Shown: positions 1 through 64,000 of the stretch, one piece after another
Layout of the letters: each line of letters opens with the position of its first letter
How positions within the stretch are numbered: the first letter of the stretch is position 1
Origin: a virus
Reading direction: 5' to 3' (one strand)
Virus record (IMG/VR): IMGVR_UViG_3300009103_001934
Coordinates: 64,001 to 128,000 of that record
DNA: 64,000 bases
Program-made: the position numbers and the translations under genes
The notes under the pieces: model-generated
What the model saw: the letters and a program-made list of their open reading frames with translations, nothing else
Told to the model about the DNA's origin: nothing
Database searches by the model: none

Positions 1-64
1 ACGAGATAACCAAGTCATAGAACTAGAGGAGCAAAAATATTGCTTCGCTTTACCTTGGTTTCCC

Positions 65-757
65 ATGTATGCCTATGGACACGTACATGACGCAACCCAA
101 TACCTTAAAGACTATGAGGATAACGGGCTCACAGGAAGCACTTTGCTAGTGCGTGCTGAAACTCCTCATATTTTTAACTTTTTTAGTGATCATCTTCATA
201 CGTTTGGCTTTAACTCTTTAAGGACGCTTCCACTAACAGATAAGGTGTTCTTTGTAAAAGAAATAACTTTTTCTAACCATGATGCCTTTCCTTCTCAAAT
301 AGATCCAGACAAATTAGAATGGCTTCGTGAAAAATATTATAAAAAATACAAACCAGAGGAGAAATTTTTTAACAAAAATCTTTTTCTAACTAGGCCTCGC
401 AGGGTAATGTTGAATGAGGACGAGATCTGGAACTACTTAAAAGATAAAAATTTTATCAAAGTAGACGGGTCGGAAGGGCTAGCTAGACATATTTCTTTAT
501 TTCACAAACCAAATTTGGTGATCGGGTGTCATGGAAGTCTATTCAGGAATTTATTATATAGCAATAGAGATAACGACTCGGTTTATTATGAGTACTGTAG
601 TAGAAACAGACCAGATCAAGCGCAGGTAATGCTTGCGAAAACCTGCGGGATAAAAAAGTATGAACAAATACTCGTAGATGCAGATAAAGAAGATAATATC
701 GCACCCAACTTAAAAAAAATTAAGAATATTGTAGAAAACACCTTTAAATTTTATTAA
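65..757 (+). CDS. Glycosyltransferase family 61 / DUF563-like protein
   Basis: ISLFHKPNLVIGCHGSLFRNLLY resembles the GT61 'vig.HGAgl.N..f' motif; may be 5'-truncated by the window. Confidence 0.55.
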   Translation: MYAYGHVHDATQYLKDYEDNGLTGSTLLVRAETPHIFNFFSDHLHTFGFNSLRTLPLTDKVFFVKEITFSNHDAFPSQIDPDKLEWLREKYYKKYKPEEKFFNKNLFLTRPRRVMLNEDEIWNYLKDKNFIKVDGSEGLARHISLFHKPNLVIGCHGSLFRNLLYSNRDNDSVYYEYCSRNRPDQAQVMLAKTCGIKKYEQILVDADKEDNIAPNLKKIKNIVENTFKFY

Positions 758-774
758 TAGCATGTTATAATTAA

Positions 775-1623
775 GTGATGAAGATAGGTATTGTTGGCAA
801 CGGTTACGTAGGGGGAGCAACCGCCCTATTAAAGAACAGAAATGTCGAGGTATTAGTATATGACATAGATGCCGAGAAATGTAGCCCGAAAGGGATAAGT
901 ATGGACGACATAGCGGGCTGTTCGTTTGTTTTTGTGTGCGTGCCTACACCCATGGATCAAGATGGAAAATGCAGTCTCGTTTTAGTGGAGGGAGTTATAG
1001 ATGATTTGGCTAGTCGCGGCTTTGATAAAGGCAGAGCAGTCATAAAGTCCACGGTTCCTGTCGGAACCTCCAGAAGACTGGGAACGATGTTCATGCCAGA
1101 ATTTTTAACGGAACAAAATTGGAAGCATGATTTTTTGTCGCAGAAAACTTGGATACTCGGGACAAATGAAAGAGACGACAAGATAAGAGACGAAATCTAT
1201 GCGATTTTTGACGCAGCTTGGCATGATGGAGTGTTAACGCATAGGCCGCACATGACTTTCTCTACAACAGAGGAAGCGGAGCTTACAAAATATGTTAGAA
1301 ATACTTTTTTGGCAACCAAGGTGGCGTTCTTTAATGAGATAGAGCACTTTTGCAGGACCGCTAACGTTAGTTACCGTAAGGTAAGAGAGCTTACATTATA
1401 CGATGATCGAATAGGGGACACGCATACCTCCGTGCCCGGACCGGACGGTAAGAGAGGGTTTGGGGGCACTTGTTTCCCCAAAGATATTTCATCGTTGCTG
1501 CACCAAATATTAGATAAAGGAATGGTGTCCTACGTATTAATGGCCGCAAGAAACAGAAATATTGATGTGGACAGGCAAGAAAAAGACTGGGAACGTGACA
1601 AAGGAAGAGCCGTAGTTGAATAA
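775..1623 (+). CDS. ugd: UDP-glucose/GDP-mannose 6-dehydrogenase family (short form)
   Basis: GNGYVG Rossmann, CVPTP, KSTVPVG, PEFL, GFGGTCFPKD; C-terminal UDP-binding domain absent. Confidence 0.85.
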   Translation: MMKIGIVGNGYVGGATALLKNRNVEVLVYDIDAEKCSPKGISMDDIAGCSFVFVCVPTPMDQDGKCSLVLVEGVIDDLASRGFDKGRAVIKSTVPVGTSRRLGTMFMPEFLTEQNWKHDFLSQKTWILGTNERDDKIRDEIYAIFDAAWHDGVLTHRPHMTFSTTEEAELTKYVRNTFLATKVAFFNEIEHFCRTANVSYRKVRELTLYDDRIGDTHTSVPGPDGKRGFGGTCFPKDISSLLHQILDKGMVSYVLMAARNRNIDVDRQEKDWERDKGRAVVE

Positions 1624-2713
1624 AAAGGACGGAAAAAAGTTAAAAGATTTTTACAAACGCTTAGAGCAGGAAGAAAAAACGTTTGTTGGGTATCCTGTAA
1701 ACTCGTCCTTTGATTATTCGGAGCTATTTGATTTTTTATCTATACCCTTAAATAACGTGGGGGATCCGTTTAGTTCTAGCTACTATGGACTAGACTCTAG
1801 AGATTTTGAAAAAGAAGTGCTAGACTGGTTTTCTAAATTATACAAAGCGCCCTCGGAAAATTATTGGGGATACGTAACTAACGGTGGGACGGAGGGTAAT
1901 TTGTATGGGCTTTATTTGGCCAGAGAATTGTATCCGAAGGGAGTAGTTTATTATTCTCAAGACACGCACTATAGCGTAAGCAAAAACATACGAGTGCTTA
2001 ACATGGAGCACGTTATGATAAAGTCTAGGCTTAATGGAGAAATGGACTACGAAGACTTGTCTAACATGATGTCGACTTGGAGGAGCGCGCCGCCAATAAT
2101 TTTTGCCAACGTGGGAACGACGATGAGAGAGGGGTTTGACAGTATATGTGAAATCAAAAAGGCGCTAAAGAAGCTGGCGATACCAGAATATTATATTCAT
2201 GTAGACGCAGCGTTAGGGGGCATGACTTTACCCTTCATAGATAATGCGCCGCCTTTTGATTTTACAACGGGAGTACAAAGCATGTCTATTAGCGGCCATA
2301 AGTTAATTGGTTCACCGATTCCTTGCGGTATAGTTTTAGCGCTAAAAAGTAATGTAGGCAGGGTTTCTAGAGCAGTTGAGTATGTTGGTTCACTGGACAG
2401 CACTATTAGCGGCTCACGTAATGGTTTTACCCCACTAGTGCTTTGGTATGCTATAAAAAAATATGGCTTTAATGGTTTTAAAAAGGTAGTCAGATACTGC
2501 GTAAGAACAGCGGATTATGCGACGCGAAAAATGAATGAGGCAGGAATAAAAGCTTGGAAAAATGATCATGCTATAACAGTGGTCTTTCCCAGACCTAAAG
2601 AAGAGATAGTAAAAAAGTGGAAGCTAGCCGTACAGGATGATATAGCTCACATTATTTGTATGCCCCAAGTTACGAGGCCCACAATCGATAAGATCATTAA
2701 AGACCTAAATTAA
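1616..2713 (+). CDS. hdc: PLP-dependent histidine (or serine) decarboxylase
   Basis: YVTNGGTEGN, HYSVSK, HVDAA, SISGHK (PLP lysine), TISGSRNG. Confidence 0.8.
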   Translation: MNKKDGKKLKDFYKRLEQEEKTFVGYPVNSSFDYSELFDFLSIPLNNVGDPFSSSYYGLDSRDFEKEVLDWFSKLYKAPSENYWGYVTNGGTEGNLYGLYLARELYPKGVVYYSQDTHYSVSKNIRVLNMEHVMIKSRLNGEMDYEDLSNMMSTWRSAPPIIFANVGTTMREGFDSICEIKKALKKLAIPEYYIHVDAALGGMTLPFIDNAPPFDFTTGVQSMSISGHKLIGSPIPCGIVLALKSNVGRVSRAVEYVGSLDSTISGSRNGFTPLVLWYAIKKYGFNGFKKVVRYCVRTADYATRKMNEAGIKAWKNDHAITVVFPRPKEEIVKKWKLAVQDDIAHIICMPQVTRPTIDKIIKDLN

Positions 2714-3436
2714 TTTAGTCCACCCAAATCTTACGTAGTCATTAGACCATTTGTATCTTGGAAAATCTTCCTCTCCCCGTTCAGCTTCGGTTTCTTGCGC
2801 GTGTTTTCGAATCAGCATATGATTGTGATGAGGGTCTCTGATTATGGGAGCGACACCGTCTTCATTAAGCTCTAGCGGGCTTTCCCCACCGAGTAGGACA
2901 TGTTTTTTAATATCAACAATCCTGCCCTCCTCGTTTCTCAACCAAAATAAGTGATCAGTATAACCATAGTGGCCCACCAAGTCCTCTTCGCATCCTCCAA
3001 TTTTCCAGTAATCTTCGGTTTTCATCATGCACACAGCGGGGTGTTCAAATCTGTGCGCGCAACTGTAGCTTTTAGATTTTAATCGCTTGTCTTTCTCTAT
3101 TAACTTTAGTAATTCTTTAGCTATGTTTCCATGGATAATCGTATCCATGTCCAATATCATTATGTATTCCGTTTCAGCTAGTCGAGCGCCAAGGTTTCTA
3201 CATCCACTTATATTGCAAACCAAATCATCTTCAACCCTGTAGAGAGACAGAGATAGCCCTTCTGTATCTTCTTCGTCTATTACAGGTTTCGCTGGGAGCT
3301 CCTTACTATGATCGTCTATAATTTGAAAATGAATTAAGTCCTTCACTTCTTGGGGATAATCTCTCCAAACTCCGAGGGTGTACTTTAAACAGTCAGCTTG
3401 ATTGTAGTATGATAATAGATATGTAATTTTTTTCAT
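2705..3436 (-). CDS. Glycosyltransferase family 2-like
   Basis: IIDDHS, CRNLG, ILDMD (DxD), GGCEE, YGYTD. Confidence 0.7.
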   Translation of the reverse strand: MKKITYLLSYYNQADCLKYTLGVWRDYPQEVKDLIHFQIIDDHSKELPAKPVIDEEDTEGLSLSLYRVEDDLVCNISGCRNLGARLAETEYIMILDMDTIIHGNIAKELLKLIEKDKRLKSKSYSCAHRFEHPAVCMMKTEDYWKIGGCEEDLVGHYGYTDHLFWLRNEEGRIVDIKKHVLLGGESPLELNEDGVAPIIRDPHHNHMLIRKHAQETEAERGEEDFPRYKWSNDYVRFGWTKLI

Positions 3437-3440
3437 GATT

Positions 3441-3995
3441 TTAAAAAATAACTAAAGCCTTAACGTCCTTGACGGGGAGTAGTCCATACCACGATACGGG
3501 TCTATTGTCGCCTATAATCCAGACGTACCCCTTGGGCACGGTTAACTCTGCTTCCTCTACGTTTCTAGTCACCTTTTCATTTGTGCCCCAAAAATATAAA
3601 TCATTATCATTTTCATCTACTAGTTGCATAGTAACTTTTCCCTTACCATAGGTGCCGCCTGCTTCTTTATCATTTACATAAATTAATCCCTCTTTAATTT
3701 TAATCCGATCTCCCGCCAAACCAATAACTCTTTTACTTAATTTTTCTTTTTCTTTTCGATCTAAAATTATAATAACGTCCCATCTAGAGGGCTCCCAATC
3801 TCTGCCCAAGTTCCTTACGTTCTGCACTATAACCATCTCTCCATCCATGTAAGTCGGCTCCATGCTCTCACCTACAGTATAAACAAAGCCATATTTGTAG
3901 CCAAAAAAGCAATACCATGAAAAAAGCATTAAAATTAATAAAATTGACGCACTACGAAGCTTACTTTTTGATAAGTATTCTTTAAGTTTTAACAT
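3441..3995 (-). CDS. lepB: Signal peptidase I
   Basis: N-terminal TM, GESMEPT (catalytic Ser), KRVIGLAGD (catalytic Lys), GDNR box. Confidence 0.9.
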   Translation of the reverse strand: MLKLKEYLSKSKLRSASILLILMLFSWYCFFGYKYGFVYTVGESMEPTYMDGEMVIVQNVRNLGRDWEPSRWDVIIILDRKEKEKLSKRVIGLAGDRIKIKEGLIYVNDKEAGGTYGKGKVTMQLVDENDNDLYFWGTNEKVTRNVEEAELTVPKGYVWIIGDNRPVSWYGLLPVKDVKALVIF

Positions 3996-4091
3996 GTTCT
4001 CAGGTATAATTATAGCACATTATACCAGAAAAGTGTATATAATATTAGACACATAATTAATTGAGCTCCTTCACAAGGGGCTATTTTTATC

Positions 4092-4358
4092 ATGAAAAAG
4101 AGAAGAACAAAGAAGAAGGCCCCCTCGCTAAGCTTGTGGGGTAAATTAAAATTGAAACTCAGCCACCTAAAAGAGTGGAGCTTGGAAAAGTGGGATTCCC
4201 TCTGGTTTAATTTAGGAGACGAAGAGCTACAATCAGGATTATTGTTAATTCTTTTTGGTATAGTTTTGCATTTTGGCTGTTTAGATTTCGAGTCGGCAGT
4301 TAAATGGCTAGCACTATTATGGGGCTCCAAAAAGGTGTGGGATGTAGTGAAGCATTAA
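4092..4358 (+). CDS. Small membrane protein
   Basis: Basic N-terminus and two hydrophobic segments. Confidence 0.55.
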   Translation: MKKRRTKKKAPSLSLWGKLKLKLSHLKEWSLEKWDSLWFNLGDEELQSGLLLILFGIVLHFGCLDFESAVKWLALLWGSKKVWDVVKH

Positions 4359-4430
4359 TCTCACAAACTTTTTTTTAAAAAGCGAGGCCTATTGGGTTTC
4401 GCTTATTTTTTTAGTGTAAACATATATAGT

Positions 4431-4721
4431 ATGGATACTCAACTTCTTGTGAATATTTTATTCGGCGTTCTTGTTACCGTTGCGGGCTGGCTTTTCAAGG
4501 TCATGTACAATCAGATAAGAGACATGGAGACAGAAGTTAACGACGTCGAAGACAAGCATGATTCGGACCATAGACTTGTCACAAAGCAGATTAATGATTT
4601 AGCTCTTTCCCTTCCCGAAAAGTATGTTAACAAAGAAGATTTTACTAATTTAGTTAAAGTTGTGCATCATAGATTTGATAGGCTCGAAGAAAAAATAGAC
4701 GAGTTAAAGTCGAATGGATAA
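4431..4721 (+). CDS. Membrane-anchored coiled-coil protein (holin/antiholin-like architecture)
   Basis: One N-terminal TM then a helical region; ATG at 4431 follows an AGTGTA motif. Confidence 0.55.
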   Translation: MDTQLLVNILFGVLVTVAGWLFKVMYNQIRDMETEVNDVEDKHDSDHRLVTKQINDLALSLPEKYVNKEDFTNLVKVVHHRFDRLEEKIDELKSNG

Positions 4722-4944
4722 AAAATTAACACATACTATACAATTCAACGGCTTGTTTGTGGAGGTATATGACAAAGATCCAACTGAAAATTTTTGGAAA
4801 GATAAAAAAATATATATTTACGATTGCCTAAGCGACCTTTCAGAAAAAGAAAGGGATAGTATAATTAATTACCTGTATGAAGAAGGGTTCGTTGATGATA
4901 GAAGAATAGAGTTTGAGGTTATTAGGGGTGAAGACTATTTCTAA
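4714..4944 (+). CDS. Hypothetical protein
   Basis: Coupled ORF with normal composition. Confidence 0.6.
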   Translation: MDKKLTHTIQFNGLFVEVYDKDPTENFWKDKKIYIYDCLSDLSEKERDSIINYLYEEGFVDDRRIEFEVIRGEDYF

Positions 4945-5260
4945 TAGATTTTATTTGCCCTAATAAATTTAGAGTATTTTCGCACCTAATGTGAGGCGTT
5001 TGAATCGTCATCGGATAATTATTTTTAGTATCAACCCTCACTCCCTCCACTCTCCATTCAGGAATGACGATGTCATCTATAAAATCAAACCACCCCTTTC
5101 TTTTCAGAAACTTCCAATAAATATCTACCATTTCTTGTTCTGATTCTAAAACTACGTCATAATCTAACTCTTTTTTAGCCATCATAGTAAGGAAACGAAA
5201 GTACAGCCCCTCTGAGGGAGGGTCGGAGCTTAGCTCTGCAGTAATAATCAAATTCATCAT
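4922..5260 (-). CDS. Hypothetical protein
   Basis: 112 aa ORF with AGTGTA motif upstream on the minus strand. Confidence 0.6.
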   Translation of the reverse strand: MMNLIITAELSSDPPSEGLYFRFLTMMAKKELDYDVVLESEQEMVDIYWKFLKRKGWFDFIDDIVIPEWRVEGVRVDTKNNYPMTIQTPHIRCENTLNLLGQIKSIRNSLHP

Positions 5261-5337
5261 AATAATTTACACTAAAAAGTAACTAAAAATTTAATTTGCT
5301 TGTCGTGCTATAGTATAATATATTTAATTAAAGAGTT

Positions 5338-6285
5338 ATGAAAACTTTATTCGCCACTATCCTCGGTCTCACCATCGCAACGTCATCGTTTGCGGCTGAG
5401 AAGAAACAGTCCACGGCAGAACATCTTCAGAACGTTTCTGTCACAATTAGATCCGAAGGCCAATTCTCTAATGGAGAAGGGTCGGGGGTAATCTTTAGTC
5501 GAAAAGATAAAGATGGTAATTTGGTGAATTTAGTATGGACCGCCGGTCATGTTATAGATAACTTAAGGTCTACTAGAAAGACGGTGATAAATGGTACATC
5601 GAAAACGATCGTAGAGTTTAAAGATCCGATGGTCGTAAAAGAAATCAGGCAAAACGGAAGGACCGTCGGTAGATTACAAATGGACGCAGAGGTGTTAAAA
5701 TACTCAGACGCCAAAGACGGACACGATCTCGCATTATTGCGCGTGAGAAAGTTAAATTTTGTTACAGATACGGTGGCCTTTTATCTTGATAAAGAGATTC
5801 CCCCGTTAGGCACAGACCTTTTACACGTTGGTTCGCTATTAGGGCAAATGGGAGCGAACAGTATGACTGATGGTATCTACTCTCAGCACGGTAGACTAAT
5901 TAAGTCATTAAATAAATTCGTGTTCGATCAGACAACTTGTACGGCGTTCCCCGGATCGAGTGGAGGTGGAGTATATTTAAAAAAAGACGCTAGATATGTA
6001 GGAATGTTGGTCCGTGGAGCGGGAGAGGGCTTTAATCTTATCGTGCCGGTGCGCAGGATGGTTGAGTACGCGGAAAAGCATAAAATTATGTGGGCATTAG
6101 ACAAAAATGTACCTATGCCTAGCGAAGATGATCTAAAAAAGATGCCTGTAGAACACGAACCGAAAGCGAAGAGCGATAAAGATGACGACACGGCAGACGA
6201 AAAAGCGGCGAAGAAAATGTTTCCATACATGCTTCGAGTAACTTACCCTAAGATCCTTATTTTACAGAAAAAGCCGCTAGATTAA
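5338..6285 (+). CDS. Secreted trypsin-like serine protease
   Basis: Signal peptide ending SFA-A; TAGHV (His), DLALL (Asp), PGSSGG (Ser). Confidence 0.85.
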   Translation: MKTLFATILGLTIATSSFAAEKKQSTAEHLQNVSVTIRSEGQFSNGEGSGVIFSRKDKDGNLVNLVWTAGHVIDNLRSTRKTVINGTSKTIVEFKDPMVVKEIRQNGRTVGRLQMDAEVLKYSDAKDGHDLALLRVRKLNFVTDTVAFYLDKEIPPLGTDLLHVGSLLGQMGANSMTDGIYSQHGRLIKSLNKFVFDQTTCTAFPGSSGGGVYLKKDARYVGMLVRGAGEGFNLIVPVRRMVEYAEKHKIMWALDKNVPMPSEDDLKKMPVEHEPKAKSDKDDDTADEKAAKKMFPYMLRVTYPKILILQKKPLD

Positions 6286-6411
6286 GCTATTCCAAGGACC
6301 GAGGGGTATGCCTTGTGGGGTGGAGCGAACGTGGCGGGATGTGTAACAACAACCCGCTGCGTTTTTTATTTTCTTAAACAGTTAATTAGTGTATATAATA
6401 ATGTAGCAAAA

Positions 6412-6804
6412 ATGAAAAAGAGACCTGAACCCATCGAAATAGATTTTACCGATCAGATTAAGGCCAAGAAAAAAGAGTCCACTGCTCGAGTGGATGAATT
6501 AATATCACAAAAGGACTTGGTTGAGACAATCGCCACAGATTTAAGCGCGATCAGGCAAGTAGTGGAAAATTACGGCGGAGAAATCAGCAAGTCTTCAGGC
6601 ATCATAAATAATTCTGATGAAGCTTCATTTATTGATAGCGTTAAAAAATATATTTTCACCTCCAAAGAAGAGGCAACGGAAATGGGCAGGTCAGTGGGAC
6701 TTATAAGTGCTCACGCATATAAAACTCACGATGGTGTAGTGTTGTTCATGCCCGGCCGTAACACCGGAGAGTTTTACGAGTGGTATTGGAAGTCTCATTC
6801 CTAA
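6412..6804 (+). CDS. Hypothetical protein
   Basis: ATG at 6412 after AGTGTATATAAT. Confidence 0.6.
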   Translation: MKKRPEPIEIDFTDQIKAKKKESTARVDELISQKDLVETIATDLSAIRQVVENYGGEISKSSGIINNSDEASFIDSVKKYIFTSKEEATEMGRSVGLISAHAYKTHDGVVLFMPGRNTGEFYEWYWKSHS

Positions 6805-6872
6805 TTTTTCCAAGTAAATAAAAAACGTAATTTTTTCCCGAAAGGACTCTTCATTTAAAAGTGGACGATATA

Positions 6873-6901
6873 TTGACATACATTAGGAAAACGTGTAATA
6901 T
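6873..6901 (+). promoter_or_regulatory. sigma70-type promoter of tmRNA
   Basis: TTGACA-N17-TAATAT, overlapping a GTGTA motif. Confidence 0.75.
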
Positions 6902-6909
6902 ATAAACAC

Positions 6910-7327
6910 GGGAGCGTACTGGATTCGATTTAGAACCTTACGCCAGATTGCAAGCAGAGGATAATGGTTGGCCTCTTTAAATATCCATTAACAACATATA
7001 TGCCAATAGTGATATTGACATGGAGTTCGCTCCTTCTTTAGCTGAAGCTGACGAGATTCTCGCCAAGTTCGGCTACGTGGAGGAAGAAGAGCTCCAGCTG
7101 GCAGCATAAGTTCTGCCCCGTCCTACTCTGGATGCTCGTTAAGGAGCTAGGGCGTCGACAGCGAGCAAAAAAACTAGGAAGGGTGAGGAGTCTAGGATAA
7201 ATAAAGTGCCTCCAACCTCGTGTGTAGTTGTCAGTGATGAAGCACGAAAAATAACACTGACTAAGCTTGTAGTACATTTGAGCCGATGGCTTTAAAGACG
7301 CGGGTTCGACTCCCGCCGCTTCCACCA
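6910..7327 (+). ncRNA. ssrA: tmRNA
   Basis: GGGAGCG pairs with CGCUUCC-ACCA, giving G3.U70; GGAUUCGA 5' motif; T-arm GCGGGUUCGACUCCCGC; tag ORF 7002-7109 ends in LAA*. Confidence 0.95.
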
Positions 7328-7333
7328 ATTAGC

Positions 7334-7918
7334 ATGAGAATCACAGAGAATCGAGATGAGTTTGTAAAATACGTTTCTGGTCTTTCACCTAAAGGTAGTG
7401 TCTGTGCAGAAATAGGGGTCCTTACAGGGAGTTTTTCTCTGAAAATATTTAAATACATTAAGCCAAGTAAATTATTTTTAATAGACCCGTGGGAAAAGGG
7501 GCGCGATAAAAACGGAGAGCCTACATACAAGGAGTTTGGAAACTTACCTACAGCTTATAGTACCCCAGAGCATCTTGATATAGTTAAGGCTGCTTTTTCA
7601 AAGGAGATTACAAATAAAACAGTTGTAATTAAAAAAGATTTTTCCTATAATGTCGTAGATTCTTTTCAGAATAACTTTTTTGATTTTATATATATTGATT
7701 CCTGTCATCTCTATGAATGCATAAAGTCGGATCTGAAAATATTTTTGCCTAAATTAAAAGAACAAGGCTTAATGTGCGGACATGACTACGCTAATAAGCT
7801 AGGATTTGGAGTGGTTAAAGCTGTGGATGAATTTATTTTAGAGAATAACTTCGAATGGGTCGCTAAGAGTAAAGAGAAGGACCCTGACTGGGCCCTAAGG
7901 CGTCGTAAGCGAACATGA
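7334..7918 (+). CDS. Class I SAM methyltransferase (Methyltransf_24-like)
   Basis: AEIGVLTG, LIDPW, DFIYIDS.H, GHDY. Confidence 0.85.
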   Translation: MRITENRDEFVKYVSGLSPKGSVCAEIGVLTGSFSLKIFKYIKPSKLFLIDPWEKGRDKNGEPTYKEFGNLPTAYSTPEHLDIVKAAFSKEITNKTVVIKKDFSYNVVDSFQNNFFDFIYIDSCHLYECIKSDLKIFLPKLKEQGLMCGHDYANKLGFGVVKAVDEFILENNFEWVAKSKEKDPDWALRRRKRT

Positions 7919-7979
7919 AGTGGAAGACAAAAGTCAAATTAATTGTTGACTTCCTGTTTTTCCCTGTTAAATTTTTTAT

Positions 7980-8879
7980 GTGAGTAAATGTTTAGTAACT
8001 GGAGGGTGCGGATTTATTGGCGGCCACATCGTTGATAAATTGGTAGATCTTAACCATGACGTCGTAGTTATTGATAATTATTCTGCTGAATGCAACGATA
8101 ATTTTCACCACAATACAAGAGCTTTATATAATAACGTAGACATAGGCGATTATGACAAGATTCGGCCACTTTTCGATGGGGTAGATTATGTTTTTCATTT
8201 GGCTGCGCAGGCTAGAATTATGGTCTGCTTAAATAAGCCACAAGAGGCCTGCAGAACTAATTTTGTTGGTACTTGTAACGTCCTAGAAGCTTCTAGGACG
8301 AATCAAGTTAAGAGGGTGGTATATTCCTCTACTTCTTCCGCTTATGGCCTCAAAAATGATCCTCCGCTCAAAGAAACCATGTCTAGGGACTGTTTAAACC
8401 CCTATTCTGTAAGCAAGGTAGCAGCGGAAGATCTATGTAAGATGTATAACTCTCTTTGGGACTTAGAAACAGTTATTTTCAGGTATTTTAATGTCTACGG
8501 AGAGCGTCAACCGACAAAGGGACAATATGCGCCAGTTATTGGACTCTTTCAAAGACAGAAGGAGGCGGGCGAATCTATGACCGTTGTGGGAGACGGACTA
8601 CAGAGAAGAGACTATACGCACGTTTCTGACGTGGCTGAAGCGAACCTTCGAGCAGCGCTTACGGACAATAAAGAAGCCTTGGGAGAAGTAATTAACGTAG
8701 GTACGGGAAAAAATCATAGCGTGTTGGACTTGGTTGAGTTAATAAAAGGAGACGTCGAATTCATACCTCAGAGACCGGGAGAAGCAAGAGAAACTCTAGC
8801 AGATATAAGTAAACTTAGAGACTTATTGGGCTATGAACCACAAGTTATACTAGAAGATTGGATTAAAGAAAATGAATAG
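7980..8879 (+). CDS. NAD-dependent nucleotide-sugar epimerase/dehydratase
   Basis: VTGGCGFIG, HLAAQ, YSVSK (YxxxK), RYFNVYG, RDYTHV. Confidence 0.9.
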   Translation: MSKCLVTGGCGFIGGHIVDKLVDLNHDVVVIDNYSAECNDNFHHNTRALYNNVDIGDYDKIRPLFDGVDYVFHLAAQARIMVCLNKPQEACRTNFVGTCNVLEASRTNQVKRVVYSSTSSAYGLKNDPPLKETMSRDCLNPYSVSKVAAEDLCKMYNSLWDLETVIFRYFNVYGERQPTKGQYAPVIGLFQRQKEAGESMTVVGDGLQRRDYTHVSDVAEANLRAALTDNKEALGEVINVGTGKNHSVLDLVELIKGDVEFIPQRPGEARETLADISKLRDLLGYEPQVILEDWIKENE

Positions 8880-10836
8880 AATATTTATAAATATCGCTTC
8901 GTATAGGGACAAGGAATTAATTCCGACAGTAAAAGACGCTATTAAAAAAGCGAAAGATAAAAGCAGGATTTCGTTCGGTATATGCTGGCAGTACGGAGAA
9001 GATGAACCGCTTACCTTTGGCGAGGACGAGGATCCTTTATTCGAAGGGATCGGGGGGCTCAATTACGCTAGGTATGACTATAGAGATAGTTTGGGTATGG
9101 GCTGGGGGAGGAAGATCAGTCAGGCTTTTTGGAGGGGCGAGCAATTTCAGTTACAAATTGATTCTCATATGAGATTCGCCCAAGACTGGGACTGGCATTT
9201 ATTAAATCTTTTAGCTAGATGCGAATCTTCTAAGCCAATCTTAACCTCTAGAACCTTACCGTATTACCCAGAGAAAGGAGATGAATTAAAAGATGGACTT
9301 AGTACCTACATGCACCCCAAAAACTTTAGGGATAACGGAGTGCTAGTGTTAACTTCTGGAGCGATAAGGCACAGATGGAAGAAAAAGAATCCTATTCCGG
9401 GAGCTTTTATCTCAGGACACTTCATGTTTTCGTCGTCAAAAATTCTACAAGAAATGCCGTACGACGATAAGTTTGCGATCATTAGCACTGGGGACGAGCC
9501 AGCGCTAGCAATTAAAGCTTGGACTCGTGGCTGGGATATTTTTTACCCTCATAAGGTGTATGTTTGGCATCATTTCTACAGAGAAGGAGCCAAGAAAAAC
9601 CACAGTGATCAATATTTTAAAAAGGGCACAGATGTGCATCCTTCTCAGAGGAAGCTCGCAGAAGAGGGCGTGAAAAGATTTGTAGCGCTAACATCAGGAA
9701 AAATAAAAGACGAAAGGTATGGCTTAGGCAAGGCCAGAACACTGGAAGAGTATAAGCAGTATACTGGAGTAGACTATAAGAGAAGAAAGATTCAGAAAAG
9801 GGGTGACTTAATAGAGGGCGTTTGGAAATCAAAGAGCGCTGACTCGGCCACGCCCCAGCCACGACCGATGATTAAAGTCGAAGGGAACGATAAGGTAGGA
9901 GAAAACGCAAAGAATAAAATATATGTACAGATAGCTAGCTATAGAGATCCTGATGTAGAGAATACCATTCAAGACTTAATAGCAAAGGCAGATAAGCCTA
10001 ATAACTTAATCCTAGGCATCTGTGATCAGTATGGGCCAGAAAACAGAAACTTGCCAGAATATAGCAAAGAGAACTTCAGGGTTATCAGAGTTCCTTTTTA
10101 TATTAGTCCGGGGTTAGGTTGGGCAAGGCATATGATACAAAAATTGTACTTTGAGGGCGACGCAGAGTACACCATGCAGTTAGACTCCCATATGAGATTT
10201 AAAACTGGTTGGGATACTAAATTAATTAATATGGTTAAGGACGCACCCTCTAAAAAACCGATAATCTCTCATTATTGTACGGCCTTTACATTTGATCAAA
10301 AGCCTATGAGCTACGAGAATAGAGATGATCTATTTAAAATGTATTGCTTGAGGTTTAACGACACAGGAACGGTCTCCTTCAGGCAGAGGAGAGTCCACAA
10401 GGAAGAGCAGACGGGTAGACCCGGGAGATCTATGCTTGTTTCGGGACACTTTTATTTTACCCTAGCTAAGCATATAGGGGAATATAAATATGATCCCGAT
10501 TTATATTTTGCTGGAGATGAAATTTCTCTAGCGACTAGGTCTTGGACTAGAGGGTGGGATATGTTTTATCCCTCAGAAAATGTAGTGTTTCATAATTACA
10601 CCAGAGAGAAGAGAATATGTCACTGGGCGGATCAAAAAATCGGCTATGGATCACTACATAAAGAGAGTCTTAAAAGACTAAGGCAAATGCTGGGAATGGA
10701 AGATAACGGAATAGACCTTGGAGAGTATGGCCTAGGAACAGAAAGGAACTTAAAAGATTTTGAAAAAATATCTGGCATTAATTTTAAAGAAAGAAAGCTA
10801 GCAGAAAGAGCAGAGAAGGGAGAGCCGTCCTTTTAG
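8872..10836 (+). CDS. Tandem two-domain Gnt1/Skp1-like GlcNAc transferase
   Basis: Two repeats of IASYRD...Q[IL]DSHMRF...SGHF.F...G[DE]E.....W(T)RGWD. Confidence 0.8.
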   Translation: MNRIFINIASYRDKELIPTVKDAIKKAKDKSRISFGICWQYGEDEPLTFGEDEDPLFEGIGGLNYARYDYRDSLGMGWGRKISQAFWRGEQFQLQIDSHMRFAQDWDWHLLNLLARCESSKPILTSRTLPYYPEKGDELKDGLSTYMHPKNFRDNGVLVLTSGAIRHRWKKKNPIPGAFISGHFMFSSSKILQEMPYDDKFAIISTGDEPALAIKAWTRGWDIFYPHKVYVWHHFYREGAKKNHSDQYFKKGTDVHPSQRKLAEEGVKRFVALTSGKIKDERYGLGKARTLEEYKQYTGVDYKRRKIQKRGDLIEGVWKSKSADSATPQPRPMIKVEGNDKVGENAKNKIYVQIASYRDPDVENTIQDLIAKADKPNNLILGICDQYGPENRNLPEYSKENFRVIRVPFYISPGLGWARHMIQKLYFEGDAEYTMQLDSHMRFKTGWDTKLINMVKDAPSKKPIISHYCTAFTFDQKPMSYENRDDLFKMYCLRFNDTGTVSFRQRRVHKEEQTGRPGRSMLVSGHFYFTLAKHIGEYKYDPDLYFAGDEISLATRSWTRGWDMFYPSENVVFHNYTREKRICHWADQKIGYGSLHKESLKRLRQMLGMEDNGIDLGEYGLGTERNLKDFEKISGINFKERKLAERAEKGEPSF

Positions 10837-10838
10837 TT

Positions 10839-11678
10839 ATGGCTGTAGTATTTCATTTTAATGGTCACGCTGAGCCCAAGTATTCAGATCAGGATATCTG
10901 GTTTCTAAAGCAAAAGGTAATAGAGGCGGCGGGTAGTAAATATGAGCTAGAAGACTGCGAGGTGTTGACTTTTGATAACGCTTTTCACCACTATACGCTG
11001 CTTGAGTGCACGGATAGGCTTAAATTACCAATAGTTAATTTGGGCGAAGAAAAATATTATAAACCCCTCAGAGAAAAATACAAGCTTAACGAAGAAGAAA
11101 AGTGGTACGGCAACCTAACAGCGAAGAAAAAAATGAAGGACGGTTTTACCTTAACCCATAAAATCCTAGCTGTTTATGACTACTTAAAGAATAATAAAAC
11201 AAAAAAATATTTTTATTTCTTTGATCAGTCCGACGTATATATTACCGGCGACTTACAAGAGAAAATAAAAGTACTAGAAGAAAAAAAATGCAAATTACTT
11301 TTTAATGCAGAAACCAAATGTATGTACTGGCCCATGGCGATTAGGGGTAATCCAATATATCCTGATATTAATAAGTTTTTTATTAACTATGGAGACCTAA
11401 AGAAGTTTGAAGTAGATACCTATTCACCGACCGCTCACGAATCTAACGGTAAAAAGTTTTTATTTTTAAATAGCGGGGCATATTTAGCGGAAACAGATTT
11501 CTTTGTTTCGTTCTTCGATAAATATATTAACTTCTTTATGGAATTTATTGATGTAAATGATCAAACTATTATGCATCATTTTCATTTTTTATATTACCCA
11601 GATATACAAGTCGATAATAAGTGCGAGATCTTTCAGTGCATGGGACCAAACGTAGTGGAGTTTAATTATGAAAGATGA
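10839..11678 (+). CDS. PLOD/LH3 GT-domain-like glycosyltransferase, paralog 1
   Basis: DQSDV, LFNAE, FLNSG, DQ, DNKCEIFQ. Confidence 0.7.
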   Translation: MAVVFHFNGHAEPKYSDQDIWFLKQKVIEAAGSKYELEDCEVLTFDNAFHHYTLLECTDRLKLPIVNLGEEKYYKPLREKYKLNEEEKWYGNLTAKKKMKDGFTLTHKILAVYDYLKNNKTKKYFYFFDQSDVYITGDLQEKIKVLEEKKCKLLFNAETKCMYWPMAIRGNPIYPDINKFFINYGDLKKFEVDTYSPTAHESNGKKFLFLNSGAYLAETDFFVSFFDKYINFFMEFIDVNDQTIMHHFHFLYYPDIQVDNKCEIFQCMGPNVVEFNYER

Positions 11679-12523
11679 GCGCATTAGCTTTTCATTTTAA
11701 TGGTTCGACACTTGGTAAATATAGGCATAATCTTGCCGTACTCGAAAACCTTTTAGAAAAAAACTCTAGGCGACCGACTGCGCTAGACAAGACCCAAATC
11801 TTTTGTTTTGATAATTCATTAAATAATTTAATGTTAATAGACTGCCTCAGAAAACTGAACCTAGACTTCATTAACTTGGGTGAGAAACGGTATTTTGGGG
11901 AGCTTCAAAAAAGATACCCGTTTAAAGATAAAAAGCACACTTGGTTTCTAAATCCGAAGTGGCTAGGCAAGGAGGGAGAGGAAGACAATCATTTTTGGCC
12001 GCTAGCTAAGATGATGACATTATATCATTATATTAAAAATAATAAAAATATTAAGCCTTACTTTTTTTTATTCGATCAGAGCGACGTGTTTTTAACAGAC
12101 AACCCAGAAAAAAAACTGGAAGTATTCTTGGAAAAAGATTGCGGTATGCTTTTCGGGGCGGAGTCTAACTGTATGTATTGGCCCATGAGAATAAGGGGCA
12201 AGTTATGGTACGCTTATATTAATAAATTTTTTGCAAATTACGGGGACGTTAAAAGGTTTGAGTCAGAAACTTACTCTGAAGATTGCTACGCTAGCGGTGG
12301 ACATAAGATGGTATTTTTAAATGGAGGCATGAGAATATGCAATACTGAATATTACATGAATTTTATGGATAAATATTATAGATTTATTGAAGAATTCATG
12401 TGCTTAACGGAGCAAACAACGCTACATCACTTTCACTTCTCTTACTACCCAGAGATACAAATAGATAATAAATGTGAGATTTTTCAGTGTATGTATCCCA
12501 GCGGTATTGAATATAATATATAA
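11675..12523 (+). CDS. PLOD/LH3 GT-domain-like glycosyltransferase, paralog 2
   Basis: DQSDV, LFGAE, FLNGG, DNKCEIFQ; shares CMYWPM and HHFHF.YYP with paralog 1. Confidence 0.7.
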   Translation: MSALAFHFNGSTLGKYRHNLAVLENLLEKNSRRPTALDKTQIFCFDNSLNNLMLIDCLRKLNLDFINLGEKRYFGELQKRYPFKDKKHTWFLNPKWLGKEGEEDNHFWPLAKMMTLYHYIKNNKNIKPYFFLFDQSDVFLTDNPEKKLEVFLEKDCGMLFGAESNCMYWPMRIRGKLWYAYINKFFANYGDVKRFESETYSEDCYASGGHKMVFLNGGMRICNTEYYMNFMDKYYRFIEEFMCLTEQTTLHHFHFSYYPEIQIDNKCEIFQCMYPSGIEYNI

Positions 12524-13344
12524 TGAAACTTTTTGCTGGCCCATACAGGCACGAGTTTGGTCACGAGCTTTTTAGTTTCCAAGGGCACGTAAGGAAACTG
12601 TCAACAGCTTATGACAGAACGGTAGTGTGCAGTAGAGAAAGTATGCGATATTTATATCAAGATTTTGTTGACGAATTCGTTCCGTTGGACGATCACTTAG
12701 ATATTTCAAAGTATTCGGATTACAAAGTAATAACTAAGGACGATTGTCATTACCACGTGGCTAGATCAGCAGGGAACGTTAACTTAGACCAGAAATTTAT
12801 CCGATATGGGCAGCCAATAGAAGAAGGGTATGATATTATTTTTCACGCAAGAGCTAAGAGCGGGGGTATGTGCAAAAATCTAGAAAGAAAAGTATACGAT
12901 GAAGCGTTTAAAGAATTGAATGGTAAATATAAAGTGTCTTTCATAGGGACTAAAAAAGATTCTTACTGTCCGGACGGAGCAAAAGACTTAAGGGATATAC
13001 CTTTAAAAAAGCTAGCGGATATTATATGCTCCTCAAGGCTAGTAGTGGGAGAAAGCAGCGGACCGATTCATTTCGCTTCTTTGTGCGGCACGCAGCACCT
13101 CACTTGGGGAGGGTATAGACTTAGAACTTTTTCTAGATACACTTATCACTGGAATCCATTTAGCGTGAACTGTTTTTTGTTTGAGACGCTACAGGACAAC
13201 TACCTTAAGAACCGAATTAAAATCGGTGCAAGGGTACCCAAGGATATCCTAGAGAGGGAGCATGTTAATATAATCGAAAGCAAAACCCATAGGGAACCGT
13301 CTTTGAATGACCTAGTTTTAGCTATAACTGCCATTTTAAAATGA
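12523..13344 (+). CDS. GT9 (heptosyltransferase)-like protein
   Basis: C-terminal DLRDIPLKKLADII...VVGESSGPIHFASL matches the GT9 'SGp.HlA' region. Confidence 0.6.
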   Translation: MKLFAGPYRHEFGHELFSFQGHVRKLSTAYDRTVVCSRESMRYLYQDFVDEFVPLDDHLDISKYSDYKVITKDDCHYHVARSAGNVNLDQKFIRYGQPIEEGYDIIFHARAKSGGMCKNLERKVYDEAFKELNGKYKVSFIGTKKDSYCPDGAKDLRDIPLKKLADIICSSRLVVGESSGPIHFASLCGTQHLTWGGYRLRTFSRYTYHWNPFSVNCFLFETLQDNYLKNRIKIGARVPKDILEREHVNIIESKTHREPSLNDLVLAITAILK

Positions 13345-14021
13345 AAGATTACTGTATCGCCACCTTAAGTGCCGGAGAAAAGTATAACAAATACTTAAAA
13401 AATAATCTTTTATCAAATACCGACATAACAGAGGAAGGAACAAAAATATTTATTACTACAGATGATACAGAGTCTTTTGCTAGTTACAAAGATAGGGCGG
13501 AGATTTTTAACTTCACTCCTGAATGGATTGCGGACGTTAGGGAAACAAGAACAAGAAATTGGTTTAACTATCACCTAAAAACGCATGCGATAAGAAATGC
13601 CTTTAATGCGGGCTATACTAAAATATTATACATAGATAGCGATATAAATATATTAAAATGGAATAAAGACTTCTTAGTTAAGGAGCAAAGGGGCTTTTAC
13701 TTTAGGACCTTTTTAAGCAAGGGTCAATATGCGGAAAAATATGACTTTTATTCTAAGCTTTTTGGTGCTAACTTATGGCATTATTATAGACCGGTTAGCG
13801 AGAAGCTAATATATATTAACACGGAGCCGGATAAAATTAATGGATTTTTGAATACTTGGGAATACTTGGCGGATATGTCTAGGGGGAAAGTGAATCCTTA
13901 CTCTGAAGGGCATGAAATACTACTGGCTTGTAGGTTTAATGGAGCAAGCGTTTTTAAATATAAGCCAGACCCATTTAAAGGCAGCGAAAAGTTTATGCAA
14001 GATAGTCACGGTGCAGGATGA
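13341..14021 (+). CDS. Putative GT-A glycosyltransferase
   Basis: ILYIDSDI DxD motif; cluster context. Confidence 0.55.
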   Translation: MKDYCIATLSAGEKYNKYLKNNLLSNTDITEEGTKIFITTDDTESFASYKDRAEIFNFTPEWIADVRETRTRNWFNYHLKTHAIRNAFNAGYTKILYIDSDINILKWNKDFLVKEQRGFYFRTFLSKGQYAEKYDFYSKLFGANLWHYYRPVSEKLIYINTEPDKINGFLNTWEYLADMSRGKVNPYSEGHEILLACRFNGASVFKYKPDPFKGSEKFMQDSHGAG

Positions 14022-14836
14022 AAATAACCACAGTCATAGAATTGTTTGGGCAAGAAAAGGAGGAGTTACTTAACAATTATTATTTAATGTTAAAGCTCTG
14101 GCTACATCATTTGAATATGTATGCCAACGAGTGTGAAATAGAGTTGCTTTATATTAATTCTTTTACGGGCGTAAAATCAAACGTGCTTTTCTATAAAGAT
14201 TTTGAAGAGTTTTTAAAACGGTATCCCAAATTGAATATAAGTATAGAACAGATAGACTCGCCTCAGGTCGATCGTACACCCCGAGGAAGAAAGCATTCTA
14301 TTAAACATCAACAATTTTTCAATAACAAGCTGGCCGTTTTACAGCGCAAGCCCCCGTTTATTTGGATGGATATAGACCTCTTCCTTTTTAAGCCGCTTAA
14401 AGAATTTTATAAACACATGGGAGACAATCCATTCGTGGGGACAGGACACGGAAGTCATATACGGGGAGAAAAAGACAAGGTTCAAGCTGGACTTTATATA
14501 CTTAATAAAGAGAACTATATAGATATTGAGCTAGGACTTAAGCAGTGTCAAGAACTAGCTGGGGATCAGGCGCAGCACGTTTGCCACGATCAAGGTATAA
14601 TAAACGGATTCTTCACTAAGACCGGCCTAAACCCCTTTGTTTTTCATGGGCATGAATATTGGAATTGGCATGGAATGAGGTGCGATTTTCACAAAGACGG
14701 CGCAGAAGAGTTTGTCCGATGTACCGATAAGGAGGGGGACGAGGTCCATGGGTGTCATTTTTGGGGACTGCAAAAGCCGTGGAGGTACGCTCCGACGAAG
14801 GCGTTTTGGGAGGACTCTATCAAAAGAATAATATGA
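14018..14836 (+). CDS. GT8-like glycosyltransferase
   Basis: WMDID, DQGIIN, HFWGLQKPW. Confidence 0.7.
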   Translation: MKITTVIELFGQEKEELLNNYYLMLKLWLHHLNMYANECEIELLYINSFTGVKSNVLFYKDFEEFLKRYPKLNISIEQIDSPQVDRTPRGRKHSIKHQQFFNNKLAVLQRKPPFIWMDIDLFLFKPLKEFYKHMGDNPFVGTGHGSHIRGEKDKVQAGLYILNKENYIDIELGLKQCQELAGDQAQHVCHDQGIINGFFTKTGLNPFVFHGHEYWNWHGMRCDFHKDGAEEFVRCTDKEGDEVHGCHFWGLQKPWRYAPTKAFWEDSIKRII

Positions 14837-15645
14837 TTACTTTAAATAATACATTATTTGATACGAAGCCATTTTTATTTCATATGAATGGTAGCCACGT
14901 TAAGAATTCTCAGGGCAGGAAGCTCAGGTCAGAGCTTTTTAAATATATTGATAGTAACATTTACGAGGAGGAGGGAGGGATAAGGGATACGACTTACTTT
15001 ATCTGTAGTTCCTATGGGGAGAGAGAAACTAACCTAGAAAAGACGCTTAAATTCTTCAAGGTTCCTTACGTTATGAGTGGCAGAGGAACAGAGGGGTGGG
15101 TTAATACTATGAAAGCGGGCCTGTTGGCAGAGTATCTACCCAAGATAAATACGAAGTATACCATGGGAATAGATGCCCATGACGTACTTTTACTTAAAGA
15201 TGCTAATGGAATTATCGACACCTTTGAGGAGGAGTTTGATTGTGACATGCTGTTTAATGCAGAGCTAGTTTCTTACCCAGAAAATGAAGAGCTCGCAGAT
15301 TTCGAAAAAGCGATATACGGAGATAGCCCGTTTCATTTTTTAAATTCAGGAGTTTGGATAGCCAAGACCGAATTCCTCAAGACTGTTATTCGAGACATAC
15401 TTGAAATAAGGTCCTCCAGACCCAGAAGCGACCAAGAGATCTATCGAAAGTTACATAAAAAATATTTCCCAAGGATTCAGATAGATAATCGCTGCGTTAT
15501 TTTTCAAACTACTTGCGAAAGCCTTAGTAAAAATTTAAGATCATCTCAGGTGGACCCCGATAACGCTTACGAGGTCGTGATAGACAAAGAAACAAGTACC
15601 TCTTTTAATTTATTACTTAAAAGGGAAAAATCAATAAGTGCTTGA
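14833..15645 (+). CDS. PLOD/LH3 GT-domain-like glycosyltransferase, paralog 3
   Basis: ATGA overlap start; DAHDV, LFNAE, FLNSG, SDQ, IDNRCVIFQ. Confidence 0.7.
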   Translation: MITLNNTLFDTKPFLFHMNGSHVKNSQGRKLRSELFKYIDSNIYEEEGGIRDTTYFICSSYGERETNLEKTLKFFKVPYVMSGRGTEGWVNTMKAGLLAEYLPKINTKYTMGIDAHDVLLLKDANGIIDTFEEEFDCDMLFNAELVSYPENEELADFEKAIYGDSPFHFLNSGVWIAKTEFLKTVIRDILEIRSSRPRSDQEIYRKLHKKYFPRIQIDNRCVIFQTTCESLSKNLRSSQVDPDNAYEVVIDKETSTSFNLLLKREKSISA

Positions 15646-15837
15646 TTTTTTTGAGGAAAAGGGATAAAATTAAGATAGGATGAGAGTAAAAAAGGATAAG
15701 GCATACGTGGTCATAAGCGCTAATAAGGGTTATGTACAGGGAGCCTTTCCTTACACGAAGGAAGGTAAAAAACAAGCGTATGTATATCGCAATAAGCTAA
15801 AGAAAAAAAACAAGGAAGATTATGAGGTGGTCGTAAG

Positions 15838-16089
15838 ATGAGCTTAAACAAAATTATAAAAGATCAAAAAAATATAGATCTATCAGTAGATTGGTTAGAA
15901 AAGAAAACTGAAAAAATATACGCCACCTACGAAAAAGTAGAAGATTGTTACTCACAAGAATGTGAGAAAGAAAAAGAAATTTTACAAAGCGAGCTTCAGT
16001 TTTACATACATAAGCTCAAATTAGAAGAAAAAAATATTGACTTGGCAGAAGAAAAGCTTTATGCTCTTTCTGGTAGCAATAATGAATAG
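15838..16089 (+). CDS. Hypothetical coiled-coil protein
   Basis: 83 aa ORF coupled to the next gene. Confidence 0.55.
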   Translation: MSLNKIIKDQKNIDLSVDWLEKKTEKIYATYEKVEDCYSQECEKEKEILQSELQFYIHKLKLEEKNIDLAEEKLYALSGSNNE

Positions 16090-16618
16090 TTTATTTAAAA
16101 CCCGAACTTACCTTGTGGGGCATATGCAATATGCTAGCGGGAGAGACTGGAGAGAATATGTCGAAGAGGAACTGCGCCCATTAGGTATTAGAATTTTCAA
16201 TCCTTACAAAAAGCCCTTCGTAAAAGACGTAGACGAAGATGAAGAAGCTCGCTTAAAAACTCAAGAAGACATGGAACGAGGATATTTTAACGATGTGGCG
16301 GACAGGATGAAAACTATCCGCAGTTACGATCTTAATCTCGTTGATCGCAGTGATTTCATTATTGCCCATCTCGTTCCCGAGGTAGCTAGCTGGGGGAGCG
16401 CGGAAGAAATAGTTACAGCGGTCAGGATGAAAAAGCCAATTTTTATTTCCATGGAAGGGGGGAAAAGTAAAACTCCGCTATGGATGATGGGCATGCTTCC
16501 GCATCACTACGTTTATGATTCCATGGAGGACATTATCGAAATGATTAAAGATATTGATAGTGGAAAAAAAGAAATTGATAGCGATCGGTGGAGATTATTA
16601 AAGGAGGAGTTAAGATAA
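16082..16618 (+). CDS. Nucleoside 2-deoxyribosyltransferase-like / nucleotide N-glycosidase
   Basis: YLVGHM, IFNP, DLNLVDRSDFIIA, SWGSAEE. Confidence 0.75.
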   Translation: MNSLFKTRTYLVGHMQYASGRDWREYVEEELRPLGIRIFNPYKKPFVKDVDEDEEARLKTQEDMERGYFNDVADRMKTIRSYDLNLVDRSDFIIAHLVPEVASWGSAEEIVTAVRMKKPIFISMEGGKSKTPLWMMGMLPHHYVYDSMEDIIEMIKDIDSGKKEIDSDRWRLLKEELR

Positions 16619-16771
16619 AATGTGGCCGGCGGATCGAATAAACTTGTCCGAAATGGAGCGAAAGATAGATAGGTTTAATCACCTTATGGAGTTGTTACGA
16701 ACACTTTTTGGGTTTTGTACGCTATTGTTACAGATTGTTATTTTATGTAAATTATTTGGAGTTATTTAATT

Positions 16772-16975
16772 ATGAATAAAAAGTTATACAATATGTTAAA
16801 AAGTTCCGCAGAGGCAGACCTAGCGAAAGCGGATCTCACCATGGAGTTGCTCGGCGATCATCAAGCGGGTATTGGAGATCATTCTACTGGAGATTTTTAT
16901 AAGAATGCGGAAGAGGCGCTGGCGTTGGCTGCAGATGCTTTGGACAGGTTAGAAACACTAAAGAGATATGGGTGA
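16772..16975 (+). CDS. Hypothetical protein
   Basis: 67 aa ORF; IGDH motif. Confidence 0.6.
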   Translation: MNKKLYNMLKSSAEADLAKADLTMELLGDHQAGIGDHSTGDFYKNAEEALALAADALDRLETLKRYG

Positions 16976-17230
16976 TGGCTGGCAAGGGAGATAAACCAAG
17001 AAACTGCTTCAGCAAGCGGTTTAAGAATAATTATGACGAGATTGACTGGGGAAGAGGAAAGCCTAAGGGAAACTGTAAAAGAAATTCTCGACGTGTTCTC
17101 AAAGACGAGTCTGGAATACGAAAGCAACAGGATGATCGTAGCAGAAGTAATTGCAAAAGATCTTGTAAATGTCAGGAACAAAAATGAGCAAAAAGAAAAA
17201 AAATCGGATTTTTCCCGAGCGGGAAGTTGA
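16972..17230 (+). CDS. One or two small overlapping ORFs (16972-17187, 17033-17230)
   Basis: Both look protein-like; cannot decide between them. Confidence 0.35.
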
Positions 17231-17417
17231 ATCAGAGGTGGACGATATATACGCGCCGCAAAAACGTTATCAAAAAACTAAGAAAGGAAAAGCGGCAGCT
17301 ATGAGAGCTCGAAAGGCTTATGACGAGCGCGACCCAGAGAGAAGAAAAAGACAGAAGCGCGAATATATGAAACGTAAGCGTGCCGAAAAAAGAGCGGGCC
17401 TTAAGCAATATTATTAA
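17184..17417 (+). CDS. Small very basic protein
   Basis: K/R-rich; ATG at 17184. Confidence 0.55.
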   Translation: MSKKKKNRIFPEREVESEVDDIYAPQKRYQKTKKGKAAAMRARKAYDERDPERRKRQKREYMKRKRAEKRAGLKQYY

Positions 17418-17421
17418 AATT

Positions 17422-17498
17422 GGGCAAGTAGCTCAGTTGGATAGAGCAACGGTCTTCTAAACCGTGGGTCGTGAGTTCGAGTCTCACCTTGCCTACCA
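17422..17498 (+). tRNA. tRNA-Arg (UCU)
   Basis: Acceptor GGGCAAG/CTTGCCT-ACCA; anticodon arm ACGGT-CTTCTAA-ACCGT; T-loop TTCGAG. Confidence 0.95.
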
Positions 17499-17504
17499 TT
17501 TAAG

Positions 17505-18464
17505 ATGAAATATAAAGAATACATAGATGACGATCAGGTCAAGGAGTTGCTTGATAACAAATGGCACCAAGTCATAGAGGCTGTTGAACAAGCCTTTGTC
17601 GATCCGACGGCAGACATGGTTCCCAAGACCTATCTTCAGGGTAAGTACGGAGATTTTAGAGCTATGCCAGCAGCACTCAAAGCTTATGCATCGCTGAAGT
17701 GGATTGGGGTATTTCCAAAAAATTGTGAGGTTAATGATCCAGATAATTTTGACGGCCCGGCCCTTCCAACGACACTCGGAACGCTTATTCTCAGCGATAG
17801 GCACACGGGCTATCCGTTAATGGTGATGGACTGTACGACCTTGACTGCGTACAGGACAGCGGCTACTTCAGCGATAGCAGCTAAATATTGCGCGCCCAAC
17901 GCCACAGAGTTCGCTTTTATTGGTTGTGGGTTACAAGCTAGATACCATATCGAAGCTTATGAAGCCATCTTTGGCCACACGGAGATGGACGTTGCGCTAT
18001 ATGACAAAAATGAAAAGGCGCAAAAGGATTTATTTAATTGGCTGGGGGAGCAAAATATTTGTAGAGCTTGGGGCAGGAATAAATCAGTAAAGGAAGCGGT
18101 CAAACACGCAGACGTCGTTACTACTCTTACACCATCTACAACACCTTATTTGGACATCCACGATATTAAAAGTCACTGCCATATCAACGCTGTCGGTGCT
18201 GATGCAGAAGGTAAACGGGAGTTGATGACTAATGTAATTGATGGTTCAGCAGATGTTATTTGTGATGACCCGGAACAAGCTTCGCATTCTGGGGAACTAC
18301 AATATAATGTTTGGCCCCACTTGAGTGTCGCTACTATGGCCGATTTAATTAAAGGCCATAAAACCATGCAGCTAGATAAGGGTGTGTCAGTATTCGATTC
18401 TACCGGAGTGGCTATTGAAGACATAGCTATCGCAGAATTAATTTATAGACTATCTCACCAGTAA
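17505..18464 (+). CDS. Ornithine cyclodeaminase / mu-crystallin family
   Basis: FRAMPA, LTAYRTAA, IGCGLQA, NAVGAD, FDSTGVAIED. Confidence 0.9.
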   Translation: MKYKEYIDDDQVKELLDNKWHQVIEAVEQAFVDPTADMVPKTYLQGKYGDFRAMPAALKAYASLKWIGVFPKNCEVNDPDNFDGPALPTTLGTLILSDRHTGYPLMVMDCTTLTAYRTAATSAIAAKYCAPNATEFAFIGCGLQARYHIEAYEAIFGHTEMDVALYDKNEKAQKDLFNWLGEQNICRAWGRNKSVKEAVKHADVVTTLTPSTTPYLDIHDIKSHCHINAVGADAEGKRELMTNVIDGSADVICDDPEQASHSGELQYNVWPHLSVATMADLIKGHKTMQLDKGVSVFDSTGVAIEDIAIAELIYRLSHQ

Positions 18465-18476
18465 CTATAATAAATA

Positions 18477-18959
18477 ATGAACATTAGTATGACCACCTTC
18501 ACTAAATGGTTTCTGCTTAACGCAGTCATGTTTACAGGGGTATTCTTCGCGGAAACCAAGGGAGCAATATCGTTAATGGTAAAAAATGACGTAAGTTATT
18601 TAACTGTAGTAATAATGACGTTATACGTTGTCGTTTCTGTGGTGGTTGGAAAATTATGCTATATAGCAGATAAGATAGAAAAAGGGATGCAGCCAAATTT
18701 AAGAAGGCAGCTTTCTAAACAAGCGGAAGTCGGTTGGTTCGCGGCGGAACATTTTTTTTCATTAGGCTTATTGGGTACTGTTTTTGGACTATGCGTAGCG
18801 ACTTCAACTAGCCTCACAGAAGGTAATGAAATAAGCGAGATTGTGTCTGGACTTAAAACTGGCCTAAACACGGCGTTTTATACTACTATCTGTGGGATAG
18901 TATTTAGCTTACCGCTACAGGCTCAGTTAATAATTTTAAGGTTCAAGCTCGAGGAATGA
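18477..18959 (+). CDS. MotA/TolQ/ExbB proton-channel family protein
   Basis: Four TMs; LGLLGTVFG, GLNTAFYTT. Confidence 0.8.
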   Translation: MNISMTTFTKWFLLNAVMFTGVFFAETKGAISLMVKNDVSYLTVVIMTLYVVVSVVVGKLCYIADKIEKGMQPNLRRQLSKQAEVGWFAAEHFFSLGLLGTVFGLCVATSTSLTEGNEISEIVSGLKTGLNTAFYTTICGIVFSLPLQAQLIILRFKLEE

Positions 18960-19561
18960 TAAATAAGGGGTATAAGAAGTTTTTTTCGTTTAGGCCATTT
19001 ATCGATGTGCTCTTTTGCTGTCTATTAATGTTAGTGGCGATCCTTTTTCTTTTGAAGACAGAGGAGCAGAAGACCAAGTCTCGACCACCTAATGTTATTT
19101 ATGAAGTAGTGTTAACATGGGATGGAAATAGCGAAGACGACTTAGACCTTTATGTTAAGTCTGCGGCGGGACATATCGCCTCATTTAACAGGAGAGAAGG
19201 GGGGCAGGGCAGCTTAATTAGTCTGGACCATGACGCTTTAGGTAAACGCAGAAATAACAGTTTAACAGAGGGGCAAGAAGGAACAGTAGTTGAGTATAAT
19301 GAAGAGATTACATCTTTTCGGGGAGTTACTGCTGGCGAAAATGTAGTCACCGTCCATGTGTACGCAAAGAGAGACGAAAAACCCACTTCAGCGACAATTA
19401 AATTAATTAAAATTAAACCATATAAAGAAGTTATTGTAAAAAAGAAAGATTTTTCAGCGACAGGTCAAGAGATCACCGCCTTTCGTTTCATAACAGATAA
19501 GGACGGGAATATAGTGGATATTAATGAGCTACCGGCAAATCTGGTTAATCCATTAGAGTAA
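18956..19561 (+). CDS. MotB/ExbD-like partner with periplasmic domain
   Basis: PFIDVLF (TM Asp), then W...DDLDLYV / LDHD / EITS domain. Confidence 0.65.
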   Translation: MINKGYKKFFSFRPFIDVLFCCLLMLVAILFLLKTEEQKTKSRPPNVIYEVVLTWDGNSEDDLDLYVKSAAGHIASFNRREGGQGSLISLDHDALGKRRNNSLTEGQEGTVVEYNEEITSFRGVTAGENVVTVHVYAKRDEKPTSATIKLIKIKPYKEVIVKKKDFSATGQEITAFRFITDKDGNIVDINELPANLVNPLE

Positions 19562-19571
19562 CTTTAATAAA

Positions 19572-20006
19572 ATGATTTACGTATTATATGGGCAACCGGG
19601 CTCAGGTAAGACCAGTCTGGGCGAATTGTTATCGGAACATTTAGACACCCCGTTTATTATCGACGGCGATGAATTTAGAAAGATGTTTACTAACACAAAT
19701 TATGGTCGAGAAGGTCGAGAAGAAAATATCAAAAACGCTAATGCAGTTGCAACTTATTTAAATAAAAAGAGTCGACCTAATGGGCACGTAATTATGAGCT
19801 TAGTAAACCCTTACGAACACCTTAGGCGTAGACTAAAAGAAAATAACACCGATCAAGTTATGGAGATATTATTAAATTCAACAAGGGGATTAAGAAAAGA
19901 ATATCACGTAGAAGATTTCGAGCGGGGGACCCCAGATTTTAGTATTGACACTGATCCGCAATTAGATTATACTTGGAATGTACTTAAGCAGCTGCTAAAA
20001 ATATGA
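19572..20006 (+). CDS. Adenylylsulfate kinase-like P-loop kinase
   Basis: GQPGSGKT, IDGDEFR, GREEN, NPY. Confidence 0.7.
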   Translation: MIYVLYGQPGSGKTSLGELLSEHLDTPFIIDGDEFRKMFTNTNYGREGREENIKNANAVATYLNKKSRPNGHVIMSLVNPYEHLRRRLKENNTDQVMEILLNSTRGLRKEYHVEDFERGTPDFSIDTDPQLDYTWNVLKQLLKI

Positions 20007-20200
20007 GAGCACTTTTATTAATCATATCGTTTTTATTGGCAGGATGCAGAACCTATTATGCTCCTAGCGGAAAAGCTTTCCCTTGGGGTTGGGGTAAGCC
20101 GCCCGAGATACAAACCAAAGACTATCGTCCCTTACCTTATGGATATGGGCACGGGAGTAGCACGCTTTACAATTGGATAATGGAAAATAAGAAGCTTTAG
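20003..20200 (+). CDS. Small lipoprotein
   Basis: Hydrophobic leader with LAGC lipobox. Confidence 0.65.
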   Translation: MRALLLIISFLLAGCRTYYAPSGKAFPWGWGKPPEIQTKDYRPLPYGYGHGSSTLYNWIMENKKL

Positions 20201-20276
20201 CTCCGGTAGCTCAAGGGGTTAGAGCACACGCCTTATAAGCGTGAGGTTGTGGGTTCGATGCCCACTCGGAGTACCA
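20200..20276 (+). tRNA. tRNA-Ile (UAU)
   Basis: Acceptor GCTCCGG/TCGGAGT-ACCA; anticodon arm CACGC-CTTATAA-GCGTG. Confidence 0.92.
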
Positions 20277-20280
20277 AATT

Positions 20281-20478
20281 ATGAAAAGATATAAATCAAG
20301 GCTAAATATTAAAATTAGTGATTACTATGGCAAGATTGCTCTCTGGATGATTGCAATAGTATGTACGTTAGGATTTGCAGCTATCCCATTCCAACTCTGG
20401 TTAGCTAAGGTTATCTTGGATAACTGGGAAGTGCATGAAACCGTTAGTCACGGTGGCGAAGGTGGGTTTGACAAATAG
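20281..20478 (+). CDS. Small membrane protein
   Basis: Central TM segment. Confidence 0.5.
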   Translation: MKRYKSRLNIKISDYYGKIALWMIAIVCTLGFAAIPFQLWLAKVILDNWEVHETVSHGGEGGFDK

Positions 20479-20493
20479 ACGGCTAAATGTAAA

Positions 20494-20787
20494 ATGATGA
20501 AGAAGTATAAAGGAGTACCCCTTAACGACGACACCCTTGAAGAAGTCATGGCTAGTGATTTTCCGAGGGTTTATATACATGACATGAAAGATAACCCAGA
20601 CGATAGCTGCTCTATGGAAATTTCTACTAATAAAGCTTTTGACGAACTCTTTAAGAAAGAAAAAAATCGTAAGCGAATTAGCAATAAAGGAATACAGGAG
20701 TTTTTTATAGAGCTACTCGAAAAGGGTCTAGCTGAAGAAGATGGGTATGATATTCAAACATTAAAGAAAGGAAAACAAAATGGCTGA
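20494..20787 (+). CDS. Hypothetical protein
   Basis: Charged ORF; likely ATG at 20514. Confidence 0.55.
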   Translation: MMKKYKGVPLNDDTLEEVMASDFPRVYIHDMKDNPDDSCSMEISTNKAFDELFKKEKNRKRISNKGIQEFFIELLEKGLAEEDGYDIQTLKKGKQNG

Positions 20788-20934
20788 TTTTTGTTGGGAT
20801 TGCACTTGGGAAACCCTTGGGGTTGAAAGCGAATTAAATGATATGAAAAACCTCTGCAAAGAAGGTGAATATGTTCGCGTTTTGTGTGAGGGGTGTGGAG
20901 AAATAATAGTGGATAATAAAGGGAAAAAACAAGA

Positions 20935-21510
20935 ATGAATATAGCATTACCGATTTTATTATTAGTATTTGGTGGCCTAAGCTTTTGGGTACTAAATGAA
21001 TCTAAACTCAAGTGGTATTTTAAGACTGCTTGTATAACGACTTTTTGCTTGTTTACAGTAGTTTTTTGGTCGTCTATTCATACTTTTCTGGGTTGGCCCG
21101 CTCTGGAAGACGATATGCCAGAGAAAGTATTAATTCACTGGGTAATTATTAAAGAGCCAAATAAATCTACCCACTATAATGGGAGAATTTTTATTCTTCT
21201 TGAGTCTGTGGGAGAAGTAGAATCAAGCACCTTGGCTAGATTTTTTGGTTACAGAAGAGAGAAGGTCGAGCCACGCTTGTATGGTTTAAAATATAATAGA
21301 GGCCTGCACGAACAACTGCAAGGGATTAAAAATAAACTAAAAAGCGGCCAGCCCGTACCGGGAAAGTTAAAAAAGAGCGGTAAAAAAGGTAACGGTAAAG
21401 AGGGCCCAGAAAAAACAGCGAAAGAGGGCGGGGGAAGTGAGTCTCAGGAGCAAGATTGGGAGTTTCACGAATTACAGCCGTCGGATATACACAACAAGCC
21501 AGATAGATGA
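20935..21510 (+). CDS. Two-TM membrane protein with soluble domain
   Basis: Two N-terminal TMs, LGWP, EP. Confidence 0.65.
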   Translation: MNIALPILLLVFGGLSFWVLNESKLKWYFKTACITTFCLFTVVFWSSIHTFLGWPALEDDMPEKVLIHWVIIKEPNKSTHYNGRIFILLESVGEVESSTLARFFGYRREKVEPRLYGLKYNRGLHEQLQGIKNKLKSGQPVPGKLKKSGKKGNGKEGPEKTAKEGGGSESQEQDWEFHELQPSDIHNKPDR

Positions 21511-21513
21511 GAG

Positions 21514-22356
21514 ATGAGTTTATTATATCCATTAGCGAAGCGCTTTATTGCTGGGCACAGCTTTGAGTCAGCTAAGCCGGTAATAAAAAAGATGATAGAT
21601 GACGGGTATGAAGTCTCTGTAGATTTCATGGGAGAAAACAGTACGACTTACAAACAAGCGAGAAAAGCCTATAAGCAATATAAAGAAATAATCAACGAGC
21701 TTAAAGATTACAATATAGATATTTCCATTAAGCCGTCCCAGCTTGGGCTAAATATTCATCCTTATTTATCTTATATATTTTTACATAGTTTAACCAAGCT
21801 CTCATCAAAATACGGGCAGACCATACGTTTAGATATGGAAGATTCATCCGTGACAGAACTAACTCGTAATCTGGCGATATCTTTACACAAAAAATACGGT
21901 AACGTGGGCGTAGCCGTACAAGCTAACCTTTATCGAACGAGCGAAGACCTAAGGCACTTAATAAAATTTGGAGTCTCCATTAGGCTCGTTAAGGGAGCAT
22001 ATAAAGAGAGTCCTCAAGTAGCACATGCTTACGAGGACCATGTTAAGGCCAGCTTCTTTGACTATGCCGCGCGTTTATATTCAGAAAAAGCAAATAAGCC
22101 AGCAATAGCGACGCACGATGAAGAGTTACTTAATGATATAGAAGAACTCATTCCCAACGCTCATTCCTTCTTTGATTATGAGTTTCTTTACGGAATACGC
22201 AGAGATTTACAAAAAAGCTTGAAAGATAAGGGGGCTTGTGTTAGAATATATATACCGTTTGGAACCGAGTGGTTGCCATATACGATGAGAAGGTTGAGAG
22301 AATGGAAGAACTTAAAGTTCGTAATTAAAAATATATTTAAAGAATGGTTTTCTTAA
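21514..22356 (+). CDS. Monofunctional proline dehydrogenase
   Basis: RFIAG, RLDMED, RLVKGAY, ATHD, YGIR, YIPFG.EW..Y.MRRL. Confidence 0.9.
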   Translation: MSLLYPLAKRFIAGHSFESAKPVIKKMIDDGYEVSVDFMGENSTTYKQARKAYKQYKEIINELKDYNIDISIKPSQLGLNIHPYLSYIFLHSLTKLSSKYGQTIRLDMEDSSVTELTRNLAISLHKKYGNVGVAVQANLYRTSEDLRHLIKFGVSIRLVKGAYKESPQVAHAYEDHVKASFFDYAARLYSEKANKPAIATHDEELLNDIEELIPNAHSFFDYEFLYGIRRDLQKSLKDKGACVRIYIPFGTEWLPYTMRRLREWKNLKFVIKNIFKEWFS

Positions 22357-22423
22357 TACTAGGCGCGACAGTAGGTATTACAATTTTAATAGGTATTGCT
22401 TTATTTAAATTTATAGAATTAAA

Positions 22424-22975
22424 ATGAATAGGAGACAGTTTATAAAATCAGCAGGGGTAGCAGCAGCTTTACCCGCGATAGCAATTACTTGCAAATACGA
22501 AGACGACGAAAAAGGCCCGGAGAAGGAAAGCTCTGGTGGGAAGCGTTGGGATTATAGGGTTTATTGCTATGAGCGAGAGCAGGGAGAGTGGACGTTTAGT
22601 CAAAATATTAAAGGTAGCTTTGCTTACCAAAGAGAGTATATGACCTTTGAAGAGGATCAAGGGTGGCCTTATGCTGGCTGGATGGACGGGGGTAAGTTAC
22701 ACTTCGCCGACTTTGATGACGCAATTGATTTTATTGATATGCATGTTAGAGCCAAGGATGATACCAATCTTATAGATTCTATTTATGATGTTTATTATGT
22801 CAAAAGAGGCGTTGAGCGGGTTAACGGCGAAGATGTCTATCCAGAAACAGAAATAAAAGTAGCACACTATTGGTTTAATGCAGACACGGGCAGAACTATC
22901 ATATGGGAACAGGATGGATTTAATCGCGAAACGGGCGATGGGTTAACAGACTGGGGTAAAGTAGAATGTGCGTAG
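22424..22975 (+). CDS. Tat-exported protein (possibly lipoprotein)
   Basis: MNRRQFIK twin-arginine motif, hydrophobic stretch, Cys. Confidence 0.65.
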   Translation: MNRRQFIKSAGVAAALPAIAITCKYEDDEKGPEKESSGGKRWDYRVYCYEREQGEWTFSQNIKGSFAYQREYMTFEEDQGWPYAGWMDGGKLHFADFDDAIDFIDMHVRAKDDTNLIDSIYDVYYVKRGVERVNGEDVYPETEIKVAHYWFNADTGRTIIWEQDGFNRETGDGLTDWGKVECA

Positions 22976-22980
22976 ATTTT

Positions 22981-23067
22981 GGCGAAGTGGTGGAATTGGT
23001 ATACACAACAGACTTAAAATCTGTCGGCGGGTTCGCTATGCGGGTTCGAGTCCCGCCTTCGCTACCA
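22981..23067 (+). tRNA. tRNA-Leu (UAA)
   Basis: Acceptor GGCGAAG/CTTCGCT-ACCA; ACAGA-CTTAAAA-TCTGT; long variable arm. Confidence 0.95.
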
Positions 23068-23078
23068 AATCGTAGTTT

Positions 23079-23714
23079 ATGACACCTAGAGAACACAAAG
23101 AGTACGCAGAGAAAGAGCAAGAACTCAGGCTAGAGAAGCTTAAGCAGATTGCAGAAGACTGGATCGTGCCCGTCGATCATGATGACTCCGAAGGAACAGT
23201 GACGTTCAACGATGCCCTAGCAGACATGAAGGAGTGGAGCCTTGATCAAGGTGATGTACCGTTAATAATTAAATTGATTGAAAATCCAGATTACAAGACT
23301 TCTAAGTTATTTACGGGAGCGGTAGACTTGTTTACTCACGATTGTATTCATATTTTACTCGGACGAGGAATTCTAGTGAAAGACGAGGCGTTTGTAATCG
23401 GCTACACCATGGGATCATCTCACAAAATGAAGAGGTGGCGTAGGAATTTGTTTATGTTCTGCGCGAAATATTTATACCCAGCGGAATATAAATTCGGTGA
23501 AGAGGAGAGATTTATTTTTAACTTGGGAGTTAAAGCGGGGAGCGCATGCCCTATCGATTTGACTCGGGTAGATTTTAAAGAGTACATTATGGATGATATA
23601 CACTATGCTCGGTATGATTTGGGCATAGATTTAGAAGATTTAAAGGCTTGTTATAGGTTGGAAAAGCGACTCTTCCCTGAGAGCAAAGAAAGCCAAAGGT
23701 TAATTTATGACTAA
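23079..23714 (+). CDS. Coq4-like HDxxH-x11-E metalloprotein
   Basis: HDCIH-ILLGRGILVKD-E has the Coq4 motif spacing. Confidence 0.55.
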   Translation: MTPREHKEYAEKEQELRLEKLKQIAEDWIVPVDHDDSEGTVTFNDALADMKEWSLDQGDVPLIIKLIENPDYKTSKLFTGAVDLFTHDCIHILLGRGILVKDEAFVIGYTMGSSHKMKRWRRNLFMFCAKYLYPAEYKFGEEERFIFNLGVKAGSACPIDLTRVDFKEYIMDDIHYARYDLGIDLEDLKACYRLEKRLFPESKESQRLIYD

Positions 23715-23961
23715 TAAACAGGAGGAGTCTTGGAAAAATTATGGCGATAAAGTGGTTGAAAGGATTGGTTGGCTCGGTGCGATCTTTGTTGTCCTTGGTT
23801 ATTATCTTAATGCTAACCAGCTTTTATCTTCTTGGGTCTGTTGGACTATTGGTAATCTTTGCGTTGCTGGATATTCTGCGCATAAAAAAGCTTGGCCTAC
23901 TTTTGTGATGTCACTTGTTATCGCCATTTTAAACGTATACGGATATTTTTGTTGGAAATGA
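23707..23961 (+). CDS. Small three-TM protein (short PnuC-like)
   Basis: Three hydrophobic helices; W..W..GN. Confidence 0.45.
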   Translation: MTNKQEESWKNYGDKVVERIGWLGAIFVVLGYYLNANQLLSSWVCWTIGNLCVAGYSAHKKAWPTFVMSLVIAILNVYGYFCWK

Positions 23962-24725
23962 AATTCTTAGTGATAGGAGATAGCTGTACGGATAAGTTTA
24001 TCTATGGTAAATGCGAGAGAATGTGTCCCGAAGCGCCCGTGCCCGTTTTTAACCCCGTCAAGGAAAAGATCAACGGGGGCATGGCTGCTAATGTTCAAGC
24101 AAACGTCAAGGCTCTAGGGGTAGATTGCGATTTAATAACTCACACTAATGAAATATTAAAAACTCGTTATGTAGACATTAAGACAAATCAGATGTTATTA
24201 AGGATAGATGAAAATGATGAAACGGAAGATAAGTTTAATTATAAGGATGTCCCTTGGGGTAGGTATGACGCAGTTTTAGTTTCTAATTACGGTAAGGGTT
24301 TTCTCCGTACCTGCGCAATCCGTGATATATGTCAGTACCACGACAACGTTTATTTAGACAGTAATAAAGTTGAAATGAATTGTGATTTACCCCTTAACTT
24401 AAGATTTTTAAAGATAAACCAATACGAACTTGAGATAAATAAACACTGGAAACACCACCTAACGCCTAGCCAACACGGCCGTAGCGAGTACAATAGACCA
24501 GCGCAAATAATCGTGACCCTAGGACATAAAGGTTGTCAATACATGGGAAAAGTATACCCTCCGCCCAAAAAAGTAATCGCTCAAGACTTATCTGGCGCGG
24601 GAGATACTTTTCTAGCGGCTCTAGCCGTCTCCATGACAAGAGTAGGGGATGTAGATACGGCAATAAACTACGCTAATGAATGCGCTTGTAAAGTAGTAGC
24701 AAAGAGAGGCGTAGCGACAATATGA
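23958..24725 (+). CDS. HldE/RfaE heptose-7-phosphate kinase domain (PfkB family)
   Basis: VIGD...D...G...R..PEAPVP, GGMAANV, TLGHKG, DLSGAGDTF. Confidence 0.85.
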   Translation: MKFLVIGDSCTDKFIYGKCERMCPEAPVPVFNPVKEKINGGMAANVQANVKALGVDCDLITHTNEILKTRYVDIKTNQMLLRIDENDETEDKFNYKDVPWGRYDAVLVSNYGKGFLRTCAIRDICQYHDNVYLDSNKVEMNCDLPLNLRFLKINQYELEINKHWKHHLTPSQHGRSEYNRPAQIIVTLGHKGCQYMGKVYPPPKKVIAQDLSGAGDTFLAALAVSMTRVGDVDTAINYANECACKVVAKRGVATI

Positions 24726-24925
24726 AAACTAAGGAAAAGCCAAAAAAGAAAAAATGGAAGACTAAAGACCCGACTTGGGAGACGCACACCTACGGAAACG
24801 ATAGAAAAGCTCCGTTTGATATAGAATGGTTAAAGTATTATAACCCCATGGAAGGTAAGGATCAAATATTGTTTATTTATAAAGCCAAAAGGGGCAAAAA
24901 AATTTATAAGTACAGGATATTATAA
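24722..24925 (+). CDS. Hypothetical basic protein
   Basis: Coupled ORF. Confidence 0.5.
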   Translation: MKTKEKPKKKKWKTKDPTWETHTYGNDRKAPFDIEWLKYYNPMEGKDQILFIYKAKRGKKIYKYRIL

Positions 24926-25021
24926 TGGAAGACTTAAGTCTACTTCAAAGAACTAAGTATCTGTTTTTAGTAGCGATTTACAGCGTAGCATATTTTTTTT
25001 ACGCTATATTTGTTGGAATTT

Positions 25022-25648
25022 ATGAGTACATTAGAAGCAAGTTCACTGATAGTTGAAGACCCATTCACTTTCGTGGAAGAAATGGTACAAGATGATAAAA
25101 AGGACGACCTTTTCTTGGAGCAAATGTGTCTTTTCGAGGAAGATGAGCCGGACTACCCATCGGGTCAAAATATTATTAAAGTCAATCAAATGAGAGTATG
25201 CGATACAGATTTTGTTGGCTTTAACGGTGAGGGCCGAAAACAGATGAAGTATAATTGGTCAATAGAAGACATGAGAACGGCCAAACCGGAGTTCGTTGCT
25301 CATAAAGCTGGGCCAGACGGACTCCCCTACCTTATAAACATCAAAACTGGAAGAAAAAGGAAGGTTAAGTTTCCGGAAGGAGAGGGAGTACACAACAAGG
25401 GCCGTAACCTTTACCCTAACCTTGGTTATAACTGCATAAAAAAAGACGGTAAGACGAAGGGTGCTTCGGCTTTGGCGCATAGATTTTTTGCTATATTATT
25501 TATAGAAAACCCTGACACCTCATTTTATACCGAAGTAAATCACAAAGATGGAGATAAGTCAAATTATAGATTAGATAATTTAGAGTGGGTTGACCCTAGC
25601 TCCCACGCTAAAAAAGACGCACAGCGCAGAAAAGAACAACAAAAATGA
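25022..25648 (+). CDS. HNH endonuclease
   Basis: AHRFFA...F, EVNHKDGDKSNYRLDNLEWV. Confidence 0.85.
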   Translation: MSTLEASSLIVEDPFTFVEEMVQDDKKDDLFLEQMCLFEEDEPDYPSGQNIIKVNQMRVCDTDFVGFNGEGRKQMKYNWSIEDMRTAKPEFVAHKAGPDGLPYLINIKTGRKRKVKFPEGEGVHNKGRNLYPNLGYNCIKKDGKTKGASALAHRFFAILFIENPDTSFYTEVNHKDGDKSNYRLDNLEWVDPSSHAKKDAQRRKEQQK

Positions 25649-26310
25649 ACGTTAAATTAGTATCCCTAACTCAACCCCAAGTCGAAGGAATCGAAAGCGC
25701 CGAAGATATTATCTCTTACTGCGCTAGAGTTTCTAATCCCAAAAACCAAATGAATACGGCGACAGCGCCAAAGTTAATTGCTTTTTTAATTAAGCATAAG
25801 CACTGGTCTCCGTTTGAGCTAGCCTCTATGTGCGTTGAGATTACCACAAGTAGAGCTATTGCCGCGCAGATTCTTCGTCATCGTAGCTTTAGTTTTCAAG
25901 AATTTAGTCAACGATATAGCGAGGCTCAAGTAATGGAGCCTGTGGAGGTGAGACAGCAAGCCGAAAAGAATAGGCAAAGCAGTAAAGACGTGATAAACCC
26001 TTCGGTTAACGGATTTGTCAACGCTAAACAAGCCATAGCCGTGCATGAACGTAAATCTTTGCAGCTTTATAATGATTTACTTAGGAATGGAGTAGCTAAG
26101 GAGTGCGCCAGAATGGTTTTACCGCTCACTACTCAAACTACCATATACATGAGTGGAACAGTGAGAAGTTGGGTGCATTATATTGATTTACGAACAGAAG
26201 GTAATACTCAAAAAGAACATAGAGAGGTCGCAGAAGCAATTAAATTAATTTTTATTGATAACTTCCCTAATGTTTCTGAGGCCTTAGCGTGGAAAAGAGT
26301 TGACAAATAA
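25645..26310 (+). CDS. thyX: FAD-dependent thymidylate synthase
   Basis: HWSPFE, RHRSFSFQEFSQRY, ARMVLP, R....QKEHR. Confidence 0.95.
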   Translation: MNVKLVSLTQPQVEGIESAEDIISYCARVSNPKNQMNTATAPKLIAFLIKHKHWSPFELASMCVEITTSRAIAAQILRHRSFSFQEFSQRYSEAQVMEPVEVRQQAEKNRQSSKDVINPSVNGFVNAKQAIAVHERKSLQLYNDLLRNGVAKECARMVLPLTTQTTIYMSGTVRSWVHYIDLRTEGNTQKEHREVAEAIKLIFIDNFPNVSEALAWKRVDK

Positions 26311-26328
26311 GAAGAACCATAATATACT
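26300..26328 (+). promoter_or_regulatory. sigma70-type promoter
   Basis: TTGACA-N17-TATACT. Confidence 0.75.
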
Positions 26329-26342
26329 TGTGATCGTGGTAG

Positions 26343-26570
26343 ATGACTGCAAGCGATTTCGACAAACCAAAGTGGGAGGTAAAGCTTTTCTACAAAGCTC
26401 TGAAAAACTATGTTGTAAAAGCGGACTCTAGGGAAGAAGCGCATAAATTAGCCTATAATGCTTTTTTGGACGCTAATCCTGACGAATTACTTGGAGAATC
26501 AGAGATAGCAGATGATTTTATAGAGACAACGATCGAAGGAGAGGAAGGCTCAGATATGCTACATGAATAA
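26343..26570 (+). CDS. Hypothetical acidic protein
   Basis: ORF behind promoter. Confidence 0.6.
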   Translation: MTASDFDKPKWEVKLFYKALKNYVVKADSREEAHKLAYNAFLDANPDELLGESEIADDFIETTIEGEEGSDMLHE

Positions 26571-26754
26571 CGAGAAAAAAATAAAAATAGTAACAGGGAT
26601 GGTAGCAGAAATGCTAGAGTTAGCCAAAGCCGTAGATGAAAGGCACAAAGCAAGGATGCTGACCAAAGGACAAGGAGAACAATCCCTAGGAGAAAGTTGG
26701 GTTATTTTTCACCTTAAAGCAATTAAAGAATTATTAGAAGATGAGTCTGTTTGA
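26563..26754 (+). CDS. Hypothetical protein
   Basis: Coupled ORF. Confidence 0.55.
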   Translation: MNNEKKIKIVTGMVAEMLELAKAVDERHKARMLTKGQGEQSLGESWVIFHLKAIKELLEDESV

Positions 26755-27316
26755 TACTATTATTTGTGACTACCCCCTTCCCCTCCCAGATTTTACAGAA
26801 GAGGAATTGGAAGACATCAACTCCGGAGAAGAGGGCTGGAGCGATTGGTCCGAAGTGGAATGGCAAACGAAGGACATGGGAGGCATGCTTGATGTTTATA
26901 CCATAGAGGACGATGGGCAGATATACCTACGTCCTACGCAGTGGAGCCTTGTCCAAGATGAAGAGAGAGGGGAGGTCACCGCAGAAGAGGGGGAGTTAGA
27001 AAAATTTGAAAAGACCGCGGAAATAAACTTCTACCAATTCTTTACGGGTAAAAAAAACGATCACTGGATTGAATTTAAAGCGGTAGTCTGGAAAGGCGAT
27101 TTAAAAGAGCTAGAGCTAGTAGAATATAAAAAAGAAGATAATTCCGATAGGATAAAAATGCAAAAGCAAATGCAAAAAGAATTAAAATCTGCCAGTTTAG
27201 TGAGTAAGCCCTATAAGGTATACAGATGGGTTGTATGCAAGCCTCTGGAGATTATGCGCCTTGTTATGGGTTTTATTATCGGAGTGACACTAAAGATAGA
27301 AAGGTGGCTACCGTAA
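26741..27316 (+). CDS. Hypothetical protein
   Basis: 191 aa coupled ORF. Confidence 0.65.
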   Translation: MSLFDTIICDYPLPLPDFTEEELEDINSGEEGWSDWSEVEWQTKDMGGMLDVYTIEDDGQIYLRPTQWSLVQDEERGEVTAEEGELEKFEKTAEINFYQFFTGKKNDHWIEFKAVVWKGDLKELELVEYKKEDNSDRIKMQKQMQKELKSASLVSKPYKVYRWVVCKPLEIMRLVMGFIIGVTLKIERWLP

Positions 27317-27615
27317 TGCCTTTTCAATCAAAACCCTATATTAAAGTGGGCAAACCGAAGAATACTTTTATTCCTCGCCCCCCCAAATTTGCAACGCATG
27401 CAGTTATGAAGTGTTACGACGAGCTAGCTCATAATGGAAAGCCCAAAACAGCAACCTTGCCCATTCAGGATTTTGACTGTTTCTTGGGGGTGTCGGGAGA
27501 TTTTAAATATATTCGCATGGATAAGAAGGGCAAGATTCACGAAAAATATAAAGAAACTTGGTATTGGGATGGGCGCTGTGTTCCAGAAATACAAGGGATG
27601 ATTAATGAGAATTGA
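27316..27615 (+). CDS. Hypothetical protein
   Basis: TAATG overlap start. Confidence 0.55.
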
Positions 27616-28759
27616 AGAGGACATAAAGTTAGACTACAAGGACGTTCTCCTACGCCCCAAGCGTTCAGAGCTTACCTCTCGCAAAGAGGTAGACCTTATG
27701 CGCGAGTTTACTTTTAAGAACGCTGGCGGTGAAGGTTCTGATCCCAAAGCTTATGGCTGGAAAGGTATTCCTATTGTTGCAGCAAATATGGATACAGTTG
27801 GCACCTTTGAAACAGCTAAAGCTCTTGCACAACACCATATGTTGACCTGTATCAGTAAGCATAATGATATAAAAAGATGGCTCCATAAATTAAATGGCTA
27901 TGGAGTCTACAAAAGCTCAGAACAAAGGGAGGGTGGTGTTTGGAAGCATGACCGTCACTCCGATAATTGGCAGAATAGAATTTATGAACACATTTCTCCT
28001 TCTATTGGTATTAAGTATGACCCAGAGAAGGCCGATGACATAGATTATCTAAATACTATTACATGGAATTTTTATCATACTAGATTCGTATGTATTGATG
28101 CAGCGAATGGGTATACATCAAGGTTTTGTGATTTTATTAAACGAGTTAGAGACGAACACCCCGCGCTTATTATTATTGCGGGTAATGTCGTCACTGGCGA
28201 AATGACAGAGGAGATTATATTAAGTGGAGCAGATATTGTCAAAGTGGGTATTGGTGGCGGGAGTGTCTGCACTACTCGCGTACAAACTGGCGTTGGCTAT
28301 CCCCAACTCTCGGCGGTTATCGAATGTGCGGATGCGGCTCACGGTATTGGTGGTCACATTATGGCTGACGGCGGTTGTGTGTGCGCTGGTGATATTGCCA
28401 AAGCTTTTTGCGCTGGGGCTGATTTTGTTATGCTTGGCGGTATGTTGGCGGGACATACTGAATCTGCTGGACAAGAAGAGGAAGTAGATGGTGTTAAATA
28501 TAAGACTTTTTACGGCATGAGCTCGGACACAGCCATGAACAAGTATCATGGAGGCGTTGCGAAGTATCGTTCTTCAGAAGGAAAAACAACAAGAATTAAA
28601 CACCGCGGGCTTATTAAAAATACCGTGGAAAGTATTCTCGGTGGCTTGCGTAGCACTTGTACTTATATCGGCGCTAGGAAATTGAAAGATATGCCTAAGT
28701 GTGCTACATTTGTGAGGGTATCTCAGCAGTCAAATGAGGTATTTGGGAGGAACATTTAA
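27605..28759 (+). CDS. guaC: GMP reductase
   Basis: [46 protein letters not shown]. Confidence 0.92.
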
Positions 28760-28944
28760 ATAATGGAAGAACAAGAGAGCAAAACATGGGTAGCGGTTGT
28801 TTATGACGGGCAGGACAAGATAAACTCTCGAATATTTCGGGGGAGTGAGGAAGAGATTGTCAGGCCCGAGGCCCTAAAATGGGTTACCGAACTGTACGGA
28901 CAAGGGACAGATTGGTCACTACACGAAATCAATAGATAAAATTA

Positions 28945-29289
28945 ATGCCCAGAAAAAAGCATTATGAAGTGGAACTACTCACTCCTAATAGCCTGAAGGC
29001 CAAGAGGAAGAGAGTAGTCCGGTGTTTAACGCCAAAATGTCAGTTGAGGTACTCTGTAAAGGATTACGAAATACTTTACGACAACAAAAAATTAATGTAT
29101 TTTGACGCAAGCTCTATCCTAGTTAAGAGTAAGTCAATTATTTGCCATGATTGTTTGTTTAGGCACATTTTAGCCCTAACAGGCTCGAAGGTAGCAAAAG
29201 TATTAATCGTAAATCCAGACAAGGGCACAGCTAAAATATGTAAATTTTATCCGAAGGGAGACAAAAAGTGGCTAGACGAAGATGAATAA
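28945..29289 (+). CDS. Hypothetical protein with Cys pairs
   Basis: CLTPKC and ICHDC; possible Zn site. Confidence 0.55.
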   Translation: MPRKKHYEVELLTPNSLKAKRKRVVRCLTPKCQLRYSVKDYEILYDNKKLMYFDASSILVKSKSIICHDCLFRHILALTGSKVAKVLIVNPDKGTAKICKFYPKGDKKWLDEDE

Positions 29290-29923
29290 ATTAAATTTAA
29301 AAGATGTGACTTTATTTTGTATAGACGATATGGCCCCGATAAAGGCCCATGCCGTTATGGAGTCTGTTTGTAATAATATAGAATTCGGTGACGTTAAACT
29401 GTTCTCTTCTAGAAGCGAAGAGTGTGTAACAAACAAATTAGAAAAGCCGATTAATACGCTGTTAAATTATAGCACATTTGCAGTTTATGAACTTCACGAA
29501 CATATTGATACAGAATTTGCGATGTGCATGCAGCGAGACGGTTATCCTCTAAGACCAGCGAGTTGGACAGATGATTTTTTAAGGTTTGATTATATTGGTG
29601 CGCCGTGGACTTGGGCGGCGGGATATAGAGCAGTAGGAAAGCATGAGTGTGAAGTAGGTAGATGTGTGGGAAATGGCGGGTTTAGCATTAGGTCTAAAAG
29701 GTTAATGGAGGAAGCGGCCAAGCATGAATATGATGGAGACTTAAACGAAGATGCCTTTATATGTAAAAAAATAGCACACAAGCTTGAAGCTAAGGGTATC
29801 AGGTTTGCTCCAGTAGAGTTAGCCTCTTATTTTTCTGTCGAAAACGGGGTTTATGAATTTCAATTCGGGTTTCATGGTAGAAAAACTCAAGAAATAAACA
29901 AGAAACTGGGGGTATTTAAATGA
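29282..29923 (+). CDS. DUF5672-like glycosyltransferase-related protein
   Basis: QRDG, FDYIGAPW, VGNGGFSIRSK, EDAF, FGFHG. Confidence 0.75.
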   Translation: MNKLNLKDVTLFCIDDMAPIKAHAVMESVCNNIEFGDVKLFSSRSEECVTNKLEKPINTLLNYSTFAVYELHEHIDTEFAMCMQRDGYPLRPASWTDDFLRFDYIGAPWTWAAGYRAVGKHECEVGRCVGNGGFSIRSKRLMEEAAKHEYDGDLNEDAFICKKIAHKLEAKGIRFAPVELASYFSVENGVYEFQFGFHGRKTQEINKKLGVFK

Positions 29924-29924
29924 T

Positions 29925-30422
29925 ATGGATGAGTTCAGTCAAAATTTTCACATGACATTAATTAATTCTTGGAGAGCAGAGTACCCTGATAAAAAATTAG
30001 TTGTAACTAATGGATGCTTTGACATACTTCACGTGGGGCACGTTAAGTATCTTCAAAAAGCTAGGGAGCTAGGCGACGCACTTTTAGTAGGTCTTAACGG
30101 AGACGACTCTGTTAGGCAGCTAAAGGGGCCGAATAGGCCGATCAATAACCAAGACGATAGAGCGGACGTGCTATCTGCGTTATCTTGCGTAGATTTTGTT
30201 TATATTTTCAAAGACTCTAGAGCTACAAATTTTTTGAAAGAGTCCAAGCCGGATATATATGTTAAGGCCGGAGATTATACACTCGATACGCTGTATCCTC
30301 CAGAAAGGTGCGCGTTAGAACTTATAGGTAGCAGAATAGAGTTCCTACCTTTTATTGAAGGAAAGTCTACCACAAGTATATTGAGGCAATCTATGCGTCG
30401 AAAAGAAAGGCAATCAATTTAA
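29925..30422 (+). CDS. HldE/RfaE domain II heptose-1-phosphate adenylyltransferase
   Basis: TNGCFDILHVGH, LLVGLNGDDSV..LKG..RP, STTSI. Confidence 0.9.
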   Translation: MDEFSQNFHMTLINSWRAEYPDKKLVVTNGCFDILHVGHVKYLQKARELGDALLVGLNGDDSVRQLKGPNRPINNQDDRADVLSALSCVDFVYIFKDSRATNFLKESKPDIYVKAGDYTLDTLYPPERCALELIGSRIEFLPFIEGKSTTSILRQSMRRKERQSI

Positions 30423-30425
30423 ATC

Positions 30426-31283
30426 ATGAAACCCAGTAAAGAACATAATGATAATTCATTATCGATTTATATGAAAGAGGCGGGTAAGTACGATCTACTC
30501 ACCAAAGAAGAAGAGACCCAACTTTTTAAAATCCTGCACTCCAAGACTCGGAAGAAAATAAGAAAAGAGGTAAGAGAAAGGATAATTAAATCTAATTTAA
30601 AACTAGTAGTCAAAATAGCGAAAGAATATCGCAATTTGGGTTTAGATTATGAAGATTTAATCGAGGAGGGCAATATCGGACTAATGACAGCAGTAGACAA
30701 GTTCAACCCCAAAAAAGGAGCAAAATTATCTTACTACGCTTCTTTTTGGATAAAGCAGACTATCAGAAGAGCAATTAGCAACAAGGGTAGAACTATAAGA
30801 TTACCGGTAGCGGTCGTAGAGTCGAAATTGAAAGTTTCGAAATATGTGGAAGACTACGAGTCAAAAAATGATGATAGCCCGACCGACGAACAAATTGCAA
30901 ACGCCACGGGATTAAGTAATAAAAAAGTAAAGTTACTCACGAGCCTTGGTTTTCAGTCAGACTCCCTCAATAGAGTGATACAAACAGAAGAGGCTGGGGA
31001 AGAAAGTGAGTTACAATCATTAATTCAAGATAAGTCAGTCATAGACCCGGCGCAGCTTTTCTTAAAGAAAGACGGGCGAGAGGTTCTGATGAAACTGGTT
31101 GATAACTTAGAGGAGAGACAAAGATATATAATAATTCACAGATTTGGCCTAGGGAATACCGAAAGGCAAACCCTAGAAACTATAGGCAAAAAGTTCAACC
31201 TTACAAGGGAGAGAATTAGACAGCTTGAAACCGCAGCGCTCGAAAATCTAAGAGATATAATAAGCGGAAAAAATGAAATTTAA
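30426..31283 (+). CDS. RNA polymerase sigma70-family factor (regions 1.2-4)
   Basis: YMKE...LLT.EEE, SNLKLVV.IAK, DLIEEGNIGLM.AV.KF, WIKQ.I, TRERIRQ. Confidence 0.92.
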   Translation: MKPSKEHNDNSLSIYMKEAGKYDLLTKEEETQLFKILHSKTRKKIRKEVRERIIKSNLKLVVKIAKEYRNLGLDYEDLIEEGNIGLMTAVDKFNPKKGAKLSYYASFWIKQTIRRAISNKGRTIRLPVAVVESKLKVSKYVEDYESKNDDSPTDEQIANATGLSNKKVKLLTSLGFQSDSLNRVIQTEEAGEESELQSLIQDKSVIDPAQLFLKKDGREVLMKLVDNLEERQRYIIIHRFGLGNTERQTLETIGKKFNLTRERIRQLETAALENLRDIISGKNEI

Positions 31284-31572
31284 AAACGCAGATGGGGCTG
31301 AATATCAGATATTTTTCCGAAAACCAAACCGGAGATATTATGGGCGAACTTGTGACGGTTATTGTACTGATCCGCATAGGTCCAATCCTAAAATATACAT
31401 AAATCCCCACAGAACTGACCAAACTCAATTAAATACCCTCATACATGAAGTGGCACACGCCTTCTTCTGGGATAAAAGTGAGAAAGAAGTAAAAAAATAT
31501 GCGGACACCATGAGCAGATTACTTTATAATGAATTAGGCTGGCGAAAAATCGAAAAAGATGATATTATATAA
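31273..31572 (+). CDS. Small HExxH zincin-like protein
   Basis: NTLIHEVAHA. Confidence 0.65.
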   Translation: MKFKNADGAEYQIFFRKPNRRYYGRTCDGYCTDPHRSNPKIYINPHRTDQTQLNTLIHEVAHAFFWDKSEKEVKKYADTMSRLLYNELGWRKIEKDDII

Positions 31573-31574
31573 TA

Positions 31575-32156
31575 ATGAGACTAGATCATATAGCTTATAG
31601 ATCGAAAGACAGGAAGAAGACAGCTAAGTTTTTTAAAGATTGTTTCGGTTATAAAGTCGGGGCAGAATTTGATTTGAAATTTGATGACGGCAGCACTACT
31701 GATTGTATAGCCCTTGCTCCTCCCGAAAAAAGGCATGACGAGACGGAAAATTGGATTTTTAAGAAATTAATGGCTACCCACTATGCTGGGCCGTCCGACC
31801 CGCTATACATGGTAGATTGTGAGTTTCATGCTCCCCCTGAGATTTTCGTTAGCGATGGCCCAGCGGGCTCCATAGTAGGTGACTGGGTGGAAGAACGAGG
31901 AGGGATAGGCGGCGTACATCATATGGCTTACCAAGTTGAAGATGTGGCGGCGACCATGCAATTATGGAAAGAGAAAGGGTACGCAGAGTTTTATTCGGAA
32001 GAGCCCTTAGTTTGCGAAGAAACGCACCTTACGCAAGTTTTTTCAAAGCCTTCCGAATTAACAGGGGTAATTTATGAGCTTATTAAAAGGGGTAAGGATA
32101 ATAAAGGGTTTTGCGAAGTCAACGTTAAAGGACTTATGGAAAGCACTAGGAAATGA
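31575..32156 (+). CDS. VOC-fold protein like the C-terminal domain of 4-hydroxyphenylpyruvate dioxygenase
   Basis: DHIAY, GVHHMAY, LTQVFS, YELIKR, GFCEVNVKGLMES. Confidence 0.7.
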   Translation: MRLDHIAYRSKDRKKTAKFFKDCFGYKVGAEFDLKFDDGSTTDCIALAPPEKRHDETENWIFKKLMATHYAGPSDPLYMVDCEFHAPPEIFVSDGPAGSIVGDWVEERGGIGGVHHMAYQVEDVAATMQLWKEKGYAEFYSEEPLVCEETHLTQVFSKPSELTGVIYELIKRGKDNKGFCEVNVKGLMESTRK

Positions 32157-32157
32157 T

Positions 32158-33696
32158 ATGAGAGACTTTGAAGGTAGAAATTATATAAACGGAGAGTGGA
32201 GAGCCACTTCAGAAATGTATACCAAAATTAATCCGTCTACGGGTAAAGCTCAGGGAGCGTTCCCCTCGAGTGGGCCAAGTGAGGTAGCTAAAGCTGTACT
32301 GTGTGCGAGAAAGGCCTTTAGAAAATGGAGAAAAGTCAGCAGATTTGTTCGTTCGGATTATATGAATAAGGTGGCGCAATTAATTGAAGAGCGCAGAGAT
32401 AAGCTCGCAAAGGTGATTTCGTTAGAAACTGGAAAAAATTATAATGAATCTATTGCGGAAGTGAATGAGGCCCTACATATGGCCCAATTCGCTTTCGGTT
32501 CTGGCCGCTACCCTCATGGAGAAGCGGTAGCGTCTGAAATTGAGGATAAAGATTCTTATATGCTTCGTAAGCCAAAAGGTGTAATAGCTATAGTAACACC
32601 TTTTAATTTTCCACTAGCTATCGGTATGTTTTGGAATGCCGCACCGGCCCTAGTGGAAGGAAATACGATTGTAATTAAACCAAGTGAAGATGCTCCGATG
32701 TCAACGCAAATGGCTGTCCAAATTTATGCGGACGCTGGTATCCCACGCGGGGTCATTAATATGGTTCACGGTGACGGTACTACTGGTAATCTCTTGGTTC
32801 GTGATGATGTCGATCATATTTGTTTTACTGGTTCTGCCGATGTCGGACAACATATTCGTAAAGTGGCTGCTGAATCTTGGCACAAAACTACCTCCTGCGA
32901 ATTAGGAAGTAAGTCGGCCTGCATCGTTTTCGATGACGTGGAGTTAGACTTGGCCGTGGAAGCGGCGGTAGCAAGCGCATTTAAATTATCTGGACAGAGA
33001 TGCGTTTCTTCTGGACGGATGATCGTTCAAAGGAACATCTTGAATGGGTTCATCGCGAAGTTCGTAGAAAAGGCCTCCAAATTAAAGACGGGTAATCCGT
33101 TTACATCTAATCTCGGTACGTCAGGATGCCCTGACGGTATGGTTTGGGAAGAGTTAGTACCGGATAATAATATTTATTACGGCCCCATAATAAATAAACA
33201 AGGGTTTGAGAAAATAAAAAAATATAACGAGATGGTTAGGGTTGATAGAGATGCTGAAGTCTTACTCGAGCCAAGCTACGAGACAATAAATGATAAAGCT
33301 TTTTATTCGACGCCTATGGTATATAAGAGTGAATGGCGTGGTATTGATGCCCCATATCTCAGGGACGAGGTTTTTGGTCCTCACGTAGCCATTATCCCCT
33401 TTGATACAGTCGAAGACGCGATTCGCATTTATAACGATACGGAATACGGGCTTGCGGTTGGAATCTTGACAAACGACTTCAGGAAAGCTAGGCTTATGCG
33501 GGACGAGTGCGACGCGGGTATGATTTATTGGAATGGTGGTTCTATTGCCGCCGAATCTCATCTTGCTTTTGGTGGTGTTAAGAAGTCTGGAAACGGATTC
33601 CCAAGTGCTGCCAGAACTTTTAGAGCAGTAACCCATGAAATAAGTTGGACGGTTAATCATGCGGATAGATTAACTTTTCCCCAAGGAATGAAATAA
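32158..33696 (+). CDS. Aldehyde dehydrogenase
   Basis: TPFNFP, KPSE, FTGS, ELGSK, GQRC (catalytic Cys), EVFGP, FGGVKKSG. Confidence 0.92.
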   Translation: MRDFEGRNYINGEWRATSEMYTKINPSTGKAQGAFPSSGPSEVAKAVLCARKAFRKWRKVSRFVRSDYMNKVAQLIEERRDKLAKVISLETGKNYNESIAEVNEALHMAQFAFGSGRYPHGEAVASEIEDKDSYMLRKPKGVIAIVTPFNFPLAIGMFWNAAPALVEGNTIVIKPSEDAPMSTQMAVQIYADAGIPRGVINMVHGDGTTGNLLVRDDVDHICFTGSADVGQHIRKVAAESWHKTTSCELGSKSACIVFDDVELDLAVEAAVASAFKLSGQRCVSSGRMIVQRNILNGFIAKFVEKASKLKTGNPFTSNLGTSGCPDGMVWEELVPDNNIYYGPIINKQGFEKIKKYNEMVRVDRDAEVLLEPSYETINDKAFYSTPMVYKSEWRGIDAPYLRDEVFGPHVAIIPFDTVEDAIRIYNDTEYGLAVGILTNDFRKARLMRDECDAGMIYWNGGSIAAESHLAFGGVKKSGNGFPSAARTFRAVTHEISWTVNHADRLTFPQGMK

Positions 33697-33697
33697 T

Positions 33698-35299
33698 ATG
33701 AAAGCGAAATCACTTTATACAATTTGCGTTAATCAGGATATACTCAGAAAAACGGGGCATGAATGCATAAGGTCATTTTTTAATGAAGGGATAGAGGGAG
33801 ATCTCTTAGTCGCGTACGAAGGGGGAGACCCAATCAAAAGCGAAATATTGGCGTTGGCGACGAGCGTTGAGTCGGCTAAAAGTAGACTATTATTAGTGCA
33901 CGATTTGGATAAGAATGAAATTCTCAATAAGGTACTTGAGGAAAACAAGGACGTGATTCCGGAAGATTACGGCGGCTCTAACGCAGAGATGAATAGAGGC
34001 AATCTCCCCGAAAGCGCTTTGATAGCGCTAGGAGCTAAAAAATATTTTAAATACAGAGCGTCAAAATGGTGGAGGGTATTTGCAACTTTAGACGCTGCAG
34101 CTAAGCAGCCAGATTACGAATACGTAATACAGATTGATGCGGACGTGGCATTCGTTAAGCCTATAACTCAGGACAAAATAGATTTAGAAATGGAAGACAA
34201 CGCCATACTTTACCACGAAGGCCCACATCGTCAAGGCAAAGTCGAAGATGGGGTTCAAGGCTTGGGGGTAGAAACTTCTTTTACAGTATACAGTAAGGCG
34301 CATGGTGGATATGATATAATTTATAAATTAATGGATAAATTAGTCAGCAAGGATTTTAAGAATTACGATAGATGGGACGATAGCTTTTTGTTGGGCAAAA
34401 TAGTCAACGAAGAAGTAGATTTTAAATGTAGAGATGCTTCCGAAGGGGACGAAACAAAAAATACTGACGTCGTCGATAGGGGGCCGTTCAAAGAGCACGT
34501 TCGTCATTTTAAAGGGCTAAATGGGGGGTGTCCTATAGGTAGAGCAAAACTTGTAACGTACCTTAAAAATAAAGGAGATCAACTTAACTCGGACGCTTAT
34601 AAGGATGCGGTCGAGGAGGAAATAAAATCTCCCACAAGCGTACAAGATATAGCTAAGTATATAGATCACAGTGCTGCGAGCGCAGTTAGTAGGGTACAAA
34701 CCCCGCCCACTAAAACTAGGCTAAGGAATAGTGAGCGATTAAAAAGCGGCAGAATAAAAACCACGGAGGATAAGGGAGTTAAATTAAATTTAGCTTGTGG
34801 GTCCATGTACTTAGAGGGATATATTAATATTGACGATAATAGTCACGCTTCATGGGCGATGGATAATGGCGTGCGAGGAGCGTATTTAGATAAAGTGGAT
34901 AAAGAAGAAAACATATTTGAATTGGAATATGAGGAGGAATCTGTAGATGAAGTTTTATTATCTCATTTTATGATGTATATTGATAGAAATGAAGCTCCGC
35001 GTTTTATAAATAAAATATATAGATGGTTAAAGCCGGGCGGTAAATTTACGGTAGAGACAGGGGATTTAAAAGCGGTGTGTAAAAATATACTTACAAGTAG
35101 TGACCCGGAATATCTTGATGGATTTGACGGAATAAGACAACTGTTTGGCTGGGAACAGTCTTGTTGTCATAAGTGGGCTTGGTGTGAAGATAATTTGAAG
35201 CCGCTATTCGTGAGCGCAGGCTTTAGCGAGATCTCAATCGAGCGCGGAATTTATCATAAAAATCCAAAAAGAGATTTTATAATAGAAGGGATAAAATAG
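33698..35299 (+). CDS. Fused glycosyltransferase-like plus SAM methyltransferase
   Basis: N-half IDAD (DxD); C-half LNLACG...GYINID, LKPGG. Confidence 0.7.
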   Translation: MKAKSLYTICVNQDILRKTGHECIRSFFNEGIEGDLLVAYEGGDPIKSEILALATSVESAKSRLLLVHDLDKNEILNKVLEENKDVIPEDYGGSNAEMNRGNLPESALIALGAKKYFKYRASKWWRVFATLDAAAKQPDYEYVIQIDADVAFVKPITQDKIDLEMEDNAILYHEGPHRQGKVEDGVQGLGVETSFTVYSKAHGGYDIIYKLMDKLVSKDFKNYDRWDDSFLLGKIVNEEVDFKCRDASEGDETKNTDVVDRGPFKEHVRHFKGLNGGCPIGRAKLVTYLKNKGDQLNSDAYKDAVEEEIKSPTSVQDIAKYIDHSAASAVSRVQTPPTKTRLRNSERLKSGRIKTTEDKGVKLNLACGSMYLEGYINIDDNSHASWAMDNGVRGAYLDKVDKEENIFELEYEEESVDEVLLSHFMMYIDRNEAPRFINKIYRWLKPGGKFTVETGDLKAVCKNILTSSDPEYLDGFDGIRQLFGWEQSCCHKWAWCEDNLKPLFVSAGFSEISIERGIYHKNPKRDFIIEGIK

Positions 35300-35302
35300 C
35301 CC

Positions 35303-36424
35303 ATGGATCCAATTATAAATAAATCAGCAGATAGAGTAATTCCCGTCGCTCAACCATTTATAGGTAAGCAGGAAACCAAAGCGGTATCTGATTTGGTTGA
35401 GAGCGGGTGGATTTCTCAGGGACAGAAAGTTAATGACTTTGAAAGGGTATTCTCTCGTTCGCACGGTAAGCAATATGGTTCAGCTTGCAACTCGGGCACA
35501 ACGGCTCTGCATTTAGCCTTAGCCGTATGCGATGTGTCTGAGGGCGACGAAGTTATAATGCCCGATTTCACCATGATTGCTCTAGCGAACGCGGTACTTC
35601 TTACGGGGGGTACTCCCGTATTTGCCGATGTGACTTACGGTGTAGGAAATTTGAATCTTGAATTAATTAAGGCCAAAATAACAAATAAAACTAAAGCTGT
35701 TATTGTAGTTCATACTTACGGAGAGCCTATAGATGATATTATAGAAATAAGCACTTACCTAAAGGGGAGAGGAATAGCTCTCATAGAGGACTGCGCTGAA
35801 TCTCATTACGCTGTACATAAATCTGGTCGAGTAGTAGGTTCTTTCGGCGACTTAGCAGTTTTTAGCTTCTATGCAAATAAAAATATCACCACGGGTGAAG
35901 GGGGAATGGTAACAACGGACGATAAGGAAGTAAAAGATAGATTGGATAGAGTAAGGATGCACGCTTTCACTCCGGGAATGCACTTTACTCATACGGAGAG
36001 GGCTTTCGGGTATAGAATGACAAATATGCAAGCGGCTATGGGTATTGTCCAGCATAATAGACATGAAGAGTTTATGACTTACAGAGGGAGCTTAAGGAGA
36101 AGATACGAAAACAATCTTAAGGATATACCAGCGAACTTCTTAGAAATACCCCCGACGACAGCTAGTTCTGCTTGGTGGATTATGCCGATCCTAGCAGATG
36201 GACATAGAGATTCTATGCGCATAGCGTTAGCAGATAACGGGATAGAAACGAGAACGTATTTTTTCCCGATGCACACGCAGGCTTTTTTAACCGAGTATAG
36301 CTCTGGAGCGTACCCTATATCAGATAAACTGGGGCAGATCGGGTTCTATTTACCATTAAACCCAACCCTGTCTTTTGACGATATAGATTATATTTCTGAG
36401 GTGCTAGTTAACTATAATAAATAA
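35303..36424 (+). CDS. DegT/DnrJ/EryC1 sugar aminotransferase (perosamine synthase-like)
   Basis: SGTTALHLAL, IEDCAES, SFYANKNITTGEGG. Confidence 0.92.
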   Translation: MDPIINKSADRVIPVAQPFIGKQETKAVSDLVESGWISQGQKVNDFERVFSRSHGKQYGSACNSGTTALHLALAVCDVSEGDEVIMPDFTMIALANAVLLTGGTPVFADVTYGVGNLNLELIKAKITNKTKAVIVVHTYGEPIDDIIEISTYLKGRGIALIEDCAESHYAVHKSGRVVGSFGDLAVFSFYANKNITTGEGGMVTTDDKEVKDRLDRVRMHAFTPGMHFTHTERAFGYRMTNMQAAMGIVQHNRHEEFMTYRGSLRRRYENNLKDIPANFLEIPPTTASSAWWIMPILADGHRDSMRIALADNGIETRTYFFPMHTQAFLTEYSSGAYPISDKLGQIGFYLPLNPTLSFDDIDYISEVLVNYNK

Positions 36425-36433
36425 GGAAAAAAC

Positions 36434-36766
36434 ATGGAAGAAAATAATAAACAAGAAAATAACGAGGAGAACGTGGGGCTACCTAAGTTCAGCGATCTAG
36501 ACAAAAATGATGACGGAGTCCTGTCTCAAGAGGAGTATTCTGGCGCAGCGCCCGACCTTCCTCAACTACAAGATAGTGGCCCAGCAAGCGTCTGGAGATC
36601 TAAACACGGTTATTCTCTTAACGTTGACCCTCAAGCTTGGGGCCTAACCGAAGAAGAAGCGTTCAAGGCCCTATCCGAAGCAGAACAAAATAAAAGCTGG
36701 GACGACCCGCAAGTGGACGCGGACAGCGTTTTGCGAGCGGCACAGAACAGAAAATCAGGAATGTAG
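36434..36766 (+). CDS. Acidic protein with one EF-hand
   Basis: DLDKNDDGVLSQEE matches the EF-hand loop. Confidence 0.6.
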   Translation: MEENNKQENNEENVGLPKFSDLDKNDDGVLSQEEYSGAAPDLPQLQDSGPASVWRSKHGYSLNVDPQAWGLTEEEAFKALSEAEQNKSWDDPQVDADSVLRAAQNRKSGM

Positions 36767-36770
36767 TTAT

Positions 36771-37043
36771 ATGATAGATATCGACAAAATTGATTTTGAA
36801 GACAGTTGGGATAAAGCCGAGCCGCCCGACCCGTTAGCGTTCGATTCTCGTAACGGTTGGGGCATATGGGTAAAATGGTTAGGTTACGTGCACGAAGAAA
36901 CTGGGAAAAAGCTCACAAAAGAAAAAGCTTTAGAAATGTGCAAAGAAGAAGACGACGCGCATCACTACAAGGATCATGTCGGGTTTAGACCTAGGCGCAT
37001 TTTTGAAGCTCGTGGCTGGAAGTGTTTAGACTGCAGGAGCTAA
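36771..37043 (+). CDS. Hypothetical protein
   Basis: 90 aa ORF. Confidence 0.55.
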   Translation: MIDIDKIDFEDSWDKAEPPDPLAFDSRNGWGIWVKWLGYVHEETGKKLTKEKALEMCKEEDDAHHYKDHVGFRPRRIFEARGWKCLDCRS

Positions 37044-37045
37044 AT

Positions 37046-37696
37046 ATGGAAGTTGAAACGTATTTGCTTCAATCAAAAGCCGACGCAGAAGCACGACAAG
37101 TTAGAATAGAGCCAGTGTGTCTCGAAAATCATGAGCGTGACCCTCTTAAAACGGGAGGTTTTACTAGGCATTACATGATGCTTTATGCTCTAGTTTATGG
37201 CATGGAAGCCAAAAATGTTTTTGAATTTGGTATGGGGTTTACCACGCAAACCATATTTGAAGCATTAAAAAGTACGGGCGGGCGACTTACTACGGTTGAC
37301 TTAAGAAGTAAAGAGCATTTTGGTGAACTCCCTATCTTTAAAAATGACCTAGGAGCATGGGTATACCACAACGGAAAGTCTGGAGAGGTAGTCCCGCAGA
37401 TCGATCATTCTCCGTACGATATTGTACTTCATGATGGCTCTCACAATCCAGAGGAGGTAACGGAAGATTTAAATAATATTCTTCCTTATATAAAAAAGGG
37501 CGGGCTTTTGTTAGTGCATGATACGAATCATTACGCGCTGGGAGTGCGCATGATGAGCGGAGTCGAAGGTAGCGACCTAAAAGACTACCAGTACGAAATA
37601 CTAACATTACCTTACAGTTTCGGATTAACTATTATAAGGCTGTTAAGCTCTAAGACTGACGAGGAAGTTGAAATAAATTGGCAACCTAAGAAATAA
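37046..37696 (+). CDS. Class I SAM methyltransferase (Methyltransf_24-like)
   Basis: FEFGMG, DIVLHDGSH, GGLLLVHD. Confidence 0.85.
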   Translation: MEVETYLLQSKADAEARQVRIEPVCLENHERDPLKTGGFTRHYMMLYALVYGMEAKNVFEFGMGFTTQTIFEALKSTGGRLTTVDLRSKEHFGELPIFKNDLGAWVYHNGKSGEVVPQIDHSPYDIVLHDGSHNPEEVTEDLNNILPYIKKGGLLLVHDTNHYALGVRMMSGVEGSDLKDYQYEILTLPYSFGLTIIRLLSSKTDEEVEINWQPKK

Positions 37697-37799
37697 ATAT
37701 TATGGCAAACAAAGAAAAAAGAAAAAAAGAGAAAAAGAAAACCCCCAAATTAACCCCAGCAGAGAAGCGGAAGAAAAAAAGAGAAAAGAAGAGACAAAA

Positions 37800-38438
37800 G
37801 TGAGAAAAAAAGTACTAATAGATATTGGTTCAAACGTCGGAGATTCAATAAGGCTCTTTAAGGAGCATCTTGGGCCGTTTGACGAGATATTCGCTTTTGA
37901 ACCGAACCCCCACCACTTTATTCTTTACGATGATTTTCCAGATGTAAAATTAAATACGGCAGCGGCGTGGACTTACGACGGAAAGATTAAATTTAATATA
38001 TACAACGATAAAAACATGGCTTGTTCGGGCTTATACCAAAGAGAGAATATGCAAGCGGAAGAAATAGAGGTAGATTGTCTGGACATTTCTAATTGGCTGA
38101 ATCGGAATATAGGTTACGGTCACGCTCCCGAAAGAAAGGATGATTACGTCATCATGAAAGTCGATATTGAAGGAGCAGAGTTTAAAGTGATAGAGCACCT
38201 TCTTAAAAATGGAGGTCTTGAATATGTTAACCAGCTTTATGTAGAGCATCACAAGCGAGGAAGAAACACGGCTCGAGGCGGAGGAGGAGGAGACGGTAAA
38301 GGAAAAACTGGAAATATTATCAGAGATGAATATTGGGAAGCAAGTAAATTACGTACGCAGTTGTCTTCTTTAAACTTTGATAGATTAGAATTTTCTAAAA
38401 GCGATTTGGCGCTATTGTTTAAAAACGACATGTTATGA
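37800..38438 (+). CDS. FkbM-family methyltransferase
   Basis: IDIGSNVG, AFEPNP, MKVDIEGAE, VEHH. Confidence 0.85.
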   Translation: MRKKVLIDIGSNVGDSIRLFKEHLGPFDEIFAFEPNPHHFILYDDFPDVKLNTAAAWTYDGKIKFNIYNDKNMACSGLYQRENMQAEEIEVDCLDISNWLNRNIGYGHAPERKDDYVIMKVDIEGAEFKVIEHLLKNGGLEYVNQLYVEHHKRGRNTARGGGGGDGKGKTGNIIRDEYWEASKLRTQLSSLNFDRLEFSKSDLALLFKNDML

Positions 38439-38851
38439 GAAATCAACATCCAGAAGCAGAACAATATAGGCAACTAGCAAAAGACATGCATTTTCATGAG
38501 TCAAAAAAGTTGTCTTCTGACGATAGGCAGGTAGTGTTAGTGGATATTGACGAGACAATTTGTTTTTACCCAGACAAGAGGCAATATAACCTCGCCGAAC
38601 CGAGTCACGAAAATATAGCAAAAATAAATAAGATGTATGACGAGGGCTGGTATGTAGTCTATTGGACTGCCAGAGGCGGCTCCCAAAAATCTATTTCGTT
38701 GGGTAAGTGTTATTATGAGTTTACTTGGAAGCAGCTAGAATCATGGGGTTGTAAATTCCATGACCTTTCAACAGGATCAAAAGGTAAATACATTAAGCCA
38801 GCTTGTGATCTGGTGATAGACGATAAGGCGAAAAGAATTGAAGAAATATGA
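38435..38851 (+). CDS. Small HAD-family phosphatase
   Basis: VDIDETI, WTARG, GK, IDD. Confidence 0.8.
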   Translation: MRNQHPEAEQYRQLAKDMHFHESKKLSSDDRQVVLVDIDETICFYPDKRQYNLAEPSHENIAKINKMYDEGWYVVYWTARGGSQKSISLGKCYYEFTWKQLESWGCKFHDLSTGSKGKYIKPACDLVIDDKAKRIEEI

Positions 38852-39069
38852 AAAAAACAATACTAATAATGATCGTGGCCGTAGGCTTTTCTACGGGCTG
38901 TATAACTAAAACTGGAACCGGCGCGCTTGCTGGTGGAGCGTTAGGGGCGCTTGCTGGGCAAGCAATTGGCAAGGATACCAAGGGTACTTTAATCGGCGCA
39001 GGAGTTGGTGCTGCGCTGGGAGGAGCGCTAGGAAACCAAGAGGACGCGAAAGACAAGAACAAGAAATGA
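38848..39069 (+). CDS. Glycine-zipper lipoprotein
   Basis: STGC lipobox; GALAGGALGALAG...GAGVGAALGGALG. Confidence 0.8.
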   Translation: MKKTILIMIVAVGFSTGCITKTGTGALAGGALGALAGQAIGKDTKGTLIGAGVGAALGGALGNQEDAKDKNKK

Positions 39070-39225
39070 ATAAAGTTAAATGCGATATACTAATGGCTAT
39101 GTATAGGAGCGTCGATAGACAAAACTCACATATTGCACGGGGCAATCATGATAGCGCCGAAGCCGAAAAGTGGTTACAAGTCAATCTTCGTCATAATTTT
39201 AATGAAGTAGATAAAAGGAGAGACG

Positions 39226-39366
39226 ATGACTAAAAATAGCTTTGTTTATCAGCGCGAAGGAGTTAGGAAGAAAACTCGACAAGGAGCAGGAAGACGCAGT
39301 AAGGGTATGAAAAAATATAGGGGTCAAGGAGGGCCGCGAAAAAGATGTAAACTGTCTAAAAAATGA
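39226..39366 (+). CDS. Small basic protein (46 aa, not in ORF track)
   Basis: MTKNSFVYQREGVRKKTRQGAGRRSKGMKKYRGQGG...; AGGAG upstream; ATGA overlap with next gene. Confidence 0.55.
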   Translation: MTKNSFVYQREGVRKKTRQGAGRRSKGMKKYRGQGGPRKRCKLSKK

Positions 39367-40487
39367 GAGCAATAGTACTAGGAGTAGGGAGAATGGGGAC
39401 AGCCATCGCTTATGCGATGGACAAGTTTGGGTTTGAGGTGACAGGTATGGACACAAACCCAGATGCGGCAAAAAATATGCCGTTTAAAATAAATAATCAG
39501 CCCGACCCTAGAAATGACTTTTTCATCGTAAAGGACGCAGAAGACATTTGCGACGGAATAGTAGCGAGCGGGCCTAGGCCAGATGTTGTTATTAGTAGTT
39601 TACCCTATCACCAAACAGAAGTGGTGGGAAAATGGTGCGTGGATAATGAGGTTCGTTACTGTGACTTGGGGGGCAGAGTAGACGTTTCTAAAAATATTAA
39701 CGACCACGCTAAACAATTTGCTACTCGCCCAGTGTTTACGGATTTAGGTCTGGCCCCGGGTTGGGTAAATATTTTAGCCGAACAAGGGTACAAAGAACTA
39801 AACGGGCCAGCGGATGATACACATATTGAAATGATGGTCGGAGGTTTACCGGATTATTTAAAAAGCTCGAAAAACCCTTTGCGTTATGCAGTTACTTGGT
39901 CTGTTGACGGATTAATTAATGAATATAGGGATGATTGTCTCGTGCTTGAGAATGGGCAAATAAAAATCGTAAAAGGAATGGAGGGCTTAGAGCAAGTGGA
40001 GGGTGAAAAGTTCGGCCCGATGGAGGCTTTTTATACTAGCGGCGGAGCTTCGCATTCTATTTATTCCATGCAAGCTCGTGGGGTTAAGAATTGTTCATAT
40101 AAAACTCTGAGATATAAAGGGCATAGAGATATTGTTAAATTTTTGATTAGAGATTGCAATTTGGCTGACGAGACATTAAATAAAATTTTTCTTGAAGGCT
40201 GTGGGACGACAAATAAGGACGAGGTTATTATTGTAGCTAGAGTGAAAAGGGGCAATAGAGCTTGGGTGGAAGAAAAGGTTATTAAAGCTGATGATAAATT
40301 TACAGCTATGCAAAAAGCTACAGCGTTTTCAATTTCGTCTGTCGCAGCGATAATGGCTGAAGGAAAATTGGAGGGAAATAAAGAACAACACAGGGATTAT
40401 TGGACTCAATATCCAAAAGCTTTATCCTATGCGGACGTACCGTTTGATAAGTTTAATGCTAATTTAAAGTTTTTGTTGGAGCCATGA
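39363..40487 (+). CDS. Saccharopine dehydrogenase / lysine 6-dehydrogenase family
   Basis: LGVGRMG, YCDLGG, GLAPG, VGGLP, WSVDGL..EY, YKTLRY.GH. Confidence 0.85.
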   Translation: MRAIVLGVGRMGTAIAYAMDKFGFEVTGMDTNPDAAKNMPFKINNQPDPRNDFFIVKDAEDICDGIVASGPRPDVVISSLPYHQTEVVGKWCVDNEVRYCDLGGRVDVSKNINDHAKQFATRPVFTDLGLAPGWVNILAEQGYKELNGPADDTHIEMMVGGLPDYLKSSKNPLRYAVTWSVDGLINEYRDDCLVLENGQIKIVKGMEGLEQVEGEKFGPMEAFYTSGGASHSIYSMQARGVKNCSYKTLRYKGHRDIVKFLIRDCNLADETLNKIFLEGCGTTNKDEVIIVARVKRGNRAWVEEKVIKADDKFTAMQKATAFSISSVAAIMAEGKLEGNKEQHRDYWTQYPKALSYADVPFDKFNANLKFLLEP

Positions 40488-41194
40488 TTTTTAAAAGCTT
40501 TTCGACAGAAGGCCAAGATAAGTTTGTTTCTAATTTACTCGGCCCCTGCCCCTCCGGAGATTCATCGTTCGGCAAGAGGGGGTATTTTTTAGACGTGGGC
40601 TGTAGACACCCCGTATATTGTAATAACACTTTTGCTCTGGAGGAAGAACTTGAGTGGGGAGGATTACTCTTTGATATAAACGTGGGGCCGAGCTATAGAA
40701 GATGGATGCGCCGAAGACCTCACAGCAAAATCTATAAAGTAGACGTAGAAAGCGAGAGGTTTTTGCATATTTTAAAGGCAGAGTCTTTACCGTGTGTGGA
40801 TTATGTTTCTATTGATGTGGAAGGAGCCTCTCTTCAGGCGCTGTGTAACTTGTTAGACGCTGGAATTCAATTTAAGGTAATGACCATAGAGCATAATAGT
40901 TATCTTGACGGAATCAACAAAACCGGACAAAAAGGGCATAGACAAATTATGCGTAGACTATTGTTTTCTGAGGGCTATCACCTTTTGTTTGGAGACGTTC
41001 TTCTGGGAAGAAAGGGCGGGAGGTCTAAACTTTTTCATCGTAAAGATGGGTCTCGTTGGAGGAAGCCTGTCGGAAAGCCTTTCGAAGACTGGTGGGTTCA
41101 CCCTAACTTTTTTAACGAAAAAGTTTTAAATAAAGGAGGGAGTAATCTTTATTGGGAAGAGTGTACAAAAAGAGTTAGTGATTTGGGCATTTAA
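40484..41194 (+). CDS. FkbM-like methyltransferase
   Basis: SxEGQD, LDVGC, DYVSIDVEG, IEHN, EDWWV. Confidence 0.75.
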   Translation: MIFKSFSTEGQDKFVSNLLGPCPSGDSSFGKRGYFLDVGCRHPVYCNNTFALEEELEWGGLLFDINVGPSYRRWMRRRPHSKIYKVDVESERFLHILKAESLPCVDYVSIDVEGASLQALCNLLDAGIQFKVMTIEHNSYLDGINKTGQKGHRQIMRRLLFSEGYHLLFGDVLLGRKGGRSKLFHRKDGSRWRKPVGKPFEDWWVHPNFFNEKVLNKGGSNLYWEECTKRVSDLGI

Positions 41195-41375
41195 CCTGCT
41201 TTGCTACACCGTGTATACCTTCCCTTACTAGAACGCTTGTTCCACCGTGCAGATGGATTAAGGTCATACTACGTTGAGTAGAGTTATCTTCTTCAAGGTA
41301 TTGTACTTTGTTGCAATTAACAAATACTTCTTCCCCTTGCGGCCCTGTCAATTTAATTAGAGGTACATTATCCAT
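41175..41375 (-). CDS. FlbD-like small protein
   Basis: IKLTG..GEEVFVN...VQYLEE...TLI.L..G..V.V.E pattern. Confidence 0.55.
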   Translation of the reverse strand: MDNVPLIKLTGPQGEEVFVNCNKVQYLEEDNSTQRSMTLIHLHGGTSVLVREGIHGVAKQVKCPNH

Positions 41376-41390
41376 TTTCTATTATATACA

Positions 41391-41987
41391 CTATTTACGT
41401 TTTTTAGCAACTCTCTTTTTTGAGGCTCTCTTTTTGGGCGCTTTCTTCTTGCTTTTTTCTTCAGCTATCATGTCTTCAGTCTTTTTTCTCGCCAATTTCC
41501 AGCCAAAATACATAAGCGCCAAAAATCCTATAGCTACTAAATAAAACTTAAGTAGTTGTGGCCAATCTATTTTTACCTCAGAACCCTCTTGCGGCCCAGC
41601 TATCTCTGGTTCAGTAGGGAGGGTTACATTTACGTTGTTTTCATTCCCCACGTTTTTAAGGTCTTCAATAAGGATTTCGGCGGGAGATAGTTTTGCCTCT
41701 TTTACTGTCGGCTCGAAAGGGGTAGGTTTACCTATGGCTGATTCTGGCTTAACGTAAGCGGGTTTAGCTATGGCTGATTTCGGTTCAACTGGAACGGGCT
41801 TACTCTTAACGGGTTCTATCTTTACGGGCTTGAGTTTGTAAATACCATTTGGCTGGCGAATTAGCTCCGAGCTAGTAATTGTTCTACCCGTGGTGCTGGC
41901 ATCAACTGTCCTGCCTCCCTTGATGCACCCAGAACAGGTTATTAGCATCGCAATTAAAATAAATAAAATTAATCCCGACAACTTCAT
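41391..41987 (-). CDS. Lipoprotein with C-terminal TM (u-spanin-like architecture)
   Basis: MKLSG...CSGC lipobox, Pro/Lys-rich linker, TM, basic tail. Confidence 0.6.
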   Translation of the reverse strand: MKLSGLILFILIAMLITCSGCIKGGRTVDASTTGRTITSSELIRQPNGIYKLKPVKIEPVKSKPVPVEPKSAIAKPAYVKPESAIGKPTPFEPTVKEAKLSPAEILIEDLKNVGNENNVNVTLPTEPEIAGPQEGSEVKIDWPQLLKFYLVAIGFLALMYFGWKLARKKTEDMIAEEKSKKKAPKKRASKKRVAKKRK

Positions 41988-42015
41988 TATGTCTACTTTT
42001 TGAAATATATTCATG

Positions 42016-42447
42016 TTAACTCACTTTCGCACTTGCATTACCGAAATAAAAACCGATAATGGCGGTTAATGTCTGACGAACTTCTGGAACCATTAAGTAT
42101 CCGTCTAATTCAACGAACTTAATTTCAGTTCCTCCACCAAACAATCCCCACAAAAAAGTACCTCCCGTTTCTTCTATTTGGACAATCGTAGATTGACCCA
42201 TCATCGAAAGGATAAAGGGGGCCAAAATAACCCCAAATAAAACACATACGACGATTGCTCGGCGTACCCATTTTCCAAACTCTACGGGGACTCGTTTCGC
42301 AGCGGCATCGGCGCTTTCTAACTCTGCTTTTTTGGTTCCAATAGCGATTTCGTAAAGCTGCGACCTTTCTTTAGCTCGTTCAGCCATGTATCTAAATATG
42401 AAGCCGGTAATAGCCCCACCCGCCATAGTTAGTAGTTCAATAGGCAT
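42016..42447 (-). CDS. Holin-like membrane protein
   Basis: Hydrophobic segments ending IIGFYFG. Confidence 0.5.
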   Translation of the reverse strand: MPIELLTMAGGAITGFIFRYMAERAKERSQLYEIAIGTKKAELESADAAAKRVPVEFGKWVRRAIVVCVLFGVILAPFILSMMGQSTIVQIEETGGTFLWGLFGGGTEIKFVELDGYLMVPEVRQTLTAIIGFYFGNASAKVS

Positions 42448-42483
42448 ATACTATAATACACCTGAAAAGTTTGAAGAATTAGC

Positions 42484-42512
42484 TTGACCAAATAAAGGAA
42501 ATAAAGTATCAT
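42484..42512 (+). promoter_or_regulatory. sigma70-type promoter (leaderless)
   Basis: TTGACC-N17-TATCAT; ATG 7 nt downstream. Confidence 0.75.
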
Positions 42513-42518
42513 TAAAGT

Positions 42519-43160
42519 ATGAAAAAAGTGACATTAACTGATTTGAACGGGAAAGAGATAGAAGTATATTTTGCAGATGATAAAACAGTGAAAAGCGTGA
42601 AACATAGTGATAACTATGAAGTAAAGATTGAGGATGTTCCCACAGACCAGAATTGGTTTGAAATGACGGGGGGAAAACCTGCCGTTGGCGAGTGTGGGTC
42701 TGATTATGATGACCCTGACCATCCCCTAAATAAGCATGATGAAGGCCAAACGTACTGGTTTAGCGGGGGTGAGCAAGACGTAAACGAAAATAGCGCATGG
42801 TGCGGCGCGGGTGATGAGGACTGCGGAAAAGAAACGAAAGAAAATTTTTACCAAAAGTTAAATAAACAGTGGCTAAATAAAGCAAACAAGCTTGAACAGT
42901 CTGGGAGCCAAATAAAGATAGACGATACGATTCCTAGCGATTTTCTTGAAACGCTGGAGCTACGCCCCCAATCAATTTACAGAGTAGCGGGATTGGATTT
43001 GCTCGCAAAATTTGTGGGTAGTTTTTCCACGGTAGTACCCGATGGTAATAAAATCTTGCTTCAAATGAAAAGACATGGTACTATATTCTATGTAGAAGAA
43101 GACAGCTTAATGAAAGCTACTGACCTAGAGGTACAAACCTATCTCGAAGAATCTAAATAA
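42519..43160 (+). CDS. Hypothetical protein
   Basis: 213 aa ORF. Confidence 0.7.
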   Translation: MKKVTLTDLNGKEIEVYFADDKTVKSVKHSDNYEVKIEDVPTDQNWFEMTGGKPAVGECGSDYDDPDHPLNKHDEGQTYWFSGGEQDVNENSAWCGAGDEDCGKETKENFYQKLNKQWLNKANKLEQSGSQIKIDDTIPSDFLETLELRPQSIYRVAGLDLLAKFVGSFSTVVPDGNKILLQMKRHGTIFYVEEDSLMKATDLEVQTYLEESK

Positions 43161-43180
43161 ATAAATAAATAAATAAATAA
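43154..43180. repeat. (TAAA)n microsatellite
   Basis: About 6.75 tandem TAAA units between genes. Confidence 0.8.
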
Positions 43181-43184
43181 GACT

Positions 43185-43478
43185 ATGGAAACTAACGAAG
43201 TAAATCCCACGGAAGAATGCAAAGATTGCGACAACAAGCCCAATTTTTCCGAAATGAGCAAGCAGGAACAAAACTGGATGCTTATGACGATTTTGCAAAT
43301 GCCTTGGCATCATGCAAATAAAATTGAAGATGAGTCCGATAGGCTTTTTCTTTTGAAGAAGGCGCAGGAGATTCAAATCTTTATGCAGCAACAAGAGCAG
43401 ATGAGGATGCAGCAACAGCAGATGCAAGAGCAACAGGACATTATTATGCCTCCCCCATCTTCAATCGTTACCCCGTAA
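43185..43478 (+). CDS. Hypothetical Q/M-rich protein
   Basis: MQQQEQMRMQQQQMQEQQ. Confidence 0.6.
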   Translation: METNEVNPTEECKDCDNKPNFSEMSKQEQNWMLMTILQMPWHHANKIEDESDRLFLLKKAQEIQIFMQQQEQMRMQQQQMQEQQDIIMPPPSSIVTP

Positions 43479-43484
43479 ATAAGA

Positions 43485-43790
43485 ATGAAAACATTTATTG
43501 TCGTAGGCAACCAGTGGGAGCGCAAAATCGAGATAGATGAAAGTGACTTTGAAAAGTACGGAGACATGGCGATGGAAGCGATGACCCGTGTGACAGAGAG
43601 TATTCTTAATGATGAAGAAGAAACGATGTGGGGTTTTATATTAATGACTTATGAAGAAGGCTATAAAGATGACCCCGATAAGACGGTTGCGTGTTTGTGT
43701 GAGATAGTGTTTAGAAATGCGGGTTATCATACCCTTGCAGACCAAGCGCGTAAACAAGCGCAAAAAATGATAGAAGATAGCACTAATTAA
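43485..43790 (+). CDS. Hypothetical protein
   Basis: 101 aa ORF. Confidence 0.6.
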   Translation: MKTFIVVGNQWERKIEIDESDFEKYGDMAMEAMTRVTESILNDEEETMWGFILMTYEEGYKDDPDKTVACLCEIVFRNAGYHTLADQARKQAQKMIEDSTN

Positions 43791-43800
43791 ATTAATTAAA

Positions 43801-43995
43801 ATGAACCAATTAAAAGTATTCATTAAATCGGACAGGGTTAATGAGAGATTTGAAGGGGTCTGGGAGTGTTTTGTTACCACAGAGGAACTAGAGACTTACA
43901 AGATTACATTTGAGCAACTTGCTAGACCTACGTTAGACGAGGTAAAGCTCATGTTTATACAGAATAAAGATAATTTTGAAAAAGTAGAAGATTAA
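43801..43995 (+). CDS. Hypothetical protein
   Basis: ORF after the AT-rich motif. Confidence 0.55.
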   Translation: MNQLKVFIKSDRVNERFEGVWECFVTTEELETYKITFEQLARPTLDEVKLMFIQNKDNFEKVED

Positions 43996-44044
43996 TTGTC
44001 AAAAAGTGCTTGACTTCATTTTGGATATACCGCATAATGAGGTC

Positions 44045-44794
44045 ATGCAAGCAAAACAACTCGACTTTATCGGAACGCCGAAGATTGAAAGGGGCGTTGA
44101 GCAATTTGATTTGTGGGGAGATGATTGGAAACCCACAAAGATTCGTAATGATGTAGATTTCAGTAAGGTCGATGCCTTATTCAACTCTTTCGACATGAAA
44201 GAGGTTGAGACTTACAAGACTTACTGGGAAACCATCAAGCCAAAGAATGAGACAGAGATGTTTCAGCGTTGGCTATTCGCTTTTATGTCCGTCCATACCA
44301 GTTGGGAATCCAACGTGCGAGGATACCTCGCGGTTAAGGATTGGACTAAATGGGTAAACCGCGACGATGAGCTTGAACGACTACTCGTAGAGAGTCGAGT
44401 AGGCTTGCATAAAAATCGTACAAGATTTGTCTCGCAGTTTGCCCATCACTTTTGGAGCAACCCCGAAGAATATAAGTATGATGGAGGGAACTGGCAAGAG
44501 TTCCGCAACAAGTTAGTGAAGAAGATACTCGGACTTGGGATTGCGAAGGTATCATTTGGATTTGAAATGATTTATCCTAATGAAGCGGAAGTGACCTGTA
44601 TGGACACTCACCTCTTTCAAGCGTATGGACTCGACCAGAGTAAGGACGCTACGAGGTATATGGAGATTGAGAATTATTGGCTGGATATGTGTCGTATGTG
44701 GAATGTGCCGTCTACGATTGCCCGTGCAATCTTGTGGGACAGGAAGCAAGACCAAGCTGATAGCAGATATTGGACTTATGTATTGGAGGATTAA
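44045..44794 (+). CDS. HhH-GPD DNA glycosylase/lyase-like
   Basis: ILGLGIAK (HhH), CMDTH; leaderless start behind TTGACT-N17-CATAAT (44010-44038). Confidence 0.7.
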   Translation: MQAKQLDFIGTPKIERGVEQFDLWGDDWKPTKIRNDVDFSKVDALFNSFDMKEVETYKTYWETIKPKNETEMFQRWLFAFMSVHTSWESNVRGYLAVKDWTKWVNRDDELERLLVESRVGLHKNRTRFVSQFAHHFWSNPEEYKYDGGNWQEFRNKLVKKILGLGIAKVSFGFEMIYPNEAEVTCMDTHLFQAYGLDQSKDATRYMEIENYWLDMCRMWNVPSTIARAILWDRKQDQADSRYWTYVLED

Positions 44795-45235
44795 GAATGT
44801 TATTTAGATACGAACACGCCGCCCGAACTTGGGCATATCAACAGAAACAGTGGTATGGCAGAACAGTCAAAGTAATTGAGATTAAAGAAACTCCAGAAGG
44901 AGCAAGATGGAAAGTATTATGAGAGAACCAGACGGAAGTATGTTTATTATTGGGGTCTTAATTGTCTGCGCTATTGTTATAGCAGTAATAGGACTTGGTT
45001 GGGAGGCTTATTTAGCATGGTATATTAGAAACTAAAAATGAAACAATACTGGATTCAAAAAAGGTACGAGGACGGCAAGAAGCGATGGGAACTCACTGTC
45101 GCTCAATTTAGGAGCGGCGACCCCGATGCAGTCCGTAGAGCATACGAGCCGCAAGCAAAGGCTTTTAATTATGAGATACTCGATGTGAAGGAATATATTA
45201 TTAGATACGAATAGAGAATTAAATTAATTAAAATT

Positions 45236-46459
45236 ATGAGTTATTGGGAAGAATTAGTTAAGCGAGAACAGAATATGAAAAAACTACCTACACTATACAA
45301 AAAGACCACTATTGGTAAAACACAAACTTGGGAAATCGAGGTGGACGGGAATAAGTTCCGTACTATTTCTGGACAAGCAGACGGCAAGAAGGTCGTAAAC
45401 AACTGGACTGTTTGCGAAGGTAAGAATGTGGGAAAGAAAAATGCTACCACTGGTGAGGAACAAGCACTCAAAGAAGCAGAGGCGAAGCACAAGAAAAAGC
45501 TGGAGGCTGGATACCACTTGAACCTCAAGAATATCAGTAAGAAGCGTTTCTATGAGCCTATGCTCGCACAGGATTTCAAGAACAAGAATCGCCAGAAGGA
45601 GGTAATGTTTGAGATTGATGAGGAGGGCATCGGTGCGCCTGTATTCTCTCAACCCAAACTGGACGGCATACGTTGTATCGCCATGCGCGAAGGATTGTTT
45701 ACCCGTACTGGTAAGGAGATTACTGCCGTGCCTCATATCCATGAGGAACTGGAACCTTTCTTTGAGAAGTATCCTAATGCTGTTCTTGACGGTGAATTGT
45801 ATAATCATGCTTACAAAGATGATTTCAACAAAATCATTCATCTCGTTCGCAAGCAGAATCTTACTGACGAGCATTTGGAGGAGAGTAAGAAGATGATTCA
45901 GTATCATATTTATGATGCGCCCGTGATTGGTAGTGGACGATACGCTATGACAGAAAAGGATTCATTTTCGGATAGAACCTCCACGTTAGATGGATTTTTT
46001 AGGTATTTGAATAAACCGAACTTGAATACCAAGTACGATGATGCTCTCGTTATTGTCGAGACTACCGAAGTGGACGGTAAAGAGCATCTCGACGAACTGT
46101 ATGGAGAATATATTGAGCATGGTTACGAAGGGCAAATGATTAGACTCGATGGCCCTTACGAGAATAAACGCTCGCCAAGGTTGCTAAAACGCAAGGAGTT
46201 TATTGACGAAGAATATACTATTCTTGGATACGAAGAAGGCGAAGGTAATCGTGCTGGAACCATTAAACACTTCAAATTCAAAAACAAGGACGGCAGAGAG
46301 TTTAATTCAAATGTGAAAGGCTCATTTTCGTACTTGACAAAACTACTGGAAATCGGGGATACTCTAATAGGTAAGGACGCGACGATTAAGTATTTTAATC
46401 TCACGCCAGACGGTGTACCTCGCTTCCCGTATGTAATCGCAATCAGAGACTACGAATAA
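45236..46459 (+). CDS. ATP-dependent DNA ligase
   Basis: PMLA, QPKLDGIR, LDGELY, YEGQMIR, LLKRK; start may be 45275. Confidence 0.92.
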   Translation: MSYWEELVKREQNMKKLPTLYKKTTIGKTQTWEIEVDGNKFRTISGQADGKKVVNNWTVCEGKNVGKKNATTGEEQALKEAEAKHKKKLEAGYHLNLKNISKKRFYEPMLAQDFKNKNRQKEVMFEIDEEGIGAPVFSQPKLDGIRCIAMREGLFTRTGKEITAVPHIHEELEPFFEKYPNAVLDGELYNHAYKDDFNKIIHLVRKQNLTDEHLEESKKMIQYHIYDAPVIGSGRYAMTEKDSFSDRTSTLDGFFRYLNKPNLNTKYDDALVIVETTEVDGKEHLDELYGEYIEHGYEGQMIRLDGPYENKRSPRLLKRKEFIDEEYTILGYEEGEGNRAGTIKHFKFKNKDGREFNSNVKGSFSYLTKLLEIGDTLIGKDATIKYFNLTPDGVPRFPYVIAIRDYE

Positions 46460-46460
46460 A

Positions 46461-48405
46461 ATGAAAGACTACGAGATAGTGGACAAGGATGACGGTTATT
46501 GGGTTATTGACGAAACAGGCTACGCTCAAGGCCCATACGATAACATTAAAGACTGCCATGACGATATTCCAATAACGGCAAATGTTCAATATCCTTTGCC
46601 TACGTTTGGTAGTCTGCTTGAAGAAATGAGAGACTATCCCCACAGGGACAACCACATGGATTAATTTATGAAACTAAAATGGGAAAAAAATACACGGGTA
46701 ATGGGTCTTGTCAATCAAGGTAAAATTGATGCCAAGGACGTTATAGAACGCACACAAACTGCGAACTTTCCTGCTGGAGCAGCAACGGTAAGACTGCGAA
46801 TGGTAAGAGAGAAGAAACCATTTGTCACGGTTCACATTCGCGGCAAGTCAGACATTAGGAAGCATCCTTGGGGAAGCTACGAGTACGCTCCGACTTGTCG
46901 AATCAATTTCGGAGGTGCATGGCAAGGTACGCCCAACGAGTTCATGGATTCAAATGGACAGTTGGATGCGGATTTGAATTGGCTCGACGTACACAACGTA
47001 GTCGAACGCGCAAAACAAGCACTTGGAATCTAATTAAATTAATTAAAATGGGATACAAGATACTAGACGTTAAAGCAGACATTCACGAAGATATTGAAAG
47101 GTACTTTGAGGAAAAATGGCCCCAACTACGAGAGTTCGGTTGGAAAAACCAACTAGAGGGGGATGTTCTCGACATAGTAGACGAACACTTTGAAAAAATC
47201 GAGCGATGAGAAACTACGAATTAATTAAGGCAATCTACGATAGATGCCCAGATGCAACAGACCATCCTTATACCATAGACCAATACTTTGACCGTTGCCA
47301 AGACATTATAGACATGATTGAGCGCGAAAGACCAGAACTTAAAAGTAAGAATCATTACCCACAACAAGAAGCAGGAATAGATTACTAATTATGCCAGAAT
47401 CAAAGCATCACAGAAAAGGCAGGAGTCACAGTCAGTGGCGTAAGGCTCGGAATAATCGTCGCGCAAACGAAAGGCAGCGTAAAGCAGCAGAGAGGCGCGG
47501 AATGGTAAAAGCGATGGAGTTAATGCGTCAACAATATGAAAGTGAGAAAGTTGTTGACATTAAATCGGAAAGCGAATAGAATTACAAAAGATGACTGATA
47601 AAGAAATCCTAAACGAAGTTTACGCTCGTCTAAATTTGAAAACGGACAATAGCTTTGAAGTCCATACTTTCAAGTCGATTACTGAATTTATTGAGAGAGA
47701 ATGGCAGAAGCAAGACGAGCAGGAATACGATGAAACCGTCCCTAGTTTTAGTAAACAGTGGTACACGGATGTTCGTGATATGGAACGTCATCGCGGATTG
47801 GAAATCGGGCCTGACGGCACAGTGATGGAGGTCAAATGAATTTTAATATAGAAAAGATAGATAGTCTGTATTACATCACCGATAGCGTGATGACCACTCC
47901 ACCATGCGTAGATAGATATGGGCCTTTTAAGACCTACAAAGAAGCAACTAATTTTATGGAAGAACAACTATCAATACTAAAAGAATACGGAGAATAAAAT
48001 GACCAAAGGATTTATTATTTTAATTATTTTAATTACGAGTGGGTGCTGCTGCTTATGCGAGAAAGAACCAGAGTTTAAGCCTCTGCCGCCCGAAAAGTTG
48101 CATGACCTACTTCATATCAGCAACAATTACGCTTACAAAAGCGTTACAAAAGAAGATTATGATATAGAAGATTTCTGCTCGACAGAAGGCTAAAAGAATA
48201 GTACCTTATGAAAACATTAAAGAGAAAGAATAAAGGGAAACAAGAATATAAGCGAGTCTTTGACATCGTTGCAGACAACATGGTTAAAAACCAAGGATGG
48301 GCATACTGCCCCAAGTCTGAATGGCGCGAGAAGGTGCGAGACGCTAAACCAGTAGAGACTAAAAAGAAAGTGAGTAAGAAGCGTGACAGAAAAGCAAAAA
48401 ACTAA
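46461..48405 (+). CDS. Run of small hypothetical genes (46461-46664, 46668-47033, 47048-47209, 47206-47388, 47391-47579, 47591-47839, 47999-48193 lipoprotein-like, 48208-48405)
   Basis: Tightly packed co-oriented short ORFs; promoter TTGACA-N17-TAGAAT at 47554-47582. Confidence 0.55.
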
Positions 48406-48744
48406 ACAGTACCTAGATAGTATGTTGAGCGATAGTCTCCAAGAGACACTTGAACGTAAGGCTCAATCCTACAAGAAAAAGGGTTTGGAGAAACAGGCCA
48501 AGAAGATTCGCGCCTTCAAAAAGGATGTGCGGAAAATGGTAGGTTCACTATGAGCGACGAAGGTTCAAGAAATCGGAGCGGAAAATATAGGCAACCTTAT
48601 TGCCAGCCTATTGACAATCCCGAAATTCCAAGTAAAAAGGATTGGTGGCAGGAGGTTTGCGATGCAGCAGGAGAAAAAAATTATTGGGTAAAAAACAAGA
48701 ATAAAGTTGACAAAGAAAGCTAATTATATTATTTTTATTAAACT

Positions 48745-48951
48745 ATGAAAACATTAAAGTTGACATTACATAACGAAAAGCCGATTGTGCTTAACATGGA
48801 CAAGTTCATTCACGCTATGACTATTCGTGACGAAGCTGAAGAAGGGGAGACGCAAGAGCATACCCGACTTCTTTTCGAGGGCGAACAGGAAATTGATGTG
48901 AAAGAGTCTCTTGAAGATGTGAGTACGAAAGTGTGGGAACTTAAAGAGTAA
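48745..48951 (+). CDS. FlbD-like small protein, second copy
   Basis: LKLT..N..PIVLN...I......T.L...G....VKESLEDV. Confidence 0.45.
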   Translation: MKTLKLTLHNEKPIVLNMDKFIHAMTIRDEAEEGETQEHTRLLFEGEQEIDVKESLEDVSTKVWELKE

Positions 48952-48969
48952 TTAAATTAATTTAATTTC

Positions 48970-49209
48970 GTGTCTAAAGAGATTAAAAATCTTCACAGGC
49001 GCAGAAAAAGGCTCGGCTTGAGCCTACTGCGCTATTTTCATGCTTTTATGGCAGGGTATGGAGACAAAAGAACAAGTAAGGACTGTCCATACGAAACAGA
49101 GTCTTTGAGTAAAGCCTATTGGGAAGGCAGAAAAACTAGGATGAATTATGATGGTTTGACTGGATGTGGCTTTATAGCAAAAAAGACCTTGACTCCATAT
49201 CGGGATTAG
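48970..49209 (+). CDS. Hypothetical protein
   Basis: AFMAGY..K...CPY......AYWEG, loosely Rmf-like. Confidence 0.5.
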   Translation: MSKEIKNLHRRRKRLGLSLLRYFHAFMAGYGDKRTSKDCPYETESLSKAYWEGRKTRMNYDGLTGCGFIAKKTLTPYRD

Positions 49210-49240
49210 ACTATACTGGTCTTACAGTTAAGCAAAACCT

Positions 49241-51523
49241 ATGAAACCTATTACAAACCAACAAACCGTCAAGTCTAGCGGCATCCAGAAGTCTGTATCT
49301 TTTGGAATCAAATCCTCTGGACTCCATCACATCCTCGGAATCCTCCGAAATCAACTTTACTCGGATAAGGAACTTGCGGTTATCCGTGAATACTCCTGTA
49401 ACGCAGTTGACGCACACACAGCAGCAGGGCATCCAGAACGCCCAATCGAAGTTACCTTGCCGACCAAAATGAGCCTGTTCTTTAAGGTTCGTGACTTTGG
49501 CCCAGCACTTTCTGAATCTGAAATTCAAGAGGTGTATGCCTTCTATGGTGAGTCCACCAAGCGTAACACCAACGACCAGATTGGTATGCTGGGTATTGGT
49601 TCCAAAGCGGCATTTGCCTACGGAGACAATTACGTTATCAATTCGTACCTTGACGGCAAGAAGTATATCTATAACGCCTTTATCGACCCGTCACAGATTG
49701 GTCAGATTTCCAAGATTGGTGAAGAACCAACCAAGTTCGCAAATGGTATTGAAATCGTTGTTCCTGTCAGGGGCGAAGATGTAGACGCTTTCGTAGACAA
49801 ATCGAAAGACCTCTTTCGTTGGTTTAATGTGATTCCGACAATTAAAGGTCACTCGCAGTTTGAATATGAGAATGAAGCACTCTTTGAGGCAGACGAATGG
49901 AAGTGGTTAGCCGAAAAGCGTGACCGTTATGACAAAGGTGAGGCAATCGCAGTCATGGGGAACATAGGTTATCCCATCGACGTTTATTCCTTGGGAGACT
50001 TCAACGAAGAAGAAACTAACTTACAAGAGTTGCTTTGCGCCAATCTTGTGATGAAGTTCGACATCGGTGATTTAGAGATTTCAGCATCACGCGAAAAGTT
50101 ACAATATACGGAATATACTCGTAAGAAAATTAAAGAGAAACTGAAAACTGTTTCTGATGAGCTTATCAGCGTCATCAGCAAAGAGTTCAGTGGTTGCAAA
50201 ACGCTATGGGATGCAAAATGTCTCATGGGTTCCATCTTTGATATGGCAAGCAACCTCTACAACTTGCGGAACTTTGTAGCAAAGAAAATGAAGTTCAAAG
50301 GCAAGAAGATAGGTGATACCAGCATCGGTGCTTACTATCAGTTCGGCAAGGATTCAAAGGGAGACTACACCGACTCTGAAAGCGTCGAAATGCACACTTG
50401 GAAAAAGTCATGGAGAAGCGAGAAGTATCGCATCGAGGAGACTAATCACCTTACTGCATCCAAAAAGGTAGTAGTTATTGAGAATGACCAAGGGCATCGT
50501 CGCGGAATCATGGGCAAAGTATTGCCTTACATTCTGGAACAGGAGAAGAATGTCTATTTAATTAAATTTAATAGCGAGGCAGAGAAGAAGCGTTGGAAAG
50601 CGTATGCGGGTTTCGACACTAAAATGCTCAAATTGAGCGAGATGGAGAAACGTCCGTTGAGTGATTTCGCTGGATACTCTGCTGCTCCTGCTGGTTCTGG
50701 AGTGGGTGAGAAGAACAAAAAGCACTCTGCAAAGTGTTTCACGTTCAAATTCGACCACAAGGGACAGTATTGGGACAGAAAGAAGTCCTCTTGGTGGAGC
50801 ATCGCAGACGTAGACGTAGCAGACACTAGCGAAACGCGAGTGTACGTTATCCTAGACCAATTCCAAGCAGAGAGGAATAATGGCGATGGATACCCAACTA
50901 CCGAAGTACCTAACAAGATTAAGGAACTGAAGAACTGCTTTGAGCAAGCTCATATCCCCTTCCCCGAAAACGTGTATGGGTTCAAGCTCAAGAATCGTAG
51001 TGATGTGGAAGGTAAGGACGGTTGGATTACCCTCTGGGATTACATCCAAGTCACGCTCAAGGAGAAGCTCAAGGACGGTGAGTATGAATTGGCATGGGCC
51101 GATATGCTGGAATTGAAGGCACTTGAGAATGACCGTGACCTTGTGGAAGATTACTGGAATTGGGACGCTAAAGGACTCCTGACGCAATTAAGAGCCTCCA
51201 TAGAGGATATGGCACTCAAGGATGCAGAAGGTTCTGCTCATGCGTTAGCGTGTAATTTCGGGCTAATGAAGGCACGTTCTGGACGCGATGGCGTTGAGAC
51301 AATCAAGAACCTTTGCTCTCAATTCGGCATCGAAGTGAATCTGAAGGGTAAACCATCATTTCCGCTCATAAAAGAGTTCAAAAAGGCACTGAAACGCTAC
51401 CCGATGCTCAAGCACATCAAATCCGATGTGTGGAGGCACGGCAAAGTGCAAGGTATGAAGGAAATCGTCAACTACATCAATCTGGTTGACGTATGTAACC
51501 AATCCTCAAGCACAGAGGAGTAA
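49241..51523 (+). CDS. rIIA: rIIA-like protein (GHKL ATPase N-terminus)
   Basis: LYSD...VIRE..CNAVDAH, VRDFGPAL, ESTKR..N..IG.LGIGSK; promoter at 49189-49217. Confidence 0.85.
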   Translation: MKPITNQQTVKSSGIQKSVSFGIKSSGLHHILGILRNQLYSDKELAVIREYSCNAVDAHTAAGHPERPIEVTLPTKMSLFFKVRDFGPALSESEIQEVYAFYGESTKRNTNDQIGMLGIGSKAAFAYGDNYVINSYLDGKKYIYNAFIDPSQIGQISKIGEEPTKFANGIEIVVPVRGEDVDAFVDKSKDLFRWFNVIPTIKGHSQFEYENEALFEADEWKWLAEKRDRYDKGEAIAVMGNIGYPIDVYSLGDFNEEETNLQELLCANLVMKFDIGDLEISASREKLQYTEYTRKKIKEKLKTVSDELISVISKEFSGCKTLWDAKCLMGSIFDMASNLYNLRNFVAKKMKFKGKKIGDTSIGAYYQFGKDSKGDYTDSESVEMHTWKKSWRSEKYRIEETNHLTASKKVVVIENDQGHRRGIMGKVLPYILEQEKNVYLIKFNSEAEKKRWKAYAGFDTKMLKLSEMEKRPLSDFAGYSAAPAGSGVGEKNKKHSAKCFTFKFDHKGQYWDRKKSSWWSIADVDVADTSETRVYVILDQFQAERNNGDGYPTTEVPNKIKELKNCFEQAHIPFPENVYGFKLKNRSDVEGKDGWITLWDYIQVTLKEKLKDGEYELAWADMLELKALENDRDLVEDYWNWDAKGLLTQLRASIEDMALKDAEGSAHALACNFGLMKARSGRDGVETIKNLCSQFGIEVNLKGKPSFPLIKEFKKALKRYPMLKHIKSDVWRHGKVQGMKEIVNYINLVDVCNQSSSTEE

Positions 51524-51529
51524 AAAACA

Positions 51530-51570
51530 GGGGGGCGTGAGGGTTTAGTAGGTTTTCCCTCGCGCTCCCC
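51530..51570 (+). terminator. GC-rich hairpin after rIIA
   Basis: GGGGGCGTGAGGG...CCCTCGCGCTCCCC. Confidence 0.6.
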
Positions 51571-51620
51571 GTCTTAAAAAACGAACAAAAAAACTAATTA
51601 AATTAATTTTATTAAGAAAA

Positions 51621-52031
51621 ATGGAAAACAACGAACTATCAAAAACGGAAAAGCTCGACGTAGCACTCCAAAGTCATAAGTTCTACAATCACCAGTGCGT
51701 AGAATTAGAGAAGAAAATCAACATTAAGATTGATAGCATTTTTCAAACAGAAGAAACAGGAAAGAATATAAGTAAGAAAGATATTTTCGAGACGGTTGGT
51801 TTGGTAAATCAACTACTCTCCCTGTCAAGTAAGTATATGATGGAAGGCAAAAATGTTGTAAGTGAGTTAGAAAAAGTAGACCCAAAAGAAATTGAAGCGG
51901 ATTTTGCAAAAGTAATGAAAAAGCAATTAACCGCGATGAACGAAAAACAAGAGGCAATTCACGATAGAGTGAGAGAGATACAACAAATGCTGATTGAGAT
52001 GTATAATGTTGATGAAGATGATACTTTTTAG
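51621..52031 (+). CDS. Hypothetical coiled-coil protein
   Basis: AT-rich ORF between rIIA and rIIB. Confidence 0.6.
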   Translation: MENNELSKTEKLDVALQSHKFYNHQCVELEKKINIKIDSIFQTEETGKNISKKDIFETVGLVNQLLSLSSKYMMEGKNVVSELEKVDPKEIEADFAKVMKKQLTAMNEKQEAIHDRVREIQQMLIEMYNVDEDDTF

Positions 52032-52093
52032 TAAAAAAGACTTGTGTTAGAATAGGAAATCGACTAGAATAGAAAGATAGAGGAAACAAAATT

Positions 52094-52903
52094 ATGATAC
52101 CGCACATATTAACAGAAAACAGTCTGACAGTGGTGATAAATGGTCAGGCTCAAACCATGAACAGTGACCATCCAGCTTGGGAACAAGCGAAGGATGCACT
52201 CAAGAGTTCCGAATGGGAACGGCTTGAGAAGATGTTCGATGTGTCTCATGCCGTAGAGGATTACCTCGACGATGATGCCAACATCGAGGTAAAGGACGGA
52301 GCAGTATTCTACGGGGGCGAATCCGTTCATAACTATTGCGTAGACAAGATTCTCGATTTCATGCGGGATGGTCTACCATATCAACCCTTGGTTAAATTCC
52401 TTGGAAAGCTCATGGCGAATCCCTCTCGTCGTGCCACAGAGGAGTTGTATCGGTTCTTGGAGCATAAATCCATGCCCCTGACCCCAGAAGGCAACTTCCT
52501 CGCTTACAAAGGCGTGACGAACGATTTCAAGGATTGTTATAGCCGCAAGTTTGACAACTCTGTTGGACAGACCTTGAGCATGATTCGTAACAGTGTTTGC
52601 GATGATGCCAATATCGGTTGCTCTAACGGGTTTCATGCTGGCAGTTATGAATATGCCAAGGGTTACGCTTCTAGCGGGGGCAATCTGATGATTGTGGAAA
52701 TTGACCCATCTGATGTGGTCAGCGTCCCTCACGATTGCGACTGTCAGAAGTTGCGTACTGCGTCATATAAAGTCGTAGGTCACATGGAGAGTATCGACGC
52801 TCCCCCGCTGGACGATGGTATCAATTACGACTATTACTCCGACGAGGAGAATGAGGCATACGCCGAAGGGTACGAACAAGCCAAAAAGGACTTGGGGTAC
52901 TAG
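52094..52903 (+). CDS. rIIB: rIIB-like protein
   Basis: L..F...LM.NPS.RA..ELY.FL, G.FLAYKGV, CS.GFHAGS..YA, VVSVP.D....KLR. Confidence 0.85.
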   Translation: MIPHILTENSLTVVINGQAQTMNSDHPAWEQAKDALKSSEWERLEKMFDVSHAVEDYLDDDANIEVKDGAVFYGGESVHNYCVDKILDFMRDGLPYQPLVKFLGKLMANPSRRATEELYRFLEHKSMPLTPEGNFLAYKGVTNDFKDCYSRKFDNSVGQTLSMIRNSVCDDANIGCSNGFHAGSYEYAKGYASSGGNLMIVEIDPSDVVSVPHDCDCQKLRTASYKVVGHMESIDAPPLDDGINYDYYSDEENEAYAEGYEQAKKDLGY

Positions 52904-52909
52904 AAGCAC

Positions 52910-52937
52910 GGGGGGCGGGGAATAAACCCCGCTCCCC
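52910..52937 (+). terminator. GC-rich hairpin after rIIB
   Basis: GGGGGGCGGGG-AATAAA-CCCCGCTCCCC. Confidence 0.65.
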
Positions 52938-53379
52938 ATATTATTTTTATTATTTTAATTAGCAAGTGCGGTTAATTGACTGAACTTTCATACCTTATAC
53001 ATATACAAAGGAACCTACTTATGATGAAATTACAACCTTATAGATATACCTTAACATATAATGGAATTTATTTTCTTTGTGGCGTTCTTTATTTGGTTTA
53101 TGAAGAACGGAGATGACTTATTCGGAGGGATGGGGGGAGATTAAATCCCCCCTTTCCCCCACTTTCCTCCCCTTTTCCCCACTTTATCTTCAACAAATTC
53201 ACATCCAAAATATACCTAGACAGACAGTAGTAATAGAAAGAAAGAATAAAGGTATTACTTATTGTCATATATTACGGGTCTGCGCGATTTATATTTATTA
53301 AAATATATTTAATTAATTTAATCTATTTATATAAGCAGGGGCAAAAATCATCTTATTATATTATAGTGTATTTATTTAT

Positions 53380-53631
53380 ATGGCTAATAGTCATAAAATT
53401 AAAGTTGTTGACAAACCTTTAGGTAGACAGAAGGCAGTAGGACAGGCTTATACAGAAGCAAGAGTAATTGAAATAGACCCAAGACAAAAAAGTAAAGCAT
53501 ATTTAGATACATTAATACATGAAATGCTTCATGTCTATAATCCAGAGTGGTCTGAAAACAAAGTTACTAAAACTGCAAATGAAATGACTGAAATTATTTG
53601 GCAAAAAAATTATAGAAGAATCAAAAGATAA
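53380..53631 (+). CDS. Small HExxH zincin-like protein
   Basis: DTLIHEMLHV; similar to 31273-31572. Confidence 0.65.
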   Translation: MANSHKIKVVDKPLGRQKAVGQAYTEARVIEIDPRQKSKAYLDTLIHEMLHVYNPEWSENKVTKTANEMTEIIWQKNYRRIKR

Positions 53632-53668
53632 TTAGCCGCCAATTTTAATTATTTTATTTATTAAATTT

Positions 53669-53788
53669 AGGTTCGACGAATGTGACCTCGAAATATAGCA
53701 GGTTCGACTAGGGTGATGGTGAAATATAGCAAAAATGAAAATGACTTCGAACATTTTGACCTCGAAATATAGCGCGGCGAAATATAGC
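53669..53788. repeat. Direct-repeat cluster GAAATATAGC x4
   Basis: Copies at 53690, 53721, 53764, 53779; TGACCTCGAAATATAGC exact twice. Confidence 0.85.
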
Positions 53789-53981
53789 CCCATCTCCACT
53801 GGAATGTCAAGAAAAAAATGCCCCAGACCCGTCCTTGAGAATGAGTCTCATTTGCGATTTTTAAGAAAATAACAAAGAAAAATGCTAATTTTATTCATTT
53901 TAATAATTTTAATTGCAATTATAGATATTTTTACGAATAATCTTGACACAAATTAGGAAATAGTTCAATATATTTAATAAC

Positions 53982-54221
53982 ATGACTGCTCCCAAAAAGA
54001 AAACCAAGAAAAATAAATATAAGTTAGATGAAGCTGGACTAAAACTCGCCCAACGCTACGAAATGGCATGGCATAAGTTGTTTTATTCTAAAAGTAGATG
54101 GACACAAGAAGAAATAATTAATGAGCCGCATGGTAGACACGCGAATGAGTTTGCCAAGGAAGTAAGAAGGATGGCAGAGAACAATAGTATAGATATAAAA
54201 GTAAGTGGGAAGATTTATTAA
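53982..54221 (+). CDS. Hypothetical protein
   Basis: ORF behind TTGACA at 53943. Confidence 0.55.
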   Translation: MTAPKKKTKKNKYKLDEAGLKLAQRYEMAWHKLFYSKSRWTQEEIINEPHGRHANEFAKEVRRMAENNSIDIKVSGKIY

Positions 54222-54283
54222 ATTTAATTTTATTATTTTATTTACTTGACCTCAACTTGGATAACCCTTATACTGGTTGAAGG

Positions 54284-54571
54284 ATGAACGAAAAGAAAAA
54301 ACGTAAATCGGGTGCGGGTCGGAAGAAAGGGAGCGTTAGCTTCTGTATGGTTCCCCTCACAGAGTTAGTATCCAAACTGCCTAGCGGGGCAATTATCGTA
54401 GTGAGTAGGAAGTTCTGCGAATCTATGGGTATCGAGGGGCAACCTGTCGTATCCACGCCGACCATGATGATGCCTCTTGCTACTGCTGCCAAAGCTAATG
54501 CCGTACAGGTTACTGACTTGAATGAAAGTAAGAAAGAAACCGCGCCAGACTTTAGCGTTGACAACTGGTAA
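54284..54571 (+). CDS. Hypothetical protein with basic GAGRKKG N-terminus
   Basis: Promoter TTGACC-N17-TATACT at 54246-54274. Confidence 0.65.
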   Translation: MNEKKKRKSGAGRKKGSVSFCMVPLTELVSKLPSGAIIVVSRKFCESMGIEGQPVVSTPTMMMPLATAAKANAVQVTDLNESKKETAPDFSVDNW

Positions 54572-54594
54572 GAAATCCCTTACAATTAAAGACG

Positions 54595-55569
54595 ATGAGT
54601 GAAACCTACTTCCCAGATATAATTGGTCAGAACCGTGTCAAAAAAGCGTTGGGCTTTTATATTGACGGTTATCAAGAAACGAATTGCATACCGCATCTGA
54701 TGTTTACTGCACCTCGCGGGTGCGGCAAGACTACGATGGCAACTGCTATGGCAAAGAACCTTGTTGGGCCTGACGGTGCGATTAAGCCTCTTATTACTAT
54801 CAACTGTTCTACCATCAAGAGCCTCAAGCAGTTTTTCAATATGATTGTGATACCTCATATGGTTGAGCGTGATGCCACCGTGCTGTTTGACGAATGTTCT
54901 GAATTGCCCAAGGATGTGACGATGGCACTACTGACCATCACCAACCCTAATCCAGAGAACCAGAACGAGTTCTCCTATGAGGACTATAACGTGGTGTTTG
55001 ACTTTCGCCGCTTGAGCTTCATGTTCGCCACTACCGAAGGGCAAAGTATCTTCCATGCACTCATGGACAGAATGGAGCGCATCGACTTGGAAGAATATAA
55101 GTTAGATGAACTTGGTAAGATTGTGTTGCTTGGATTAGACGGTTATACTGTCGAGCAAAAAACGCTAGAGAGTATTTCTAACGTCCTGCGAGGCAACGCC
55201 CGTGCTGGTCAGAAAATGGCGATGAAGATGCGCCTATACCTTGATGCTAAAGGTCAGACTCATTTTGCCGACAAGGATTGGAAGGAACTTATGGACAAGC
55301 TCGGTATCCTGCCGCTTGGCATCTCCGTCCAAGAACTCAACCTCATGCGTTACATGGCGCGGAAGAAGGCAACTCGCCTTACCGAACTCGCCGCAATCAC
55401 TGGACTCTCCAAGGGAGCAATCCAAAAAGATTATGAGTTATATCTCTCCAAAATGGGTCTAATGGAGATACAACCAGAGGGTCGCTCCCTCACAACAAAA
55501 GGATTGGAGTATCTTAATGACCTCGATGGAGTTAAAAAGAACAAGTCTAACAAGGCTAGTAAAAAATAA
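54595..55569 (+). CDS. ruvB: RuvB-like AAA+ ATPase
   Basis: APRGCGKTT, LFDE, FATT, LMDR, RGNAR, YELYL...GL......GR..T winged helix. Confidence 0.85.
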   Translation: MSETYFPDIIGQNRVKKALGFYIDGYQETNCIPHLMFTAPRGCGKTTMATAMAKNLVGPDGAIKPLITINCSTIKSLKQFFNMIVIPHMVERDATVLFDECSELPKDVTMALLTITNPNPENQNEFSYEDYNVVFDFRRLSFMFATTEGQSIFHALMDRMERIDLEEYKLDELGKIVLLGLDGYTVEQKTLESISNVLRGNARAGQKMAMKMRLYLDAKGQTHFADKDWKELMDKLGILPLGISVQELNLMRYMARKKATRLTELAAITGLSKGAIQKDYELYLSKMGLMEIQPEGRSLTTKGLEYLNDLDGVKKNKSNKASKK

Positions 55570-55597
55570 ATATAAAATAGATGATGAGCCTATACGG

Positions 55598-55819
55598 ATG
55601 TCTGATTACGAATGGCGCGGCACATTAAATAATAGTGATTTATTTGTAGTTATTAAATATAACCTTGGTGCTTGGAAAGTAAAATATGCTGAAACAGAAT
55701 ACGATCTAAATAATGTAGATTATATATATGTAGCGCAAGAATGGAGTCCGATGAAGTATATTATAAATAAAGATAAGATAGAAATAAATAACTTAATAAC
55801 ATTTTTAGGATGGAAATAA
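55598..55819 (+). CDS. Hypothetical protein
   Basis: AT-rich short ORF. Confidence 0.4.
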   Translation: MSDYEWRGTLNNSDLFVVIKYNLGAWKVKYAETEYDLNNVDYIYVAQEWSPMKYIINKDKIEINNLITFLGWK

Positions 55820-55865
55820 ATAAAAATAAACTTGAATTTAGTCAGGAAGTAGGCTAATATATAGA

Positions 55866-55938
55866 TGTGGGTGCAACGCCCACAGTTCGTTCATCATCAT
55901 CGAATCCTCCTGCGGGAAACTGCGGGGGGATTTTTTTT
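55866..55938 (+). ncRNA. Candidate ~70 nt small RNA
   Basis: TTGAAT-N17-TAATAT promoter (55832-55860), 5' hairpin, GAAA-capped terminator with T-run. Confidence 0.55.
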
Positions 55939-56179
55939 GTATTTTCTTTAAAACAGTGTAAATAATAATAAGACCTTGCTAAATAAATAAATAAGGCAAG
56001 CTCAACAGGTTATGTTCAAATAAGCTTTGTAGAATAGGTTCGTCAAATATAGAACTGAAATAAAGTAAAAATAAAACAGGCCCAAATAAGGTAAGGTTTA
56101 AACTAAATGAGAGTCAATCTCAACGTCCCTCCTTTATGCTAATGAGACTCATTCTCAATTTCACCGGTCCCGATGTTGG

Positions 56180-56280
56180 CAATCAAAATTCCAAGAAAAT
56201 GATCGACAAACTATTTTGCCGCTCACGAATGATCGACAAACAAATTTGCCAATCAAAATCTTCCCAAAATGATCGACAAA
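56180..56280. repeat. Direct-repeat cluster AATGATCGACAAA x3
   Basis: Copies at 56198, 56228, 56268; CAATCAAAAT at 56180 and 56250. Confidence 0.85.
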
Positions 56281-56297
56281 AAAAAGTAAAAAAAGGC

Positions 56298-56326
56298 TTG
56301 CACTAAAATGGGATGTACGGTATACT
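56298..56326 (+). promoter_or_regulatory. sigma70-type promoter with no downstream ORF
   Basis: TTGCAC-N17-TATACT. Confidence 0.75.
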
Positions 56327-56332
56327 ATTAAA

Positions 56333-56770
56333 ACAGTGAGGGTAACACCTCCACGATCTTTGAGACAATTTAAGAAGGCGACTGTGGTAGTCCTCACGCA
56401 AGTGAGTGCCCTCGCGGGAAAGCCCCCAGTGGAAGCGCGACGAAACTGGACGGTGATACGATACCGGAGGGATGGGGTTCGACTCCTCACGCCCTAACAA
56501 TTTAAGCCTTGGGTGACGGAACAAACGTCCGACAGAGGAAACGGCCCAAGCAATTTTTACTCCGGCGACGGTTGGAGTAAGGGAATGGCTGAATAACCCT
56601 CCATCATAAGGGGTAAGGCACAGGGCCGCGCGTTAGAGTGCAATCGTATGAGGCGCGTGGTTCTGGTAGACTGGTAAACTTGAACTGTATTGTGCACTGG
56701 TCTTGATGGTAATGCAGCAATCCATCTTCCCATTAATTTAGCATAATCCTGAGGTTGGTGAAAACCATTA
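56333..56770 (+). ncRNA. Candidate large structured ncRNA
   Basis: No + strand ORF of 60 aa or more; many helices with G.U pairs, GNRA loops and a TTCGACT T-loop. Confidence 0.65.
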
Positions 56771-56837
56771 AAGAGATATTAAGCAACAACGCCGAAATCC
56801 GCCTCTGATTTTTTTTGCCCTAATGTTAATTTTTTGC

Positions 56838-56871
56838 TTGACACGCCGGGACCGGTCCCGGCGCCTGTCAA
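56838..56871. repeat. GGGACCGGTCCC element 1
   Basis: TTGACA..GGGACCGGTCCC (56848-56859)..TGTCAA. Confidence 0.9.
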
Positions 56872-57137
56872 GCTTTTTTTATTCACAGCCTGTGAGAATT
56901 TCTTAAAAAGGGGCGATTTCTCCGGTGTGAAATTCGGCGTATATAAGAAACTATTTGACCCCATACCCTGCAAAAACAGTGTCAAGCTCAAAAACAATTA
57001 CCCTATATAAACGCATTTAATTAGCCTAATTAAAAAAGATGTGTGTGACGTGCATTTTTTTCTTGCCAGTGATTAGGAAGTGTGAGATAATGGTTTTAGT
57101 CGATTGAGACATAACTACTAACGAAAGAGAACGAACT

Positions 57138-58073
57138 ATGCCTATTACCGCAAAACAAAGCAAAAACAAAGATTGGGATTTCACCGTAGCACAGGAGGAG
57201 CTTTTCCTGCCTGACGGCAAGAAGTCCGGTTTCTTCGCGTCCCGCCGCCTCGACAACAACGAGGTGCTGGGCTGTCACACTAGCCGCTACGGCATCGTCC
57301 AGAATGGCGACCTAGTGGAAAAAGCCGAGAGTGCTTTTCGCCGCAAGGGATTGGGCGATTTTGAGCGCAACATCTATGTGACTGACGGCGGAGCCAAGCT
57401 GCGCGTCAATTACGACTTCCAAGGTCACGATATTGAAGTGCCAGAAGTGGGTGACAAGATGGGCTTTCGCCTGACCTTGCAAAACTCATTTGACCGCTCG
57501 CTGCGCGTGTCCTTTGCGCTCGGTATGCTTCGCCTCGTTTGCACCAACGGTATGCAGACGCTCGAAAAGGAATTGGATATGCTCAAGAAGCACTCCAAGA
57601 ACTTTGACCTCGGCGCGTTGCTGACTGATGACGCAATCGACAAGGCTATGGCTACGTTCACCAACACGGGGAACACATACGCCGCGCTGGCTCGCGTTGG
57701 AGTTACTCAAGAGCAAGGCATCTTCGCCCTGCAAAACCAAGCCAACACTGGTTTGATTTCTGACAAGGTGCGCGAGGGTATCGCAAGCGTGTGGAACAAC
57801 CCACGCGAGGATGGTGCTGACGGTTCGGTTGGTGATGACCGCAACCTCTACCAACTCTACAACGCTGCCACGCAGTACCTCACCAGTGACAACTTGGTTG
57901 ACAAGAAGTCTGGCGATGCTGTCGGCACGTTCGAGTCCACCCGCTTCGAGTACGCGAACCGCGTTAGCTCGCAACTGCTCAAGCGGTTCAACCTCGCCAG
58001 CGACAACCCCAAGCGGTTTGACAAACTGGTTGCGGTTGCCAAGGCTGACGGCGTAAAGGTCGAGAACAACTAG
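57138..58073 (+). CDS. DUF932-family protein
   Basis: Y.IVQN, GAK, L.L.NSFD.S......G.LRLVCTNGM, LY..YNA.T; promoter at 57063-57091. Confidence 0.8.
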   Translation: MPITAKQSKNKDWDFTVAQEELFLPDGKKSGFFASRRLDNNEVLGCHTSRYGIVQNGDLVEKAESAFRRKGLGDFERNIYVTDGGAKLRVNYDFQGHDIEVPEVGDKMGFRLTLQNSFDRSLRVSFALGMLRLVCTNGMQTLEKELDMLKKHSKNFDLGALLTDDAIDKAMATFTNTGNTYAALARVGVTQEQGIFALQNQANTGLISDKVREGIASVWNNPREDGADGSVGDDRNLYQLYNAATQYLTSDNLVDKKSGDAVGTFESTRFEYANRVSSQLLKRFNLASDNPKRFDKLVAVAKADGVKVENN

Positions 58074-58091
58074 GCCAAACCTACAAACACC

Positions 58092-58117
58092 CCCCGCCTT
58101 CGGGCGGGGATTTTTTT
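58092..58117 (+). terminator. Intrinsic terminator
   Basis: CCCCGCC-TTCG-GGCGGGG plus T-run. Confidence 0.85.
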
Positions 58118-58138
58118 GCGATTGTGGAAACTTTTTGC

Positions 58139-58173
58139 TTGACATTCGGCGGGACCGGTCCCGATTTTGTCAA
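58139..58173. repeat. GGGACCGGTCCC element 2
   Basis: Core at 58151-58162 between TTGACA and TGTCAA. Confidence 0.9.
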
Positions 58174-58241
58174 GCTTTTTTTGTGCGTTTGCGAATAACT
58201 TTCTTCTTGACGTAAAAGCGGATGTGTAGTACTATATAAAC

Positions 58242-58478
58242 ATGATGAACGAATTAGATCAACTCAAAGAAGACATTTGCATGAAGAGCTTCGGTCGCAG
58301 CCGAAGTCTCGCGCTAGCCGCAGGGCAGTGTGTTAAGTGTGGAACCTATGACCTCGACTTTCGCGATGAACCATCGCAACGTGAGTACAAACTCACCGTG
58401 TGGTGTCAGTCGTGCCAAGACGATTTCTTCGGGCTGGATTCGGACGGTGAAATCGCATGGGAGGAGGATGAGGATTAA
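58242..58478 (+). CDS. Small Zn-finger-like protein (leaderless)
   Basis: CVKC...CQSC; promoter TTGACG-N17-TACTAT. Confidence 0.65.
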   Translation: MMNELDQLKEDICMKSFGRSRSLALAAGQCVKCGTYDLDFRDEPSQREYKLTVWCQSCQDDFFGLDSDGEIAWEEDED

Positions 58479-58990
58479 TGGATATCGCAAACACACTTAA
58501 GCGCGAGGTCTATCGCAACCTTCACTTCAGGAACGAGACCGTTTATTCTGTACGTAAGGAAGGCCTTGTAGAGGGGCATGCCCTGATGGTCATCATGGAC
58601 GGAACGACTAAGACCCCAATTAAGTTTGCGGTCGGCCCTAAGGGCAACCAGCGCGTACGTGATGAAGAGCGCAAGAACGTGCACGCTGTTATCCGCGGGC
58701 ACATCAACAACGCCGTGTGGTATACAAGTGACATGGATGTGGATGCATTCGAAATGGGTCATGCTAAGGATGCCTGCGAGTACTTTAAAAAACAGTACAT
58801 GATCGAGCGTGAGGGATATCGATGGCTTGAGGTTGTATATAATCCTTACAAGTACCGCACCTTCATGACTCGTGACACGGATCCTTTCAGATCGAATGAA
58901 GACGTCTATGAGCCTATCTTTACCGCTCGCACAGTCATCATCGGCGAGACGTGCTGGGCGCAAGTCCGGGCGGAGCACGAGATGAATTAA
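58478..58990 (+). CDS. Hypothetical phage protein
   Basis: YRNLH...YSVR, KNVHA.IRG, YNPYKY..F. Confidence 0.65.
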   Translation: MDIANTLKREVYRNLHFRNETVYSVRKEGLVEGHALMVIMDGTTKTPIKFAVGPKGNQRVRDEERKNVHAVIRGHINNAVWYTSDMDVDAFEMGHAKDACEYFKKQYMIEREGYRWLEVVYNPYKYRTFMTRDTDPFRSNEDVYEPIFTARTVIIGETCWAQVRAEHEMN

Positions 58991-59006
58991 TATTTTTCCT
59001 CCATCA

Positions 59007-59052
59007 GGCGGGTCCGGGTTTTATGTGTTTGACCGGGCCCGCCTACTTTTTT
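59007..59052 (+). terminator. Hairpin terminator
   Basis: GGCGGGTCCGG...CCGGGCCCGCC then T-run. Confidence 0.65.
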
Positions 59053-59054
59053 GC

Positions 59055-59088
59055 TTGACATTTCGGGACCGGTCCCGCGGCTTGTCAA
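59055..59088. repeat. GGGACCGGTCCC element 3
   Basis: Core at 59065-59076 between TTGACA and TGTCAA; TTATCCACA follows at 59096. Confidence 0.9.
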
Positions 59089-59166
59089 GCTTTTTTTATC
59101 CACAACCTGTGAATTATTTTTTCATTTTTTTCTTGCCTTTTTCTGCTCAACCTGTATAATGCTCGC

Positions 59167-59295
59167 ATGAAGATTAAAGCAAGAGTAAGCAAACAAGGAT
59201 TTATGGGCAGCGCGTCCCGTGAACACAGAGTGAAGAAGGGCAAAGGCTCTTTCACTCGCAAACAAAAACACAAAAAAAGTATTGACACAAACTAG
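59167..59295 (+). CDS. arfA: ArfA-like alternative ribosome-rescue factor (42 aa, not in ORF track)
   Basis: MKIKARVSKQGFMGSASREHRVKKGKGSFTRKQKHKKSIDTN; KKGKGS[FY]xRKxKH motif; leaderless behind TATAAT. Confidence 0.7.
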   Translation: MKIKARVSKQGFMGSASREHRVKKGKGSFTRKQKHKKSIDTN

Positions 59296-59314
59296 GATAT
59301 AGGAGATAATCATA

Positions 59315-59746
59315 ATGATGATGGACGATATAAAACTGACCTACATTCCAGACTCTCACGACTGGATTAAAGTATATTTGCAAGCACCTAACGCAGAACT
59401 TGCCGAGGCGTGGTTTAATTCCTTTTGGAATCACAACGCTACAAGCCAAGACGAGCCAGAATGGATATTCAAAAACGAGTTGGCATTTTGTACCACTTGG
59501 GACAAGCTAACCAAGGCCATGAATGATATTTTTCTTTTCATCCTTCTTAATGATGATGAAGATGCTTTCAAAGGCGAGGAAGGCGGCGCGATGCCGTTTG
59601 CCAAGGAACTAGCCAAGGCCAAGATTGCAGAGATGAACAAAAAAGATTCATCCATGCGCTACGGTCGCCAAGGTCACGTTTACACACTCGGCGATGTTTA
59701 CACCAACGAGGAAAAGTCATTTTCTTCTGGAACGTGCGACGTTTAA
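59315..59746 (+). CDS. Hypothetical protein
   Basis: Promoter TTGACA-N17-GATAAT at 59282-59310. Confidence 0.65.
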   Translation: MMMDDIKLTYIPDSHDWIKVYLQAPNAELAEAWFNSFWNHNATSQDEPEWIFKNELAFCTTWDKLTKAMNDIFLFILLNDDEDAFKGEEGGAMPFAKELAKAKIAEMNKKDSSMRYGRQGHVYTLGDVYTNEEKSFSSGTCDV

Positions 59747-59783
59747 GCTTGACCTTTAACCCTCAAACCTTTATTATACTCTG

Positions 59784-60497
59784 ATGTTGAAATTCAAAGA
59801 TGCAAACGGTAAACTCAAGAAGATGGCAAAGAAGCTTGGCGTTAAGCTTAAAACCTTCACTCTCCCTGCGGGCTATACTTGCGGCGGTGCAAAGGATTGC
59901 CTCGCGTATGCCGACAGAAAAACGGGCAAAGTGAGAGACGGCAAGGAAACACAATTCCGTTGTTTCATGGCATCGCTCGAAGCCACCTTTCCAAGTCTCC
60001 GCGCTATGGTGTGGGAGAATTACGAGCAGTTACAAGCGGCACTGAAAAACGGCGTTGATGCTTGCGCGGATCTGATCCACAACAGCTTGCCAAAGAAGTT
60101 TGACGTAATGCGCGTTCACGTTGGCGGCGATTACTTCAGCAGGGCGTATTTGCAAGCGTGGATTGAAGTTGCCAAGCGAAACCCTGACAAGGTGTTTTAC
60201 TCTTACAGCAAAAGCTTGCACCTGTTCAAGCAATTTGCGTTACCGGAAAACCTTGTGTTGACCGCTTCCCGTGGTGGCAAGTACGATGATTTGATTGACC
60301 TCCACGCATGGAAAGAGGCGATTGTCGTATTCAGTGAAGAGGAAGCGGAAGAGCTTGACTTGGAAATTGACCACGACGATTCACACGCAGCGTTTGGCGC
60401 GGAGAATTTCGCGTTACTCATTCACGGCACACAGCCAGCAGGGAGCGCAGCAAGTGAAGCTTTGAAAGTCATAAAGAAAAAGGCAAGGGCTGCGTGA
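59784..60497 (+). CDS. gp88-like protein
   Basis: F.LPAGYTC.GA..C, CFMA, RVHVGGD.FS..Y..AW, FYSYSKS. Confidence 0.7.
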   Translation: MLKFKDANGKLKKMAKKLGVKLKTFTLPAGYTCGGAKDCLAYADRKTGKVRDGKETQFRCFMASLEATFPSLRAMVWENYEQLQAALKNGVDACADLIHNSLPKKFDVMRVHVGGDYFSRAYLQAWIEVAKRNPDKVFYSYSKSLHLFKQFALPENLVLTASRGGKYDDLIDLHAWKEAIVVFSEEEAEELDLEIDHDDSHAAFGAENFALLIHGTQPAGSAASEALKVIKKKARAA

Positions 60498-60572
60498 TGG
60501 AATTTATTGTCCTTGTTGCCATCGGGTTGTATTTCGGCGCAAAGCTTAGTCGATAAAAATGACATTTTTTGC

Positions 60573-60608
60573 TTGACAGCCGGCGGGACCGGTCCCGCGA
60601 GATGTCAA
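60573..60608. repeat. GGGACCGGTCCC element 4
   Basis: Core at 60585-60596 between TTGACA and TGTCAA. Confidence 0.9.
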
Positions 60609-60701
60609 GCTTTTTCTTTGTTATTTTTTTATTTGACACAAAGTCGGAAGTGGGGTATTATATAAACAGTGCGAACGAACTAACTAAAACTAAAAAAACT
60701 G

Positions 60702-61169
60702 ATGAACAACCTACATTCATATACTAACTACATCACTGGCACAGAACTTGAGAACGGAAAGATTCTCCTGTATGCTGGCAAAACACGCAACGGTATCGAT
60801 GACCGTAAGAAAGGCAAAATGGCTTGCGGATTCATCGCTGGCGTTGGCCTAGATGGTCGTCTGTTTGACACCGTCCATTCTAACACTAACACCAAAAACG
60901 ATAAGCTCACGGAGCAACGTCACATCAACACGATTCGTGCCGTGGCGCAATTACTCCCTGACGTTATCGTTGCTGGTAACACTTATGACGATGGATTTTA
61001 TGGGGGAATCATTTCGTCCATCAGTCCTAGCGTCTACGACAAAGTCGTAAGCTGGGTACAGGGTACGCGCACTATGACAGAAAAGCGCATGGTGGCGAAC
61101 AAGCGAAAGCTGGCTCGAAAGCTCGCTCAAGTGAAGCGAGCTAGGCAAGCAAAGAAGGCTTTGGCTTAA
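60702..61169 (+). CDS. Hypothetical protein
   Basis: Promoter TTGACA-N17-TATTAT at 60633-60661; weak YAGKT similarity to GIY-YIG. Confidence 0.65.
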   Translation: MNNLHSYTNYITGTELENGKILLYAGKTRNGIDDRKKGKMACGFIAGVGLDGRLFDTVHSNTNTKNDKLTEQRHINTIRAVAQLLPDVIVAGNTYDDGFYGGIISSISPSVYDKVVSWVQGTRTMTEKRMVANKRKLARKLAQVKRARQAKKALA

Positions 61170-61269
61170 CCCTAGTAGGGGGGAGAGAGTTTGGCGTGAA
61201 TGCTTCGCCTCTTGAGTGGCTCTCTCCCCTCTTGACTTTTCAACAGAAACCCATTATACTTTTATACTT

Positions 61270-61743
61270 ATGGAGAGAATACATATAATTATTGGATTGA
61301 TAATCTTCTTTATTATTAGCATAACCGCTTCGGGCGATGAAGTCTTAACAAGGGACGAGCGTATTGTTGCACTCACTATACTGGGAGAAGCCCGTGGTGA
61401 AGGTAAAAAAGGAATGTATGCTGTCGCCTGTGTAATTCAGAAACGCGCGTCAGAACGCAACCTCACGCCAGCAAAGGTATGCCACCAACCTTATCAGTTC
61501 AGCATTTGGAACGCTGGAAAGGGTAAGATAAAAAAAGAAAGTGAGTTGTATTATTTGTGGAAATCTAAATCCATGATGTACGCCAGAGAGTTAGCGAGAA
61601 CAGTTTGCAAAGGTAAATTGTTAGATCAAAAATTCACTGGTAACGCAAATCACTATTGCAGAAAAGAAATCAATAACTATTGGACAAAGAAAGGAACAAT
61701 AACAAAGGTAATTGGAAATCATAAATTTTTCAAATTACGATAG
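61270..61743 (+). CDS. SleB-like cell wall hydrolase (Hydrolase_2)
   Basis: Signal peptide, TILGEARGE (catalytic Glu), AVA.VI, QFSIWN, IGNHKF. Confidence 0.85.
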   Translation: MERIHIIIGLIIFFIISITASGDEVLTRDERIVALTILGEARGEGKKGMYAVACVIQKRASERNLTPAKVCHQPYQFSIWNAGKGKIKKESELYYLWKSKSMMYARELARTVCKGKLLDQKFTGNANHYCRKEINNYWTKKGTITKVIGNHKFFKLR

Positions 61744-61772
61744 GCTTCAAATAATAAATCAGTGCAAATATG

Positions 61773-61833
61773 ACCCGTCCCGAATAAGGGGCGGGTTTTT
61801 TTAGGGCAAAAAAAAGGCCCGCTTTCGCGGGTT
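61773..61833. terminator. Back-to-back terminators
   Basis: ACCCGTCCC-GAATAA-GGGGCGGGT plus T-run (+); GAAA-loop hairpin plus T-run on the minus strand (61808-61833). Confidence 0.75.
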
Positions 61834-61837
61834 GTGT

Positions 61838-62044
61838 TTAGCCCTCCAAACTGGAGGGGGTGAAATCACCGTGTCCGGTGATCTCAAGGGCACGCCCGTG
61901 ATCATACTCACGGATATGCTCCTCGCGCATCCGCACGGTGCGACCATCATCCTTGAGGATGAGCCACTTGCCGTGGCGCGGAGAGGCGGCGACCACGCCA
62001 ACGTAACCGTTGACGTCTTCGACTTCCATTCCTAATGTAATCAT
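61838..62044 (-). CDS. Small beta-rich hypothetical protein
   Basis: MITLGMEV...VGVV pattern; ends at the minus-strand terminator. Confidence 0.55.
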   Translation of the reverse strand: MITLGMEVEDVNGYVGVVAASPRHGKWLILKDDGRTVRMREEHIREYDHGRALEITGHGDFTPSSLEG

Positions 62045-62095
62045 AATGATATTGATAGGGCGCGAATTCTTAGGCAGTCGCGCTCGCCCATGATG

Positions 62096-62305
62096 TTAGT
62101 CCTTCCAGACCATGTCCAGATATTCACCGTAAGTAGCAAGGTAATCCTGCCATTCGGTGTCCGTCATTAGCGGCCCATGGATTGCAACCAGATTCGCCCA
62201 ACGATCTTGGGTTTCCTGTTCGCGTGTCCACTCTTCATGCTCAAGCTGAGCTTCGATGTCTGCACTTATGGTCTCTTCTATGGTTGGCATCATGTCGTTC
62301 ATCAT
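62096..62305 (-). CDS. Small acidic hypothetical protein (leaderless)
   Basis: Minus-strand promoter TTGTGC-N17-TATATT; ATG at 62305. Confidence 0.6.
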   Translation of the reverse strand: MMNDMMPTIEETISADIEAQLEHEEWTREQETQDRWANLVAIHGPLMTDTEWQDYLATYGEYLDMVWKD

Positions 62306-62395
62306 TAGAAAGAATATAACACGCATCTAAGAAAAGCACAAGGAAAAAATTCAAAAACTATTAACAAAAAAAATGCAATTGTGAGCAAAAAAGAC

Positions 62396-62455
62396 TTGAC
62401 AGCCGCGGGACCGGTCCCGCTTATTGAGACCGAGTCTCACTAAAGTTGTGAATAA
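62396..62455. repeat. GGGACCGGTCCC element 5 with TGAGA-N5-TCTCA and TGTGAATAA
   Basis: Core 62407-62418; box 62425-62439; 62447-62455. Confidence 0.9.
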
Positions 62456-62498
62456 CTTTCTCCTTGACAATTACATCCTTTTGTAGTATATTATTTAC

Positions 62499-62687
62499 AT
62501 GATGAACGATCCATATAGCCAGATAACCAGCGGAGACCGTGACAACCTGCGTGCGGAGTTTGACGAACAAATGGCGATAATTGACGGCGCGAATAACCCT
62601 GACATGATTTGGGTTCGTGGCACCCTGCCCTATGATGATGAGGGTGTACGGTGCGGGTGCGAAGACTACCCCTGTTGTGGGCATTAG
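62499..62687 (+). CDS. Small protein with C-terminal CGCEDYPCCGH motif
   Basis: Leaderless behind TTGACA-N17-TATATT. Confidence 0.65.
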   Translation: MMNDPYSQITSGDRDNLRAEFDEQMAIIDGANNPDMIWVRGTLPYDDEGVRCGCEDYPCCGH

Positions 62688-62708
62688 TAACTTGTGAGTA
62701 AAAAAGAC

Positions 62709-62764
62709 TTGACAGCCGCGGGACCGGTCCCGTTGAGACTCAGTCTCATTAAGATTGTGAATAA
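62709..62764. repeat. GGGACCGGTCCC element 6 with TGAGA-N5-TCTCA and TGTGAATAA
   Basis: Core 62720-62731; box 62734-62748; 62756-62764. Confidence 0.9.
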
Positions 62765-62815
62765 CTTTTTGAAAAAACCGCTTGACTTTTTGGCATTTAT
62801 GGGTTATATTTAAGC

Positions 62816-63049
62816 ATGATTAAAACGAACATGAAAACTTACAACGTAGAGTTTACGACAGCATTCGCTGGCTCTCCGTTCGTCAACATCGTTCTTGAAG
62901 CCAAGGACGAAAAACAAGCTGAATGGGTTGCCCGTAACCTTTGCCGTTTCGGTTACATTAGCAACATCACAAAAACTGATGAAGTTGCTGCTTTTACCGA
63001 AGAAACTCACGCTTTTGCTTATGATGAAGATTATGAGATTTATTCATAG
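62816..63049 (+). CDS. Hypothetical protein
   Basis: Behind TTGACT-N17-TATATT. Confidence 0.6.
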   Translation: MIKTNMKTYNVEFTTAFAGSPFVNIVLEAKDEKQAEWVARNLCRFGYISNITKTDEVAAFTEETHAFAYDEDYEIYS

Positions 63050-63091
63050 GTGGGACTGCGGATGTCCCACCCAGTATGCTATACTAGACGC

Positions 63092-63547
63092 ATGATAATT
63101 AAGAACGAGATGAAAGAAAAACTAAAACCACTATTTGACCTAGACGGAACCCTTATCCGCGAGGAGCGCGGCTCAGATCGCCTATTTGATTTCCTACGGC
63201 CTCACGCTATTCTTAATCTCACAGAACACGACCTCACTCCTCTCGGAGTGTTAGTCAGAGACTCAGGCAAAGAATTTGACATTCTTACAGCACGCGGCCC
63301 AGAGAATGCGCAGTTTATCCGTATAGCTCTTGAAGCTCTCGGATTCAACGTCGGTCGAATCGTAACCGTAGGCGTAGACATTAACGAGCCAAAGGATTGG
63401 GCTAATGTTAGCAGCAAAAGAGTAGCGGCAAAGAAAATCAGAATTGCCAAATTCGTCCAAAGGAAATTGGTTGACAACGATGCTAGGAATCTGGTAGGAT
63501 TAGGAGAGTTAGGAGAGCTAGTAGCTCAAGACCAAACAGAGTTTTAA
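63092..63547 (+). CDS. HAD-family phosphatase-like
   Basis: FDLDGTL, ILTARG, VDND; extended -10 TGCTATACT. Confidence 0.75.
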   Translation: MIIKNEMKEKLKPLFDLDGTLIREERGSDRLFDFLRPHAILNLTEHDLTPLGVLVRDSGKEFDILTARGPENAQFIRIALEALGFNVGRIVTVGVDINEPKDWANVSSKRVAAKKIRIAKFVQRKLVDNDARNLVGLGELGELVAQDQTEF

Positions 63548-63548
63548 G

Positions 63549-63803
63549 ATGATGAATAAGATTATTACAATTAAAGCAAAAGCCAACGCAAGCCGGCGCA
63601 CTAAAAACCGCATTCGTGGATTTGGCCCACGTTTCATCGTAGAGAAGAAACATGACCTTAATGACATCATGGCCCTTATCGGCAAGCGTGATTCAGAGTC
63701 TTGGTTGCTGCGCGAAGTGGGCGGCCCAGACGGTGATCCGTGGTTTGGCTGGCTGCCAGCTAATGAATTTGAAATTGTTGAAACTGAAGGATTTTGGTCT
63801 TGA
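63549..63803 (+). CDS. Hypothetical protein
   Basis: TKNRIR, W.GWLP. Confidence 0.55.
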   Translation: MMNKIITIKAKANASRRTKNRIRGFGPRFIVEKKHDLNDIMALIGKRDSESWLLREVGGPDGDPWFGWLPANEFEIVETEGFWS

Positions 63804-63836
63804 CATTTAATCGGAAAACCCATATACTATAAACAG

Positions 63837-64000
63837 ATGATGAAGAAACACAACATACAAAACGCAAGCGTATTTGCCACAAAGCAATTACGCGACAATC
63901 TTAACAAAGTGCTTACTCGCAAAGAGCGGCAACAACTTGACGAAAAAGATGCTAAAACAAAATGGTATCTTGAATTGATGATTGCTGCTTGTCTCGGTGC
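63837..64000 (+). CDS. Partial hypothetical protein
   Basis: Promoter TTGACA-N17-TATACT at 63800-63828; ORF runs off the window. Confidence 0.5.
   Translation, partial: MMKKHNIQNASVFATKQLRDNLNKVLTRKERQQLDEKDAKTKWYLELMIAACLG

Follow-up and report, generated by a model that had tools for sequence, protein, structure and literature searches.

The central question raised by this locus is whether a promoter-led stretch of phage DNA with no apparent protein product gives rise to a single non-coding RNA, to the long leader of the gene that follows it, or to a series of RNAs with roles of their own. The window, which is the whole stretch of 64,000 nucleotides that was analysed, belongs to a 178-kb phage, and a first-pass annotation had read part of it as a promoter-driven, ORF-free, multi-domain phage RNA gene on the + strand, a description which is supported by both the sequence and the homologues. 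As had been stated, the region is free of + strand ORFs of 60 aa or more; the longest frames, of 56 and 53 aa, have no family in Pfam or PHROG, the one of 53 aa is interrupted by stops in the related locus L112, and the frames are deleted in L002. The coding readings of 56336-56497 (+) and 56161-56490 (-) were rejected, having no family and no conservation. The stretch had also been described as GC-richer, and its tRNA-like part (58%) and its manA part (50%) do exceed the genome (40.8%). The reading developed below, which we consider somewhat more probable than its negation, is that the phage has in 56278-56816 a self-contained transcription unit, which gives one untranslated precursor of ~485 nt with serial structured RNAs, or, in short, a Nus-protected polycistronic ncRNA operon in which manA is a trans-acting RNA and not a riboswitch. 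Some 40% of the RNA (manA) is already known, and the remainder is a new arrangement. The parts of the unit and of its right-hand border are as follows.

56278-56297, + strand: left edge of the cassette, an A-rich tract, AAAAAAAAGTAAAAAAAGG
56298-56326, + strand: sigma-70-type promoter, TTGCAC, a 17-nt spacer and TATACT, recognized from sequence and conservation
56336-56354, + strand: 5' leader hairpin in the boxB position, GTGAGG-GTAACA-CCTCCAC, a hairpin kept in relatives
56353-56372, + strand: boxA-like element ACGATCTTTGAGA, then CAATTTA, recognized by consensus match
56375-56496, + strand: T module, a 122-nt tRNA-shaped RNA
56497-56506, + strand: linker ACAATTTAAG, the same motif as after boxA (56366-56374)
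56508-56550, + strand: B module, a 43-nt hairpin closed by CTTGGG/CCCAAG
56558-56736, + strand: full-length manA RNA (Rfam RF01745), recognized by the Rfam covariance model
56746-56816, + strand: 3' module and first intrinsic terminator, stem ATC-CT-GAGG / CCTC-T-GAT, recognized by its fold
56836-56880, + strand: backbone palindromic terminator, GCTTGACACGCCGGGACC/GGTCCCGGCGCCTGTCAAGC and a T run, recognized by its fold

The unit is a discrete cassette. L112 is homologous to it over exactly 56278-56812, at 88.7% identity and with unrelated flanks, and the genes that surround it change: the cassette precedes a DUF932 gene in the window and a homologue of 60660-61174 in L002, L003 and L112, and is found elsewhere in L004. 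Since it occupies different genomic slots among close relatives, it is not bound to one downstream gene. The promoter that had been proposed is present (TTGCAC at 56298-56303, TATACT at 56321-56326) and conserved in L002, L003, L004 and L112, and it was left unlisted by a generic scan because its -35 matches the consensus at only 3 of 6 positions; other arrays have promoters of the TTGACA/TATTAT type at the equivalent position. The A-rich tract, which lies directly upstream of the -35 and also precedes the promoter in L002, may be an UP element, judging from that position, and transcription would be expected to start near 56332-56334. Contigs of relatives from four RNA-library runs (three studies) cover T, B and part of manA, and one of them, of 335 nt, bridges 56354-56651; these contigs are not taken as evidence of transcription or of transcript ends, because their depth is low, DNA carry-over is possible and one extends upstream of the promoter.

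The largest domain of the unit, comprising its 3' 180 nt, is manA, which is matched at 77.9 bits (gathering score 55.2, E 4e-18) over model positions 1-192 of 192, untruncated. The last four helices listed in the first-pass annotation are present and all belong to this domain. A match to a known Rfam family had been named beforehand as the outcome that would remove the novelty of the RNA, and for the manA part the novelty is removed; the label “unassigned” accordingly fails for 56558-56736 and holds for the 5' 225 nt, which have no Rfam match at E <= 10. Over the wider interval 56150-56900, Rfam at the same threshold gives chance-level matches only besides manA, and on ten related loci it gives manA and tRNAs only.

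The family is commonly found in potential 5' UTRs and was originally described as cis-regulatory (Weinberg et al. 2010, Genome Biol 11:R31), and Rfam types it as Cis-reg; moreover, an ORF starts within 45 nt downstream (14-41 nt) in ~28 of 63 distinct manA loci. All of this would suit a reading in which manA controls the DUF932 gene (57138-58073) in cis, as a riboswitch in its 5' UTR, and the elements upstream of manA form a long leader. In the window, however, manA does not stand in the 5' UTR position of a cis-regulator: ~400 nt, two terminators and one promoter separate it from the DUF932 start, the promoter (TTGCCA-17-GATAAT at 57063) belonging separately to that gene. The cassette homology, which in L112 stops at 56812, ends at the cassette's own terminator, the downstream gene is a different one in L002, L003 and L112 and different again in L004, and in 11 loci manA abuts tRNA genes and not an ORF. 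A riboswitch serving DUF932 is in our estimation quite unlikely. The cis position is a matter of context that lies outside the RF01745 model, so the membership of the window copy in the manA family stands, and the ORFs directly downstream at ~28 of the 63 loci mean that a riboswitch role may be played elsewhere.

The first terminator has eight T at 56809-56816 after its closing stem, which, as judged by eye from the alignment, reads GAGG/CCTC in the window and in L003, and GCGG/CCGC in L002. The backbone terminator, for which the fold of 56737-56890 has z = -3.0, is common to L002 and L003, where it is upstream of the DUF932 gene, and copies of its palindrome bound other gene cassettes; it lies outside the cassette and marks the right-hand boundary of the slot.

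In 11 of the 63 manA loci a canonical tRNA lies no more than 22 nt away on the same strand (one of these then has five tRNAs), so that manA is commonly co-transcribed with RNAs of the tRNA type. The copy in the window resembles the rest of the family in being full-length and from a marine phage, like most known members, and differs in that it does not adjoin an ORF and forms part of a self-terminated unit of several RNAs headed by boxA. For this lineage, such a setting speaks for an RNA that acts in trans.

The 5' 225 nt can be divided, by sequence comparison, into an rrn-like leader with hairpin and boxA, a tRNA-shaped RNA outside Rfam and a conserved hairpin. The single-sequence fold of the 5' half is no better than that of shuffled sequences (z = 0.05 on the + strand, -0.87 on the - strand), and helices beyond chance can therefore be established only by comparative evidence. 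For the T module this evidence comes from 22 distinct homologues, found in DNA of marine viruses and metagenomes, in the alignment of which 98.2% of cells pair, as compared with 30-44% when the partners are slid, and 10 pairs change on both sides; RNAalifold independently recovers the helices, with 14 compensatory pairs. The homologues were retrieved with an exact pattern taken from the T core, and the near-invariance of 19 nt in that core is for this reason partly an artefact. The same pattern has 25 matches in bacterial genomes, all without the flanking T-loop and GAAAGCC, which are dismissed as chance occurrences in GC-rich genomes. The structure that emerges has the following elements.

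56375-56380 with 56490-56495, + strand: acceptor stem, 6 pairs with one A.C mismatch
56380-56392, + strand: D arm with the loop GTGGT, a D-loop with GG
56393-56406, + strand: anticodon-like hairpin with a GCAA loop
56409-56471, + strand: giant variable arm of ~63 nt, closed by CCCTC(G)CGG/CCGGAGGG, with CCAGT/ACTGG inside and the loop GGAAGCGCGACGAA
56473-56489, + strand: T arm, canonical
56496, + strand: discriminator A

Most of the helices listed in the first-pass annotation hold up. Its CTCAC/GTGAG and CCAGT/ACTGG helices are present, each one base away from where it had been placed (they lie at 56393-56406 and 56426-56449), its CTTGGG/CCCAAG helix at 56508-56550 is present, and its T arm, TGGGG-TTCGACT-CCTCA, is a genuine mimic of a tRNA T arm. 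The outer AGGG/CCCT helix that it drew around the T arm is replaced by two covarying pairings, GAGGG (56467-56471) with CCCTC (56409-56413) and CGCCCT (56490-56495) with AAGGCG (56375-56380). Covariation among homologues, which had been suggested as a check, is found as compensatory pairs in both the T module and the B stem.

The T module has in common with class II tRNAs and the tRNA-like domain of tmRNA an acceptor stem that stacks on a T stem of 5 bp, a 7-nt TTCRANY loop (TTCGAnT), a GG in the D-loop and a long arm that separates the T arm from the anticodon-like arm. It differs from them in that the anticodon loop is not conserved, a GCAA tetraloop in the window replacing the 7-nt loop with U33 of a tRNA, in that the variable arm has 63 nt, as against 4-24 in tRNAs, and carries conserved sequence, in that CCA is not encoded, A-ACA standing at the 3' end, and in that G3.U70, a tag ORF and pseudoknots are absent. 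Neither ARAGORN nor Rfam at E <= 10 calls a tRNA in it; there is likewise no ARAGORN or Rfam call of a tmRNA, and no frame or resume codon is conserved, the genuine tmRNA of the phage being called by both at 6910-7327. Model R1 gives 131 bits for the window and 44 bits for the divergent copy in L004, and it cross-matches class II tRNA (32 bits) and, weakly, the tRNA-like 3' end of tmRNA. The family is absent from Rfam, and there are enough sequences for a model. When the region and the surrounding 14 kb were compared by blastn with 50,697 isolate phage records, nothing matched, and the nearest isolate by RIIA, Ruegeria phage RpAliso (29% identity), has no manA and gives weak tRNA-type matches only with model R1. 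A loop of the module, GUGGAAGCGCG, was presumed to resemble the T-box GUGGUACCGCG, a resemblance that was dropped because an Rfam T-box match is absent.

The lack of a tRNA call by ARAGORN and Rfam, the imperfect acceptor stem and a 5' half whose MFE equals that of shuffles could be taken to mean that the module is the remnant of a tRNA gene that has decayed into a pseudogene beside manA, and that the other helices arise by chance. Such a remnant would not be expected to show 98% pairing across 22 distinct homologues, with compensatory changes in four to five helices, the acceptor and T stems both included, or to have a divergent homologue detected at E 4e-8 in a family spread over viral contigs and marine metagenomes; the stems and flanks of the homologues differ, which argues against one recent clone. 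Decay is accordingly regarded as extremely improbable.

Another alternative concerns what the module is for. tRNA-like elements serve as processing punctuation in other transcripts, as mascRNA does for MALAT1 and as tRNAs do in mitochondrial transcripts, and the T module, which combines an acceptor-T minihelix and a D/T corner with the lack of a usable anticodon loop and comes directly after the leader and ahead of the other modules, might be a processing handle only, recruiting RNase P and 3' trimming in order to free manA. A handle, however, has no need of a variable arm of ~63 nt that is conserved almost to the base while the stems vary, and the module stands alone from the predicted +1 in L085, L109 and L114 and also occurs in arrays without manA. 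That it is a handle and nothing more seems unlikely.

The B module has the conserved interior GGTGA..AACAAACG.CCG..AGAGG.A.CGGCC, and in the alignment of its 9 distinct homologues 96.7% of cells pair (22-37% when slid) and 4 stem pairs change on both sides. It precedes manA in the window, L002 and L004 and follows it in L022 and L077; in L081 and L084 it stands ahead of T. Among ~25 related loci (some of them near-duplicates) the promoters and first modules differ and the modules are shuffled, with orders that include T-B-manA, B-manA, T-manA-B, C-T-E and B-T-F, among others. Between the modules of all arrays stands A(C/T)AATTT, and in the window similar linkers flank manA (CAATTTT at 56551-56557 and TAATTTAG at 56734-56741). 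These linkers may be processing sites, in the form of an RNase E-type A/U-rich site and of the 3' trailer of the tRNA-like end. Modules C, E and F, likewise conserved, occur in the same arrays.

The leader is the remaining part of the 5' region. Its element ACGAUCUUUGAGA agrees with the B. subtilis rrn boxA consensus AUGAUCUUUGAAA, which binds NusB (PMC13753749), at 11 of 13 positions, and with the gamma-proteobacterial consensus GYTCTTTAANA, which may not be that of the host, at 9 of 11, the mismatches being A at position 2 and G, for the A of the consensus, at position 8. The element lies ~22 nt past the predicted start, in a promoter-proximal, untranslated leader, and has no second promoter-proximal copy in the 178-kb phage. 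TCTTTGARA is found between the array promoter and the first module in the ~25 related loci, and the motif is absent where the T module begins at the predicted +1. The hairpin that precedes the element differs in sequence among relatives, where it has GNRA loops (GATGAGG-GAAA-CCTTATC in L004, AGGG-GAAA-CCCT in L079 and L118), and the arrays L020, L038 and L120 are without it.

A small hairpin also opens the B. subtilis rrn operons just before boxA, and boxA by itself is enough for the rrn antitermination complex to form; CRISPR operons, too, are headed by boxA (PMC13753749). In E. coli rrnH, ACAGTGAG and a hairpin stand at the same place as in the phage leader and the boxA region reads GCTCTTTAACAATTTA; ACAGTGAG...CTCTTT.ACAATTTA is common to both. 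The likeness to an rrn leader thus lies in a promoter-proximal hairpin followed directly by boxA at the head of a long untranslated RNA; the difference is that the version in the window is phage-encoded and heads small ncRNAs instead of rRNA, and no boxC was identified in it. The boxA elements upstream of CRISPR arrays and of suhB provide a further known comparison. The idea that the leader reproduces a host rrn leader exactly was rejected, because among 802 sampled Gamma-/Alphaproteobacteria genomes the 15-mer TCTTTGANACAATTT is no more frequent than background and in no case lies upstream of a 16S start; the predicted boxA, as a match at the level of the consensus, stands despite this.

A boxA-like leader at the head of a cassette that is always followed directly by terminator palindromes and more + strand genes also raises the possibility of a device like lambda nut or HK022 put, in which the leader, perhaps with help from the structured RNAs, would modify the polymerase for read-through of the terminators into downstream genes and leave the RNAs without a function in trans. 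We hold this to be distinctly improbable: it leaves unexplained why manA, T and the other modules are conserved, covary and are shuffled as units, the downstream genes have conserved promoters of their own, and the T module is also found alone without boxA (L085, L109, L114).

Under the preferred reading of an autonomous, Nus-protected operon, the sigma-70-type promoter, as its sequence and conservation suggest, would fire, and the first 40 nt of the transcript would mimic the layout of an rRNA-operon leader, a small hairpin and then a boxA-like sequence. Host NusB-NusE(S10), NusG and NusA would load at boxA and render RNA polymerase Rho-resistant, a protection that would be needed because the transcript is untranslated, and for which rrn operons and CRISPR arrays use such antitermination. 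The polymerase would then copy the T module, the 43-nt B hairpin and manA before halting at the terminator of the unit. The precursor may be cut at the A/U-rich ACAAUUUA-type linkers and also at the ends of the tRNA-like RNA, with RNase P acting on the 5' side and RNase E/Z-type trimming on the 3' side, and since stable RNAs would be released in this way, manA would act in trans as one of them, plausibly as a self-assembling particle of the kind seen by cryo-EM, and not as a cis riboswitch. The T RNA would keep the acceptor-T minihelix and the D/T-loop corner that processing and tRNA-binding proteins read, would present its conserved ~63-nt domain in place of a usable anticodon loop, and may be a tRNA mimic that delivers this domain to the tRNA-binding machinery or titrates that machinery. 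No CCA-adding enzyme, RtcB or Ro (TROVE) protein was found in the 178-kb phage.

The particle has a precedent in that manA RNAs are reported to self-assemble in vitro into decamers and a 60-mer cage, on cryo-EM evidence in a 2026 preprint (bioRxiv 10.64898/2026.07.01.735769), and the cage RNAs ROOL and GOLLD occur near phage tRNA islands, the linker of GOLLD being able to carry tRNAs (PMC12286853). The comparison with GOLLD and ROOL drawn in the first-pass annotation was thus apt: they too are structured cage RNAs, borne by phages and prophages and lying beside tRNAs, and here manA is covalently joined to a tRNA-shaped RNA, with the differences that manA is much smaller (~180 nt) and that its partner is a tRNA mimic and not a decoding tRNA. 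There is no homology to GOLLD or ROOL in sequence or structure: no Rfam match to either reaches the gathering threshold in the window, or E <= 10 in 56150-56900. We also take YrlA (Y-RNA-like) and the T4 stable RNAs species 1 and 2 to be comparable, as non-decoding RNAs with tRNA-like modules. YrlA and the T4 species, the latter from the tRNA cluster, are co-transcribed or processed with tRNAs, and their function is obscure. There is no Rfam match to YrlA or Y RNA here, and no TROVE domain in the 178-kb phage.

A bolder reading, to which we attach little credence, is that this marine phage lineage makes an RNA-only machine, in which a manA shell or ring and a tRNA-mimic adaptor or bait with an invariant 63-nt arm would derive from one Nus-protected transcript and the T mimic would bring host RNase P, EF-Tu, synthetases and anticodon nucleases to manA. 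The variable-arm loop AAGCGCGA contains self-complementary GCGC/CGCG tetramers. If such a machine were made, manA, GOLLD and ROOL would follow a common logic, that of a cage RNA with a tRNA-type partner.

For the manA family, an orphan riboswitch candidate since 2010 for which cages were reported in 2026, this locus and its relatives are hard to square with cis-regulation, and they define a tRNA-shaped RNA family outside Rfam and point to the conserved modules C, E and F. Three testable ideas follow: that phages may shield untranslated RNA arrays from Rho by means of boxA and Nus factors, as CRISPR arrays do; that manA may be a trans-acting stable RNA in these phages; and that the cage RNAs GOLLD, ROOL and manA may be functionally linked to tRNA-type RNAs.

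The first-pass annotation of this locus as a promoter-driven, unassigned, multi-domain phage non-coding RNA of about 430 nt (56298-56770) is half right: the observation is real, but about 40% of the RNA belongs to a known family, manA. The remainder comprises a leader resembling an rrn antitermination site, a family of tRNA mimics that is not yet filed and one short conserved hairpin, all within a mobile non-coding RNA operon. The claimed promoter (TTGCAC-17 nt-TATACT) is found at 56298-56326 and, as had been stated, the + strand downstream of it lacks any ORF reaching 60 aa; the shorter ORFs of both strands match neither a Pfam nor a PHROG family. Rfam identifies a full-length manA RNA (RF01745) at 56558-56736, which spans the model from position 1 to 192 and scores 77.9 bits (E 4e-18; gathering score 55.2), and the label "unassigned" does not hold there; the last four helices listed (TTACTCC/GGAGTAA, 12-bp, 8-bp, GATGG/CCATC) are present, but all are manA helices. 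The 5' 225 nt of the RNA have no Rfam match at E up to 10 and no tRNA by ARAGORN. The other features of the unit (56278-56816) and of the adjoining backbone are these:

56336-56354, + strand: leader hairpin, 3' of the predicted start, then ACGAUCUUUGAGA-CAAUUUA
56375-56496, + strand: tRNA-shaped T module
56508-56550, + strand: B module, a 43-nt hairpin
56746-56808, + strand: closing stem of the cassette terminator, then eight U (from folding)
56836-56880, + strand: second terminator, in the backbone (from folding)

The minimum free energy of the 5' part equals that of shuffled sequence (z = 0.05), and because helices in a single sequence prove nothing, relatives were collected. Homologues were pulled from IMG/VR and marine metagenomes by an exact pattern from the T core, which gave 22 distinct alignable sequences (24 on first count); in bacterial genomes the pattern gave 25 matches, 25/25 of which failed the flanking-feature filter. 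The search pattern itself fixes 19 nt of the core, and the rest of the core, outside the pattern, is still almost invariant. The elements of T, in the window and in the alignment (A3), are as follows:

Acceptor stem, relatives (A3): GTTGGTG/CACCAGC, GTTGGTG/CACCAAT, AGGGTG/CACCCT, ACGGTG/CACCGT, GTTGATG/CATCAGC
Acceptor stem, window: AAGGCG/CGCCCT, one A.C mismatch
D-loop: TGG present (A3)
Anticodon-like arm: without a conserved loop; the window has a GCAA tetraloop, other members have loops of 7 to about 40 nt
Giant variable arm: closed by CCCTC(G)CGG/CCGGAGGG, in other members by CCTGAC(G)CAG/CTGGTCGGG
Variable arm interior: CCAGT/ACTGG and nearly invariant single-stranded segments
T arm: loop TTCGAnT

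The check on homologues suggested in the first-pass annotation came out in favour of covariation: in the 25-pair structure 98.2% of cells are paired, compared with 30-44% when partners are slid, ten pairs are changed on both sides, and the covariation score was reached by 0/500 shuffles; RNAalifold arrived independently at these helices and added the anticodon-like stem, counting 14 compensatory pairs. A covariance model of T (R1) scores the window at 131 bits and the divergent copy of L004, a related phage, at 44 bits (E 4e-8), and gives a cross-match at 32 bits to a class II tRNA and a weak one to the tRNA-like end of the tmRNA in this phage. The window's phage has one T copy. The first acceptor base of the stand-alone T in the related locus L085 lies 7 nt 3' of the -10 box, as expected if the functional 5' end is at the acceptor. 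The 3' linker of that copy (L085 2216-2420, + strand), ACAATTT, runs directly into ATGATGAACGAC..., a small Cys-rich (zinc-ribbon-like) ORF without a Shine-Dalgarno sequence, and processing at the mimic's 3' end would there yield a near-leaderless mRNA.

The B module is known from nine distinct copies with a conserved interior and four compensatory pairs in the closing stem (96.7% paired, compared with 22-37% when slid), and its position relative to manA and T differs between phages. The arrays, whose module joints are A(C/T)AATTT(A) linkers, have these orders:

boxA-T-B-manA (window and L112, a metagenome contig)
boxA-B-manA
boxA-T'-B-manA-C-E
boxA-T-manA-B
boxA-T-manA
boxA-manA-C-E
boxA-B-T-F
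boxA-C-T-E
boxA-T-E

None of the array modules other than manA is filed in Rfam. More conserved structured modules outside Rfam occur in the same arrays (L082 about 5090-4700, - strand; L083; L004 8215-8330; L038 11975-12100; L081 1350-1600), and C (GGTGCTGGGTTACAGGCC), E (CGCCTCAACCGGA...GAAGCCGTGGCG) and F (containing GAAAGGTGGGGAAACGGGAAACCGCC) each look like a separate RNA family.

The same promoter, leader and manA occur in three IMG/VR phages, which share 83-97% identity with the window in their DUF932 and clamp-loader genes, and the region between leader and manA varies among them: in L002 the 43-nt hairpin and then manA directly follow the leader, L004 has a divergent tRNA-like part, and L003 has other inserts. 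Synteny mapping puts the cassette ahead of DUF932 in the window; in L002, L003 and L112 it precedes the homologue of 60660-61174, and in L004 it has yet another location. L112 is 88.7% identical to the window over exactly 56278-56812, with unrelated flanks. Because the slots differ and the L112 homology has sharp ends, the unit is a self-contained mobile cassette that brings a promoter and a terminator of its own, and not the leader of one particular gene. Its slots in the window, L002 and L112 are bordered by copies of the palindrome GCTTGACA..GGGACCGGTCCC..TGTCAAGC. This GC-rich palindromic terminator stands at window 56836-56873, with similar copies near 58132 and 60565-60615 and several in L112; copies lie at the borders of gene cassettes whose order varies between close relatives, and the palindrome looks as if it served both to end transcription and as a junction at which recombination shuffles cassettes. 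Just 5' of the cassette (56160-56290, + strand), TGATCGACAAA and TTGCCAATCAAAAT are repeated (three and two copies); also intergenic in related phages (L022 1590-1700, L082 14-110, L085 2440-2530), they may be operator or iteron-like sites. A short ORF-free unit at 55832-55938 (+ strand), ending in a strong terminator (stem 55902-55933 and T run), is possibly a small RNA able to pair with shared start-codon contexts (ATGATGAACGA).

The E. coli rrnH leader, fetched as a comparison, reads ...ACAGTGAG(hairpin)...GCTCTTTAACAATTTA. The window leader matches the boxA consensus of gamma-proteobacteria, GYTCTTTAANA (PMC5725501), at 9/11 positions. In B. subtilis rrn operons a small hairpin comes first and the boxA-like AUGAUCUUUGAAA, which binds NusB directly, immediately after (PMC13753749); the window leader matches it at 11/13. 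The exact GAUCUUUGAAA is carried by L079 and L118, and the exact leader 15-mer is not an rrn leader in any of 802 sampled proteobacterial genomes. TCTTTGARA stands between array promoter and first module in about 25 related loci, which include near-duplicates and vary in both promoter and first module; it is absent in L085, L109 and L114, where the tRNA-like RNA begins at the predicted +1. The 178-kb phage has no other copy close to a promoter. A boxA is enough to nucleate an antitermination complex, and CRISPR operons are also preceded by one (PMC13753749). These comparisons suggest that the leader is a Nus-factor antitermination signal that would shield the long untranslated transcript from Rho.

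First described in 2010 in marine metagenomes, T4-like cyanophages and two gamma-proteobacteria, manA was then a riboswitch candidate, commonly in 5' UTRs (PMC2864571). Of 63 distinct manA loci, about 28 fit the classical view of a 5' UTR element, with an ORF start at most 45 nt downstream; in 11 a canonical same-strand tRNA lies at most 22 nt away, and one of these is followed by five tRNAs; and boxA-led arrays with no ORF next to them account for 11, plus the window. In six IMG/VR cyanophage-like contigs (L058, L069, L055, L035, L016, L026) tRNA genes follow manA by 4-12 nt, five in a row in L058, and manA would there head a tRNA operon, not an mRNA. By cryo-EM, manA RNAs are reported to self-assemble into decamers and one member into a 60-subunit icosahedral-like cage (2026 preprint, bioRxiv 10.64898/2026.07.01.735769). 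ROOL and GOLLD, phage RNAs for which cage formation has also been shown, are found near tRNA islands, and the GOLLD linker can carry tRNAs (PMC12286853); manA likewise occurs near tRNAs.

The source record is a 178,487-nt IMG/VR phage (the window is its bases 64001-128000), complete per CheckV, of 40.8% GC, with RIIA/RIIB, a clamp-loader-like AAA protein, DUF932, L5 gp82-like and GP88-like genes, its own tmRNA and three tRNAs (Rfam, ARAGORN). The full tmRNA (window 6910-7327, + strand; RF00023, 125.7 bits) is of the one-piece form, a possible hint to the host group, and has an unusually long, acidic tag (EADEILAKFGYVEEEELQLAA, ARAGORN). For the RIIB-like ORF 52094-52903 (269 aa; region 51621-52903, + strand), the match to the RIIB profile is confined to its C-terminal quarter (positions 819-1045 of phrog_609); RIIB may be split here, or much below its usual length. 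The phage has no gene for Ro, for a CCA-adding enzyme or for RtcB, and any partners of the array RNAs would therefore be host proteins.

Beyond the anatomy, conservation, covariation, cassette boundaries and manA membership, which are established, a mechanism can be proposed in which the leader would act by Nus-dependent antitermination, the precursor would be cut at the linkers and tRNA-like ends, manA would have a role in trans, and the T RNA would serve as a mimic or adaptor. Three studies contributed four RNA libraries whose contigs contain array relatives, with one contig covering T, B and part of manA; with DNA carry-over possible and ends not visible in contigs, these were given no weight as expression evidence. 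Phage stable-RNA clusters and manA are already known; what is new is their arrangement here and a T family absent from Rfam. The locus reframes manA and lends itself to clean experiments.

Follow-up and report, generated by a model that had tools for sequence, protein, structure and literature searches.

The stretch analysed here, referred to as the window (64,000 nucleotides), belongs to a 178-kb phage genome (G000) that carries rIIA/rIIB and a RecA/UvsX-like gene. Its early-gene region contains repeated copies of the palindrome GGGACCGGTCCC. All six exact copies listed in the preliminary description were recovered (Table 1), while shuffled sequences gave none, and allowing two mismatches added a single unrelated site in the window, at 32253. 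In the complete genome, eight copies are present between 120848 and 129811, all in the early-gene region and within 9 kb, two of them just past the window's end. The six window copies are all intergenic and located upstream of sigma70-like promoters, as had been claimed. The partial copy CCGGTCCC reported near 56163 is also real and starts at 56164. The sequence following it resembles a decayed right arm (ACCGGTCCCGATGTTGGCAA versus ACCGGTCCCGATTTTGTCAA at copy 2), and at this position, in front of the same RNA operon, the core is intact in the related phages G002 and G003.

Table 1 Features of the early-gene array (positions refer to the window)
Feature	Position	Strand	Composition
Decayed module	56142-56182	+	degenerate second palindrome ATGAGACTCATTCTCAAT, right core half CCGGTCCC (56164-56171), degenerate arm
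Junction module 1	56830-56880	+	arm-core-arm, core 56848-56859
Junction module 2	58132-58182	+	arm-core-arm, core 58151-58162
Junction module 3	59047-59097	+	arm-core-arm, core 59065-59076
Junction module 4	60565-60616	+	arm-core-arm, core 60585-60596
Two-gene cassette (68 aa, 76 aa)	61838-62326	-	inverted relative to its orientation in G002 and G003
Junction module 5	62379-62468	.	core 62407-62418, common to two divergent cassettes
Orphan 62-aa Cys-rich gene	62499-62687	+	enclosed by modules 5 and 6
Junction module 6	62692-62777	+	core 62720-62731, second palindrome 62734-62748, TGTGAATAA at 62756
Second promoter class inside the array	63049-63094	+	pseudo-palindrome GGTGGGAC-TGCGGAT-GTCCCACC, extended -10 TGCTATACT, ATG 63092

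Module 1, which has the layout T6-GC-TTGACA, cgcc, core, ggcgcc, TGTCAAGC, T7, separates a non-coding RNA operon (manA RNA) from a DUF932 cassette and is 87% identical to module 3 over 69 nt. Module 2 is preceded by an independent terminator (58092-58117) and followed by the promoter TTGACG 58207 / TACTAT 58230 with an ATG at 58242. The T-run of module 3 is at the same time the U-tract of an upstream hairpin (59006-59046); on its 3' side come TTATCCACA-acc-TGTGAA and then the promoter TTGCCT 59133 / TATAAT 59155 (ATG 59167). Module 4 is situated directly 3' of a stop codon and ahead of the promoter TTGACA 60633 / TATTAT 60656. The earlier statement that the copies often lie just after a terminator applies, in the window, to copies 1, 2 and 3, and copy 4 lacks a separate terminator; among all collected copies, an independent hairpin with a T-run was found upstream on about 36% of the upstream-arm sides. 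On the minus strand, the left side of module 5 (core-TGTCAAG-T6) forms the head of the inverted two-gene cassette. Its right side consists of the second palindrome TGAGACCGAGTCTCA (62425-62439) and TGTGAATAA (62447), followed by a rightward promoter (TTGACA 62464 / TATATT 62487, ATG 62499). Module 6, whose promoter is TTGACT 62782 / TATATT 62805 (ATG 62816), nearly duplicates module 5 (41 nt with one mismatch plus 36 nt at 86%).

The hexamer TTGACA precedes the six cores by 4, 6, 4, 6, 5 and 5 nt, and in copies 1-4 TGTCAA follows the core after 5-6 nt, exactly as first noticed. It had also been noted that the palindrome sits in the place of a promoter spacer. The distance fits (4-6 nt plus the 12 nt of the core give 16-18 bp), but no -10 element follows the core. 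TTGACA and the core were rejected as a promoter because a TAnnnT was missing after the core in all 194 arm-bearing sides except for three chance matches, which derive from GC-rich contigs and not from phages. Each module is instead followed by a separate sigma70-like promoter scoring 9-11 out of 12. Many downstream genes have their ATG 6-7 nt past the -10 and appear leaderless, and most lack a Shine-Dalgarno sequence. The pseudo-palindrome of the second promoter class is centred at about -32 from its extended -10 and has GGGAC/GTCCC half-sites in common with the core. Dozens of distinct copies of it exist in related loci, and they are consistently oriented with respect to the -10 and the ATG.

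The motif was also counted in relatives, as had been suggested. Three related IMG/VR phages carry 6, 8 and 9 copies in arrays spanning about 9-11 kb, and 179 distinct exact copies versus about 7 in-context variants were collected from metagenomes (at least 120 stretches, 362 kb). When elements were searched via their arms only, 76 of 77 contained the exact core. At -1/+1, 143 of 154 copies have C/G, and further out conservation drops, while the proteins encoded next to the element are merely 33-99% identical between the same phages. As a repeat, the motif is absent from about 186,000 bacterial and archaeal genomes, in which it gave only five single chance matches, and a full-text literature search with the motif returned unrelated oligonucleotides only. 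The phages carrying GGGACCGGTCCC are uncultured and probably of marine origin. Hairpin stability and homogenisation were both discarded as causes of the invariance of the 12-14 bp core because the adjoining 4-6 nt vary freely and are not complementary. This combination of an invariant core and drifting neighbours indicates that the core is read base by base by a sequence-specific reader. The pattern favours a protein, most likely dimeric, that would act on double-stranded DNA. The operator for a dimeric phage regulator suggested in the preliminary description is plausible.

At the RNA level, copies 1-4 would give an interrupted 14-16-bp hairpin, GCUUGACA / internal loop / CGGGA-CCGG-UCCCG / UGUCAAGC, which is followed by U7. 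The folding energies are -28.1 kcal/mol for module 1 (z -6.5, hairpin then U7), -20.0 for module 2 (z -3.9), -18.7 for module 3 (z -3.4) and -24.9 kcal/mol for module 4 (z -3.8). Judged by these predicted folds, copies 1-4 look like intrinsic terminators placed just ahead of the next sigma70-type promoter. Moreover, the T-runs on both sides lie on the same strand in 32 of the 34 arm-core-arm elements in which both flanking runs are clear (two are symmetric for T, none for A), and the element thus has a transcriptional polarity. Module 5 folds into two small tandem hairpins without a U-tract, and module 6 is not terminator-like (z -1.1). In copies 5 and 6, and likewise in the roughly 37% of all collected copies that consist of core plus second palindrome, no U-tract follows a hairpin, and they are therefore not canonical terminators; copy 5 lies between divergent promoters, with nothing upstream to terminate. 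In the 25 elements that have a right arm but no left arm, the T7 run is 9-12 nt away from any hairpin. The spacers are also less complementary than shuffled partners (1.43 vs 1.91 +/- 0.14 pairs; fold energy -21.8 vs -23.4 +/- 0.43 kcal/mol), which argues that hairpin strength is not the selected trait.

The suggestion that the element is a cassette boundary was borne out by comparing the related phages, in which gene order, orientation and content change at the element. The order of the cassettes is not the same among the four phages, and the breakpoints are within about 45 bp of a core. In G000, the order is X-A-core-B-core-C-core-D-core-E, and in G002 and G003 it is X-core-C-core-B-core-A-E...core-D-core, with an A-E joint that lacks a core. 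In both compared genomes, the ends of the homology blocks are 6-42 bp away from core centres. Altogether, 44 of 206 block ends are located at most 45 bp from a core, compared with 7.1 +/- 3.4 (maximum 23) in 5000 circular shifts, an excess that is inflated because block ends tend to stop at any conserved island. The inversion of the two-gene cassette is bounded by core 5, which the cassette abuts with its head in G000; in G003 the cassette lies between two cores, and its minus-strand match ends 30 bp from core 5 in both genomes. The orphan gene is flanked by 41-bp direct repeats that each contain a core, and neither the three related phages nor the 120 metagenome stretches contain a homolog. 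It is the clearest unit of insertion or excision of a single cassette.

In this group of uncultured phages, GGGACCGGTCCC marks the places where one small early-gene cassette meets the next. We lean towards the view that the copies are the cores of junction modules of the PeSL (promoter-early stem-loop) type, which insulate self-expressed early-gene cassettes and offer portable homology to recombination. The hairpin and U7 of copies 1-4 would terminate transcription ahead of the promoter of the next cassette, and the leaderless downstream genes would depend on a start at their own promoters. The modules of 40-90 bp could serve as repeated homology for the general recombination of the phage, allowing whole cassettes to be swapped, inverted, inserted or deleted without breaking their regulation. 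As the core is palindromic and many modules are nearly so, exchange would be possible in either orientation. The putative dimeric reader of the core might act as a roadblock or regulator, or it might assist recombination.

A purely regulatory role of the core is unlikely but deserves the most attention among the alternatives. The core would then be the binding site of a global early-gene regulator (a repressor, an activator or a roadblock for the adjacent promoters), and hairpin and shuffling would follow incidentally from the presence of the same site in each intergenic space. Such an operator is consistent with a 14-bp dyad that is perfect including its centre and shows no covariation, with the non-complementary spacers, with the -35-like hexamers at a fixed 4-6 bp on one or both sides and with the shared half-sites at -32 of the second promoter class. 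Some copies also lie in DNA predicted to be untranscribed, behind independent terminators or between divergent promoters. The distances between core and downstream -10 form two clusters, 73-76 and 82-85 bp, which are separated by about one helical turn, but these clusters are inflated by orthologous copies. However, the core lies about 78-97 bp upstream of the transcription starts, which is too distant for steric repression, the polarity of the T-runs is unexpected for a symmetric operator and none of the neighbouring genes was found to encode a DNA-binding protein. A signal in the transcript, i.e. a 3'-end stability element, a processing site or a site for a phage RNA-binding protein, appears quite improbable. 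The sites of RNase III in phage T7 also consist of two stems around an internal loop, and here the internal loop is kept, the T-run polarity agrees with gene direction and two rare variants, GGGACCGGTCCT and GGGTCCGGGCCC, are wobble-compatible on one strand. Against such a signal, the loop CCGG is itself palindromic and invariant, the commonest variant (three copies) disrupts the outermost core pair, single arms occur on either side without a pairing partner and many copies behind terminators or between divergent promoters should yield little RNA.

The breakpoints could also be taken to mean that core and arms serve a specialised recombinase or nuclease as the site of recognition and crossover. 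Such an enzyme would move cassettes along with their promoters, in the manner of an integron housed in a lytic phage. Breakpoints at cores, including the inversion at a palindromic site and the single gene enclosed by direct repeats, would fit, and from core centre to core centre the cassettes have roughly 20-bp terminal inverted repeats (GGTCCC-N5-TGTCAAGC ... GCTTGACA-N5-GGGACC). Moreover, just behind copy 4 lies a gene whose 155-aa product shows a weak signature resembling GIY-YIG nucleases (Atlas score 0.91; conserved residues Y10, Y24-A-G-K-T-R29, E71, H74 and N93), but a nuclease fold found no support in Pfam, PHROGs or two fold searches. Searches for Resolvase and Phage_integrase domains, for which the positive controls worked, detected no serine or tyrosine recombinase in the complete genome, and the A-E joint of G002 and G003 has no core. 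According to Singer et al. 1982, as cited in PMC2839356, less than 50 bp of homology suffices for T4-type recombination, and no special enzyme is thus required. We consider a dedicated exchange site to be rather improbable. A selfish, MITE-like miniature palindromic element that has spread through intergenic regions is hardly probable at all. Many near-identical short copies with inverted-repeat arms and modular combinations with other small palindromes do recall composite repeat elements. However, the copies are restricted to one region in each of the four phages and always located at cassette joints, no target-site duplication was noticed in the inspected flanks, the search for serine and tyrosine recombinase domains was negative and the motif is not a repeat in the bacterial and archaeal genomes.

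Several known systems share features with the preferred junction module. Integron arrays likewise consist of tandem small and variable gene cassettes that differ in content between relatives and are separated by palindromic sites; these attC sites are imperfect palindromes conserved in structure, whereas the site described here is perfect and invariant in sequence, the cassettes have their own promoters and the phage genome has no integrase. The KorA and KorB operators of the IncP plasmid RK2 are multi-copy palindromic operators of global regulators and resemble the core in being identical short perfect palindromes at many promoter regions of one replicon, some of them far upstream of the promoter. 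In contrast, the phage element has strand polarity and is also found at recombination joints, and its cognate protein is putative. Copies 1-4 resemble intrinsic (Rho-independent) terminators in that their predicted GC-rich hairpin is immediately followed by U7 and oriented with transcription. However, ordinary terminators keep structure and not sequence, while the phage element has a fixed sequence and spacers that stay unpaired, and at least a third of its copies have no U-tract.

The comparison with the PeSLs of T4-type phages, drawn already in the preliminary description, is apt (PMC2839356; PMC4122927), although T4-type membership of the source phage is not demonstrable, unlike that of PeSL hosts; the Pfam models Gp23 and Portal_T4 gave no match in searches run without a positive control. 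PeSLs combine stem-loop terminators with strong sigma70-like promoters in hyperplastic regions and mediate indels, replacements and the formation of mini-circles (PMC2839356; PMC4122927), and they are known from RB49/phi1, PST/T4 and nt-1/KVP40 (Arbiol et al. 2010, PMC2839356; Comeau et al. 2014, PMC4122927). As here, an intergenic G-rich...C-rich stem-loop lies upstream of a strong sigma70-like early promoter. It recurs between the small non-essential early genes of a hyperplastic region, at places where related phages differ by insertions, deletions, replacements and a rearranged order. Even forms with a -35 and a stem-loop but no -10 occur, which were named degraded PeSLs. The authors also speculated that the conserved GGGG...CCCC stem is the target of a DNA-binding protein (PMC2839356). 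To call the motif an element that has not been described was too strong, since the PeSL class is described and only this sequence and its invariance are not. PeSLs follow a loose GN-loop-CN consensus, whereas the palindrome found here is perfect and invariant over 12-14 bp in the hundreds of copies that diverged phages share, has inward-facing -35-like hexamers on its two sides at the distance of a promoter spacer and combines modularly with a second palindrome. Crossovers at the PeSLs of RB49 are located near the -10 and the ATG, whereas the block ends observed here fall within the palindrome module, and most downstream genes differ from those of PeSLs in lacking a Shine-Dalgarno sequence and in their apparent want of a leader. 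The element may therefore be seen as an unusually sharp form of the PeSL promoter/terminator cassettes of T4-type phages.

The preliminary description had counted six copies of the 12-bp palindromic core GGGACCGGTCCC, and exact matches were found at all six of these positions, whereas 100 dinucleotide-preserving shuffles of the window contained none, i.e. the chance expectation is zero. Allowing up to two mismatches added a single, unrelated site in the window. The claims about the flanking arms held as well: TTGACA precedes the core by 4-6 nt in 6/6 copies, and copies 1-4 are followed by TGTCAA at a distance of 5-6 nt. The partial copy suspected near 56163 was located as a decayed module, in which a degenerate second palindrome is followed by the right half of the core and a degenerate arm. 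The source genome (G000; 178,487 bp, 40.8% G+C, rated complete in IMG/VR) has eight copies in total, all at 120,848-129,811; the window corresponds to its bases 64001-128000. The array is located directly downstream of rIIA/rIIB, among small genes with one promoter each, and the genome also encodes a RecA/UvsX-like protein. Besides the 155-aa protein, conserved early products of the array include a 78-aa zinc-ribbon protein and proteins of 143 and 170 aa. When the 8-kb region was compared by megablast with 50,697 phage records, no match was obtained, and protein searches returned only distant relatives (rIIA is 29% identical to a Ruegeria phage protein). The assignment of the phage to the T4 type is unproven; the Pfam models Gp23 and Portal_T4 had no match in the genome, in searches that lacked a positive control and are uninformative.

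Coordinates of the core copies, of the promoters predicted after them and of neighbouring features
Feature	Position in window	Predicted sigma70-like promoter (9-11/12)	Position in genome G000
Core copy 1	56848	57063
Core copy 2	58151	58207
Core copy 3	59065	59133
Core copy 4	60585	60633
Core copy 5	62407	62464
Core copy 6	62720	62782
Decayed module	56164
Iteron-like direct repeats	56176-56285
Structured RNA	56298-56815
manA RNA (Rfam RF01745)	56558-56736
Conserved non-coding stretch	56880-57060
ATG 5-6 nt past -10 hexamer	58242, 59167, 62499, 62816
Genes with leader	57138, 60702
Shared -10-to-start block (D2 repeats)	58225-58252, 62482-62509, 60651-60678
DnaA-box-like 9-mers	56879, 59096, 62447, 62756		128741, 129772, 129840
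155-aa protein	60702-61169
Inverted two-gene cassette	61838-62326
Orphan gene	62499-62687
Second promoter class	63049-63094		128503, 128978, ~130136
151-aa protein	63092-63547
tmRNA	6910-7327

Copies 1-4 share the layout T5-6-GC-TTGACA, 4-6 nt, core, 5-6 nt, TGTCAAGC and T7 (TTTTTC in copy 4). Their RNA is predicted to form an 8-bp outer stem and, beyond an internal loop, the inner stem (C)GGGA-CCGG-UCCC(G); a U-run comes next (-18.7 to -28.1 kcal/mol, z -3.4 to -6.5). Copies 5-6 have retained the left TTGACA arm alone and carry, 3' of the core, a second palindrome (TGAGAC-N3-GTCTCA), TGTGAATAAC and then the next promoter; they would form two small hairpins and lack a U-tract. As the preliminary description had proposed, a separate sigma70-like promoter is predicted after all six modules. 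The ATG that follows the -10 hexamer by 5-6 nt at four genes leaves no space for a Shine-Dalgarno sequence, and several cassette genes thus appear to be leaderless, while leaders are present at some others. The cassettes also have in common a block from the -10 to the start, TA..T-ATAAAC/ATTTAC-ATGATGAACGA; as a result, a number of small proteins that are unrelated to each other start with MMNE or MMND.

The 4-6 nt after TTGACA and the 12-nt core add up to 16-18 bp, which is the length of a promoter spacer. The remark that the core occupies the place of such a spacer was thus correct as to distance. However, no TAnnnT follows the core on any of 194 arm-bearing sides, except for three chance matches in unrelated GC-rich, non-phage contigs. 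Without a -10 downstream of the core, a sigma70 promoter formed by TTGACA and the core is ruled out, and the arms are -35-like boxes lacking a promoter. With respect to a MotA-dependent middle promoter, the left arm contains a TGCTT box, and such a promoter would also have a -10 element 11-13 bp beyond the box as well as MotA and AsiA genes. No -10 is present; the Pfam models MotCF (MotA) and AsiA gave no match, again in uninformative searches without a positive control.

Two further sequence classes were noticed in the array. A second class of promoter, with dozens of copies in the related loci L016-L133, has no -35 hexamer. Instead, a directional pseudo-palindrome, GGT(A/G)GGAC-NRCRGAT-GTCC(C/T)ACC, is centred at about -32; the extended -10 TGnTATACT comes next, and the ATG 6 nt after that. 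The architecture suggests activator-dependent, "middle-like" promoters, and the half-sites GGGAC/GTCCC are those of the core. The 151-aa protein, whose gene would be driven by either promoter class depending on the phage, is 94-97% conserved in many stretches, far above its neighbours; it has a DxDGT motif and weak matches to HAD hydrolases (E about 0.04-0.07). The other class consists of DnaA-box-like 9-mers, TTATNCACA, which belong to the cassette head TGTGAATAA and often form the inverted pair TTCACA-N3-TGTGAA. Of 11 genomic matches, seven fall inside the 11-kb array region (6% of the genome); TTATNCACA is the DnaA-box consensus.

The pattern CTTGACA-N3-7-core was also detected in three other IMG/VR contigs, which have 6, 8 and 9 cores clustered within 9-11 kb each, and in at least 120 metagenome stretches. 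Among the metagenome stretches listed, 179 distinct exact cores stand against about 7 in-context variants, and a search for elements by their arms only recovered the exact core in 76/77. In 143 of the 154 unique copies the core is flanked by C/G at positions -1/+1, and conservation drops steeply further out, while the proteins flanking the cores share just 33-99% identity among the four phages. The phage group is widespread and apparently marine; many contig names read as ocean-survey names. Five single hits turned up in about 186,000 scanned prokaryote genomes, all in GC-rich MAGs and consistent with chance, which rules out that the core is a host repeat. A full-text literature search for the motif returned unrelated oligonucleotides only. 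The statement that the element had not been described holds for the motif, but not for its class, as it works like the promoter-early stem-loop (PeSL) cassettes of T4-type phages.

The element is genuine, strongly non-random and conserved widely; the joints that it marks are places where cassettes have moved. In G000, the gene blocks around the cores are arranged as X, A (the RNA operon), core, B (DUF932), core, C, core, D, core, E, whereas the order in the related phages G002 and G003 is X, core, C, core, B, core, A, E, ..., core, D, core. In alignments of the four phages, the distance between block boundaries and core centres is 6-42 bp in each of the two partners. Taking every pair together, a core is found within 45 bp of 44 out of 206 block ends, compared with 7.1 +/- 3.4 (maximum 23) in 5000 circular shifts, a statistic to be read with the caveat that alignments tend to end at any conserved island. 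Moreover, a two-gene cassette of G000 has the opposite orientation to its counterparts in G002 and G003. The head of this cassette adjoins core 5, which is thus common to two divergent cassettes. A Cys-rich orphan gene of 62 aa lies between 41-bp direct repeats (one mismatch) with one core each; neither the relatives nor 362 kb of metagenome stretches contain a homolog. Thus, gene order and content do change at the motif, with a permuted order, one inversion and one orphan cassette. Some joints are core-free; for instance, A directly abuts E in G002 and G003.

The RNA operon deserves mention in its own right. The structured RNA is promoter-driven, has no ORF and ends with a terminator; it adjoins the array and contains a manA RNA (77.9 bits). 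It behaves like a shuffled cassette itself: in G000 it precedes core 1, whereas G002 and G003 have it behind a core. Iteron-like direct repeats (3x AATGATCGACAAA, 2x TTG(G/C)CAATCAAAAT; repeat families D4, D5 and D11) occur just upstream of its promoter. The non-coding stretch of about 180 bp that separates core 1 from the DUF932 promoter is kept in G002/G003 within blocks that are 87-89% identical. Elsewhere in the window, the phage encodes a tmRNA (Rfam, 125.7 bits) with the predicted 21-residue tag EADEILAKFGYVEEEELQLAA.

Among 58 two-armed elements, the spacers form 1.43 consecutive pairs from the core versus 1.91 +/- 0.14 when re-partnered at random, and the fold energy is -21.8 versus -23.4 +/- 0.43 kcal/mol. 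Spacers thus pair worse than random partners, which rules out selection for a longer or stronger hairpin and implies that the internal loop is kept. Gene conversion is likewise ruled out as the cause of invariance, since the 4-6 nt beside the core vary among copies within one genome. The hairpin is real and looks terminator-like in about 38% of copies, and the element is directional: T-runs are on both sides and the same strand in 32 of the 34 arm-core-arm elements in which both runs could be classed (the exceptions being two symmetric T-arrangements and no symmetric A-arrangement), and this strand is the gene strand in the four phages, giving the element a transcriptional polarity. The terminator said to precede the core often was recovered in part, as an independent hairpin with a T-run before about 36% of upstream-arm sides under a relaxed criterion. 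Single arms occur on either side of the core, the right arm and T7 have no pairing partner in 25 elements, and copy 5 lies between divergent promoters. The invariance of the core, together with several copies where little RNA is expected, favours recognition on DNA, and we regard a signal acting on RNA as improbable. Such invariance suggests a reader that recognises the core base by base. If this reader were a regulator and the core purely its operator, dyad symmetry and invariance would be explained, and the distances to the -10 cluster at 73-76 and 82-85 bp, in copies that are not independent of each other; searches of the neighbouring genes identified no cognate DNA-binding protein. A pure operator is unlikely in our judgement.

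Exchange at the core could also depend on a dedicated site-specific system. However, the complete genome gave no match to a tyrosine or serine recombinase domain (PF00589, Phage_integrase; PF00239, Resolvase) in searches with positive controls that scored in 14/14 and 12/14 genomes, and such a system seems of low probability. That the core is a selfish element is highly improbable. The search for endonuclease VII gave no match and, run without a positive control, is uninformative. The 155-aa protein encoded after copy 4 is conserved in four/four phages and has a long basic C-terminal helix as well as GIY-YIG-like residues (Y10, Y24-A-G-K-T-R29, E71, H74, N93). The top Atlas match was a GIY-YIG cluster (0.91); Pfam and PHROGs did not confirm a nuclease, a Foldseek search with the AlphaFold model (pLDDT 72) returned nothing significant, and the best VIA match (Z 4.6) was to an unrelated fold. 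Its residues make it a possible GIY-YIG nuclease. The simplest mechanism would be that proposed for PeSLs, in which the phage's general recombination acts on short regulatory modules present as repeats. Each exchanged piece would bring its own promoter and insulator, and recombinants would thus stay viable. We lean slightly towards a PeSL-type insulator and recombination module with a putative sequence-specific reader. A bolder version is rather doubtful, namely that a putative dedicated phage protein, which would target exchange and/or insulate cassettes, recognises the core, possibly along with the GRGAC-type palindromes P2 and P3 that are related to it. If it were true, an abundant uncultured phage group would run integron-like, promoter-bearing cassettes without a classical integrase, and the question of the PeSL authors about a specific helper protein would be answered.

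The linker core has stayed constant across hundreds of copies while its surroundings drift and cassettes are reordered, inverted and gained there. The core is a short and precise DNA bait for pull-downs, and metagenomes can be searched with it to take stock of the cassette pool that these phages have. Furthermore, the module, with a terminator-like hairpin, a promoter and a leaderless start, could serve as a compact insulator part.

PeSLs have been proposed as "linkers" for the swapping of accessory genes in T4-type phages, by general recombination between repeated regulatory modules (PMC2839356, PMC4122927). They occupy hyperplastic regions of small early genes, their stem-loop serves as a transcription terminator just ahead of a strong promoter (TTGACA-N17-TATAAT type), and mini-circles are excised when flanking elements recombine. 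Their stems are loosely conserved; the authors considered that the conserved GGGG...CCCC stem might bind a recombination-related protein and left this reading open (PMC2839356). The present element works like a PeSL: a stem-loop is located 5' of a sigma70-like early promoter, it is intergenic among small early genes and it coincides with rearrangements between relatives. In contrast to PeSLs, which end with a Shine-Dalgarno sequence and start codon, the genes here appear leaderless, and the core is letter-perfect over hundreds of copies instead of loosely conserved. Integrons differ in that a tyrosine or serine recombinase is expected with the array, while this genome has none. To our knowledge, the element described here is the strongest case for a protein reader of the PeSL type.

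Follow-up and report, generated by a model that had tools for sequence, protein, structure and literature searches.

The C-terminal half of a 42-aa protein, encoded in the early region of a large uncultured marine T4-like phage, is homologous to the ribosome rescue factor ArfA. Judged from sequence and profile alignments, this homology is real but partial, being limited to the basic tail and to the strand segment that precedes it, and the protein is better described as an ArfA-like variant than as a member of ArfA proper. Taken as a whole, the mechanism that we propose, in which an early, constitutively made minimal relative of ArfA would act as a rescue factor, is held with slightly more confidence than doubt. 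The same phage also encodes a tmRNA.

The analysis was performed on a window of 64,000 nucleotides, corresponding to positions 64001-128000 of a complete IMG/VR virus of 178,487 bp. The presence of genes for RIIA, an ATP-dependent DNA ligase and an endolysin points to a T4-like myovirus. The closest cultured phage, as evaluated by RIIA, is Ruegeria phage RpAliso, and no host was assigned because the identity to this nearest relative is only 29%. The features discussed below are reported in Table 1.

Table 1. Features of the window relevant to the ArfA-like gene and to the tmRNA; positions refer to the window.
Feature	Position	Strand	Evidence and description
Phage tmRNA, one-piece	6910..7327	+	ARAGORN; Rfam RF00023, 125.7 bits against a gathering score of 47
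Intrinsic-terminator-like hairpin	59006..59052	+	12-bp G+C stem and U-run; ends the upstream gene
Early-region palindrome copy	59053..59097	+	GCTTGACA..GGGACCGGTCCC..TGTCAAGC and T-run; second terminator-like hairpin
Sigma70-like promoter of the ArfA-like gene (predicted)	59133..59160	+	Consensus scan, 10 of 12 positions
ArfA-like gene	59167..59295	+	42 aa, ATG to TAG; stop codon 59293-59295
Second promoter-like site	59282..59310	+	TTGACA, 17 nt, GATAAT; overlaps the 3' end of the ORF, would serve the next gene

The initial annotation had described an ORF with an ArfA-type core, located behind a palindrome copy and provided with its own promoter, and these elements were all found again. The 42-aa translation contains RVKKGKGSFTRKQKH, and the GGGACCGGTCCC palindrome is found at 59061-59095, just 5' of the gene. 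This palindrome copy, in which inverted repeats were found, belongs to repeat families D2 and D4. The upstream gene (58478-58990) is closed by the first terminator-like hairpin. When the region 58985-59110, containing both hairpins, was folded as RNA, an energy of -45.4 kcal/mol was obtained (z -4.6), and none of 200 shuffles was as stable. On the 3' side, the next gene starts at ATG 59315 or 59318, and no terminator was found between the two genes. A manA RNA motif (Rfam RF01745, 77.9 bits) is located in the same early region, at 56558-56736.

Within the 42-aa protein, residues 1-15 form a phage-specific N-terminal motif, and residues 16-37 are homologous to ArfA 26-47. A search with the ArfA HMM, proposed by the initial annotation as a check, did return PF03889, which was the sole Pfam match (E 2.3e-4), but at 21.0 bits, below the gathering score of 25.5, and confined to positions 26-44 of the 44 in the profile, that is to the C-terminal half. 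The same half of the model is matched by 41/44 and by 31/32 family members, with a best E of 6.7e-7, and a few relatives lie just above the gathering score (27.1 and 25.6 bits). The alignment of the phage family with an enterobacterial ArfA profile by HHALIGN gave a probability of 94.3% and an E of 1e-7 over 22 columns with 50% identity, phage residues 16-37 being paired with E. coli ArfA 26-47 (an offset of 10). By BLASTP, 11 of 18 residues are identical to residues 28-45 of E. coli ArfA, for which the arfA sequence of NC_000913 was used as reference. The only PDB match was the ArfA chain 5u4i_w, where phage residues 18-36 were aligned with native ArfA 28-46. E. coli ArfA carries KKGKGSYMRKGKH, in agreement with the earlier view of the core as the hallmark of ArfA. 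The assignment of the gene as ArfA-like thus stands for its C-terminal half, while membership in ArfA proper is not supported.

The aligned segment covers the positions by which ArfA contacts its partners. In ArfA, the strand Q27-E30 adds to the beta-sheet of RF2 domains II/IV, and the KGKGS stretch and the KH motif bind the mRNA entry channel (PMC8012679, PMC6299226). HHALIGN pairs phage S17-H20 with Q27-E30, R18 (corresponding to R28) and H20 being at least 90% conserved, and in an ungapped alignment K24-G-K-G-S28, R31 and K34-H35 correspond to ArfA K34-S38, R41 and K44-H45. Within the phage family, R18, H20, K24-S28, R31, K34 and H35 are invariant or nearly so. The phage C-terminus corresponds to residue 52 of ArfA, whose mature form has 52-55 aa (PMC8012679, PMC6299226).

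Since the tail is a short, low-complexity sequence with a very basic composition, part of its ArfA score may come from composition or convergence. No canonical ArfA was retrieved by an exhaustive profile search of 1.84 billion representatives; a match of 19-22 residues is too short to reach significance in that library, so that the missing canonical ArfA does not count against homology. The 42-aa protein gave no match in NCBIfam and only weak matches, to families of unknown function, in PHROGs. DUF7230 (PF23876) did not match the window protein; it weakly matched 4 of the 32 family members (best E 0.007, under the 27-bit cut-off).

The N-terminal half is different. ArfA residues 1-25 have no counterpart in the phage protein, either by the Pfam profile (positions 1-25) or in the HHALIGN comparison with enterobacterial ArfA. 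This part of ArfA, in which the helix 15-24 lies, orders together with the RF2 switch loop and activates hydrolysis; the A18T mutant recruits RF2 and does not activate it, and F25 is a hydrophobic anchor in an RF2 pocket (V198/F217), on which RF2 specificity is based (PMC8012679, PMC6299226). No counterpart of A18 was found in the phage protein. The position of F25 is taken, in the ungapped alignment, by an invariant Ser15, and the nearest hydrophobic residues, (F/L/Y)12-M13, lie two to three positions N-terminal to it. The phage N-terminus is 10 residues shorter than that of ArfA and carries instead the family motif (K/R)-A-R-V-x-x-x-G-(F/L/Y)-M-G-S-A-S-R-E-H, with R6, G11 and M13 invariant. 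The same tail is found on unrelated N-termini in HTVC027P gp30 and in the proteins P0132 and P0137, and can thus be regarded as a portable module. In the AlphaFold model, the monomer is featureless and unstructured (pLDDT 62.5), as would fit a peptide folding only on binding; the model does not separate the readings considered below.

In order to define the family, several collections were searched. A word-indexed search identified 43 clusters (90% identity), 38-74 aa in length, whose sources are all marine or aquatic metagenomes and which have the whole ORF in common; the longer entries are upstream over-calls running through the promoter region. Several of these clusters had been named 'stalled ribosome alternative rescue factor ArfA' by JGI/IMG; in the present record the gene is unannotated, as initially stated. 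The exhaustive profile search yielded 80 cluster representatives (50% identity) with E <= 0.001, nearly all from marine metagenomes or viral contigs; these, too, extend over the complete ORF. Two of its multi-repeat matches, P0129 and P0136, were rejected as relatives, being unrelated repeat proteins with DGLMGSAM repeats. In the ESM Atlas, the nearest clusters are proteins of 40-48 aa, with PF03889 on 33-82% of their members. Neither a megablast of the locus nor a tblastn of the 42-aa protein gave a match against 50,697 phage records; in the latter case, the low-complexity filter was probably responsible.

The gene is encoded on 32 IMG/VR contigs, most of which, according to CheckV completeness, are fragments of genomes of about 160-180 kb; this indicates that the contigs largely represent one lineage of large phages. 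When 185,579 species genomes were searched with two strict patterns, only 2 MAG contigs were found. One of them (CAZYHH010000017.1, 20.9 kb, from a Pseudomonadales MAG) is syntenic to the window, with genes for a clamp loader, a DUF932-like, the ArfA-like, a GP88-like and an L5 gp82-like protein. From this gene order it was recognized as phage DNA inside a gammaproteobacterial MAG, and its binning is at best a weak hint to the host group, or an artefact. The other (11.7 kb, from an Ignavibacteria MAG) gave a single PHROG match, of unknown function.

The coding sequence was evaluated on 24 unique phage alleles. Across the whole ORF, pN/pS is 0.26, with a pN of 0.19 and a pS of about 0.72, which is saturated; codons 4-12 alone gave 0.30. 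R6 is written with five codons and G11 with four, the residue remaining unchanged. Since pN/pS is low and these codons vary at a constant residue, the whole ORF from its first ATG is, by these substitution patterns, a real, selected protein sequence. A start at the invariant Met13, preceded by AAGGA, was considered and rejected, since codons 4-12 are under protein-level selection.

The promoter is composed of a -35 box TTGCCT (59133-59138) and a -10 box TATAAT (59155-59160), separated by 16 nt. The ATG starts 6 nt past the end of the -10 box, and no Shine-Dalgarno motif was found in the 15 nt upstream of it. Because of this short distance, the transcript is predicted to start at the A of the start codon or at an adjacent base, which would produce a leaderless early mRNA. 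The same layout was defined as a TTGACA-like -35 box followed, after a spacer of 16-17 nt, by a TAnnnT -10 box whose end lies 6-7 nt from the start codon. Of 24 unique relatives, 15 show it, and its frequency among background ATGs is 4.4%. The geometry is retained, with a weaker -35 box, in relatives L002 and L003.

Other start arrangements were observed in the relatives and in the neighbourhood. Relatives L009 (2950-3003) and L028 (2900-2950) show no sigma70-type promoter and carry TGGCAC-N5-CTGCT, with sigma54-like -24/-12 spacing, about 12 nt before the ATG of the ArfA-like gene; these sites also place the predicted transcript start at the start codon. In the window, promoter-start regions of neighbouring genes were inspected at 58207-58244, 59282-59320 and 59749-59786. 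For the early genes with ATGs at 58242 and 59784, a sigma70-like -10 box ends 6 nt upstream, and for the gene following the ArfA-like ORF the distance is 4 nt from the ATG at 59315 and 7 nt from that at 59318. By these positions, leaderless mRNAs seem to be the norm for the early genes of this region. An AGGAG is found 9 nt upstream of 59315, so that this gene may be translated in two modes. An sRNA at 55832-55938 is complementary to starts of the ATGATGATGAACGA type, and not to the start of the ArfA-like gene, ATGAAGATTAAAGC.

Cellular arfA mRNA is truncated at a hairpin within the ORF, and ArfA builds up only when trans-translation fails (PMC8012679, PMC6299226). In the window, the TAG follows KH after seven codons, and no terminator-like site was found inside the ORF. 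The gene, having a normal stop and no internal terminator, thus lacks the non-stop mRNA through which cellular arfA is controlled by tmRNA. The proposal of the initial annotation, that this copy escapes such control, is supported at sequence level by the normal stop and by the lack of an internal terminator or significant hairpin. The sole hairpin of the ORF, a modest one over codons 21-31 (59227-59257, coding for RVKKGKGSFTR), was rejected as an equivalent of the ArfA hairpin: it is not significant (z -1.9 for the whole ORF), carries no U-run and would cut within the core. In 30 of the 32 related loci, the stop is found 0-10 codons past the KH position. Two different arrangements were seen among relatives: in L005 (454-864), no stop closes the ArfA-like frame behind the core, and the frame continues for 136 codons into the next gene, as a fusion or a stop-less variant, and in L033 (2176-5685) the PKKGKGSFTRRAKHK stretch lies within an open frame of about 1,170 codons.

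The tmRNA reported by the initial annotation was recovered at full length by both ARAGORN and Rfam, the RF00023 match covering model positions 1-374; the tag assigned by ARAGORN ends in LQLAA. Among the 32 related records, 6 have a tmRNA that scores above the Rfam cut-off, including all three of those at least 90% complete, while related records of 117-142 kb (69-83% complete) show none in the assembled part. The distance between the tmRNA and the ArfA-like gene is 52 kb. This distance, and the absence of the tmRNA from the assembled part of sizeable relatives, lead us to consider the two genes as co-carried accessories and not as a linked module. The claim of two rescue systems in one phage therefore holds as far as co-carriage of the genes is concerned, and not in the sense of a single module. 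ARAGORN missed the tmRNA in three relatives that score 124-137 bits by Rfam.

The tag core EAD(A/E)ILAKFG(W/Y) is conserved in the tmRNAs of the window and of two relatives (L038:173-575 and L042:147-551), and this conservation speaks for a tag frame that is functional. With 20-31 aa, the phage tags have an unusual length; they end in LAA, VAA or VTA. This length and the shared core suggest a lineage-specific tag, with a function beyond that of a minimal degron. No SmpB and no RF-1-domain protein were found in this phage, so that both rescue routes would depend on host partners.

According to the mechanism that we propose, host sigma70 RNA polymerase would start at the ATG, or within a base of it, and produce a leaderless early mRNA, from which, thanks to the normal stop codon, the product would be freed without trans-translation tagging, unlike cellular ArfA. 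The basic tail, KKGKGSF-R-K-KH, would probe the mRNA entry channel left empty in ribosomes that have stalled at the 3' end of a broken message. The SREH segment, aligned with ArfA Q27-E30, would dock a host class-I release factor, most likely RF2, and the N-terminus, KARVxxxGFMGS, would replace the activating role of the ArfA N-terminal helix. Peptidyl-tRNA would then be hydrolysed and the ribosome returned to the pool, with the phage tmRNA and host SmpB providing a second, independent route. In this scheme we infer, from the sequence, ribosome binding, recruitment and activation of the release factor, early constitutive expression and benefit for the phage.

A more far-reaching version, possible but rather doubtful, would see in this family a separate, phage-born class of release-factor-dependent rescue factor, which has kept the ArfA tail and docking strand, activates RF2, or both RF1 and RF2, via a new 15-residue N-terminal motif, and shows always-on leaderless expression beside tmRNA. 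If this were true, always-on rescue would replace the bacterial 'back-up only' logic in a large marine myovirus lineage, its likely purpose being to keep ribosomes free during host mRNA destruction or RNase-type defences. The purposes put forward by the initial annotation, which are of the same kind (decay of host mRNA, RNase-based defences), are speculative.

Only ArfA 26-47 is conserved in the phage protein, the activating part (1-25, with A18 and F25) being absent, as would be expected of a ribosome binder without rescue activity. Such a protein would fill the empty mRNA channel by means of its ArfA-type tail, and perhaps also of the RF2-docking strand; it would compete with host SmpB or ArfA, or hold RF2 closed like ArfA(A18T), which binds and recruits RF2 without activating it, and would be a modulator or inhibitor of host rescue or translation; the overlap of the sites occupied by the SmpB and ArfA tails is in line with competition. 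We consider this role unlikely. The tmRNA of the lineage itself needs the same channel, so that blocking it would be self-defeating, and the strong conservation of the N-terminal motif (three invariant residues, pN/pS 0.30) suggests a positive function. Moreover, ArfT and BrfA activate release factors through N-termini that are unrelated.

The lack of the F25 anchor, which explains the RF2 specificity of ArfA, bears also on the choice of partner. RF1 as well as RF2 could be recruited via the novel N-terminus, as for ArfT, by a separate class sharing with ArfA only the channel-sensing tail. The size (42 aa, in the same class as the 40 aa of ArfT) and the portability of the tail, carried by several unrelated N-termini, agree with this partner logic. 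It appears quite improbable, given that the strand aligned with Q27-E30 is conserved (R18, H20) and fits an ArfA-like docking on the RF2 beta-sheet, and that the ArfT tail, KKGGSTNKK, compared by its published description, is less similar than that of ArfA. That the protein is not a ribosome factor at all, but a small basic nucleic-acid-binding early protein whose KGKGS/KH likeness to ArfA is convergent, is highly improbable. In favour of this reading are the short, low-complexity sequence, rich in lysine and arginine, the sub-threshold Pfam match and the empty result of the filtered tblastn; against it, the 11 of 18 identities fall in an ordered, non-repetitive motif with S, Y/F, R and KH equally spaced, the HHALIGN E is 1e-7, and ArfA is the only match in both Pfam and PDB.

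If active as an ArfA-like rescue factor, the phage protein would be among the smallest known. It would represent a natural experiment splitting ArfA into a retained part, the channel tail with the docking strand, and a substituted one, the N-terminus that activates RF2, and would bear on how a release factor is switched on without a stop codon. Phages would in this case take charge of ribosome quality control by means of host back-up factors that have lost their regulation, beside phage tmRNAs. The value of the case is limited by the fact that IMG and one paper on a pelagiphage have already annotated ArfA-like genes in phages, and that activity is here a prediction.

Phage tmRNAs are already known, as are phage ArfA-like genes, from IMG annotation and from the HTVC027P transcriptome paper (PMC12753301); no functional study of any phage ArfA-like gene was found in the literature. 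The closest known system is ArfA itself (YhdL; beta- and gammaproteobacteria; PF03889; PDB 5U4I, 5MGP, 5MDV). Both are small basic proteins, sharing a 22-residue segment with the position of the RF2-docking strand, the pattern KKGKGS(Y/F)xRKxKH and its KH motif, and the phage C-terminus falls where mature, truncated ArfA ends. Unlike arfA, the gene lies on phage DNA and not in cellular genomes, has a normal stop and neither RNase III nor terminator hairpin, and would hence escape tmRNA control; its mRNA is predicted to be leaderless.

The published phage 'ArfA', gp30 of Pelagibacter phage HTVC027P, is transcribed during infection (PMC12753301). It is also small and shares the tail PKKG(K/R)GSFxR, and aligns to this family by HHALIGN with 85% over 18 columns. 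It differs in its length (58 aa), its unrelated N-terminus, the absence of the KH motif, the 57.6-kb, podovirus-size genome and the alphaproteobacterial host.

ArfT of Francisella tularensis (40 aa; PMC6299226) and BrfA of Bacillus subtilis are likewise very small and release-factor-dependent, with a basic C-terminal tail and an N-terminus unlike that of ArfA. They share such tails or the KH motif and have been judged independent inventions (PMC8012679, PMC6299226). Since ArfT is a rescue factor of this type with 40 aa, the size of the phage protein is sufficient. ArfT, like the phage gene, shows no non-stop-mRNA regulation (PMC6299226); it is known only from Francisella, and BrfA is made from a non-stop mRNA. 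Both were set beside the phage protein by description.

Finally, the window tmRNA resembles those of mycobacteriophages (PMC1475703) and of Stenotrophomonas phage Marzo (PMC8928761) in being an ordinary one-piece tmRNA, without a phage SmpB. It differs from them by the ArfA-like gene in the same lineage and by its long tag with a lineage-conserved core (EADxILAKFG...AA). The present case is distinguished by an N-terminal motif family limited to a large marine myovirus lineage, by the conserved geometry of a predicted leaderless promoter, and by the regular co-occurrence with a tmRNA bearing that lineage-conserved tag.
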